From Eledone cirrhosa (Eukaryota), in contig OZ024743.1 of the NCBI GenBank assembly GCA_964016885.1, forward strand, positions 228,656,001 to 228,720,000: 64,000 nucleotides of DNA. Direction: 5' to 3'. Below are positions 1-64,000 of the stretch, in pieces. How positions within the stretch are numbered: the first letter of the stretch is position 1; every line of letters begins with the position of its first letter. A program made the translations under genes and the position numbers. Under the pieces are notes generated by a model, which ran no database searches, had not been told where the DNA came from, and was given only the letters and a program-made list of their open reading frames with translations.

Positions 1-1400
1 CATACCATTTACATAGATCTCTATGCAGAACTATAAATTGACATTGAAATATATGCACACACCTACACCATACATAGACGTATACACACAAACAGTTTCA
101 TATACAAACATACATATCTACACAGATGACTAAGTAGATATATACACTCAATTATACACATAAACATACATGGACACATATTCATATAAATTAATATGCA
201 TGCACATGCATATAGGTGTGTTTGTATGTGAAATAAATGAATAAATACACACATGCATACATACACACACATATATATGTGTGTGTTTATGTATGTATAT
301 ATAGATACATACACCCCCACAAATCAATGCATGTATGCATACACAATGCAATAGAAATTGAAGAAACTGATATATGAACAGCATGTCTGTATATAAATTA
401 ATATGCATGCAAGCACATGCATATACACATGCACATGTATATATATATCAATGGACAAGCATGCAGCAACACTGACTGGTATGTTTACACATGATGCTAC
501 TATGTGAATCAACACATATTCACATTTACATATGAAGTACATGTATATTAACATACTTAAAATTTCATCATACGTTTCTCCCTATCTCTGTCTCTCTCAT
601 TCGCTCTCTTTCTCTCTCTCTCTATCTCTCTCTTTCTCCCCCTCTCTCTTGCAAGTCTTTCTATCAATACATCTTGTTGCAAGAACTTCTGTATGCGTCA
701 GCACACACCTCTTCTATTTCAAATAGCACAATATGCATACGCACTTATATGCATTCACATATACACACATATGAACACACAATGTATACGTGTCAATGTG
801 CACACATATACACACATAATGCATGCATGTCAATGTGCACACTTTAATAAATTAATAGATGTAAATATTCACCTGTATAAAAACTGACATACACATGCAT
901 ATACACACACACACTCATTACATAGATATACTTACATAGATACTTATAGATAACTGACAAAATGTGCACCTGCACATTTCCATAGAAAATGCAATACATA
1001 CACATATATAGATACACACACATGCACATATATAAATACATACATACATTCATTTACACACACACATATCTATCATTCCATACATCCATACATACACACA
1101 CCACCATATGTATTGCTGTACATATGCCATTTTCTGATATATAACTTAGAAGGCTTTACATTAATAATATATCTGTGTATGTTATCTTCTTAAGAAGATC
1201 CAGAGAACCTTTCTCATGCTCTCATGTCAGCCATACTGTCTTCCAGTATTTCATTGGCCTTACACTCTTTCTTGACTTTCTTTACGACCAACAATTACTG
1301 AACTTGTCCAAAGACTTAACTATACCCATGATCCTTACAAGAGGCTAAATATATATAGACACTTGTATATCATATCATATATATATATATATACTATGTG

Positions 1401-1431
<31 letters not shown>

Positions 1432-1578
1432 GCATACGCACAGACATATATTAAACACATATACATATGTGCCATCATCATCATTTAACATCTGCTTTTC
1501 TGTATGTGTGTGTGTGTGTGTGTGTATATATATGTGTGTGTGTGTGTGTTTGTGTCTGTCTGCATGTGTGTGTGTGTG

Positions 1579-1611
<33 letters not shown>

Positions 1612-2303
1612 GCATGCTACGAAATACAAGTATAGAAATCATCTAAGCTTATTAGATAATGCATTGGATGAGATTTGATCAGGTTCAGCGGTTTACTGGT
1701 CGTAATCTGTACAAAAAACTTATAACAGTGTTCAAAATACAGTGTGTAGAGATTGGTGATTTATTTATATATATAATGGTGACTAGAGATATGGTAACTG
1801 CGTGCATGCTTGCATACATGCACACTCACACTGATGCACAGCTGATTTATGCCTCTGCTAAACATGGTTGGTTGAGATTTTGTCACTGCATCAATAGATT
1901 TTATTTTGATGTCCTTCCTTCCACTAACCACTCTTCCATGAAATAACAGTGAAACCTGCTTATGTAAGTCAGGCGGCAAAATAGGGTAAGCAGTGTAACA
2001 TGTGATGTTCCGGGAGAACATGAGAGCTGTAGAAAGGTTATATTACGTAACTATGTAACTTGCACTCATTCTGTCTGAATTAACCCTTTTAACACCAAGC
2101 TAGCCAGAACCACACCTATTAACTCTCAACATCATGTATCACATGAAACCTTATTAGCAAGACATTCTTGAAAAGTACAAAACAGTATTATGACTGCATT
2201 GTTTTAAAAATTAAATTCATTCATACTGCACATTTTGACAAAATCTCTTTACTACTAAAGATACTAAAAATAATTAGTACAAAATAGCACTGTGATAGCA
2301 TTA

Positions 2304-2438
2304 CAGAAATAGCCGATGAAACAGCTTGAGCTCTGCCATCGGGGTAATACATTTTCTTATTACCCACTCTACTACCCTAAGTATTGAGTACTCTGGTGTG
2401 TTATAGTCCATCTGGTTCCTTACCACAATTCCTTCGTT
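2304..2438 (+). mobile_element. Short repeat family (copies 4637-4767 minus and 43651-43785 minus) with a hammerhead 3' half
   Basis: Shared attacccactctactaccc.aagtat..ag...ctgg...ttat.gtcca.ct.g..cttaccaca ending at (TA)n; GAAAC-GGC..GCC-GTC in the 43.7 kb copy. Confidence 0.7.
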
Positions 2439-2984
2439 ATATATATATATATATATATATACTTACCTACATACACACACACAAATACACATACACACAC
2501 ACAAATACACATGTAAACAGCATGTGTGTTTATGTATTAATTCAGAATGTAAAGGGTCTCAATAGACTCTTATGTTGGAATTCTGGGGATTATTCTCTAT
2601 CATATTGATTTGTCCTCCACATACTACATAAAATGGAAGAAGGCTTCAGTGAGAGAACTGATGTAACTAAATAAAGGATTTATTTGTAAATCTAAATAAG
2701 GAGCATGCATAAAAAACAAAAACCTAAAGAAATACTTAAAAAAAACACAACTAAAGTTATTTAAACGGAACCTCTTCAACACATATCCAAGTCATTAGAA
2801 AATAAAATGTGCATAATAAATACAAAGTTTTATGTGAGAAATATAAGGTACTGCAGTGTACTTAGTGCATGCAATGGTTACGCAAAGGATTGTATTGCAG
2901 TGAATCACTGGTAGATAGACAGAGAATAAGTACTTTATATTTTATAATAATAATAATGGTTTCATTTGTTGGGCACAAGGGCTT

Positions 2985-3018
<34 letters not shown>

Positions 3019-3409
3019 TATACACACACACACCAAGGCTAGATTAAAACCTATAGAGGCTATAAGCACTGAAAATGTTATGGGTCCTGGTTCAGCTGTA
3101 ACATTGTACCATGGTCTATTGTATATCTAGCACTGAAAAAAGTTCTGCACACACCCTCTCTTATTTGAAGCCCCAATTGTGTGCTTATCTTGCTTGTAAA
3201 TCCAAAGCTGATACATACACTTGTAATTCATGGTCATGTTATTCATAAAATTGACTAGGCTAAAAATCTAGGGGCCCATCAAGTTTGTTTCTGTAGTAGG
3301 GTGAAATTGAGATATAAAAAGGGGCCTATGTTACATAACGGCATTGGGCCTAGCCATGAGTTAATATGACCCCAGATGGCTAGCAAGATGTACTGCAGAA
3401 TCAACATTA

Positions 3410-3708
3410 GTTCTGATAATTGTTCCAGTTGTTTGTTCAATGAACAGCCTGTCCATGAGATTAAACATGCAAGTGGAAGGACATTCCAAGAACATTCCAG
3501 ATGTGTGTACCCTTAATGTAGTTCTCAAGTGGATTTAGTGTGACAAGGCTGTTCCTTTGCATGACAGATAAAAATCATTGCTACCAGATCAGTAGACTAG
3601 AGAAGCAGGAAATAAAGTGTCCAGCCCAAGTAAACAATCCACCACTAGGAATCTAACTTATGACTTTACAATTGTATAACATACAATCTAACCTCTAATC
3701 CATGTGAA
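3410..3708 (-). mobile_element. Decayed SINE; relatives at about 47915-48130(+), 48650-48805(-), 57140-57424(-), 58320-58460(-), 62700-62880(-)
   Basis: Recurrent tgacaaggctg...tgaatta / gagcaatgtgaaataaagtgtcttgctcaagg motifs shared with the SINE at 29231. Confidence 0.6.
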
Positions 3709-3877
3709 TATTGGGGATGGAGGTTAGCAAATTTTCAGTAACCAAAAAATTTCCATTCTCAGTAAAAACTGATTCACCTATTTCACTATTACTCTTTCAA
3801 CAGCATTGTAACAGCATATTATTTTTGACAATAGATTGCAGGGAGTGATTTTCATGAGAAATATGGTAATGAAAGGT

Positions 3878-4148
3878 TTAACCCTTTTGATACCAAACTT
3901 CCTGAAACTGCCTCTGTTTCTATGATATAGAACTGCTTGTGTTAAAGTGTTTGTATTTATCCCAAAACCTTCCATCATAATTTTATGTTAGTGCTTTTGT
4001 TAAGTTATATTCTAAACACCAACTTAATAATGAGAAAATTAATTTCATTACTAAATCCTTTCAAATTTTTTATTATTTTCAAAATTATTTGATTATTATA
4101 GTCAGTGCCTTTCATTAGAAATATTGTAACAAAAGGCTTAAGGGTTAA
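3878..4148 (+). mobile_element. TTAA-flanked (piggyBac-like) MITE, about 250 bp; other copies at about 16213-16420, 24350-24580, 49974-50305(-), 52482-52718, 57880-58090, 58539-58761(-), 59418-59669
   Basis: Ends TTAACCCTTTTGATAC...GTAA(C/T)(A/G)AAAGG(G/T/C)TTAA; conserved interior (ctgaaac..tg..ttctatgata, cagcttaataatgagaaa) in many copies. Confidence 0.7.
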
Positions 4149-4955
4149 ATACATTGAATTTACCATTCGATCTTCTAGTCTTTGTATACAAAACCAAATT
4201 ATTAAATGTATAAATACCAAATAATGATAAAAAGACCTGCTTTGTAACCAAGGAATTTCATTCAATGGTGTAATAATTCACATTTCTAGCTGCAGGCTTG
4301 AAATCTTCTGAAAGACAATAATCAGTGGTCATGAACCATTTATTTTAATGGTTAACACTCACATATCCAGAATTCAAGATGTAGAGATTGATTCCTCCCA
4401 GATATCTTAGTCCACTTTTTTGTTCGTCTTCAGGTAAACTTTACCTGATTCTCTCAATTATTATTTATAGTGATTGACTACTATTATAGTAATTTACGTT
4501 GGGATGACATTTCAACTGTCATGCCCATACATACACACAATATATAAAGAGTTATGCAATAAATGATGATCTCACTCTTCTGGAATGTGGTGTTTTAAAT
4601 AATTTTTGTAAATTTCTCTCTATATCTCATATATATAACAAAGAAGGTGTGGTAAGATACTAGGTGGACCATAACGCACTAGAGAACTCGATACTTAGGG
4701 TAGTAGAGTGGGTAATAGGAAAAGAGTCAGGACCCCGACTCTTTGGGTCCTGACTCTTTTTTTCCTATATATATATATCATAAAGAACAAGGAATCAGTG
4801 TTACATCATATCACATTTATTAACATATTACATATGTTTCTCTGTCGATCAACTCAAGGCAAGATCTGTTATGGATCGAACCCGACTCTGCACGAGCATC
4901 GAGTGCTCAACCGGCATACCACCTACAGATGCATTTACCTTGCAGCCCTACAACT

Positions 4956-6945
4956 ATCATCATCATCATCATCATCATCAGGTTTAGCGTCCGTGTTCCA
5001 CGCTTGCATGGGTTTGGACGGGGGTTTTCCCACTTGAGGCAAGAGTGGTTGTCTTGCTCGCATAGGACTGTCTGGCGGGTTTTCTACAGTTGGATGCCCT
5101 TCCTAACACCAACCACATTTACAGTGTGGGGCTGGGAGGTTTTTACCGTGTTGCCTACACGGCCACATTACAGCGTGGACTGTCTGGCGGGTTTTCTACA
5201 GCTGGATGCCCTTCCTAACACCAACCACATTTACAGTGTGGGGCTGGGAGGTTTTTACCGTGTTGCCTACACGGCCACATTTACAGCGTGGACTGTGTGT
5301 TTTTTGTCGTGACACCTACACGATCTCATTTGTTTCGGCCTGGATGTTGTGGGACCAACATAACTTTACATTGAAAGGGGCGGTGTGGGTGGGGTGGAGG
5401 TGGTGGGACGGGGGTGTGTTTTGATAGAGATGCCTACTGACTGTAGTAGGTTTTTACTTTGTATTTAGGTAAGGCGGGTCTTCTCTATTACTGAGTACCG
5501 CCAAAGGTCTCGGTCCAGTGACATTGTCTTGGAGAGGTGTAAGCGTGTGAGGTCGGAATTTATCAGCTCGTCCCATGTTTTTCTGGGTCTACCTACTCCG
5601 TGGCTACCGTCTATCTTTATTGCCCTGCACTTTGTTATACAGCTGTCGTCTTTCATGCGCATCACGTGACCGTACCAACGTAGCCTTCTCTCGAGTAAAC
5701 AACATCTGATCCCTCTTATTTCTAATTTTTTCCTTAGTTCGTTTATGCTTAGCCGTTCACGTATATTACTATTGCACATCCAGCGGAGCATGCAAGCTTC
5801 GTTCCTCTCTAGTCTGCGTATATCCTCTGCACACAATGCCCAGGTCTCACTGCCATGCAGCATTGCTGTTCGTATGCAGGCATCGTATAACCTGCCTTTC
5901 ATTTTTAGGGAGAACCCTCTAGCGGCTAATAGTGGTATAAGCTCTCTGAACTTTTTCCATCTAGTTCTGACTCTAGCTACTGTACTTTCAGAGCACCCTC
6001 CCCCACTGCTGATTTTGTCACCCAGATAATGGAAGCTGTCCACTATTTCTATAGAACCCTCTGCGCAGTTGAAGGAGCTAGTATTTTGTGGGCACTTGCT
6101 GCTACTTATTGCACCAGAGCACCGGCCACATGTAAAATCTATGTTCTTAGTTAGCTTACCTGTGATCCCACTACATCTTTTATGCACCCATACTTTGCAT
6201 TTGGGACATAAAATGGAGTTTCTACCTACGCCTTTCCTACACACTGAGCATGGCCATTTCCCCGATGGGACCGCCGCCTTATTTTCTTTCCTACAAACTA
6301 GAACTTTAGTCTTAGCCAGGTTAATTTTAAGGCCTTTTGATTCTAGGCCGTGCTTCCACGTTTGGAATTTCTTCTCTAGTTCGGTCATTGATTCAGCTAT
6401 GAGCGTTAGATCATCTGCGTATAGGAGTTCCCATGGGCAGCCGGTCTTGAACTCCTCTGTTATAGCCTGAAGGGCAATAATAAATAGTAGGGGGCTAAGT
6501 ACAGAGCCCTGATGGACACCAACTTTTACGCTAAACTCTTCACTATATTCGTTGTTAATTCTAACCTTACTGACTGTTTCTTTATACATGGCTTGTATAG
6601 CTCTCACAAGCCATTCGTCAACACCTAGTTTTCTAAGAGACCACCAGATAATGGAACGGGGGACTCTGTCGAAGGCTTTCTCCAAGTCGACAAAAGCTAA
6701 GTATAGGGGTTTACTTTTAGCTAGGTACTTCTCCTGTAGTTGTCGTACAATGAAAAGAGCGTCTGTGGTACTTTTGCCTGACACAAACCCGAACTGCATT
6801 TCATCTAGATCAATTCTCTCTCTGATTAGTTGCGCTATTACTTTTTCCGTGACCTTCATGACCTGGTCGATTAATTTAATGCCTCTATAGTTACTCCTAT
6901 CTAGGGCATCTCCTTTTCCCTTATAGCAGTTAACGATGATGCTGC
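4956..6945 (-). mobile_element. RTE-clade LINE, family A, 5'-truncated copy with about 500 bp 3'UTR and (TGA)n tail
   Basis: RT ORF (NYRGIKL, QFGF, AFVDLEKAFD, GVHQGSVLSP, LLYADD, YLG, LRWYGHV); (CAT)n at 4956-4980 is the tail; the 5' end abuts (TA)n at 6946; a 112-bp tandem duplication lies in the 3'UTR (5065-5289). Confidence 0.95.
5465..6945 (-). CDS. Reverse transcriptase (5'-truncated RTE ORF) with embedded PHD-type finger
   Basis: Uninterrupted frame from CSIIVNCYKG to the stop; the N-terminal 33 aa of the ORF-track call are flanking sequence and microsatellite. Confidence 0.9.
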
Positions 6946-7101
6946 ATATATATATATACATATATATACATCGTTTTTTAGAGAGAGACATACTGGATGG
7001 GTTAGTAAATTCGTTGTTTACTGAGGAAGGCACCAAAATCAACACACTATGTTATGGCAGTGTATATACTAAGAAGAAAATGAGGTTTCACATTACAGTC
7101 T

Positions 7102-7213
7102 CTATTGATTATGCATAGTTATGACCATTTTACAGATGGGTGGCTCAGGATCCATATTAATGTTATGGATCTGACTCCAGTCCAATCTGCTCATCAGATT
7201 TATTAATCAATAA
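7102..7213 (-). ncRNA. Type I hammerhead-like motif in a fold-back element (7071-7322)
   Basis: CTGATGA at 7197-7191; stem II GCAGAT..GG/CCATCTGT; the inverted arm preserves GAAAC-AGT-CGTA-ACTG-T (7263 onward); stem I ttattgatta/taatcaata. Confidence 0.6.
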
Positions 7214-7332
7214 GAGGCAGGTCTATAACATTAACATGGAGGATCCTGAGCCACCCATCTGTGAAACAGTCGTAACTGTGCATAATCAATAAATACCTTA
7301 TTGTGAAACCTTGTTTTGTTCTCTCTCCCTCT

Positions 7333-7383
<51 letters not shown>

Positions 7384-7624
7384 TATCTATATCTATCTAC
7401 ATTTCTCTCTCATATATATATTATATTGAAATCATAAATACAAGAATCAAAGTAACAGCAGGATACCACAAAATAATGTTGCCAAGTTCTTTTCTTTCAA
7501 AACCTATGGCTCTAAGGAAGGAGACTAGTCTAGAAAATATAAAAAAATACATAAACAAACAGTACAGATTTCTACAGAGAGAGAGGGGGGGGGGAGAAAG
7601 AAGGCAACTATGTATGTGTATATG

Positions 7625-7738
<114 letters not shown>

Positions 7739-7912
7739 AACTATATATATATATATATGGTAGATATGTGTGTAACTATAGTTGCAGGTGGTTTGCCAGT
7801 TAAAGCACTCAAACCCCACATGAGACAGACCCTCATAACATTATTATGTTTTAGTGCATTCTAGGGATTTGTAACAAACAGGAACAAAATCAAGGCTACA
7901 CCATAAATAAAC

Positions 7913-8007
7913 TTTATTGCATATGACAATTGTTTTGATATCAATCAGCTCAGGGTTTGATCATAATGATCAGGGCCCAACTCTGAATCAACATCTCATC
8001 AGATGTG
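7913..8007 (-). ncRNA. Type I hammerhead ribozyme motif (decayed) in a fold-back element (7873-8127)
   Basis: Minus strand: cacat-CTGATGA-stem II-(A)AAAC-AATT-GTC-atatg-c-AATAAA. Confidence 0.75.
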
Positions 8008-8128
8008 GGAGTTAAATTTCACAGGCACAGAATACAATGATCGAACCCTGAGCTGAACAATATCAAAACAATTGTCATATGCAATAAAGTCTATTTATGG
8101 TGAAACCTTGACTTCATTCCTGCTTAAT

Positions 8129-8172
<44 letters not shown>

Positions 8173-9147
8173 TATATACGTGCTCTTTCTTTTATTTATC
8201 TATTTTTATGTGACATGTATTGGTTTCAGTACCATTCTTATGATACTTTCTAAACATTTTATTTTTTTATGGTGCACAGTAATTCCTAATCATCTATGTT
8301 TCTGGAATGATCCCTCACATTAATACTAGTAATACTTCAAGGCCCTCACACTCCCCCACCAAAGTGGGTGGCAAATAAGCAAAATTATCAAAGCAACAGT
8401 CTAAATGCATTGAGTATTTGTGCCAGCTCCTTGCATTCTAAGATCAAATACTGCTGAAGTCACCTTTGTTTTCATTCTTCTGGGATTGATAAAATTAAGT
8501 ACCATAGAAACTGGGGTTGATTTAATAGACTTTCCCCACCCACTAAATTAGTGACCATGATCTTAATTTAGGAACGGTTATTTTGATCCTGTTTGGAGCT
8601 AGCCCAACCTTACTTGGGTGAATTCCAACACAAATACAAGTAAGTACACTGTTGCATAGACAGATGAAAAGCCAACAGGTTTATGTTTTGAATCCACCAA
8701 TACTGTGCTGTGGTCTCAACAGTGTTTGACTATATCCTTTTAGTCATGGTATTCCATTAAACTATGCTCTTCAGTTTATTACTGTCATGCACATCACTTT
8801 CTGCACAAATTCACCAATTATTTTACATCATTGTTCCAACCAGAGTTCTTTATTAAGGTTTTATCATAATTTTTATTAGGTTCTTGTATTTATTATCTCT
8901 TTTCAGGTTGAATAATTGATGGATAATACTTTTTTCATTGATTTCTCATACAGGCACTCAGATTTGGAGATCGTACATATGGTGTGAGTTCAAAATAAAA
9001 ATAGTTAAAGCTACTGGAAAAAAGAGCTTACTATATTTGCAGGGGTGTTAATGAATCAGGTGAAAGCTCACCTCCTTAAGCAAACATTATGAATGATTTA
9101 ATAATTGGTATTTGATTTATTTCCAAAAAGTATAATAGCTGTTTAAG

Positions 9148-9199
<52 letters not shown>

Positions 9200-9202
<3 letters not shown>

Positions 9203-9278
9203 GGTGTCTCTAAAAAACGTATGCACACTTTGAATGCAATGCTGTTGAAGTGTGTATATATTTTGTGGAGACACCCTG
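9200..9278. mobile_element. Miniature Tc1/mariner-type MITE (79 bp)
   Basis: TIRs CAGGGTGTCTC...cacactt / aagtgtg...GAGACACCCTG, inserted at the end of a (TA)n tract. Confidence 0.75.
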
Positions 9279-10439
9279 TGTATATATATCCAAACAGTTA
9301 GGAGTGAATCATTTGTTTTCTTGGTGAAACTACCACATTTCCAAGTAAAATCACAGAAAAATCATTCTGTTTATGATGGTTCATGCATATTCATTTATAC
9401 TAATAAATTTGGATCAAATCCCAGTCAACTTGAAAAATTATTCTAACCTCAGCTGTGTTGAAGTGTGATAAATATTTATAATAATGACAGCCACTATATT
9501 ATTCTATTAATAATATTCTATAGATATAATCCAACCCATGACCACCAGAGTTTAATCAAAACATAACAATAGTCATTCTACTTTAGAGCAAAAAAACAGA
9601 AAAATATAACAAAAAATTAACTAAAATAGACTAAATAAATAAAAGATGAATCATCATCATCCTCCCCCTTCTCATCACCATCAGCAGCACTATTTTACAT
9701 CTAATTTTCATGCTGGCAGGGTTTGATGGGTTGGCATATACTGTGATTAGACAAGTCAGATTACCATGTCTTGCTCATATGTTAAAAGTTTGGTACAGTA
9801 GTTATGGCTGGATGCCCTTCCTAATGCCAGCTATTTTACAGCATGTATTTTATCATGGCAGCAGCACTACAACTTTAAACAGTGAAATGAATGCATTTCA
9901 ACATGGCAGCAATACTATTATTTTATAGAGCCAACTAAGTATATTTTAGCATGGCATCAGCATTACAACTTTACAGAATTAACAGGGTGTTGCATAAGCA
10001 CTACCACTTTACAGCATAGTCCAGGTGATTTAATCATAGCACCAACATCAACCCTTTGCAGAGTACACTGGATGCATTTTAACATGGCCCAAACACCAGC
10101 ACTTTAGAAATTGCACTGGATGTATTTTATTGTGACACACACAACAGGGTGATCATTAATGTAAGAACATAAAACATAGCACAATGTTTATTGATAGAAA
10201 TATTAACTGGAGGAGTTAGAAAACTCAATAATTGTTACTACCTAGAACATAGAAGGTATGTTGAAACATATTTTACATTGAAATTACCATTTTATTCTTC
10301 TATTATGTCTGCCAATAAAGGAGGAGGAGTTGAAGTTACAAACAATGCTGCTGAGTCAATGATTACGGCCTCAGGTCTACAGAATTGAGAACACTAATCA
10401 CATTTAAGTTGTGAGAAAGGTTACAAACTCCACTTTATC

Positions 10440-11025
<586 letters not shown>

Positions 11026-11789
11026 TAATTAAATACATCCGAATATACAGACAGACAAACATACATACAATAATACATATGCACTGCTGAAACAAGTCTG
11101 ATCAGTTTAATAAAAAACAATAACATACACGCACACACATACATATATTTATTTATATATATATACTCACACACATACATTTACACATACACATATATAT
11201 ATAAATGATATAGCTATCAGGCTATCATATAAAAGATTACTTTCTTAATTCCAAGTTAGTTCCCTTTATTGGATTCCAGCAATGACAGTTAGTTGAAAAT
11301 GAAATTATGGTAATGACAATGTAGAAAAATAATTGCTGCAAGAAAAAGAAAAAGAGAGAGAGATCATGTGTGATAGATGTGAGAACAGTAGGTAGAAATT
11401 ATCAAAATATACTATTAGATGGAAATTATCAGATAACTCACAATTAAAAACCATAAGATGTGAAATAAACTAAACATACTGAAAGTAAAAAGGAAGCAGA
11501 AGAAAAGAAAATAGTAAAAATGGGAGTTATTATTTACTAGGCGGATTAAACCAGAAATTTCAAAGAGTAGAGAGAAAGAATTTGTTTTTGCCATCGTTGA
11601 AATTTCCTAGAAAGTGGTATTCACTCGAGGCAGTAAGATTCATATGAAAGAGAACATAACATCAACAATAATAATGATAATAATAAATAAAACAAACAGT
11701 GAATGTATTGTATAAAATGATGAAATTCATACACATGCATATAAATATGTATGTGTGTATATATGTATGTGAGTTTATATTAATATATG

Positions 11790-11822
<33 letters not shown>

Positions 11823-13347
11823 GTATATATGTATGAGTGATTATATATATATATATGTATTTATATAATGTGTATGTGTGTGTATATCTATGTTATGTAT
11901 ATCAACAAAAACTATGAAAGTTTGAAATCACATATATTCTATAATCTTGAAAGTTGATTCCACACTCCAAATTTTTCCTCTTTGTGAACTTAAACAAATG
12001 GAGAATGAGTAATTTCCCTGAACTATATAGAATTGAAGCATTTCCTAAATGTATTTGTGAGCATAAGTGTGGGGTGAGAGAGAGAGTGAGAGAGAGAGAG
12101 AGTGTGTGTGAGTATGTGAATGTGTGTGTGTGTGGTTTTGCTGACAAGATACCCTTCCTAAGGTCAACCACTTTACAAAGTGTATTGGCTGTGTTTCATG
12201 GGTGTATGTCATGCTGCCTGCATTAGGGAGGTTGTCTTGTCCTTGACATTGCTGAAGAGTTGTTAAGAATGCCAACAACTTTACCGAGTGTACTGAGTGC
12301 ACTTTATAATACTCTATGGAGGATCCCTTTTTCCAAGGCAAATATGATTGAGACTGAAAATAAAACGGGAGTGGTGGTTAAAAAGAACATAGATGTATGA
12401 CATGTGTGTGGTATGGGAGGAAAGGCCCTTTTCTCTGACCTAAAAATTTACTGCAAGTTTCTTTCCAAGTTGTACCAAACAAAACTTTTACAGCTATCAA
12501 GGGAGCATGTATGTGGAGGTGAGGTGACGTGGGTAGGAATGTCCTCCCAGATATGATTTGAGGGCAAGGAGTAATATTTTTACTGATTTAGTATTTTGTG
12601 AATATAAAAATATGTATAAAATATAGATCTGTAACTTATATTGCTGTAACTGAAATAGCAAGGAAATAATATATTCATTGCTGTTTTTGTAAGATTCCAA
12701 CCAATGAAATAAGATTGAAATTTGCCGCCAGTTCCATAAGCTGCTACTACTACTATCACCACCACTATGACAACAGCTTGATAAATGCAGAAGTGAAACA
12801 ACTTTTTCAGTTATTAAAATATTTTAAAATATAAGCCTAAAATATTTATGTAATTATCTTTCATGAAGAATAGTTTGAGATTGTGAAAGAAAGTATGAAG
12901 AAATTTAAAGGAAGACAGATAATATGAATACAATCATTTTTCTGGGAAAATGGGGATTCTTTTTATTGTTGCTTTTTGTGTTTGTGGTTGTTGAGTTTTA
13001 GTTATATTTAACTGTTTTTATTCATAAGGAAAAAAGAAAAAGTCTTTAAATCTATTATCAAATAAAGTTATTGAATGTGAATAGAAAAAAAACAAACTTT
13101 GGAATGTTCTGTTAAGTATAAGGTAGATATCTATAGATAGTTGATAGTTTTTTTGTTTGTTTGTTTTTGTTGTTTTAGTGATTTGCCAATAAGGAATTAT
13201 ATAATAAGAAAACCTGCCTTCTTAGAAAATGGGAGGTTTTCCTACATAGACTAATAAAGAATTACCCTAGCCCCAAACTAAAAGAAAAATCTTTGACTGA
13301 TGATTCATGATATTAGAAATGAAGTAAATAACAAAGGATAACTGAGT

Positions 13348-14120
13348 TTAGTGGTGGTGGTGTTGGCAACAGTAGTGGAATTGTTGATATTGGTGGTAGT
13401 GTTGTTGTAGTTGGTGATTGTGGTGGAGGAGGTGGTATTGGTGGTAGTGTTGTTGTTGTTGTAGTTGGCAATTAGGGTTGGGGTGGGGTGGCAACAATAG
13501 TAGAAGTGGTTGTGCTGTTGTTGTTGTTGTTGTGCATTGTGATGGTGGTAGCAGCAATGGTGGTAGTAGAATTGTTATTGCTGTAGTTGGTAGTGGTGTT
13601 GATGGCAACAGTAGTGAAATTGGTGGTATTGTTGTTGTTGGTAGTGTTCATAGTGATGATGATGGTGTAGTTTGTGGTGGTGATGGCAATGGTAGTGAAA
13701 GAGGTGGTGCTTGTAGTTGGTGATGGTGGTGGTGGTGATGGCACTGGTATTGTTATTGTTCTTGGTGATGGTGGTGGTGATGGTATTGGTGGTAGTGTTG
13801 TTGTTCTTGGTGATGGTGGTTGTGATGGTGGTTGGTGGTGGTGGCTTTGGTGGTAGTGTTGTTGTTGTTCTTGGTGATGGTGGTGGGGAGGGTATTGGTG
13901 GTAGTGTTGTTGTTCTTGGTGATGGTAGTTGTGATGGTGGCTTTGGTGGTAGTGTTGTTGTTGTTCTTGGTGATGGTGGTGGGGAGGGTATTGGTGGTAG
14001 TGTTGTTGTTCTTGGTGATGGTAGTTGTGATGGTGGGTGGTGATGGTGGCTTTGGTGGTAGTGTTGTTATTGTTGTTCTTGGTGATGGTAGTAGAGGTGG
14101 TGGCTGGTGATGTTGGTGGA
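13348..14120. repeat. (TGG/TGT/TAG/TGA) trinucleotide tract with a 96-bp higher-order unit
   Basis: gctttggtggtag recurs at 13844, 13940 and 14049. Confidence 0.9.
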
Positions 14121-14478
14121 GGGGTGAGGGGTTTGGGAAGAAAAGGAAGTAGCATATGCCAATATTGAAAGAATGAAGAAAGAGGCGGAAAGAAATCAAA
14201 ATTTGGCAGTGTGTATTGATACATCTAATGCAGATCATCTTCTAAATTTATACACAATATCTCAACATGCACCACCACCACCATGACCAACACAAACGCG
14301 TCACACTCTTCATCTCATACACACACACACGCACAACACACACACACACACACATTATATATATATATATGTATATATATGTGTATATATATATATATAT
14401 ATATACACTACCTGATGTATTGAGCATTTTCTTCCTCTTTCCTCATCATAAAACAATATATCGAGTATGTGTATGCAC

Positions 14479-14523
<45 letters not shown>

Positions 14524-15195
14524 AACTAAAAATCCATAATCATCAAACATAATTAATTAGGACTTGATAGTGTGTACCATGCTTTTGCTAAGGGTTTTGT
14601 GTGATCATGTAGTCACAGGTAGACACAAACATCCTTTCAACCCTCTCCCGTCCTTTGATACAATGGAACATCCAACATGTGACAGTTGGAAAGAAAGTGA
14701 GCTGTACTAGCTCTGTAAGGGTAATTTATTTATTGACCTTGAAAAGAAGGACACCAAAACAGACTTCAGCCTGATTTGAACTCAAAAATGTGTGTGCTTG
14801 TGTGTGCCCCCAAAATCAATCTATTGAGTGAGACCTGTCTAGGAGGAAGGACAGTAACTCCAATTTACTATGCCAGCATAGTAAAGTGGACAGATGATGA
14901 TTGTAGTGGTGGGGTTGATGATGTTGTTGGTGGTGATGTGGTGATGATGATGGTGGTGGTGGTGATAGAATGATAACTAAAAGAGTCTGAAAAAGTAGTT
15001 TACTTTGGTTTGCACTGATGGGATCATATTTTCAGTAATTATCCTGAAAGTAAATTATTTCAAATTGATAATCAATACAAAATGCAGGGTTTGGATTCAA
15101 TAACAATGCATGGTATATTGGGCAAGTGTTGGGTTTTTTAATGCCTTGTGAGTGAAATTTGGTAGATGGAAACTGCAGAAGCCTGTTGTACATAC

Positions 15196-15248
<53 letters not shown>

Positions 15249-15854
15249 CATATGTCTATGTGTGCATCCTTGCCCATGTTTATGCCTATCTGTGTCTTTG
15301 TTTATTTCTCCTAACTTAACAGTTCAACAAATGGAGATCAATAAAATAAGTATCAGACTTGAATAAAAACGAGTATGATCAACTAAAACCCTAAGATAGT
15401 GCTCCAGCATGGCAACAGTCTAATGACTGATCACCCATCCACCCCTACCAAAAAAATAATATTTGATAAATAAAATAGTAAAATAAAATAGAAATTGACT
15501 TTCTGGTAAGTAAATAAGTGTCTCAAAAATGTTAGGTTTCCTAATGAAATTCACCAAAAGACATGATAAAATACCAGAATACTGGTATCAGGATATTGAG
15601 ATTACACTTGTGGAATGACTTCCATCAATCACAATGCTAATAGTTTTAAGAAAAGAAAGGTTTCCACATTAGGCACAAGGGAAGGGGAAGTCATTTAACT
15701 CATTAACTTTTTTTACTACATATATTTTCATATAATTTTTGGAAATAATCAAGAATTAGTGGGAGGAGAAAATCGATTAAATCAACTCCAATTGGGATTT
15801 GGAATCAAAATGTAAAGAGTCATAATTACATGGCCTTTATTTAAATAATAATAA

Positions 15855-16041
15855 TTGTTTCTACTTTTGGCACAAGGCCAGCAATTACCCAGTACATTAC
15901 TGGTACTTTATTTTATCGACCCCGTAAGGATGGAAGGCAAAGTTTACCTCCGTGGGATTTGAACCCAGTCCGTAAAGGGACGTAACAATGCTGCAAAGCA
16001 TGGTGTCTGACCCTCTACCGATACTGCCAATCCACCGCCCT
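15855..16041 (-). mobile_element. tRNA-derived SINE, second family; decayed relatives at about 8365-8580(+), 14720-14790(-), 17965-18090(+), 53900-54065(-)
   Basis: Head GGGCGGTGGATTGGCAG...GGGTTCAAATCCC; core ccttccatccttacggggtcgataaaataaagtacc recurs in the other copies; (TAA)n-type tail. Confidence 0.75.
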
Positions 16042-17263
16042 TTTTATTTAAATAATAATAATAATAATAATAATAATGATGATTTCATTTATTAGCCACA
16101 AGGGCTGACATATAGGGGACAATAATAATAATAATAATTAAAAGTAATAATATAGAGAGACATGAGGCAAATATTAATTCAAACATGAAAAGAAAGAGAA
16201 ATTAGTGAAATCTTAACTCTTTTGCTACCAACCAGGCCAAATGCTCATTCTGGTTTTATGGAACAAACCAACTCATATTGAAGGGTTTCTATTTAGATTA
16301 AAGTCTTATCTAAGAACCACGTGTTAAGCTACTATCTTAGTAATAAAATAATAAATTTAGTAAATCCCTCAGGATTCGTAATTAATTAACCGAAGTAGTA
16401 TGTATTTCATCAGAAATATAGGAGGGGTCATGAAAGGTAGAACTTTAGGGCTGAGGTAAGAAAAAAAAAAAGAAAAATCAGTAAAAGTGAAGTAAGTATA
16501 CAAAAAAATGTATGTTTAATAATAAACAAAAACATTGTATGAACAAGGTTTGGCATGGTGCCAAAATTATTTTCTTTACAAAATGAAAACTGTTAAGAAG
16601 TGTGGGGTGGGGAAAAAACTTTACACATACCATCATCTCCTTTACAACACCTCCCACCCCGCCTATCAACAGTTTGCTTATCTTCACAGAGTTGTTAACA
16701 TAAATCCGCACCCCCACTAACTTCCCCCCCCCCACCCCTCATGACTGTTGAACCTGTAATTAGCAGGTGATGACTATGGGTAAGGTGGGGAATGGGCGAG
16801 AGGGGCGAAGATACAGGTGGTGGTGTGTGAGCCTTACCAGTCCCTTCTCCCCATGTGTAGAATTAGAGATGGGAGAAGTTAGTTGAGAGAGAGAGAGAGA
16901 GAAAGGGTGAGGTGAGGTGGGGGCAAAGTGTCTCTAGCTGCAGTCAACATTTACTTTGTAAATATTGACTGTACAGCTTTCTGCTGTGATGGGGGAAGGA
17001 TACAAGTGTGTGTATGTGTGTGCCTTTGTGAGTGTGTATGTGTGTGCCTTTGTGAGTGTGTATGTGTGTGCCTTTGTGAGTGTGTATGTGTAGTGAGTAA
17101 ATGTGTAAGGATTGAGGGAATACATACACAAGGATTAATACCACCCTCTTCACCAGTCAGTCCTTATTGGTAGGATTTACTGAAATCAAAATCACCATCA
17201 TCATCATAACATCTAAGTTATAAGTTCTGATAGCCAGGACAGTGGAAGAGGAGTGTGTAAAGT

Positions 17264-17307
<44 letters not shown>

Positions 17308-18361
17308 GTGTGAGTGGAAGAGTAAAAGAGGTGAAGCTAGTAATGTTCTTTTATTTCTTTTAAAGTTAAACACTTTATTAACAATAAATTGCCAACCAGG
17401 AGGTAAACATTTCATCAGTCCCACCCACCAGCTGTTATCTGAGACAGTAAATAGCAGATAATTTGTTGCTTTCTTACCCCAGCCACACACATTATAGAAG
17501 GGGAGAAACTAAAAGAAAGCAAGCTGTGAAGACTATGCAGAATGTTAAAGAAAATATTTTATTTTCAATATCATAACAAAAAAAAAATGGTAAAAAGGCA
17601 GACTCTACACCCCTTGGCTTGTCCATATATGTCGGCTCCACCCCTTTGGATAAGATAGCAAAAGCATTGCCTCTGATAACAGTCAGTGATACCTGCTACA
17701 TTAGCCATTCTACCTAACAGGGGCTCCCTTCTCGGAAGTCAGACAGGCTGTTTTATAGCATTAAACACAGTTATGTGCAGTCTGAGTTCAAATCTCACCT
17801 CCTCCTGCCAGTAGTTATGACTGGCAGAGAGTATCAACAATGGGAATACAAATGGAGGCATAGTTTCCTTTGTCTGATCTGACAATCAGCTATTTTCCAC
17901 TTTAGAGATAAATGCTTCTTCAATACCAGACAAAATTCCATTTTGGTATTTGTTCTGGTTCTTTACTTTCAAAATTCAAATCCCAATGAGGTTAACTTTG
18001 GCATTGTTGACAAAATAAAGCACTTGTCAAGTACTGGGGTTTATTTAATAAATTTTTCCCTTATCCCAAATTTGCTCCACTGATGCCTAAATTATCAGTA
18101 TTTAGTTCTACACAAAATTTCAAAACAGTTTCATTGCATATCATCATCAGATGTTTTATTCCTGTATGTGTGAATGCGTGTGTGTGCATATATATATATC
18201 TTACTTTATTAACAAATACGGACCCCGTCTAAACACTTCTCCCTAAGACGAATCCACAACATACACACATCAACATACATACCTACATCAGCACACATCT
18301 CTACCCACATATAAACACAATGACATACGTAAACACACATGTTCTATGGTGCAACACAAAA

Positions 18362-18400
<39 letters not shown>

Positions 18401-18650
18401 ATATATGCATATATATATATATATATATAGTGAATATCATTTCACACCTTTTATTGTTAAGGTTTTTGATGTTCTATTGAGAGAATCGATTTTACTGAAA
18501 ATATCGAATAATGTACACCATTTTACCATGAAAAAAATACTGGTCCACCCACACACACACATTCTCACACACATATATACACACACACATACACACGCGT
18601 ACATTAACATACAAAGAGACTTATATACACACACACACACACACACACAC

Positions 18651-18881
18651 TTCTCCGTATAAGACAAGAGCTGAAAAATATCTTTTAACATGTCAAAATA
18701 TCGCCCACTCACGGACACATTCCTACTGACCATCCCTCTACCACGAATTACTCTGCTACACACACACACACACACTTCTCCGTATAAGACAAGAGCTGAA
18801 AAATATCTTTTAACATGTTAAAATATCCCCCACTCACAGACACATTCCTACTGACCATCCCTCTACCACGAATTACTCTGC

Positions 18882-18911
<30 letters not shown>
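18651..18911. repeat. Tandem duplication of about 125 bp bounded by (CA)n
   Basis: ttctccgtataagacaagagctg...ttactctgcta(CA)n occurs twice. Confidence 0.9.
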
Positions 18912-18915
<4 letters not shown>

Positions 18916-19440
18916 TCTTAATAGGTATTTGAACTGTCAACAGGCTGCGGTTCGCACACACATACCTGCTAACCATTATCACAACAACGAACACTTTACT
19001 ACTACTACACACACACATATATTTGTTGTGAAAGAGTCATTTCTCAGTCTTGGCGCAAAATCAATTTTTTACATTCACATGACCTCTACCGACCAATCAA
19101 AATTGTTTTGACCACAAGAAGTTTTGCAACACGAATTGGCGCAAAACTTATTTTAATACCGCTGGAGCCACTTTTTTTTACATAAAAACAGGTAGAATTC
19201 CCAAAACTAATCAGATCAGAGCAAACATCACGGACGCTCTATCTCAAAATTATTTTTGAAAAGCATTTAGAAATGCGCAACCGGTAAAACTTAAAACCAA
19301 AACTGAATACTAACCAATACAATTACTAATTCTCATTTATTCCTAATTAAACTATTTTTCACTGTGAACAATTTGTCAGCATTTTCTATTCCGTTTACCA
19401 ATATATAATAACTTGTGTGTTACACCTCTATTCTTTTAAC

Positions 19441-19479
<39 letters not shown>

Positions 19480-19633
19480 TAGGTTGAACAAGTTGGTCCT
19501 CATGGCCAATGAGACATATGTACCTGGTATGGAGCAATTGTAGTAACTGGCCTTAATAATTACATTCAAACTCACCCTATGGACTTTTGCTGTATACCTT
19601 GGATTTTTTACCTGCCTATTACTAACTACTATT

Positions 19634-19693
<60 letters not shown>

Positions 19694-21006
19694 GTATAGA
19701 TGGAAATATCAAGTTTTTCAAATCTTAAGAGGAGAAAAATAATCTAAAGAATTTTAATTTCATGATAATACTGTATCTACCAACTGCACAGTGGCTGTTT
19801 GGGGTATAAAATAAGATAGTCACAGCCTTTACTGTGTAATAACTGAGGCTTAAACTAAGAAATCCTTCATTGGCATAGACAGTGTGTAATCAAAGGCTGA
19901 AAGAGTTATTAGCTCATCAAACGGCATAACCGAGAAACAAATACAAAGATAAACCATTGAATGGATAATACAAATATTATTTAAAAGGTTTAATTAATTA
20001 TTAACATCCTGTAATGATTTAGAAAATATCTAAAACCAAGTTTTTTAATTCAAATGTGTATACTATCTTTACAAGTAGACAGATTATTGTGAACATTTTC
20101 AAGAATGTCTTATTTAAGTAACTTTGTGCAGTACAGGAGTTAGCATCTGCTGTTGAGCAGCTGTGAGAAACAGACAAGTAAATATGGTAATACACTGTAT
20201 ATATGTATATAAGTGTTATTATTCAGAAAAATAATATAATGTGTATAGCCACATTAAAATAGTAGAAGCAACATGTGATAGAAACTGGAGAAATTTTCCA
20301 AGATGAGGGAGGTGACATTTAGGTAGGCATCTCTCTAATGGGGATTATTTATTGGAAAGCTTCCGGATATAAACCTTGTGATTAATGGGCTCAGAATATC
20401 TTTAGATATATCTCACTGGAGGACCTTAAAGATTGGACTAATACAGGCTAAACATCTATCTCGCTATCTAAGGGTGATCTATCAATATGCTATGAACATT
20501 ACTGAGGCATGCATGAATGCACACACACACATGTGCACATACTCACACACAAACACCAATGCCTATACAAACATATATACAAGTGTGCTGTATATGTTAC
20601 ACATACACAGCTAAATGTATTAATGAACCTATCTGTAATGCAATCTCTGTAAATCACGGTGAAATACTTAAGACTCAAAACCTGCTGTAACATTAATGCA
20701 TTCATATGATTGGTCACCATCAACCTGCAAAGGATACGTGCAATTCAAAGTACAAGGCTCACCAATGCAGTTACAATAAGAATAAATACTGCATAAATAA
20801 ACAACTGCAACCAAATCAGAGGCAGATGAATGGACATTTCTGTAGTTTTATGATATGGTAAAAATGAAAGCAGAATCTTTTGGAAACAGATTTTCCTTGA
20901 ACTTCCCAGGTTTTCTCACAGCTCATCTGTGTTACATTATTTATACACATTAACACTACACATCCATACGAGAATGCTCAATTAATTTCTGAAAGTGGAA
21001 AACATA

Positions 21007-21115
21007 TACGAGGGTCAGCTGAAAAGTTCACAGGCTGACCAAGATACTCTCATGAAATATGATCAAAAGAGGTTTATTTTTCAATATAGTCCCTCTTGCT
21101 GTACACAGACTTCTA
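21007..21115 (+). mobile_element. Mariner-like terminal fragment
   Basis: TA-CGAGGGTCAGCTGAAAAGTTCACAGGCTGAC resembles a mariner TIR start. Confidence 0.6.
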
Positions 21116-23269
21116 TTTTTTCCTGTTTGGCATTAGAGAGCGCATCCATCTAATGAAACATGTCAAAGACGTGGTTACTTGTCATGGATATTAATAACCT
21201 ATCCAAAATGGACATAAAATGGTAAGGTTTCCCAAAATCAAAACTTGAATAGACACTTTGTAAAAAAAATTTGAAAAGAAATCAAAGACAATGAAGAGGA
21301 AGTTGGAGAAGATATGGAGAAAAGAAATTAATGGAAATGAGGGGCATCTGCACACAAAGCATTCTGCACAATCATCACAACAAAGAAAAAAAAGAGCCAT
21401 CAAGTATGGTATTAAATTTGGGAAAAATAACCTAGTGAAAGACTCTTCAGTTGTGTCAAGGATATGACCACCACTCAAGCACTGATGCCACAATATAATG
21501 GTTTCTTATATAGACACAAGGCCAGCAATTTTGGGGGAGGGGAATGTTGATTACATCGACCCCAGTGCTTGACATGCCACAATATAATGCACCAAATGCA
21601 TTCTGTGAAATGGGTGATGATAGGAAGAACATCAAGACAAATACCAAGTCCATCCATGAGATAACATTAACTCTGATTAGTTACTAACTTGGTATGTAAC
21701 AATTTGTCCAACTAAGACCAACAATGAATAGTGGACATTAAATGATGATGATGATGATGATGATGAAGGATGATAAATTAGGTGGGTAGTTTTAAGGACA
21801 AAGTCAACAGATAAAGAAAGAGTAAGAATCACTGATAAACATACACACACACCTATTTAAGTGTATCCTTACATTAACGAATATTTAGCCTTGATACACA
21901 TATGCATACAGTTATACATACATGCAGACACATAGACACATAAGTATCATACATGGCATAATAGCTAATATACATAGTTACATGTAATCCTAAATGAGGC
22001 ACATTAAAGAGAAGTTTATGTGTCTGTGTGAAGGTGCATGCCTATAGACATTATACATGTATGTATACATGTATAATGTATACATACACATATATATATA
22101 TTCACATATATATACATGCATGAGGTGTGCATATGTTTATGCACACGTGTGTTTTTATAACAGGCTAAGGAAAAAATTACATGTGATATTTATCAATTAT
22201 GTATATTAAAATTCCTATATATTTATATTTTCTAAGCAAAAAAAATGATGCTGATGATGATGATGGTAATAATAATAATAATAAATATATATATAAATAA
22301 ATAAATAAAAATTAAACAATAAAAGCTTGTTAAAAAGGAAAGATCTGTACAGTGTGTTTATATCTAGAAAGAAACTTCCCCAAGAATTAAACTTAAGTAA
22401 AAAAAAATAAATAAAACGAAGAAAAAAAAATATTGAGATGAACCAAATATAAAAAGGAGGAATAAAAAAAAATGATTGTCAAAGAAAATCAGAATAATAA
22501 AGAGGGAAAAAAAATGGAAAGGAGAGAGAGAGGAATGAAAATTGGTATTGAAGGGAAAAAATAAGATAAAATATATATGAAGCAGCCAGGAAAATTATAT
22601 CCATATACTGTACTTGTCAACGATTTTATATCTGCAACAAACCATAACTCTAAAATGAAGATAATGATAATGATTATAATGATGATAATAATTACGGTGG
22701 GGATGAAGGGATGAAATAGGAGGATGGTGACAAAATACCATAGAGATGTGAAGATGAATGAGAGTAGAAAGTTTTTAACAAGTGTTTGCCAAGGGCAGTG
22801 TGAGTCATTATTAAAGAGGGAACTGTTTAATGGATGGATCGATTCCAACAGTGACAACCAAAATGATGAGGGCAAAAGATCAGAAATGATCGGACTATAC
22901 TGATTATTATCCCACTCTAAATTAAAGAGTGTAACATCACTTAAATAATTTGCCAAATTAAATAATGATCATTGTAACAGTAATGTTAATAACATTAATT
23001 AGAGACCACATAGCATAGCATACATATTTACACACACACTAATGTATATATATGCATACATACACATATGCATACATACACATATATGTTCATGCACATG
23101 CGCACACATATGTATATATGTGTGTGTGGGTATATATATGTATGTGTGTGTGTGTATGTATGTATGTTTATACCTGCATACATACACAAATATGCATAAA
23201 TATATATTGGAAATACATTCATGTATTCATACTGTATACACACTGATTCAGCCCTTCCTACCCCACACA

Positions 23270-23300
<31 letters not shown>

Positions 23301-25429
23301 TATCCATACATATTATCACTGTGCCAAGCAATAGTAAACATGTTCTTCAAAGTAGATTTTTGTCAGATCATTTTTGATATTTACATCCAGGCCTATTTAG
23401 TAATGATTTTTAAGTGCATCAGTTAAATAATCCACACCATGGAAATATTTCCTTTACCAAGAATCCCACTTCCCCTCCCTGTCTTGTTACCTCTACCTAG
23501 CCCCACCACTTTGCTACCTCCTACCACTTGACTACCCTGCTACCTCTACCAACCACCTTCATTCCATAACCTAATCTAACATTTCTCCATTCAGAAAGTG
23601 TTGTTTTTTTTTTAGTTTCACTCTTCATCCCTTTTTTCATTCTGTTTTTATCTCTTGCTTCTCTAAAATATAGTAATCCCTCAACTTTCATTTTTCTCTT
23701 TCTCTCTTTCATCATATATATTCTTTCCTATCTCTATCTCTTATTCATCCCTTCTCTCTCTCCTTTCTCCATCTACCTCTATTTTTTTTTTATATTCCCA
23801 TTCATTACCTACCATCATATCTCTCATATTTTTCTCATCTCCCAACTCCCATCTTTTCTTTCCATATTTACTTATATCCCTCTGCATTTTCCCCCTCCTC
23901 CTCGAGCTGTCTTTCTCTTCTTTGATACTTCATTCTCTTCACACCTTATTTTCCTCAACACCTAACCCACTTATATAACACTTCTTAACTTCCTTTCTAC
24001 ACCCAAAATCATTCACATCTATCTTCCTCAGTTACATATATATTTCCTTTACTCCTTCTGATCAAATTTTCAGCAGCTTCTTAAACACAAACTTCTGTAA
24101 AATCCAATGATCCAACTCAATAATGCCAATTGCTCCTTCAAAAATCTCAAGTCTTAAGCAACTCTTCTTTAGACTTTGGAAACTCAGATTCTAATTTGGA
24201 GTCCCATATGAAATCAATGAAACATCGATCTACACTTATCACTGTATAGGTATGGGCATGTGTATGGCCATGTGCTTAACCCCTTCACTACTTTTGCTAC
24301 CAGCTTTCTCATTGCAGTGAGAAATAGGCAGCTTGTGTACAGATAAGATCTAATCCTTTTGATACAAGCCCACCTGAAACCAACCCTGGTTCTACATTAC
24401 AAAACTGTTTATTATAAAAATATATTATCATAGAAAAACCTTCCTTTATAAATTGTGTTCCAAGTATCAGGTTAATAATGAGAAAGTTATATAACTAAAT
24501 CTTTCCAAATTCTTAGATATTCTCTTAAAAATTATTTGAAAATCATAGGCAGTGTCTTTCATTGGAAATATATTGGGAAAGGACTTAAGAAGTTTGCTTC
24601 ACAACTATGTGTTTCTGGACTGATTCCCACTGCACAGCACATTGGGTAAGAATCTTTTTGCAATAGTCTCAATTTGGCACATGTATTGGGAATGAAACAG
24701 AGATGATGGAAACTGACCAGAAGTTCATTCATTGCACACCATCTCTTCTGGATCATTAATTTGTTACAAAACCATTACCAGCTGACTATTGGGGGGGGGG
24801 GGGCATATAGTATATTACATACTGCTAAAAGGATGTGGATATAGGTGCAGGTATGGCTCTGTGATTGAAGAGTTCACTTTGTAAAACTATAGTTTCAGAT
24901 TTGGTCACACTGTGTGGCACCTTGAGCAAGTGTTTTCTATTAAAGCCTTTAAATGGGTTTATGATGCTTGGATCTGTGTACAATGATCCCCTTCAGCATA
25001 ATAAAACATGAGAGCAAGTTTTGTAAAGAAAAAGGTAGATCATTCAATTGGAATTAATTTGAAACAGAGCAATTTACAGAGCAATTTACAGAGCAGATAC
25101 AGTGAAATAATGAAAAGTCCAAAATACAATGGAAACTCATCACAGAAAACTCTAATCAGTTGATTAATCAGAAGTATACATGGTTTTATTATATGTATAC
25201 GCTCACACACACACAGACACATATATATATATTTTTTTAATATATATTTTTATGTGTATTTGGTGTATACATTTGTATGCGTGTGGGTACAGGCGTTGCG
25301 TGGGTTCTGTATGTGCATGTATTTGTATACCTATGGTTCTGTATGTGCGTGCATTTGTATACCTATGGCGAGTGTTTTCGCGTATGCTTGTGTATGTACG
25401 TATATGGATGCGTGTATGTATTTATTTAA

Positions 25430-25927
25430 TTTCAATTACCTCTGTATTTTATTTACTTTATTCTTAACTCTGAAGCCGAGAATCATTCGGTTTTCTAGTT
25501 AGAATTTTAGTCTACGACTTCAGCTATACCATTTACGTGGTTTTGTCTTTGCGTGCAATTGTTCTCCACGCTCCACATATGACGTATTATCTTCGTTTTT
25601 TCCGTTCATTGCCAGAGAACGTCTCTATGAACCACCTAATAGAATATTAGACTACGACTTCTTTTATACCATAAACGTGGCTTTGTCTTTGAGTGTAATT
25701 GTTTTTCACCGCTCCAAATAATGACGTATTATATTCGTTTTATCCCGTTCTTTGCCAGGGAACGTTTCCACGAACCAAAGTATCATCTTCCTGTCTTCCT
25801 CCGGTTGCAACGTTTTTTGAAATATCCACTTCTGCGTTTACAGATTGATTTTGTTAGTTTCAGAAGATCCCGTTAAGGGTGAAAGCAGCGATTCTTTGCT
25901 TAACTTTAATCTGTTATTTTAATAAAT
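25430..25927 (+). mobile_element. Non-coding element with internal subrepeats of about 140 bp ending in a variant hammerhead + AATAAA
   Basis: Second copy at 38832-39233 (minus); 3' end agttt-CAGAAGA-tccc.gttaa.gggt-GAAA-gcag..ttgc-TT-aact..AATAAA(TA)n. Confidence 0.7.
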
Positions 25928-25944
25928 ATATATATATATATATA

Positions 25945-25994
<50 letters not shown>

Positions 25995-26016
25995 CATATA
26001 TATATATATATATATA

Positions 26017-26104
<88 letters not shown>

Positions 26105-26126
26105 CATATATATATATATATATATA

Positions 26127-26184
<58 letters not shown>

Positions 26185-26197
26185 CATATATATATAT

Positions 26198-26540
26198 GGA
26201 GGCACATGGCTTAGTGGTTAGAGCATTGGCCTTGCAATCGAAGGGTTGTGAGTTCAATTCTCAGACCGGGTGATGTGTTGTTTCCTTGAGCAAGACACTT
26301 TATTTCACATTGCTCCAGTTTACTCAGCTGTAGAAATGAGATGATAGGGACTGGGGTCCTTATCATTCCACTGCAAAGTGGTCGTGGAGGTGCCACGGCA
26401 AAAAAGCACCCAGCACTCACTGTAAATGAGGTTGGTGTTAGGAAGGGCATCCAGCTGTAGAAATCAAGCCAGAATCAGTTCCCGTCCCACCCTTGCAAGC
26501 AGGGAAAAGCGGACGTAAAAATGATGATGAAAATGAATGA
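26198..26540 (+). mobile_element. tRNA-derived SINE with RTE family B tail
   Basis: A box TGGCTTAGTGG, B box GTTCAATTC, 3' end GCAGGGAAAAGCGGACGTAAAAATGATGATG shared with LINE B. Confidence 0.9.
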
Positions 26541-26565
26541 TATATATAATACATATATATATATA

Positions 26566-26740
<175 letters not shown>

Positions 26741-26766
26741 CATATATATATATATATATATATATA

Positions 26767-29194
26767 GTTAGGCAGCGGGACAGGCAGATAGTGTCTAATA
26801 CCAAGGCATACCCTGGGGAATAATGTACCTCACAGCATAGGTTAGTTGTTAGTGATATCTCAGTAAGCAAGAGATGGAATGAGACATATAGGAAGGTGTG
26901 GAGAAGAAAGGTCTGGAAGCTAAAAGACCTTTCACTAAAATACAAATTTAGGAAAGCCCTTCAAGATGTATATGACGAAAAAGAAGACGATTTAGAGATG
27001 TATGACATAGATAATAACTGGAATTTCTTACGTGACAACTTGCTGCAGACTACTGATGAAACTTGTGGCTGGAGCAGAGCTCCAACCAGACAGAGAGTGA
27101 CCTGGTGGTGGAACAGCACAGTAGATAAGGCCATTATAGACAAAAGACTAGCATGGAAGGCTTGGAAAAAGGGTGGGAGTAGGGAAGAATATACAGCCAC
27201 TAAGAGAGAAGCTAGACGTCAGGTGTACTTAGCACGCAGAGAGGCGGAGAGTAGGAGGTTTGCCAATGTTCTGCGATGGGAAGATCAGAGGCGTGCGGTG
27301 TTCCACATTGCAAGGCAGTGTGTCAATGCAAATCAGGGTGTTGTTGGAGATAAATGTGTCCGGGATGATGCCGGTGTACTTAGTGTCACGAATGATCAGA
27401 AAAAGGAGGCCTGTAAATGTCATTATGAGAGACTGATGAATGTGGAGAACGAATGGGAGAGAGAGAAATTACCCTTAGTAGATCCGACAGAGGGACCAGC
27501 TATTGAGATTGACGAATATAAGGGTCCAAGAGGCGATTAGGGAAATGAAAAATGGTGAGGCTGCTGGACCATCGGGAATAGTTGCTGAGATGCTGAAGGT
27601 ATCAGGGGACGTAGGGACTAAACTGGTTGCACGCATCATCAATCAGGCTATATATGGTGGTGTCATACCCAAAGACTGGTGCAGCAGTATTCTCATAAAT
27701 TGCTACAAAGGTAAAGGGGATGCCCTGGAGAGGAGCAATTATAGGGGTATAAAACTGATAGATCAGGTTATGAAAGTGGCAGAAAGGATATTAGCACAAC
27801 TAATTAGAGAAAAGGTCAAACTAGATGAGATGCAGTTTGGTTTTGTGCCTGGGAAGAGTACAACAGATGCCCTCTTCTTGGTGAGACAATTGCAAGAGAG
27901 GTTCTTAGAAAAAAATAAGCCACTATACTTAGCCTTTGTTGACCTAGAGAAGGCCTTTGATAGGGTACCCCGATCTGTCATCTGGTGGTCCCTAAGGAAG
28001 CTAGGTGTTGAGGAATGGCTTGTGAGGACAGTGCAAACTTTGTACAGAGGTACTCTCAGTAAAGTCAGGGTAGGAATGGAGTTTAGTGAGGAATTCCAGA
28101 TACAAGTAGGAGTACATCAGGGTTCGGTCCTCAGCCCACTCTTGTTCATTATAGTTCTCCAAGCCATAACAGAGGAGTTTAAGGCTGGCTCTCCATGGGA
28201 ACTTCTCTATGCTGACGATCTGGTTCTTATAGCAGAATCAGTAGAGGAGCTAGAGAATAAATTCTGGCTATGGAAACAGCAGTTGGAAGCCAGAGGACTG
28301 AGAGTAAATCTAGCTAAGACAAAAGTGTTGATGAGTAGAAAAGAGGACAAAACCCTGATTCCGTCAGGGAAATGGCCATGTTCCATATGCAGAAAAGGAA
28401 CTGGCATAAATTCTATAAAATGCACACAATGCAGATCCTGGGTACACAAGAGATGTAGCGGGATAGCAGGCAAACTAACAGGTAGGGAGAAATATGTATG
28501 CAGTAGATGTACAGGGAAATTAGACAGTAGAAATCGCATTGATAGACACATTTTTCAAATGCAGGAGGGCGCCATAGAAGTAGTGGATAGCTTCCGGTAC
28601 CTAGGAGATCAGATTAGCATGGGAGGATGGTGTTCCGAGGCCATAGTATCTAGAATAAGGATTGGTTGGAAGAAGTTTAGGGAGCTGCTTCCTCTGTTAA
28701 TGAAGAACGGTTTCTCCCTGCGTACGAAAGGCCAGTTGTATGATGCCTGTGTCAGGAGTGCGAGGCTGCATGGTAGTGGGACATGGGCAGCAACTGAAGA
28801 GGATATGCGACGGCTGGAGAGAAATGAGGCAAGCATGCTTCGTTGGATGTGCAGTGTAAATGTGCGTGAACGACCCAGCATAAATGTGTTGAGAGAGAAA
28901 CTGTGTATGAGAGGGATAGAATGTAGTGTACGGGAGAGGAGACTGAGGTGGTATGGACATGTGATGCGCATGGAGGATGATCGATGGGTGAAGAAGTGCC
29001 AGGAAATGCCAGTTGAAGGAAGAAGTGGTAGAGGTAGACCACGAAATACATGGGCGGAGGTGGTGAGAACAGACCTCAGATCATTGAAGCTCATGGTGGA
29101 GATGACGAGCGACCGTGACGAGTGGAGAGATGCTGTGCTGAATAAGACCTAGCAGGGAAAAGCGAACGTAAAATGATGATGATGATGATGATGA
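26767..29194 (+). mobile_element. RTE-clade LINE, family B, truncated in the endonuclease C-terminus, with a stop and a frameshift
   Basis: KAYPGE*CTSQHRLVV (APE C-terminus), TWWWN linker, RT ORF 27503-29152 with YADD; very short 3'UTR GCAGGGAAAAGCGAACGTAAAA(TGA)n. Confidence 0.95.
26896..29152 (+). pseudogene. Frameshifted RTE ORF (linker + RT + PHD-type finger + thumb)
   Basis: ORFs 26896-27540 and 27503-29152 overlap with a frameshift near EGPAIEID. Confidence 0.9.
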
Positions 29195-29230
29195 TATATA
29201 TATATATAATACATATATATATATATGTAT

Positions 29231-29724
<494 letters not shown>

Positions 29725-30052
29725 TGAACTTTGATTATTGTAATCTCTATATAACTGCTCTGTAAAACAACTGATGTTATTACATTGAGCTATTTATCTT
29801 ACTGGTAACAGGATAGTAATTAATGACTATCTTTCACTATTTAGGGTTTGTGTATATATAATATATTGCCATTAAAGGTTTTATTGCATACATAACCATA
29901 AATAGTACCCTTAATACTAATATATATATATATATATATAGTATTTACATATCGAGAAAGAGAGAAAAAGGAGGGATAGGTGATACATATAGTTATTTGC
30001 CAAGTATATATATATGTATTATATATATATATATATATATATGTATTATATA

Positions 30053-30682
30053 TTACTCGAGAGAAGGCTACGTTGGTATGGACACGTGATGCGCATGAAA
30101 GTCGATAGCTGTATAACAAAGTGCAGGGCAATAAAGATAGACGGTAGCCACGGAATAGGCAGACCTAGAAAAACCTGGGACGAGCTGATAAACTCCGACC
30201 TCACACACTTACACCTCTCCAAGACAATGTCACTGGACCGAGACCTTTGGCGGTACTCAGTAACAGAGAAGACCCGCTTTACCTAAATACATAGTAAAAC
30301 CTACTACAGCCAGTAGGCATCTCTAACAAAATACACCCCGTCCCACCACCACCACCCCCACCCCATCCACGCCACCCCGTTCTATGTAAAGTTGTGTTGG
30401 TGCCACACCATCCAGGCCGAAACAAATGAGATCGTGTAGGTGTCACGACAAAAAAACACACAGTCCACGCTGTAATGTGGCCGTGTAGGCAACACGGTAA
30501 AAACCTCCCAGACCCACACTGTAAATGTGGTTGGTGTTAGGAAGGGCATCCAACTGTAGAAAACCTGCCAGACAGTCCTATGCGAGCAAGACAATCACTC
30601 TTGCCTCAAGTGGGACTACCCCCGTCCAAACCCATGCAAGCGTGGAACACGGACGTTAAACGTTGATGATGATGATGATGAT
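30053..30682 (+). mobile_element. RTE family A 3' fragment
   Basis: LLERRLRWYGHV...KTRFT*, family A 3'UTR and (TGA)n tail. Confidence 0.95.
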
Positions 30683-30686
30683 ATAT

Positions 30687-31650
30687 ATCATCATCATCAT
30701 CATCATCAGCGTTTAACGTCCGTGTTCCACGCTTGCATGGGTTTGGACGGGGGTAGTCCCACTTGAGGCAAGAGTGATTGTCTTGCTCGCATAGGACTGT
30801 CTGGCAGGTTTTCTACAGTTGGATGCCCTTCCTAACACCAACCACATTTACAGTGTGGGTCTGGGAGGTTTTTACCGTGTTGCCTACACGGCCACATTAC
30901 AGCGTGGACTGTGTGTTTTTTTTGTCGTGACACCTACACGATCTCATTTGTTTCGGCCTCGATGGCGCGGCACCAACATAACTTTACATAGAACGGGGTG
31001 GTGTGGATCGGGTGGGGGTGGTGGGACGGGGTGTATTTGTTAGAGATGCCTACTGGCTGGAGTAGGTTTTACTATATATTTAGGTAAGGCGGGTCTTCTC
31101 TGTTACTGAGTACCGCCAAAGGTCTCGGTCCAGTGACATTGTCTTGGAGAGGTGTAAGTGTGTGATGTCGGAGTTTATCAGCTCGTCCCAGGTTTTTCTA
31201 GGTCTGCCTATTCCGTGACTACCGTCTATCTTTATTGCCCTGCACTTTGTTATACAGCTATCGACTTTCATGCGCATCACGTGTCCATACCAACGTAGCC
31301 TTCTCTCGAGTAAACAACATCTGATCCCTCTTATCTCTAATTTATTCCTTAGTTCGTTTATGCTTTGCCGTTCACGTATATTACTGTTACACATCCAGCG
31401 GAGCATGCAAGCTTCGTTCCTCTCTAGTCTGCGTATATCCTCTGCACACAATGCCCAGGTCTCACTGCCATGCAGCATTGCTGTTCGTATGCAGGCATCG
31501 TACAACCTGCCTTTCATTTTTAGTGAGAACCCTTTAGCAGCTAATAGTGGTATAAGCTCTCTGAACTTTTTCCAACCAGTTCTGACTCTAGCTACAGTAC
31601 TTTCAGAGCACCCTCCCCCACTGCTGATTTTATCGCCCAGGTAACGGAAG
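30687..31650 (-). mobile_element. RTE family A 3' fragment, tail-to-tail with the previous copy
   Basis: ORF 31080-31517, same 3'UTR, (CAT)n at about 30687-30708. Confidence 0.95.
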
Positions 31651-31697
31651 ATATATGTATTATATATATATATATGTATTATATATATCTATATATA

Positions 31698-31759
<62 letters not shown>

Positions 31760-31773
31760 CATATATATATATA

Positions 31774-31813
<40 letters not shown>

Positions 31814-31852
31814 CACGCATATATACATATATATATACATGTATATAAACTG

Positions 31853-32144
31853 TAGCGGCCCTTTGGTCACAAATAACCATGGTTTTGTACCTAGAAAGTT
31901 CCCCTTTGAGGCACAAGCCTAGGCAAACACGGTGTATTTGCGAAGACCAGCAGGCCTTATGCATACCAGTCTCTCCTCTCTCCACGCCACCGATGTTGTC
32001 CAAGGGAAAGGTAATGGTTGATACAGCCGGGTGTCAATGACGTCACAACTCATTTCTTCCACTGAGTGAACTGGTCCAGGATTTGAACTCATAACTTTAC
32101 GATTGTGAACTCAATGCTCCAACCACAAAGGAATGTGACTTCAC
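31853..32144 (-). mobile_element. tRNA-derived SINE (different 3' body)
   Basis: Minus-strand tRNA-like head (GTGGTTGGAGCATT...GAGTTCAAATCC) and a shared cagt..actcagtgg..gaaatgag core. Confidence 0.75.
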
Positions 32145-32371
32145 ATATATATACATATACACACAGCACATAATATAATATGTATCATATATATATATAT
32201 ATATATAATAATAATAAGGGTTTAGATCGATATTCATAATAGATATATGTAATATAGATATATCTATATGTACATATATGTATATGTAATATACATATAC
32301 ATATCTCTCTTTCTCTCTCTATATATATATACATATATATTATGTTGTGTATACATATATATTATGTTGTG

Positions 32372-32416
<45 letters not shown>

Positions 32417-32921
32417 TTATAAATATATATATATATTTATAAATATATATATATATACACACACACAAATACATACAGTAACAGACTTCAGTAAATGTGT
32501 TAGAAATTGCACGGAGAAGATTACATCAGGAAACAAAAGGAAACTATTTCTTAATTTTAGCCAAGAATTGAAATAATTGACATGGAATGTGGATTAAATG
32601 AAAAATGCTACAGGAATACGGTAAAAAACAAGTTTAGAAACAATAAAAAAAAACAAAGTAGTGATCATATATTTAGAATAAAATATAAATTGGGGAATTC
32701 CATCTGCTTCCTCCATCTTTTTCTGTTTTTCCAAACCCCCCAAAATATTTATGTTAGATTATTGAAGACATAAAAAGTCCATAGCTGAAGTTTTGTTGTC
32801 TTCTTCTTCAGCAGCAGCAAGTTATTAAATGAACTATTATACCAATACTACTATTTCAGTTGTATATTTGCTAAGAACACACAAAGCCTGTTAGATAAAT
32901 ATTAGCAATGCTTCTTATTTG

Positions 32922-33036
32922 TCTTACCAATTGCTGGTGGAATAATTGCTTTCTGATCATCACACAGCTATAAAGTGTATTTGAATTAGTTTAGTTACTT
33001 ACCTAGAAAAAAGAAAAGAAAAGAAAGATGTCAATG
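32922..33036 (-). promoter_or_regulatory. Candidate recursive splice site (TAG|GTAAGT) with a 75-nt cryptic exon
   Basis: Minus strand: cattgac-atctttcttttcttttcttttttcTAG|GTAAGTA ... AATTG|GTAAGA. Confidence 0.5.
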
Positions 33037-33879
33037 AAAATAATGCTTCATATAAAAGAGAACAATAACAATAAGAAAAACTAAGTATAAGAATAAAACA
33101 TATATAAAAACAAAACAACAAACAGATGAATGAATATATAAACGAAAATCAGGTAGTTATATTAAAAGAGAACCATTTGTATATAGATGAAATTAATTTC
33201 TATTTTTATTCCAGCCATAAAAAAGAGCAAATAGGAATAGGATATGAGAGACAGAGAAGGGAGGGAGTGTGTTAGAAAGTGAGAGGTGGAGAGAGAATGA
33301 ACGAAATTGAAGGTTTGTTCCATCCAACACTTCAGCTATTGCACATATGTATATATGAAATATCATAAAGAGTAAATTACTGAACTATCAAAGGCACACA
33401 TAGCACCAGTAAAATGAGAAAACATGATGACATAGTATAACACAGAAGAAAGAACTCTAACATTGCAATTAGTTGTCAGTAAGTTAGCTAATTTAGTGGG
33501 TAAATAAGAGAAGGAAAAACGGGATTATGAGAATAAATGTCAGGGAAATTTGGTGTTTTCATACTGTGTGCTATTAACTATATAGTAGTTAGTGTATATA
33601 TATATATAATCATGAGCTGAACACTGTCCATGAAGCTTGGCTTAGTAGTCAAGATGTTCAGCTTATGATCTTAAGATTGGGAGGTGGATTCCCAGACTGA
33701 GCACATTATATACTGCTCTTGAAAATAGCTCCAGTTCACTCAGTTTGAAAAAATAAGTTGTGTTGACACTGTTAGGAAGCTGTATTTGCTATTGCCATTC
33801 TTTTTAACAGCATTAGGTTGGTGGCATGGGGAGGGGAAATTTGCAGGCTTGGGTGACAAATGGTCATCTACGAAACACT

Positions 33880-34130
33880 CTACCTCAGCTTGTGCCTTGG
33901 AGAGGAACATTTCAGATGGAAACACATGGACAATGATTACTGGGTGAAGAAGCCATAGCAGAGGTAGACCAAGGAAGACTTGGGCAGAGGTGGTGAGAGC
34001 TGACCTCTAATCACTGAGACTCACAGAAGAGACAATGAATGAAAGTGAGGAGTAGAGAGATACCATGCTGAGAAGGACATGTCCAACCCATGCAAGCATG
34101 AAAAAATGGATGTAAAAGCAATGATGATGT
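33880..34130 (+). mobile_element. Old RTE 3' remnant
   Basis: RGRPRKTWAEVVRADL-like translation followed directly by ccaacccatgcaagcatg...tgatgatg. Confidence 0.75.
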
Positions 34131-35439
34131 TATTGATCATATAAAGAGAAGTTTCAATATATTACTTTAACTTCCATCTTGTTTTAAATAGTTTGATTTC
34201 AAAGTGCCTGAAACTACTTCTGTTTCTACAGTACATAGGTGTTCCACCAAGAGACTGTTACACAAACAAGAGGAAAAGTTCATTGAGAGCATAACATTTC
34301 CTTTTTTGTGTCCATCGTTCATCATTTGAAAAGAAGGTCTTTATCATGAAAAATTATGATGAAATATATTGAGTAAAAACATTTACTTTCGTTTTGTTGT
34401 CCTTTCTATCTCAGTTCCATCTTTATATTTCAATCTACATTGCACCTGCTTTCTCAACACTATTAATTATTAGAGGTCTCACAATACTTCATATAAACTA
34501 AACAAAGCTGTTTATTTTAAAATGTTTATATTCATCCGAAAACCATCCATCATAATTTTATGTTAGAAATTGCATTATGATATCTTACAAACATCAGTTT
34601 ATTTAATATAGAAATGAATTCTACAGGACTATAACTAATGATTTCATAGGAATGATGATTTCTAGTCCTGTAGAATTCATTTCTATATAAAATAAAATGC
34701 CTTATACTTTAGCAATACATTGAGTAACTTTTTTAACTCTGGTCATTTCCCAATCTTCATTGAAAATCCACTTATATGCATATATAATTGCTACTGTGGA
34801 GTTTCATCTGCAGACTCGCGGATGAAACACTAGAGTAACAAAGCTCAACACTTAGCCATTAAATGAATATTTAACTCTAATTCGGTATTGAGCACTTTTT
34901 CAATACTACACAGTGGATATATATGTATATAGTTGAAAATGAACGAACAAAACACAGGAGGCAATTGTACACAGTTATATTAGGTTCATGCTTGGTGGAA
35001 GTGGAGTCGGTTTCAACATATATGCCTATGTGTGTGTAAGTCTGTATTTATATTTACTTGCTTTATATCCTGTAAATTTGTTCTTCAACAAAAGCTATTG
35101 ATAAATTAAATACCAGACTTGAAATAAAAAAAATACTTGGGTCCATATGGTTTACTGCTTTGGTTGCATTGCTGCAGTCTAATGACTGAAACCAGTAAAA
35201 AAATAAAAGAATAACTGTGCCTTTCATAGTGAATCACCATAAAACCAATGACATGGAAAGAACAGTTTAGTAGCCTAAACATGTTGGATAGCAGATGTGT
35301 ATGTGTGTGGGTGTATGCACTTGTATGTCAGTGTTTATGGGTTTATGTGATTGTATATGTATCAGTGCTTGTGTGTTTTTCTAGGTGTGTGAATGTGTGT
35401 GTCTATGTGTTTATGTATGTGTCCATAGTGTAGTGTACG

Positions 35440-37435
35440 CATCCGACCATAAATGCACAGCACACATCTACATTCATAAATACATAGTGAAAAGACATTC
35501 GTAAGTACATTGTACATGCATACATTCATAACTACACAGTACACATATACATTCAGAAATACACACATAATACACACATACATTCATAACTACACAGTAC
35601 ACATATACATTCAGTAATACACATACATTCATAACTACACAGTACACATATACATTCAGTAATACACACATAATACACACATACATTCATAAGTACACAC
35701 TACACATATACATTCAGTAATACACACATAATACACACATACATTCATAAGTACACACTACATATATACATTCAGGAATACACATACATTCATAAGTAGA
35801 CAGTACACACATAGATTCATAAATACACAGTGCATAGGTACATTCATAAATACAGAGTATATACATACATTTACAAATACACTGTACATACATACATTTA
35901 TAAGTATACAGTACATACATACATTTATAAATATACAGTACATACATACATATACATTTATAAATACACAGCATATACATACATTCATAAATACACTGTA
36001 CATACATACATATTTAAATATACAGTACATACATACATATACATTTATGTGTGTAGGAAAGGAGTAGGCAGAAACTCCATTTTATGTCCCAAATGCAAAG
36101 TATGGGTGCATAAAAGATGTAGTGGGATCACAGGTAAGCTAACTATGAATATAGATTTTATATGTGGCCGGTGCTCTGGTGCAATAAGTAGCAGCAAGTG
36201 CCCACAGAATACTAGCTTATTCCATTGCACAGATGGTTCTATAGAAATAGTGAACACCTTCCATTACCTGGGTGACAAAATCAGCAGTGGGGGAGGGTGC
36301 TCTGAAAGTACAGTAGCTAGAGTCAGAACGGGATGGAAAAGTTCAGAGAGCTTATACCACTATTGGCCGCTAAAGGGTTCTCTCTAAAAATGAAAGGCAG
36401 GCTGTATGATGCCTGCATACAAACATCAATGTTACATGGCAGTGAGACATGGGCATTGTGTGCAGAGGATATACGCAGACTGGAGAGGAACGAAGCTTGC
36501 ATGCTCCGCTGGATGTGTAATAGTAATATACGTGAACGGCAAAGCATAAATGAACTAAGGGAGAAAATAGGAATAAGAGGGATCAGATGTTGTTTACTCG
36601 AGAGAAGACTACGTTGGTACGGTCACGTGATGCGCATGAAAGACGACAGCTGTATAAAAAAGTGCAGGGCGATAAAAATAGACGGTAGCCACGGAGTAGG
36701 CAGACCCAGAAAAACCTGGGACGACTTGATAAATTGCGACCTCACACACTTACACCTCTCCAAGACAATGTCACTGGACCGAGATCTTTGGCGCTACACA
36801 GTAATACAGAAGACCCGCCTTGCCTAAGTACAAAGTGAAACCTACAGTCAGTAGGCACCTCTAACAAAAATACATCCCTGTCCCACTACCCCCACCCCAT
36901 CCACACCACCCACTTCAATGTGAAGTTATGTTGGTACCACAACATCCAGTCCGAAACAAATGAGGTCGTGTAGGTGTCACGACAAAAAAACACACAGTCC
37001 ACGCTGTAATGTGGCCGTGTAGGTAACACAGTAAAAACCTCCCAGTTCCACACTGTAAACGTGGTTGGTGTTAGGAAGGGCATCCAGCCGTAGAAAACCC
37101 GTCAGACAGTCCTATACGAGCAAGACAACCACTCTTGCCTCAAGTGGGAAAACTCCCATCTAAACCCATGCAAGTGTGGAAGATGGACGTTAAACGATGA
37201 TGATGATGATGAAACATACATTCATAAATACACAGTACATACATAAATTTATAAATATACAGTACATACATACATACATATACATATATAAATACACAGT
37301 ATATACATACATACATAAATACACAGTACATACATACATTTATAAATATACAGTACATACATACATATACATTTATAATTATAAATACACAGTATATACA
37401 TACATTCATAAATACATAGTACATACATAAATGTA
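35440..37435. repeat. About 32-bp minisatellite (cattcataaatacacagtacatacata) split by the LINE at 36049-37212
   Basis: Same unit on both sides of the LINE. Confidence 0.85.
36049..37212 (+). mobile_element. RTE family A 3' fragment inserted into a minisatellite
   Basis: CRKGVGRNSILCPKC... with a frameshift, ORF 36333-36827, 3'UTR and (TGA)n. Confidence 0.95.
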
Positions 37436-38216
37436 CAAATACAAATTGGCATTTATTTACTCAAGCAATCAGCTGGAATGTTTTCTAGTTTTCTAATATA
37501 ATACAAATATAATATCATAATACAAATACAATATATTTCCACAATAATAACAATCACAACTACTACTATTAGTACTATAATAGCATGATTGATTATTGAA
37601 GTTTAGCTTATCAACAACTACTTAGGTATTGCATTAGTAGTATAGAATATAAATGGGATCACGTGATGTTTCAACATATTTTCAGATTCTATTAACAAAA
37701 TTATGTTTAAATGATATGAGAAAATAGAAGTATGTTATTATATACATTCATTTACTATTTTTTTCTTTCTTTTCATTCAACAATAAATATTTAAATATAA
37801 AAGACAGTATTAGTTTATAAACCAAATTCTTTTCAACTATATATGTATATATGCATATGTGAGTGTATTTGACAGTATGCATATAGATATTTATACATAT
37901 TTATTTGTGTATAATTACATATGCATATATATACATATATATATATATATACACATACATACATACATTATACATATATATGCATACACATATATATATG
38001 AAGTATTTCCATTGAAAGGTTAAAGGAAGGGAGAGTGCTCTATGAATGCTACAGAGCTATTAAAATTTTCATTCTGATGAACGATTTCTGTTGAGCTCAC
38101 CTGTCTTCGTGAAACCTTTGGTAAATGGAATAATTGTATTGAGTTGTTTATTACATAATCATATATATATATGATGATGATGTATATATATGTATATATA
38201 TTTGTATATATATATA

Positions 38217-38251
<35 letters not shown>

Positions 38252-38339
38252 ATGATGTATATATATGTATATATATTTGTATATATATATATATTTATAT
38301 ATACATATATATATATATATATGCACATATATATATATA

Positions 38340-38736
38340 TCATCATCGTCTTTTAACGTCTATCTTCCACGCTAGCATGAGTTAGACAGGAATTGTCCCA
38401 CTTGAGGCAAGATTGATCGGGTGACTGTGTCTCGCTCGTATAGGACTGTATCTCGCAGGTATTCTACGACTGGATGCCCTTCCTAACATCAACCACATTT
38501 ACAGTGTGGACTGGGAGCCTTTTTACCGTGTTTCCTACACCACCACATTACAGCGTGGACTGTGTGTTTTTTTGTCATGACACCTACACAACCTCTTTAG
38601 TTTGGACTGGATGTTGTGGTACCAACATAACTTTACAGAGAAAGGGTGGTGTTGGTGGGAGGATGGAGTAGGGGTAGTGGGTTGGGGCGTATATTTGATT
38701 AGGAGGGGTATACTGACTGTAGGTTAACTTTGCACT
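38340..38736 (-). mobile_element. RTE family A-like 3'UTR-only copy (diverged)
   Basis: Homologous to the family A 3'UTR; (CAT)n tail at the left end. Confidence 0.85.
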
Positions 38737-38831
38737 ATATATATAGTTATAATAATAAATTTGAAGACTAAAATCCAAAGAGGGCTTGATAAGGATAAAT
38801 ATATATCAAATATATAAGAACCGTAGAGCAA

Positions 38832-39233
38832 ATATTTATTAAAATAACAGATTAAAGTTTAAGCAAAGAATCGCTGCTTTCACACTTAACGGGATCTTCT
38901 GAAACTAACAAAGTCAATCTGTAAACGCAGAAGTGGATATTTCAAAAAACGTTGCAACTGGAGGAAGACAGGAAGACGATACTTTGGTTCGTGGAAACAT
39001 TCCCTGGCAAAGAACGGGAAAAAACGAATATAATACGTCATTAATAGGAGCAGTGAAAAACAATTACATGCAAAGACAGAACCACGTTTATGGTATAAAA
39101 GAAGTCGTAGACTAATGTTCTCTTAGGTGGTTCATAGAGACGTTCTCTGGCAATGAACGGAAAAAATGAAGATAATACATCATATGTGGAGCGATTCTTT
39201 GCTTAAACTTTAATCTGTTATTTTAATAAATAT
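38832..39233 (-). mobile_element. Second copy of the 25.4-25.9 kb element, 5'-truncated, with a 44-bp inverted copy of its own 3' end
   Basis: 38832-38875 is inverted at 39190-39233, joined via AGCG microhomology. Confidence 0.8.
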
Positions 39234-39411
39234 ATATCTATATATATATATATATATATATATAACTGTCTAACCCATGCTAGCATGGAATAACGGACGT
39301 AAAACGGTGATGATGATGATGATGATATACATACATATACACATATGTATATAAACATATAAGCATACACATATACAAATACACACATACATATATACAC
39401 ACACATATATA

Positions 39412-39803
39412 TACAAAGTAAAACCTACTACAGTCAGTAGGCATCTCTAACAAAATACACCCCCGTCCCACCACCTCCACCCCATCCACACCACCCCTTT
39501 CAATGTAAAGTTATGTTGGTGCCACAACATCCAGGCCGAAACAAATGAGATCGTGTAGGTGTCATGTCAAAAAAACACACAGTCTACGCTGTAATGTGGC
39601 CGTGTAGGCAACACGGTAAAAACCTCCCAGCCCCACACTGTAAATGTGGTTGGTGTTAGGAAGGGCATCCAGCTGTAGAAAACCCGCCAGATAGTCCTAT
39701 GCGAGCAAGATAATCACTCTTGCCTCAAGTGGGAAACCCCCGTCCAAACCCATGCAAGCGTGGAACACGGACGTTAAACGTTGATGATGATGATGATGAT
39801 GAT
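39412..39803 (+). mobile_element. RTE family A 3'UTR-only copy
   Basis: Near-identical to the reverse complement of the 4960-5465 UTR, without the duplication. Confidence 0.9.
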
Positions 39804-39809
39804 ATATAT

Positions 39810-40655
39810 ATCATCACATTACATCACATCACGTTCCTGCAACTGATGCAGACAGTCACTGGGGTACCAAACTAGGTACTTTCATATTCAGCCATCACCA
39901 CTGCTCTTTATTCTCTGTCATGTATAGAAGGGTCTTGGTATTTTGACCAGTCCAGTATTTATATATATACATATATAAATATATATACATATATATACAT
40001 ATATACATATACATACATACATATATACATACATATATACATACATATATACATACATACATATATGGTGGTGGCTGCCAACTCGTTTTTGAGTACGGCC
40101 ACTACTTTATATCCATGTAGGAGAACCCCTACCGATGCGCTGAACGAGTATGACTTTTTAGTCCAGCCAGCGACTTGAAAACTCTGGTACAAACACTACA
40201 CTTGTGACTATATTTGATACATAGTGCTGGGCCCATGGTACCATGTGACGACAAGTGCAGAGAGATCTCCAGATATAAAGCAATGCCTGTGCCGTGAAGC
40301 TTTTATAGTGAGCAAAGGCACTGCACAAAGCCAGTCCCACTCTCTTAACAAAGATGATATTTACCTAAAAGAAGAACAAGTCAACATCATTGGAAACCAT
40401 CAGGGTTGCAGGTGTTATATCAGAGATTTCCTTCTCCTAGAATTCTGCCTTGACAAAGGCTAAGGGGTCATCTCTCCCGGTGATTTTGGATGGCCATTGA
40501 CTCTTAAGAGCTCCTTTGCCCTTTGACAGGTTTTGTTTTTAGTCCTGCAGGATGTCCAAAGTCACCCTCCTCACCAAGAAACCTTGGTGGGGTTGCCAGT
40601 TTAGTTGCCAACGACCCGACCATGAGACAGTAGCACCAACTGGTGACCTGACATG
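39810..40655 (-). mobile_element. Internally deleted, decayed LINE (RTE-like 5'UTR + RT thumb remnant + 3' end), split by (TA)n
   Basis: Minus strand has CTAGGAGAAGGAAATCTCTG (RTE 5'UTR-like), a KKSYSFSASVGVLLHG remnant resembling the LFxAxVESVLLYG thumb motif, and a TGATG-type tail at 39810. Confidence 0.55.
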
Positions 40656-40668
40656 TATACGTACATAT

Positions 40669-40745
<77 letters not shown>

Positions 40746-41808
40746 TACATATATATATATATACATATATACATATATATATATACATATATACATATAT
40801 ATACATATACATACATATACATATACATACATATATACATATACATACATATATACATATATATACATATATATACATATATATACATATATATACATAT
40901 ACATACATATATACATATATACATACATATATACATATATATACATATACATACATATATACATATATATACATATACATACACATATACATATATATAT
41001 ATACATATACACACATATACATATATACATATACATATATACACATATATACATATACATATATACACATATACATATATACATATACATATATACACAT
41101 ATACATATATACATATACATATATACACATATACATATATACATATACATACATATATACATATATACATATACATACATATATACATATACATATATAT
41201 ACATATACATACATATATATACATATATACATATATACATATATATATATACATATATACATATATATATATACATATATACATATATATATACATATAT
41301 ATATATACATACATACATATATACATACATATATATATATATATATACATACATATATACATACATATATACATATACATACATATATACATATATATAC
41401 ATATACATACATATATACATATACATACATATATACATATACATACATATATACATATATATACATATATATACATATATATACATATACATACATATAT
41501 ACATATATATACATATACATACACATATATATATATACATATACATATATACACATATACATACACATATATATATATACATATACATATATACACATAT
41601 ACATATACATATATACATATACATATATACACATATACATACATATATACATATACATACATATATACATATACATACATATACATACATATATATATAC
41701 ATATACATATATACATATATACATATATACATATATATATATACATATATACATATATATATATACATATATATATATACATATATATATATACATATAT
41801 ATATATAC

Positions 41809-41841
<33 letters not shown>

Positions 41842-41892
41842 CATATATACATATATACATATATATATATATACATATATATATACAATATA

Positions 41893-41923
<31 letters not shown>

Positions 41924-41929
41924 CAATAT

Positions 41930-42000
<71 letters not shown>

Positions 42001-42043
42001 CATATATATTATATATACATATATATTATATATATATATATAT

Positions 42044-42088
<45 letters not shown>

Positions 42089-42392
42089 CATATATATATA
42101 TATACATATACACATATATATATATACATATATATACAGATATATATATACAGATATATATATATACATATATATATATATACATATATATATATACATA
42201 TATATATACAGATATATATATACATATATATATATACAGATATATATATATACAGATATATATATATATATACATACACATATATATATATATATACATA
42301 CACTTATATATATATATATATACATACACACATATATATATATATACATACACATATATATATACATACACATATTACTATATATATATATA
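40655..42392. repeat. 1.7-kb (TA)/(CATA) compound microsatellite
   Basis: Direct inspection; source of the YI/VC-rich ORFs. Confidence 0.98.
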
Positions 42393-42995
42393 TTTTTTTT
42401 TTTTTTCTCTAGGGCGGGTAAAATTCCCGAGATCCATGGACAAGCTCTCTCCACCGGTCTCTGTCCCTCATTATCATGCCATGTCCTGCGTCTCCAACAC
42501 ACCAGTCTCTGTTGTTAGGGCATCAACATACGTTAACCTTGGTCTTCCTCTTCCAATGTGTCTACGTAGGGGCTCCTACAGGAGCAATAAGTGCAATGTC
42601 AACTCTGGATGTCGGTGAGCATGTCCAGCTAACCTCATCATAGTGGACTATTGTATGCGCGGCATTGCACTGGAGAAACACCAGGACTCTGGCTTTACTG
42701 TAGCATCAGCTCAGAGCAGGAGAGTTAAGGCGGAAAAGATATCGGATGCTGAATTTGCCAATGACATAGTTTTGGTGACAAATACAGTGAAGGAGGCAGA
42801 GCATTTCATGCAGGAGGTTGAGACTGTGTCGATGAGTGTGGGGCTGAGAATGAATGAGACTTACACAAAATATCTGGTAGAGAATGCTGAGAAGCCAGAG
42901 GGGATCACTAATGTAGATTGGGAATACCAAAGATGATGTGGTTGAGAGGAAGAGCAAAGCCTTGGTGGGATGCCACAGCTTGAGATCGGTGTGGA

Positions 42996-42996
<1 letters not shown>
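42393..42996. mobile_element. RTE-like LINE, family C, 5'-inverted copy
   Basis: Minus 42393-42640: [10 protein letters not shown]...[11 protein letters not shown]...RDRDRWR plus poly(A). Plus 42641-42996: IVDYCMR...DAEFANDIVL...GLRMNETYTKY (RT motifs 4-6). Confidence 0.8.
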
Positions 42997-43027
<31 letters not shown>

Positions 43028-43092
43028 GCACACATATATTATTACTATATATATATATATAGATATATATTATTACTATATATATATATATA

Positions 43093-43355
43093 TGTCAAGT
43101 AAGAATATTTTCGAAACAGCGAGCGGGTTTGAAATTAGAAATATAAGCTATTGCCGTATTTTGACTAAAGAAATTAAAGAAATTATTTACCCTGATAGTG
43201 GGGTTAAGAACCCTCGGAAAAATGGGAAAATATGAGTATTGACGTCAATACTCATCTTTTTCCATTTTTCCGAGCATTCTTAACCCCACTATCAGGCTAA
43301 ATAATTTCTTTAATTTCTTTAGTCAAAATGCGGCGATAGCTTATATTTCTAATTT
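43093..43355. repeat. Palindrome with 112-bp arms and no spacer, centred on GACGTC (43241-46)
   Basis: 43132-43243 is the reverse complement of 43244-43355 with few mismatches; flanked by (TA)n. Confidence 0.9.
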
Positions 43356-43458
43356 ATATATATATATATATATAATGTATAATAAACAATACAATATAAT
43401 TACCTCATTACCAGAGGTTTCCCGAATAAGATGAATACGTCCTCATTCGTTTGTCAGA

Positions 43459-43540
43459 CAATTGTCTGACGAACGAATGAGGACGTTTCTTGTATTCGTC
43501 TTATTCGGGAAACCTCTGGTAATGAGGTAATTATATTGTA
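43459..43540 (+). ncRNA. Hammerhead ribozyme motif in a palindromic element (43373-43632)
   Basis: CTGACGA (43466-72), CGAATGAG-GACG/CGTC-TTATTCG stem II, GAAAC-CTC-tggtaat-GAG-GTA. Confidence 0.7.
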
Positions 43541-43957
43541 TTGTTTATTATACATTAAATTTAGCTCTGTAACTTACATAGAGCACTCTTCACTCCTATG
43601 ACTTTTTCAATTTTCAACGGAAACTTCAATACTTATATATATATATATATAGGAAGTGTGGTAAGGAACCAGGTGGACCATAATGCACCAGAGTACTTGA
43701 TACTTTGGGTAGTAGAGTGGATAATAGAAAAGGTTCAGGACCCCGACGGCAGAGCTCAAGCCGTTTCGACGGCTATTTCTGGACTAAATTAGATTTTTAG
43801 CGTGGTAATAAATAGCCAAATATTTCAAAGGGTAATTCCATACATGGACATGTGATAATCATACCTTTCTGAAGATTGTAGTTGTTATTATTACTATGCA
43901 AGCAGGGAAAAGCAGATGTAAAATGATATATATATATTATTACTATATATATATATA

Positions 43958-43994
<37 letters not shown>

Positions 43995-44066
43995 ACTATA
44001 AAAAAAAGGGACATCCTCAGCTTTACCCACTGTGCAAAAGTGAGCATATTATTACTATAAAAAAAA

Positions 44067-44358
44067 GGGACATTCCCAGCTTTATCCACTGTGCAAAAGT
44101 GAGCAGCTGAATTTAGAAGGGGAAGAGATATTCTTGATGATGATCCAAGGTCTAGAAGACCTGCAACAGCCACCACTGAGGAAAATATTGGTTGCGTTCA
44201 TCATATTGATGACAGGCAATTACTATAAATCAAATAACCAATGCTATTAGCCTATCCCATGCGTGAGTTGAGAATATTCTGCACAATGAACTTAGCATGA
44301 GGAAGGATTTTACTCGGTGGGTGCCACGTCTTCTGACACCTGATCAAAAGCACACCAA
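44067..44358 (+). pseudogene. Mariner transposase N-terminal fragment
   Basis: EFRRGRDILDDDPRSRRPATATTEENI...ILHNELSMRK..RWVPRLLTPDQK (WVPHEL-type motif), with stops; a roughly 59-bp tandem duplication lies at its left end (about 43988-44105). Confidence 0.85.
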
Positions 44359-44662
44359 GGAGAACAAATAGAAATGTTATGCACTTGTCTGATTTTGAAA
44401 CATATTCGTTTTCCTTTCCTCCTGAAGTACTGTCAATATTTTGGCAGTGAGGTTCTTGGCTTTGCTATACATGTGGGTGTCTTCATTCTTATGATGGTCA
44501 ATGAAAGAAAGAGGTAGTACTAAAGTTGACCATACTCTTTATAGAGTATGGTCAACTTTAGATATACACACACATATATTAACCCTTGCCACCAGGGAGA
44601 AATAGACATTAACTCATGATATCTAAATAAATATATATATATACCTACATACATACAGATAC

Positions 44663-44699
<37 letters not shown>

Positions 44700-45710
44700 T
44701 TTATTTTGTCTGACCAGTTTAGCTTGACTCGTTTTTTTGGCTTAGGTGGTTAATGGCTTCTCGACCGCCTTCTCAATTTGTATGGCCTTTATAACCTATG
44801 TTTATTGCTCTGGTCTCTTTAGCCCATGGAGTGATTGCCAGCATGACTCAGAATTTGCGTTGCATTTCCCTTTTTCTACCCACCAAAATGCGATTCTCAC
44901 TGAATTTATATATATATACACATATACATATATATAAATATACTAAATATACACGCATACATTTATATCTATATATATATATAGAGAGAGAGAGAGACAA
45001 TACAATACTGACACCATGTTTGAAATGCTTGTTTCTCTATTATTTATTTTTATTGATTCACTTTATTCCTCTCCATTCAACAAGTCATTAGTTCAAACTT
45101 ATTCAATCAGAAAGAAATGGTAATTTTCTTTCCTAATTCCCTGTTTATAAGATAATCTCTCACTCTCCCTCACTCACTCACTCTCTCTCCTCCTCACTCA
45201 CTCTTCCCTCTGCAGATAGATAGATGGATAGATAGATAGATAGATAGATAACGCTCGATCAATCTCTCTTTTTCTCTCCATTAATAAATATCTAAAGAGC
45301 TTAGAATGGAAAAATAGTATTTTTGATAGTTTTCTTGTCCTTTTATCCTTTTCTCTTTTTATCTGTTTCTCTCTGCCTTCCTATCACCCTTTGCCACAAT
45401 CATCATGTTCTCATCAACATCATTCTATTGCTCTCTCTTTCTCTTGTTTATCATTCTCTCTCTCTCACCATCATTCTTACTCCTCCCATCTCCTTTTCCT
45501 ATCTTCTTTCTTCATTTCATCTACATTTCTTTTACCTCCATTCTCTATCATCTACCACTGCTCATTGCCACCACCATCACCACATTCACCACTGCCACCA
45601 CCATCACCACATTCACCACCGCCGTGATTATTAATACAGATAATATTTTTTTAAATCAATAAAAAGATGAAAATATTTCACACACACACAAATGCAAATA
45701 CATATAAATA

Positions 45711-45764
<54 letters not shown>

Positions 45765-45863
45765 TATATGTGTGCGTGTGTTAAAAATTCCTTAAAAGAT
45801 TGGAAAATACCTATTAAAAAATATTAAAAAGATATGGCTAAATCTACGAATCTCTCTAGCTGT

Positions 45864-45946
<83 letters not shown>

Positions 45947-46495
45947 GTTAAATCTGTTGAAAACAATACTGAAATAGCAATAATGAACAAAAAAAATACA
46001 GAATTGAAAAGAAACTTAATAAGAAGGAAATAACTATAGTTAAAAGAAGAATATATGTCAAAAATAAGGCAGTCTTGTGAAAGAAATGAAGAAAAAAGAA
46101 AAAGTAAGAACGAAAGACTAGCACCATATCTTTGTTGTCTTAGATATCTTTAGATGTATGTATCTTCCTCCAAATGTAATCTTGGGAATTCAGACATCTG
46201 GAGCACTAACATCCTTCTCAGAACATCCTCAGGTACTTTGAAGTATTTCAGCTCTTATGCCAACCATCCCTATGACTCCTCCACTGCCAACACTAGCAGC
46301 ATCACCCTCACCAACACCACCATTCCTCAAACACCTTACTGTTCAAACAGGTACAAAGAAACTATACTTATGGCTAAATTAAATAATTTTCTTCATCTGC
46401 CTCAACTCTACTTTCTCTTTTCTATCGTTACATCCCTATACAAAAGTCTCTTTGGAAAAATTTCTCACCAAGTAGATCAATAGCTAGATAGGTGA

Positions 46496-46537
<42 letters not shown>

Positions 46538-49500
46538 GGGAGGAATAGAGTGTGAAGAAAGAGAGAGATGAATAGGAAGGGGAATAGAGAGAGTTAGGAG
46601 GATATGAGTTAAATAGACATAGATAGACAGACAGGTATATCGAGAGAAATATAGAATTAAAAAAAAGGTACGTTTCTGTTTATGTCTTTATCGAGTCTTC
46701 AATGTACTCATTCATCTAACTTCAATAATTTGCCTTCAGCTGTCCAACAAGTGGTTAAAGCTTCAGCAAAGGCCAATAATGCCTTTTGCTAAAGAAAAAT
46801 GGTTTGCTTTTCTGAAACAGCATTTTTTATGCATAATAACTCTCACATTTCATTCTAATATCTGAATAAAAAGATGAGTCATAACCACCTACCATATTCA
46901 AGAATGTCTTCCATTTTGCATAACAGTTAAGTATTTATTATTTGGTCCCCATCACAAACGTAATTGCTTTTTTTGTTTTTAGTTTCGTTTCAGAATGAAT
47001 GAAGTCCACATTAGCATCAACAAAGATTTTTCAAATTGTTTGTTTCAGATGAAATGCAATAAAATACCATTTGTTTTGTCTTTGTCTTATTTATTGTGAA
47101 ATTGTTATTTCTTTTTTTTTTTTCATAAATATTTATCAAATATCATGCAAAAAGATAATTTAGTGAGGGTTTTAATTTATTTTTATGTTATTTATTTTCG
47201 TTATGTGGGGTCTTTTCTTTTTTTATTTTTGCCACTTTTTTTTTGTGGAAGCAATATAGAGATAAGAAGAGAAAATTGTTAATAGTTTGGAACAGAAAAG
47301 AAACACAAAAGCTATATATAACAGTCTACAACTGGGAAGAGAAATAATACATAAGGTATATATAATATTGTCATTTTTGTCATCAGCTGCTGGTAATATT
47401 TCATCATGATTGTAAACTATTAACAATTTCTCTTATCTACTGCCTCAATAGAATAGAGAGCAACGAAAACAGATGAGGAGGAGGGAATGTTATTTAATAA
47501 ACATTTACGAACAACATAAGCAAAAAAATGCTACATATAAATTATATTGTGCATTTGTGTGTTGTACACACATACTCATACACATACATGCATAAATAAA
47601 AGCACTTGCATACACACAGACTTTGCAATAAAAATAATGTTCTTTAAAGATAACGTTTATATATTTTTTTTTAAATTGGCAAATTTCCTTTACAAATGGC
47701 ATTTGGAATTACATATATTCATTCCTAATCACCTCTCTTTCTCTTTCTCTCCACACACAGTTCAATGTGTGCTCAAAAGTATGTACAGTAATGTTCATTT
47801 ATCAGCAAAGAGTTTCCAAACATTGTTACAAAATTGTTCAACCTCTGCCGGAGTTGATGGAGAAAATAGAAAACTGGACGATATGCATTAACTATTTTTA
47901 GTTCAGCACTTGTGAAGGCAATATCACTTAGTGGTTATACTGTTTTCCATATAATCAAATGTGTATTGTATCCTTGAGCAAGACACTTTATTTCATGTTG
48001 CTCTAAACCCCTCAGCTGGTATCTCCCTGAGAATGATTGCTTTAACTGTACATATGTCTGTGGAATGCTCATTAATTTCATGAGCAGGCTAATCTGTGGA
48101 TTAAACAACTAAATCATTAATTGGAACCAATAGAAGAGTAGCAACAGCAACAGCTCAGTACTGCATGATTCCAAGCTAGACATGGAAGGAAAAACAAAAA
48201 TAAATAAGTTAGATACCAGTCATGTGATGATTCCTGCAGTTTCCATCTATCAAACTTCACCCCAAAGCATTGGTTAAACCAAAACTATAGTAGAAGACAC
48301 TTGCCAAGAATTTGGAAGAATTTGGTAAATAGAAACTGCAGAAGTCCATCATATATATATATATTTATATATGTCCATGTATATTGCTACATTTCTGCTT
48401 GTGTTTGTATTTATATCCCATAAGGTAGCAGTCTGACAAATCAGAAATCAATAACATAAGTATTTGCTTTGTTAGGGTTGACTAAAGTTCTACTATGGTT
48501 TCAGTCATTAGTGTGAAACCAGTAATGAATCAACAGCATGGTGACAGACGAAAGCAATTACATGCTTCTCTCAGTTAAAATGCTTACCACTAATACCAAT
48601 TCTAGATGACAAGGTGTGATCTTAGATATGGAATGGACTTCTATTGGTTTCAGCGATAATTATTCTAGTTGTTCTATTCAGAGTACAGCTTGCTCATGAA
48701 AATAACATGGAAGATGCTATGCATTCCATGCGCATGTGTACCCATATCATAAACTTTGGGGTGATACACTGAGTGACAAGGCTAGTCCTTGAATTTACAA
48801 ATACAGTTGGTGTCACAACAAAAGCACCCAGCTAACACTGTAAATGTGGTTAGCATTAGGAAGAGCATCCAGCCATAGAAACATAGCCAGAAACAGATCT
48901 ATATGAGTAAGACACAGTCACCTGACCCAACTTGCCTCAAATGGGACAACACGTCTAACCCATGCTAACCTGAAAAATGAACATTAAACGATGATGATGA
49001 GTTCATCAAATAAGCTTCTAAACAGTTTCCCTTTACTCAAATTCACTCTCAAGGCTTGGGCTGACTTGCAGTTATGGTATATGACACTTATACAAGGTGC
49101 TACTCAATGATATCAGACCTTGGATGTTATTGTGAAGTGAATATCTAAACGTCTTGGCTTTGCTACACCCACATTATTAAATTGTAGTCAGTCACGTAAA
49201 GAAACAGCTACAAACTATGGTTATGGCAGTTCTTTCTTTGTCTATATCTCTTTTACTTCTTTTAAATAGTACAGCTCACACTAACATGTATTTTTATCGC
49301 TAATGATATATATATATATCATTCATTCAAAATCGATTCATTATTAAACAGATTAATGCCATCCATCATATTCTATTTATTATTAAGATTTATTAATTAC
49401 AAAATGATTTAATACCAGAGTTGTTGTTTTTTTATAAAAAAAGAATTTTAAGATTTATAATCATGATTCAATAAAGAGAACAAAAAAATTAGCAAACAAG

Positions 49501-51009
49501 AAGATAACATTTTTGTCAATTATAATTACACCACTCAGAAATTTGCCAGGCTAAAGAACTGTATATTTTAACTAAACATACATATGATGCTACAAATTTC
49601 AAGATCTATTTCATACTGTTTCAGTTTTGTTTATTTCCATTGGTGATGCCTAATTCCAGTGCTCTTGTACCAGAACCATGAATTACAAACAATGATTTCA
49701 CCCTTACTTTTCTGTAATGAATTAATAGAAAATATCTAAAAAAAAAAGAGAGTTTTTTTTCAAATCAAATGTTTATAGTATCATTTCTACTTGGACAAAT
49801 CTGAATGAAAATTTGCTGTATTAGAGTAAAGACTTTCAAATTTAGTATGTTGCTTTTTTACTTTTCAAGAATATCCCGTTAATGCAAATTAATTTGGTAC
49901 AGGACATGTTATTAAAGTTAACACAGTTTATTTGATAAAAATATTGAAACTGTAATTAACTATATAAATCATGTTAACCCATTCTTGGCTGTATCATTAA
50001 TGAAACACACTATTTCAATTATTTAATGGAGAATTTTGAAGAATTTATTTTAAATATTAATTATTTCATTACTAAGATGATATCATACCTTGGATGTTAT
50101 TGTGAAGTGAATATCTAAACGTCTTGGCTTTGCTACACCCACATTATTAAATTGTAGTCAGTCAAGTAAAGAAACAGCTACAAACTATGGTTATGGCATA
50201 TGGTTTTTATAGAAAATTTTTATTCAAATAAGAACACTTTAAAGTAGGTGGGTTTATGTCACAGAACCAAGGCCTGTTTTGGATGGATTAATATCAAAAG
50301 GGATTGGTCAGTTTTGTCTAGTTTTGTTATAGGTGGTGCATGATTCCAAAAGACAAATAATGGCCCTTGGTATTCCTTATGATCTCAAAGTATTTCAGTC
50401 ATTATAGTTGGCCATTGACTAAACCAGCACCTAGACGTTTAGCACCCTAGGCTAACTCTACAATGTCTACCTCCTTCTCTCAGTTATATACCCCAAGTCT
50501 CCCAAATAAAATAATTTCAACTTACAGTTTAGTAAGCTGACAAATCTAGTTTTTTACACTTCTTTCTCTGACCACAATAAGAACATTTCTAAGCCTGCAC
50601 TCACTCCTGTCAAAATCATGTTACAGGTCATAACACCATAAGACCTTCTCCACTGCTTTGGATATTTCCTAACATTGATATGTGGTTTAATGATTTATTT
50701 ATTGATTACAGGGTACCATTATATATTTAATTTCATTATACAAATGATAAAACTTTGATTCTTTAAGGTTCAGTAATGCACCTGTCAAAGGTCTATGTGC
50801 TAGGCAGCTGCCTAGTTGGCCTTGATAGCATGATCCATGGACATTGGTCGTGTTAACATTCAGAAGTAACAAAATTTAAATGGAAAAATTAGTGCAAAAT
50901 GGCAAATTGGATTGATACACTATTATAATTAATTGTAGTTATGGAAATCTAAGATAGCATTGGCCTCATTGATTGCATGGTTGCATTTGAATAAAAGGAC
51001 AAATCTACA

Positions 51010-51330
51010 AATACAGCAGCACTAATACCACTGTAAACAACAACAGCAACAACAATATCAGTGTTAACAGCAACACCACTGTAAACACAACAATACCATT
51101 GTTAACAACAGCAACAACAACAATACCACTTTAACAACATCAATACCACTGTTGACAACAACACTACCACTTAGCAACAACAACAACAATACCACTATTG
51201 ACAACAACAACTACCATTAACCAAAACAACAACCATAACACAATAACTACAACAACAAAAATACCAATAACAACAACAATTGCAATAACAACACCAAAAA
51301 CGCCAGTAAAGCAACAACAACAATGGCAAT
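51010..51330. repeat. (CAA)n-rich low-complexity tract
   Basis: Direct inspection. Confidence 0.9.
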
Positions 51331-53584
51331 ACCAAATATTGGCTCTAATGAGAGAACTGCAATAATTGGAAGGAAAATTGAAAGTAGATTAGTTGAGAGA
51401 TTACCCGACCCAAAGGTTAGAGAATAGAGAGGATTGGAATAAGTTTAATTAATTACACTACTGCAGACAGAGACTGTGATGAAGTTGCACAAGTTGGTAG
51501 TCATCTACTGTATTTAATTAGCAACATCGCTGCAGCATTACTGAGCAAAGTATATAATTACATCAAACCATTTGTTTGTACATGATGAACTTCATGGAAA
51601 TCAGTTGAAAATAAAAAAAATAAGGCAAACTACTTTTATTGTAGCAGTGAGTTATGAAGAAGAATTTTAGTTCTATAATTTTCAATGAAACAAAAATAAA
51701 ATTAAAAGAAATAAAATGGAAATCGTTAAATAGAAATAATAAAAAATAAATAAACAAAACCGATTATCTTCTTGTTGCATGTATAGAATACATAAACTCA
51801 GGTTCTGTAATAATATTTTTACAGGTTGCCCTAAACAACATGATACAGCTATGAAAATATTGGTTTCTTACATATGCATGAAACTTGCATTACAGTGGTG
51901 GTGTTGGTAGTTTATTTTTAGAGGAAAGTAAATGTGAAATGTGTGTCTTTATTAAATGTATTAGAGATCTAATGGAAGTGGTTCCAGTTCAGAAACCAAA
52001 TCCCAAATTCAGTTTCTAAAGAACCATGTCTATTGCTTATGTAAATATTATTACGAGGTTTTAAATCTATGGTGTAGCAACAGCAGCAGCAAGCATTTAA
52101 ACTATTTTGATACTAAACTGTTTGAAAGCACTTTTGATTTTATGATACAAACCTCAAGGATACAATGCGCCACCAGTATGGAAAACTGGACATAAAATTG
52201 TGATGTTGATGAATTTAGAAATGAATTATGTATAACAGCCAGGGATTTAATACAGAAGCCAATAAAGAAATGAAAACGTTCTCAATATGAATGTCTAAGT
52301 ACTAAAACAAGACTAAAATGCTTGTAATTCATTAGCTACCAAAACCATACAACAATCTTGTTTTTTTTTGTTTATGTTTTTTTCCTTTCCTCCATAAAAA
52401 TGAACCCTGATCATCTTGCAGCAAACACATCAAATAAGTCTGAATAGCAAATATTTTCTTAGATTCCACCATAGAGATTTATTAACCCTTTTGATGCCAA
52501 ACCACTTGAAATCACTTACAGTTCTATGATACAAAATTGTTTATTTTGAAATGTTTATATTTATCTAAAAACTTTCCCTCGTAATTTTATGTAAAAACCT
52601 TTGTTAAGTTATGTTCTGAAAACCAGCTTAATAATAAGAAAATTCTATTACTAAATCCTTTTTAAATTCTTGATTATTTTCAAATTTGTTTGAAACACAT
52701 TGGTAATGAAAGGTTTTACACTGATCATGGAGTTATTTGTGAGCAATGAGTGGAGAACTACATTTCAGCATGTGAAATAAGGGGAAACTGAATTAGTTTA
52801 GAGTAACATTCAACTTATTACAGGATGTCTAAAGTGAAACAAGACATTCTTGAATAGTACGAAACAGCACTATAACTCCATCAGATAAAGAATGCAAGTC
52901 TTTACTCTTATACTGGAAATGTTCACAACCATCTCTCCACTAGTAAATAATCTATATACATGGTCCAACCCTTACTAACAGGGAAAACGGACATTAAATG
53001 ATGATGATGATTTGAATTAACAAACCTATTTTTAGATATTTTCTGCTAAATCATTACAGGATGTAAAGAGTTAATGTATTCTGTTACTTCAGTAACATTA
53101 TTTAATGCCACTCATCAGAGACAACAAATCCATTAGTGTTATATATGTGTGTACATGCATGTAGATGAATGATGTATGAGTGTAGCATATCAAACTACTT
53201 TGATTATGCTAATGACCCTCCACCAGAGTAGCTACACTCCACTAGTTTTACAATACTTAAGTTTCAGTTGCAAAATGAGTGCCAAATACAATTAAGTCAA
53301 CTTGGCTGTCTGCCTACAATTTTGGCTCTGAATTTAAATCATTTATATTTTTACATTAATTTTCTAATGAAGAAATAGAATAGACAGATCTGTTAAAATT
53401 GAAATAAAGAGAAAAAAAATCTCTCTGCACATTGTTTTCTCGGTTTTAATTATTGTTAGTCCTGCCACATTAACAAGGTCTGGATAGTTTGAATTTGATT
53501 GTGCTTTATCATATTTTTTCACTATTTAGTTGGGAATAGGAGAAGGTATTTTCAGAATGGAGGCCTGGTCTGCATACTTGCAAT

Positions 53585-53885
53585 ACAGTGAACTCTGTTA
53601 AAGCCACATAAGAACCAGGTGATGGTGTTAAACAGTTTTCAATAGAGCCTACACTGCTAACGGCACTCAAGGATTAGATGGTGTTACACAGAGTTCAATT
53701 AAGTCTACTCTGCTACAGTCACCCAAGGACCAGGTGGGGATGTTAAACAGAGTTCAGTAAGGTACACAAAGCTAATGGCAACCAAGGACAAGGGGGTGAG
53801 GTTAAACAGGGTTCACTTAGGTTTACCCTATTAAGGGCACCCAACAATCAGGTAGTGGTGTTAAATAGGTTTTGGGTAGGTCTAC
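53585..53885. repeat. About 59-bp minisatellite, about 5 units
   Basis: caaggaccaggtg..gtgttaaacagagttca periodicity. Confidence 0.8.
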
Positions 53886-54224
53886 CATCAAAACAGGCAA
53901 CTATAGAACTTGAACTCAGAATGCACAGAGCTAGAATAAATTGTAAAAGTTATCTTATCCAATGCTCTAATTCTGCCAACCCATACCACTGGAATGGTAT
54001 TTATTTTATTGACCCCAAAATTATCAAAGGCAAAGCAGACTTTAATTGGATTGAACTCAGGGCACAAGTTGCAGTGCTGTTAATTCTACACAGTTTTTTC
54101 TCCTGTTAGGGAGAAACATTTGCCAGCTATAATAAAAAGAATATAAGGTTTTTAATCCTTTCATTACCAGCTTTCTAATGAAAGACACTGCCTATAAGTT
54201 TCACATCATTTTCAAAATAATAAC

Positions 54225-54500
54225 CACTCACAGAATTACTGGGTGCATTTTATCCAGCCACCAACTCTACTACTTTATAGAGTGCAGTGGGTGCATTTTA
54301 TCATGGCACCAATATTGCCACTTTACAGAGTGCAATGGGTGCATTTTATTATGGCACAAGCACAACTACATTATAAACAATATAAACATAATGGGCTGGC
54401 TGCATTTTATTGTGGTACCAGTACCACCACTTTACATAGTGGGCTGAGTGCATTTGAGAGTGGCACGAGCACTACCCCCTACAAAGTGCACTGGGTGCAT
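54225..54500. repeat. About 48-bp minisatellite; same family at about 9830-10140
   Basis: gggtgcatttta at 54241, 54289 and 54337; cactttacagag..ggatgcatttt.catggc units at 9.8-10.1 kb. Confidence 0.75.
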
Positions 54501-57500
54501 ATGCATTTCACTACAAAGATTTCCGTCTAGCAGTTTCTTTAAGAGGAAAGTAGAATTCAAGTAAACAAATTTGAATATGTCTATAATATGACTATAGTAT
54601 TTAGTGGAAATAATCAACAGGATCTGGAACAGCTCCCAAACACATCAATCGAATTAATAACTACAGAGTAATAATGACCAGGCAATCAGAACCTTTTAAA
54701 TATGAAATATTACAGATATGGAGTTTCATCTAATTAAGACGCTTCTCCATTAAGAAGAGAGAAGAAAGAGAAGTAAGACCAGATCAAATTGACCTCAAAA
54801 GGTCAAAATGAAATGTCTTAAATGCAGGGAAGAGAGAGAATTGGAGATAATCCACTTTTAGCAATGTGATTAAGTTGTTCTGACTGATGAATAAAGCACC
54901 TAAAGGATTTCTTATTTGGTCATTTCAATTTACTGGACACCAGATTAAAATTTAACTGACAAGAAAGATCAGTTTCTGACCAGTCCATTCCAATAATGTA
55001 AATTTGGCACCTAGATAGCATTGGAACGAAGGTGGAAGGCTCAGAAAAAGAGGGACAGAACTAGAGTTCAGTGAGGTATGGGACATCATGTGAGGTCCTT
55101 GGCAATGAGCACGATGAATAATGTTAGTAATCAGTTAATCTCCTGTCAACAGCAAAGATTAATTTGAGTGATGAGCAGTGTGTAGCACTCTCTGATAAAA
55201 AGGTTACATTAGCTGCCGGCTGCAAGCCAGTAATTCACTAATGGCACAAGATAATAGAAACATATTAATTAACATTAGCACACAGAAATCTCAGTTGCTA
55301 AAGAGATATGAAGATGATTGTAAATTGTGATGCAGAATCAAATTTTGAATGGTAGCTGAAACTTCACAGAGCCAAAACTGAATAGATTCTTCAATAGCAT
55401 TGGAATTTAAAGAATATCTTAGAACAGCATCAGCGTAGAGAAGATTTCAGTCAGACAATTGAAATATATTGATAACAAGAAAAATTGCTACATAAAAAGA
55501 AGATAGTTTAAAAATGTGGAAAATATTCTAAAAGATCATAAATGTACTCGAAAAAAAAAAGACATTTCAAAAATAGAAATCTCTAACAATAAAGTGATTT
55601 TATAAAAGAAATATTCATTAATTTTACAAAGCATTACTAATTTTTTTCTCCTTGCTTTTTCATATTCCAACTCTTAGTGGGAATGTATAGAAACGGTGGA
55701 AGTGAGGAATAAACAGAATAAATATGGGTAGTGAGTGAAAATGGTCACATATCAAAGTTTTACATCTCATGGAATAAATTGATAAAGAACAGGAATAAAT
55801 GGAGACAAGATAATCGCAAAGATTTACAACATGTAACATTTCAAATGACTTGTGATAAAATAAATGTGAAACCTTAAGAGACCTGAAAATTACAATGTTA
55901 ACTTCTAGCTAAATATTATATTGAATCAAATCAAAAACCAAAAGAGAAAAAAAAATGTCTTTAGTGTTTAATTAAGACATTTTAACAACATCAATATGAA
56001 GAGACACTATTACAAATGCTGCATCTGTTTTAGAAACCCATTTTATTAAAGGAGGTATCCAATCAACTATTTTCTATAAACAAAACAAGCACTTCCATAA
56101 TTCATTGAATATATGAATTTCTTTGTTATAATCATGAGAAAGAAAACATATTTTGAGAAAATATAAATATCATGAAAGATGAAAAACTAAATATTTTCAA
56201 CTATTTAAATGAAGACCATCAATTTAATATTTTGTAACATGTTTAGATTATGCAGTTTATAATATTGGTTCTAAAAGCTATTAGCTTATCTACAAATATG
56301 AATGGTGAATGCAACATGGCTAAATGGTTAAGAAGTTCACTTCTCAATCACTAGGTCAGAGGTTTGATCCCATTGCATGGCATCTTAGGCAAGAGCCTCA
56401 AGTCATCACATGAAGGAAATTCCAAAATAGATGTTAAATCAGTACTCAGTGTGGCCACATTTTTACATGGAGTTTATATCAATTCAAGTTTCTAAACAAA
56501 AGTTAACTCTAAATGCCTCGGCTCATATTTATTTTACTCAATAGATATCTTTTTCCATATCCACCCACTTATATCAGTTATTAACATAGTTCTCATCCAC
56601 CATTCTTTCCATAACCAAATGGCAAAAACATAAATAGAAATTAGTTTTCTCAGCTCCCACCACACATTAGTTACTCCAGACAATCACTGAACACAAGTAA
56701 TCAACCAAATAACAATCTGGTATTGTCAACACTAATTGACAGAGTGCAGGCTAAGTTATTATAACTAATCAGATACATATAGCCACTGATGCAGAGAAAA
56801 TTCTACTGTCCATCTTTCTCAACAAATATGTAATTGAATCAAGCAAATTGTACTGCAGTTGCCAACCTCTAACACAAAGCACTCTTCTCTTCCATCTCAT
56901 TTTGTTCCAAAATATGCAGCATCTAACAAGAGAAATTCTAACAAGTAAAATTCTATGAATTATTCCCATATCCTGTTCTTACAAAACTAAATGCAACTCT
57001 TTCACACTAAAGAGATGTGTGCACTCATAAAATGCTATGTTCCCAAATTCTACATTGTATTTAGACTAATTTCTGAAGACATTGCAAATTTTATTATTTT
57101 GCCTGTGTGCAAGAGCTTCATTGGTTCTGAGGATGAGTGTTCCACTTGATTCAATCAACGGAATAACCTTCTCAAGAAATGTATGTGGAAGTGGCTAAAC
57201 ATGTCACAGTCAGGCCCATCTTTACATAATTCTCTGCGATTCAGCATAGCAAGGCTGGCCTTTTGAATTACAAGTACAACTCATCTTTTTTAACTCCAGC
57301 TGACTGGATGGGAGCAATGTAAAATAACTTGTATTGCTCAATGACTCAATGCACCACTGGGATTCAAACTCACTGCCTTACAATTATGTGTCAAACAGCC
57401 TCACCACTTAGCCATGCACTTTCACAATATTTTGTCTACTAATAAATATATACATAAGATGGGAAATAAATTAACAACAGAACATTCCAAATGAATATTC

Positions 57501-60500
57501 TCATCTCTGATAAAAAGAAAAAAATATCATTTGCATCGGTCCCAGCAGGAATGACATCATATTAACAAACGTTTTTATGATTATATTTGCATTGCTAATA
57601 AGTTGTATATTTTGCTTTTTTATTATTTTACAAACTAAATAGAAAGAATTAAGCTTTCGTTATATCAATGCAAAGATGAACTAAGTTGAATGAGGTTAGG
57701 AAACACAAATTAAAGCATGTCAATATTAATTTAGAAAGGGCACTCATATGGATAGTCTATTCAACAAAGAGCAAGTTAGATAATGCCATTCAGATAAGAA
57801 AAAAAAGGACTTAGTTTGAATTTCGGAATAGATTTACCTACAAAGGACCAATAGAATTGTTCTATCACAGACCTCCTAAAACCAGCTCTGATTCTATGAT
57901 CCAAAGTTATTTATTTTAAAGTGATTATATTTATCTAAAACATTACAGCATTATGTTATTTCAACTACCAGCTTAATAATGAAGAAGCTGGCTATTTTAC
58001 TAAATCTTTACAAATTGTTTCTTATTTTTAAAATTATTTAAAAATCATAGGCAGTGTGTTTCACTAGAAATATGGTAATGACAAGGTTAAAACTAAAAAT
58101 TCTGTTATGTCTTAAACATTTCAAAGGGGATGTACATATTTAGGGAAGTGTATAGGAGTTCAATAACTCACTGATAATTTTAATGACAGATCAATTTGCA
58201 TCCAAACACAAAGATTAAGAAAAATATCTTCTGTTATTTCTTTATTTATAATTTCCCATCTCGCTACCACTGAAGTTGTGCAAATAAAAGGCAAAATCCA
58301 ATGCAGCCTGATACTAGTGTCATCACAATTCTTTTCTACCAGCTGAGTGGACCGAGGCAAAGTAAAATTTGAAATAAAGTGCCTTCTCCAAGGACACAAT
58401 GAGCTGACCAGTCCATGAACTTACAAACCTGATCCAACAACTTAACTTCTAAGTCATGTACCTATGAAAGGTTGATTACATTGTTGGTATATATAGAGAG
58501 AGAAAAAAATGGGTTGGGTTTCTAAAGAGCAACAGTATTTAACTCTTTCCTTGTTGTATTTTAATGAAATGCACTTTATTTCATTTAATTAATGAAAAAA
58601 TTAAGGATTTACTAAGCTTATTAATTATTTTATTATTAAGATAATAACTCAACAAATTTTATGCTGGAAGTTAATAATTTAAATAGAAACCTTGTAAAAT
58701 AGGTGATTTTATTTCATAGAACCAGAACTGGGTTTAGGTGGGTTGATGTCAAAATGTTTAAAATAAACAGCAGAATGCTGTTAAGTTTAGTTTACATTAA
58801 AAAGATCATCTTTCTCAAATCTAGAGACTAATCAGACCAGAGTTTATTTTGGTTTAATGTGGTGTTAAGTGGCTGAGAATACTTCTGTTTGTGGTAAGAT
58901 GCTCGTTTTCAGCTGAGTTGAATAGAGTATACACTGGACCACCAGCATGGAAGGTTATACATAAAATTGTGGTAATGAAGAATTTAGAAAAGGATTATAC
59001 ATAATAGTCGCGGCTTTGATAGAAATAAGGAAATAAAAACTTTTTCAATATGGATGTGTAAGATTAAAACACTTGCAAATCATTATCTATTGAAACAATT
59101 CTACAATGTCAACAAATTATTTTCCCCTCTATTCTATAAAGATTAATGCTATTCTCTGCACAAACATATCAAATAAGTCTGAATAGCAAATATATTTTTT
59201 GAGATTTCATAGATTAAATCTTCATTATAGGGATTCATTAATGACAACACTTTGTTCTATAATCAGATTAAAGGATCCTCTGTTCAAATATTTATGAAAG
59301 TGTTCTATTTTGACTTCCCCCATTGCAGAACCAACAATGATTTCTAAACTTTTTTTTTCTTTCCCAAGAGGATATCCCTGAGTTACTCAAAGTTCATAAT
59401 ATACTGAGCTGTTTGTATTGACCCTTTTGATACTGAACTCACTGAAACTTTCCTTGGTTCTGTCATACAGAAGTATTTGTATTAATCCAAAAAGCTCTTA
59501 TCATAATTTTATGTGAGACATCTTCATTAAGTTATACTGCATACACCATCTCAATAATGAGAGTTTCAGTTATTTTAATAAATCCCCACAAATTCTTGAT
59601 TATTTCCAAAATTATTTTTGAAATCATAGGTCAAGCTTTTTATTAGAAATATGATAATGGAAGAGTTAAAAACATGACATCTTTCTATAACCAGATTAAC
59701 AAATCATCTGTTCAAATAATTATTTTTCTCCCACTGCAGAAGCAACAATGACTTCTAAACATGTCCTATTTCCTAAGAGGATATCCCTGAAGTACCCAAA
59801 GTTCATAAAACATTGACCTGTTTTCATTAACAAGGTTGATTGCTTCTATAAAAGTAGAACAGGAAAAGTTTGAAACAGCCAAAAAACAAACAAGGGAACC
59901 CACTAAACGAGATGTTCAATGTTCCAGTTCTAGTTGTACTTCTATCATAAAAAAGGTTAAATGCTGATGAGTTAAAAAGAAGGAAGCATGCAGATAGTTA
60001 CAATAAAACTGTGGGAGGGGGAGCAAAAAAACACTATAAAGAAGCAGAAATTAAAAAGAAAATCAAGTTTAAATTTCCATAAATATAAGAAAAATAAAAT
60101 AAAAAGTAAGTTAAAAACCTTAAAATAAACCTCATTGGTGGCCGACAGAGAAAATTAAAAAAATTAGAACAGAACATTGTGAATGTAAAATCAGAATAAA
60201 ATATATAATAGGAAACAACGAAACAAAGCATAACATTCTATTTTAATTCTATATTATCTTTGAAATTTTATGAACTTTGGTATTACTAAGTAGCATTTAA
60301 TTTGTGGAAGAAAAACCAAAATTCTATTATTTTTCAGGAATCCTAACTCATAAAACTAGAAGCAGTGAGGGGGTGGATTACAGAACAACAACAACAAAAA
60401 AGATGAATAAAATACGAAAATAAAAATAAAAAATAGCGTAAAGAAAAACAGAAAAAAATGGAAAAATCCCTGAAACTCTTCAAATTTTATATTCGAGCAA

Positions 60501-61281
60501 AAATTTACAATTCTAATTCAACTAAAACCTTAATTACAGGTTCAGAAGAAAGAAAGCAAACAAGCTATCGTTTGAATTTAATGTTGTTATAACAAAACAA
60601 AATAGTATAAAAATATACCTTTTTTATGTTTAGATGGATTTTTTTTTTGTTTTTTTTTGTTTTTAGCAATTTAATTCACGTCATAATTTTAAGTAACAAA
60701 TAAAATAAAAATTTAAAAAGTATGTGCAGAGCATCAAATAAAATATTTTTTTAATTTATTTTTTACTCTCCTCCACCACTTGTTTTTTGCTCACCACCTC
60801 ACAGATTTTTTATTCCAGTCTTCCACCCATCTATTTCAACCATACACACATGTTAAAATAATGTTTTTATCACCACCTTTAAATCAAATCAAGTAGCCAG
60901 CTTCAGCATTTCAAACACTCACATGCTATTATTGTTTATGAACTATTACTAAACTATTTAGCTATGATGGGACTGGGGCTCTTATTATTAAAACACCTGA
61001 AACATCATATGAGATGCAACTTTGTAAAAGGTTACTTAAACCTGCTTAAGTATGACCTATCTATTTTTTCCTAGTTAGCTGTTTGATGTCAAGATTTCTT
61101 TTCAAAATTCAGTACCTATGAAGTACTGCATGAAAAACCAGCTCCGTGTTTCAGGAAGTACAGTGCCACAGGATCTATACCCCCTCAAACTTTCTATTTT
61201 AAAAAATAGTAATAATATCTCTAGTGCATGTGTGTTTATGTATGCATATTTGTTTGTTTGTGTGTATATGTATATATATAT

Positions 61282-62322
61282 CGGTGCTCAGGTGCAATAA
61301 GTAGCAGCAAAAACCCACAGAATACTAGCTCATTCCATTGCCCAGAAGGTTTCTTAGAAATAGTGGACACCTTCCGTTACCTGGGTGACAAAATCAGCAG
61401 TGGTGGAGGGTGCTCTGAAAGTACAGTAGCTAGAGTCAGAATGGGATGGAAAAAGTTCAGAGAGCTTATACCTCTATTCGCTGCTAAAGGTTTCTCTCTA
61501 AAAATGAAAGGCAGGCTGTATGATGCCTGCATACGAACAGGAAATGTTACATGGCAGTGAGACATGGGCACTGTGTGCAGAGGATCTACGGAGACTGAAA
61601 AGGAACGAAGCTTGCATGATCCATTGGATGTGAAATAGTAATATACGTGAATGGCAAAGCATAAATGAACTAAGTGAGAAATTAGGAATAAGAGGGATCA
61701 GATGCTGTTTACTCGAGAGAAGATAACGTTGGTATGGTCACGTGATGCACATGAAAGACAGCAGCTGTATAAAAAAAGTGCAGGGCGATCAAAATAGACG
61801 GTAGCTACGGAGTAGGCAGACCCAGAATAACCTGGGATGACTTGATAAATTCCGACCTCACACACTTACACCTCTCCAAGACAATGTCACTTTGGCGCTA
61901 CGCAGTAATACAGAAGACCCGCCTTGCCTAAGTACAAAGCGAAACCTACAGTCAGTAGGCACCTCTTAACCAAAATAACCCCCCCCCCCGTCCCACTACC
62001 CTACCCCCACCTACACCACCCCTTTCGATGTAAAGTTATGTTGGTACCACAACATCCAGTCCTAAATAAATGAGGTCGTGTAGGTGTCACGACAAAAAAA
62101 CACACAGTCCACGCTGAAATATGGCCGTTTAGGTAACATGGTAAAAACCTCCCAGTCCACACTGTAAACGTGGTTGGTGTTAGGAAGGGCATCCAGCTGT
62201 AGAAAACCCGCCAGACAGTCCTATGCGAGCAAGACAACCAATCTTGCCTCAAGTGGGACAATTCCCGTCCAAACCCATGCTAGCGTGGAAGATGGACGTT
62301 AAATGATGATGATGATGATGAT
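61282..62322 (+). mobile_element. RTE family A 3' fragment (frameshifts/stops)
   Basis: RCSGAISS...FRYLGDKISSGGGCSE, 3'UTR, (TGA)n, flanked by (TA)n. Confidence 0.95.
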
Positions 62323-64000
62323 ATATATATATTGTGTATGTGTGCATGCTTCTTTTTATTAGACCTCCACCAAACTTAAAAAGAGCTAAGCAGTCCATGT
62401 ATTTCCAGTAATCATTTCTAAATTCCAATAACAACAACAATGTCAATAGATATAAAATTAAAATCAAATTAATATTCTTTTCACATTCAGTTCTAAAAGA
62501 ATGTTTTAATTCAATTGATTGAGAAGCTCAATACAGCTAAATAAATAATTGGCTGTAATATATGTGTTCGACCTCTGTTGGTTCCAGCTGGAATGTGTGT
62601 GTGTTTGATAAACAGAACAGCCTGCTCATGAAAATTATACAGCAAATGGCTGAGCATTTCAATGACATATGCATAGTTAATATAGTTCTCAGGTCGATTC
62701 AGGTTGACACAGTGTGTGGTAAGGCTGACGTTTTGTATTACAGGTATAAGACATTTCGTTTTTAGGTAAATAAATTGGAACAGTGGGAAATAAAATATTA
62801 TCTCACAAACACTGCTGGGAATTGTACTCACAACCTTGCAATCATGAGCTAAACATCCCTAAGCATAAAGTCATTCACCTTCTCAAGATTGCCTCAGTAA
62901 ACCTTAGCATTATAGCATGACTCAACAGAAAAATGTATAAACTACATCTAAACCACATCATAGACCAAACAGAAGTAGGTATAATATATCCAATGTTTTA
63001 TTTAGTTGCCTCAACTGAAATGGGAATCGAACTTCTGATCTAGGAGTGCATGAAGTGATGATGTTTATCCATGTTGTCATGGTATCTCTAGGGTGATATA
63101 TAACTTGCCAAAATTGGTGCCTGATGCAGAGAAGTTTATGGAATTGCATAAAGAAAAAATATTCTATAGATATTTTAAGCCTAGGGTTGGGAAATGAGAA
63201 GTAAACATGCTTAATATCCTGTGAAATTATTTGAATAAACCCTGCTTGCGTTTCCCAGTGAGGAATACATTATGACAATGAAATTCTAGAGAAAGCCATC
63301 TGAGTAATTATTATCTTCACTATGAATAAAAATATTTAAATCTGCTCTGTTTGCAGCCATGTATATGAGCTGAATGACTCTATGGAAACAATCTCTGAAA
63401 ATATTCCATGCAGACTACTACTGAAACGATTTTCTAACAATGTTAAAATGCTGTTATCAATGTATTTTTAGAAATAAATCGAATGTTAAGCATGTAATAT
63501 GTGCGTAGTCTTCTTTCTGGGAAATGGAAAAAAAATTCATATTTTGGTTTTTAATAAATAAGATAGAGAAAACAAACTCTAAAATAATTTTCGAAATGAA
63601 AAAGCAAGATTAATGTTAATTCTCATGCTTATATAGTAAAGCTATGAAAAATCCTTTAGTTTACTGAAAAGAATTTCTTTAATAAAAATGAATGTTTAGA
63701 ATTAACATTTAATTAACTTCCAGCTTCATGAATATATTTTAATTAGGAAAAAATACTATTTTATAATGATATAATCTCTTTCTTTTCCTTTATTTAACTC
63801 TACTTGCTCAAGAAGTTTCATATATGTCCAGCCTCATTGCCATGCTTTGGTGCTCAGGAATGTGTTGGGGCTCAGAACATTCTGGACAGGAGCTCAGAAC
63901 ATTCTGGGCAGGAGCTCTTTCACAAAGAATGTACTTCAGGATGCTCTTTTTTCATAAACTATTTTCTAAATCTGAAGGTGCACTAATGAAAAGTAAATGG

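What the first reader, a model, noticed from the sequence alone, without database searches (positions are those of the whole stretch)
7873..8127. Clearest PLE-type minimal hammerhead in the window, with inverted 3' duplicate
Minus strand: cacat CTGATGA gatgttgattcag...ctga..atatc AAAAC AATT GTC atatg c AATAAA. The only core defect, GAAA to AAAA, is what CpG decay of atcGAAAC would give. A one-base-pair stem III closing a palindromic tetraloop is typical of Penelope-associated dimer-cleaving hammerheads. Arms are about 85 bp (7879-7964 vs 8037-8122).
Basis: partly seen in the sequence, partly recalled or inferred. Interest (0 to 1): 0.72.

Follow-up and report, generated by a model that had tools for sequence, protein, structure and literature searches.

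The report
Dead hammerhead in Penelope retrotransposon stub
This is the decayed, mirror-image tail end of an old Penelope-like jumping gene inserted in a TA repeat; its relatives keep a textbook-shaped hammerhead ribozyme, but this copy has lost a core base and part of a stem and is predicted to be folded shut by its own mirror arm, so it is an ordinary, likely dead example of a known design.

Summary
The motif is real. It is one decayed copy of a dispersed repeat (1,038 first-look candidates). The family carries a minimal type I hammerhead with an 8-nt palindromic stem III. The G of GAAA is kept in 24 of 36 exact genome matches, and every A there follows C, so GAAA to AAAA is CpG decay. Longer copies continue upstream into a decayed Hydra-type GIY-YIG endonuclease frame. 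The insertion spans 7759-8131: a long sense arm and a short inverted arm, between TA repeats. This layout is published. One extra result: in 25 of 27 scorable two-armed loci one arm ends about 139 nt beyond the other; published tails are 30-40 nt. The scan already reported this one-long-one-short pattern for other families in this genome. Verdict: new family of a known kind, low interest.

The parts
7759..8036 (-). Long (sense) arm: 5'-truncated 3' end (pseudo-LTR plus tail) of a Hydra-type Penelope-like element, family positions about -92 to +205 counted from A13 of the ribozyme
   Evidence: Alignment to the family majority; ends at the family's long terminus
7919..8008 (-). Decayed minimal type I hammerhead: stem I 5' strand 8008-8003, core 8002-7996, stem II with 57-nt insert, G12 changed to A at 7936, stem III C-AAUU-G, cleavage site position between 7925 and 7924, stem I 3' strand 7924-7919
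7926..7933 (-). 8-nt palindrome (A15.1 to U16.1) predicted to form stem III between two RNA molecules
   Evidence: Self-duplex -6.4 kcal/mol; design described in PMC4209133
7913..7918 (-). AATAAA just after stem I; the family majority, but copies end in TA repeats, not poly(A), so no evidence that it is used
7759..7875 (-). Tail (family +67 to +205), here with two deletions (+61 to +81, +88 to +94) that remove the 5' strand of the tail hairpin
8037..8131 (+). Short inverted arm: second copy of the 3' half of the ribozyme and downstream sequence, ending at the family's short terminus (+66); also has A at G12
8030..8040 (.). Head-to-head junction; the two family strands share a 5-nt word here, decayed in this copy (possible microhomology join, inferred)
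7742..7758 (.). (TA)n flank at the long end
8132..8168 (.). (TG)n(TA)n flank at the short end

Best explanation
The stretch 7759-8131 is a two-armed, head-to-head insertion of the 3' end of an old Penelope-like retrotransposon family with a Hydra-type endonuclease, and its hammerhead is likely dead: G12 was lost by CpG decay, stem I is broken, and the mirror arm is predicted to pair with the ribozyme's 3' half. Shown: family membership, the ancestral GAAA, the CpG pattern, the link to the endonuclease frame, two fixed 3' ends about 139 nt apart, one per arm, and TA flanks. Inferred from PMC11167929: the element's protein cut both strands of a TA repeat, each 3' end primed reverse transcription at one of two internal start sites, both cDNAs stopped early and were joined head to head. 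Inferred from PMC4209133: in the active element the ribozyme worked weakly, as a dimer or with protein help, to process the element's RNA.
For: Dispersed family, copies about 14% (median) from the majority. G12 kept in 24 of 36 exact matches, all 12 A cases after C. In 43 full-length copies CpG sites changed 212 of 631 (189 transitions) against 646 of 5,022 elsewhere; G12 (17 A of 43) lies within the range of other CpG G's (4-17 of 43). 19 of 43 copies keep all core bases and 11 of 43 also keep both stems. Endonuclease frame on the same strand upstream of the family 3' region in L060, L061, L062, L064 (tblastn E 3e-18, 1e-13, 2e-13, 2e-5); the ribozyme itself is seen about 1 kb downstream in L060, L062, L064. 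One long and one short end in 21 loci and 4 new loci. The whole insertion folds to a -167.5 kcal/mol hairpin with the ribozyme 3' half paired to the arm at probability 1.0. Inverted 5' copy, one-sided tail and (TA)n targets are published.
Against: No copy was found in which this hammerhead is joined to the RT core; only thumb-end, linker and endonuclease were seen, all decayed. Covariation in the stems does not exceed shuffles (pairs with a double change: 4 observed, 4.6 shuffled), and RNAalifold did not recover the hammerhead. Single intact copies fold only modestly better than shuffles (z +0.5 to -2.5). Pfam named none of the five proteins scanned, so clade assignment rests on motifs read against the paper. 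Two loci have two long ends (L157, L162). The roughly 1 kb between endonuclease and ribozyme is long for elements said to be under 3 kb.
Confidence: 0.88

Rival explanations
1. A MITE (non-autonomous DNA transposon) with 89-bp terminal inverted repeats; the hammerhead look is incidental.
For: About 250-bp unit with long inverted arms and TA on both sides.
Against: The arms are unequal (one runs about 139 nt further); the inner junction differs from copy to copy; many copies have one arm only and some extend more than 1 kb upstream into an endonuclease frame.
Confidence: 0.02
2. A non-autonomous retrozyme (small ribozyme-bearing circle or tandem repeat) moved in trans by a Penelope RT.
For: Most copies are under 300 bp and non-coding; the preprint 10.64898/2026.07.22.740005 (abstract, introduction and start of methods seen) derives animal retrozymes from PLE ends; no RT core was found joined to this family.
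Against: No locus among 59 holds two same-strand ribozymes; 5' ends are scattered, as in truncation, and run into a coding frame; no long end continued into element sequence in 30 tail-query loci.
Confidence: 0.07
3. A source element that already had AAAA spread on its own, showing that the ribozyme is dispensable for mobility.
For: Both window arms carry A at G12, their only shared derived base; ribozyme mutants did not block insertion in vitro for an anole element (PMC11167929).
Against: A-bearing copies share no other variant after 153 tests (best p 0.011). Among 13 pairs covering the site, 4 have A in both arms, 3 in one and 6 in none, against about 2.3 expected for both (counted). G12 changes at the ordinary CpG rate.
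Confidence: 0.05
4. This copy is a host-used ribozyme or hairpin RNA.
For: Strong predicted hairpin.
Against: Core G lost, stem I broken, arms 12% diverged with no sign of homogenisation (1 shared derived base against 2.5 expected for random copies).
Confidence: 0.02

Closest known systems
Hydra clade of C-terminal EN+ Penelope-like elements, including Hydra-1_Obim of Octopus bimaculoides (Craig et al. 2021, PMC8557442; passages, section 11, supplement part 2 and search hits seen)
   Same: Endonuclease at the C-terminus with CxCX5C linker and CxxC / CxH motifs; hammerhead near the 3' end; (TA)n targets; inverted 5'-truncated copy (listed for Penelope-13_HM).
   Different: Different family: its hammerhead differs from the Hydra-1_Obim one printed in file S2 (57-nt helix II insert here against a short one; cleavage triplet GUC against GUU); about 1 kb between endonuclease and ribozyme; tail about 139 nt.
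Metazoan PLE minimal hammerheads (Cervera and de la Pena 2014, PMC4209133; parts 1-2 of 4 read)
   Same: Type I, long helix II with G10.1-C11.1, palindromic helix III, scattered single motifs and close pairs on opposite strands.
   Different: No extra base between positions 9 and 10.1; helix I is 6 bp in the family; the window copy is decayed.
Two-site internal reverse transcription start in Poseidon_Ac (Frangieh et al. 2024, PMC11167929; parts 1-2 of 4 read) and the one-sided tail of Adineta Penelopes (PMC3846280; passages)
   Same: Two fixed 3' ends; tail on one arm only; AT-rich target; both target strands extended in vitro.
   Different: Those tails are 30-40 nt; here the two ends lie about 139 nt apart, and the clade is Hydra, not Penelope/Poseidon.

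Membership tests
Type I hammerhead ribozyme | CUGANGA core | tested here: met
   8002-7996 minus strand
Type I hammerhead ribozyme | GAAA core in the window copy | tested here: not met
   A at 7936; also A in the second arm
Type I hammerhead ribozyme | GAAA core in the family | tested here: met
   G in 24 of 36 exact matches, 26 of 43 copies
Type I hammerhead ribozyme | NUH cleavage triplet | tested here: met
   GUC at 7927-7925; U in 43 of 43, C in 36 of 43
Type I hammerhead ribozyme | Stem I closing the core in the window copy | tested here: not met
   2 contiguous pairs then a C-A mismatch; family majority has 6
Type I hammerhead ribozyme | Stems supported by covariation | tested here: inconclusive
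   88.7% of cells pair against 15-39% for slid controls, but double changes are not above shuffles (37 of the 43 copies given)
Type I hammerhead ribozyme | Self-cleavage | not testable with these tools
   Needs an in vitro assay
Metazoan PLE minimal hammerhead (PMC4209133) | Palindromic 15.2-16.2 and loop 3 | tested here: met
   8-nt palindrome intact in the window copy
Metazoan PLE minimal hammerhead (PMC4209133) | Long helix II starting with G10.1-C11.1 | tested here: met
   9 pairs
Metazoan PLE minimal hammerhead (PMC4209133) | Extra base between positions 9 and 10.1 (usual trait) | tested here: not met
   G directly after A9 pairs with the C before G12
Hydra-clade PLE (PMC8557442) | C-terminal GIY-YIG endonuclease upstream of the ribozyme, same strand | tested here: met
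   L060, L062, L064; the window copy itself is too short to hold it (no tblastn hit in the window)
Hydra-clade PLE (PMC8557442) | CxCX5C linker | tested here: met
   Visible but broken in L064; intact in related families L118, L120, L122
Hydra-clade PLE (PMC8557442) | CxxC and CxH around the conserved E and N; no CCHH | tested here: met
   CxxC in L060; the E, N and CxH block in L114 and related families; absence of CCHH judged by eye on decayed frames
Hydra-clade PLE (PMC8557442) | RWK and DKT motifs in the RT | tested here: inconclusive
   Seen (RWR, DKT) only in L122, another family with a related endonuclease; no RT core found joined to this hammerhead
Hydra-clade PLE (PMC8557442) | (TA)n insertion | tested here: met
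   Both window flanks and most copy ends
Hydra-clade PLE (PMC8557442) | Length under 3 kb with a single ORF | tested here: inconclusive
   No full-length copy found
EN+ PLE insertion structure | Inverted 5'-truncated copy and a tail at one end only | tested here: met
   Window; 25 of 27 scorable two-armed loci
EN+ PLE insertion structure | Tail of 30-40 bp | tested here: not met
   Ends at about +66 and +205, so about 139 nt
MITE | Equal terminal inverted repeats around a fixed interior | tested here: not met
   Unequal arms, variable junctions
Non-LTR retrozyme | Head-to-tail tandem units each with a hammerhead | tested here: not met
   0 of 59 loci with two same-strand ribozymes

The most novel reading that the evidence does not exclude
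Every two-armed insertion of this family is made in one event by a two-part enzyme whose halves start copying at two different fixed sites, one on each cut strand, and here those sites lie about 139 nt apart, three to four times the published tail; a bulged hairpin 6 nt past the short end marks the near site and the far site lies in the first codons of the next ORF. The tail would then be set by RNA marks, not by a fixed enzyme geometry.
Probability: 0.45. Interest if true: 0.42.

Novelty: new member of a known kind. Interest (0 to 1): 0.2.

Why it matters
The locus itself matters little: it is a fossil of a described kind of element. The family adds two small things. First, it is a clean natural record of a ribozyme core decaying at the neutral CpG rate after insertion. 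Second, its two 3' ends lie about 139 nt apart and are split one per arm in 25 of 27 scorable loci. That fits a both-strand, two-start-site model of Penelope insertion, and the long spacing would make the two start sites easy to separate in an in vitro assay.

Tried and rejected
Rfam scan of the window: no hammerhead among the 150 rows shown. RNAalifold on 37 copies: no hammerhead consensus. Covariation: not above shuffles. Pfam on five endonuclease/RT translations: no family. Search for an RT core joined to this family: two DNA walks upstream and one protein search reached only thumb-end, linker and endonuclease; L112 has an RT piece beside a related endonuclease but no ribozyme. Search for a copy running past the long end: none in 30 loci. 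An 'AAAA sub-lineage': not supported. Arm homogenisation: arms share 53 derived bases over 13 pairs against 21.5 expected, but many are variants that recur in other copies (sub-family marks, by inspection) and the window pair shares only 1; not pursued. Selection on the core after insertion: non-CpG core positions changed 19 of 312 against 265 of 2,531 in loop and downstream (p 0.012), but core G and C changed as often as G and C elsewhere, and sub-family differences inflate the comparison; not claimed. The larger gap (17 of 430 against 345 of 2,137) comes from copies chosen by their core and was discarded. My first descriptor script missed 38074 through a regex fault, fixed. Earlier findings near this place and by sequence: none.

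Full report
Observation. The minus strand holds the motif as described: core CTGATGA at 8002-7996, a nine-pair stem II base, AAAA at 7936-7933 where a hammerhead needs GAAA, C-AATT-G, then UC and the stem I 3' strand. An inverted copy lies at 8037-8125 against 7876-7964, with 78 of 89 bases complementary. The window is G000:C4:228656001-228720000 in a 3.0-Gb animal genome. I did not determine the species; an octopus-like host is my recalled impression from the repeats, not a result.

It is a repeat family. A search with 7875-8030 gave 1,038 first-look candidates, of which 40 were scored. From the 152 loci then held I recovered 72 instances of the 3' core in 59 loci; copies lie a median 14% from the majority. 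The majority in 43 full-length copies is a type I hammerhead with a 6-bp stem I, a 9-bp stem II base and GAAA-C-AAUU-G-UC. 19 of 43 keep all core bases and 11 of 43 also keep both stems. These 43 were chosen partly by their 5' core, so those fractions run high.

CpG decay. A genome-wide pattern with the C and G left free gave 36 exact matches and 0 for the reversed control: CG 15, CA 12, TG 6, AG 2, GG 1, TA 0 (the 12 include the window copy and one apparent duplicate pair). In the alignment CpG sites changed 212 of 631 times, 189 by transition, against 646 of 5,022 elsewhere; G12 (17 A of 43) behaves like other CpG G's, also in 35 instances chosen by overall similarity only (12 of 35). A-bearing copies share no other variant beyond chance, so there is no sign of an AAAA sub-lineage.

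The window copy is likely dead for three reasons: G12 is gone; stem I has only 2 contiguous pairs; and in a read-through transcript the inverted arm, which comes first, is predicted to pair with the whole 3' half of the ribozyme (probability 1.0, -167.5 kcal/mol). Putting back the G alone would not be expected to revive it in place. The cleanest hammerhead in the window is 38074(+), from another family. For intact relatives the monomer hammerhead fold lies 6.2-7.6 kcal/mol above the MFE in four copies with the palindrome (2.5 in one without it), while the 8-nt palindrome gives a -6.4 kcal/mol duplex. This fits the dimer design of PMC4209133 (parts 1-2 of 4 read). Against: covariation is not above shuffles, RNAalifold misses the fold and single-copy z-scores are modest.

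Parent element. Two copies share 700 bp upstream. Walking further reached a decayed frame with the end of the RT thumb, a CxCX5C-type linker and a GIY-YIG-type endonuclease on the ribozyme strand in L060, L061, L062 and L064, about 1 kb before the ribozyme in three of them. These motifs define the Hydra clade in PMC8557442 (section 11). That paper's supplement lists Hydra-1_Obim from Octopus bimaculoides, with (TA)n targets and a different hammerhead. The endonuclease query had 40,506 first-look candidates in this genome. A related family in L122 shows RWR and DKT in its RT. No RT core was found joined to this hammerhead and Pfam named none of the proteins, so 'Hydra clade' rests on the endonuclease and linker.

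Insertion anatomy. The insertion spans 7759-8131, more than the finding, and has TA repeats on both sides. Family 3' ends cluster at about +66 and +205 from A13. Of 30 two-armed loci, 25 have one short arm and one arm that runs past the short end (21, 4 new; in 22 the long arm reaches +198 or beyond, one of them interrupted; three stop at +121 to +172). Two have two long ends: L157, which also holds a 17-nt short-end remnant, and L162, a perfect mirror duplicate. Three could not be scored (L017, L073, L180). The second sample was drawn with the tail as query, so it cannot show short/short cases; the first can, and showed none. An inverted 5' copy with a tail at one end is published (PMC8557442 passages; PMC3846280 passages), and PMC11167929 (parts 1-2 of 4) shows in vitro that the tail lies between two internal start sites, that both target strands are cut and extended, and that ribozyme mutants still insert. 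The tail here is about 139 nt; those papers give 30-40. I found no longer tail in five searches, but older subscription reviews, Repbase and preprint supplements were out of reach.

Earlier notes of this scan report the same architecture for other families in this genome and point to a small bulged tail hairpin. I checked it here: the majority has ACTC at +73 to +76 and GAGTAC at +103 to +108, starting about 6 nt past the short end, and a similar motif is visible in the Hydra-2_Amil sequence shown. The MFE fold of the majority tail pairs these bases otherwise, and I did not test covariation, so this is a motif match only. The window copy has lost the 5' strand by deletion. I saw no second hairpin after the long end, because no copy continues past it. 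One frame of the tail ends in NYSYTHIY, which resembles by eye the ORF starts printed; this is a weak lead.

Mechanism, most likely. The element's protein cut both strands of a TA repeat (inferred); each end primed copying of the element's RNA at one of two internal sites (inferred; the two ends are shown); both copies stopped within 100-300 nt and were joined head to head, perhaps at a 5-nt shared word (inferred); the insertion then decayed neutrally (shown for CpG sites). In the active element the ribozyme likely processed the RNA weakly as a dimer or with protein help (from the papers; untested here).

Verdict. Interest 0.2.

Noticed in passing
window 38040-38165 (+), core at 38074: Hammerhead with intact core, 7-pair stem I and 4-pair stem II, the only strict descriptor hit in the window; another dispersed family (1,170 first-look candidates), ending in TA repeats, several copies two-armed.
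   Followed up: partly
window 43367-43563: Head-to-head two-armed insertion (89% self-complementary) with CTGACGA at 43466 and GAAA downstream; 3' part 81% like the 38-kb family; the inversion removed the 5' strand of stem I.
   Followed up: partly
window 7103-7291: Another fold-back of about 190 bp, with CTGATGA on the minus strand at 7197 and an AAAA core; weak match to the relaxed descriptor.
   Followed up: no
window 5465-7051 (-), 26824-29152 (+), 31080-31688 (-), 35815-36387 (+): Open frames of LINE-type reverse transcriptases with a YADD motif; RTE-like by my recall, not tested.
   Followed up: no
L031, L032, L073, L140 and L132, L139, L146, L148: At least two sub-families of the same hammerhead family that differ in the helix II insert and downstream but keep core and stems.
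   Followed up: partly
L122 (G000:C3:377521500-377528500): Long Hydra-type RT and endonuclease frames (718 and 306 codons, offset) of another family; Pfam has no model that matches them.
   Followed up: partly
L162/L163 (G000:C3 near 119,799,500-119,800,100): Perfect mirror duplication of a whole two-armed insertion; recent palindromic duplication or assembly artefact.
   Followed up: no
whole family: CpG sites changed about 2.6 times as often as other sites, which suggests these repeats were methylated in the germ line at some time.
   Followed up: no
window 9843-10123: Degenerate repeats of about 48 bp, four to five copies.
   Followed up: no
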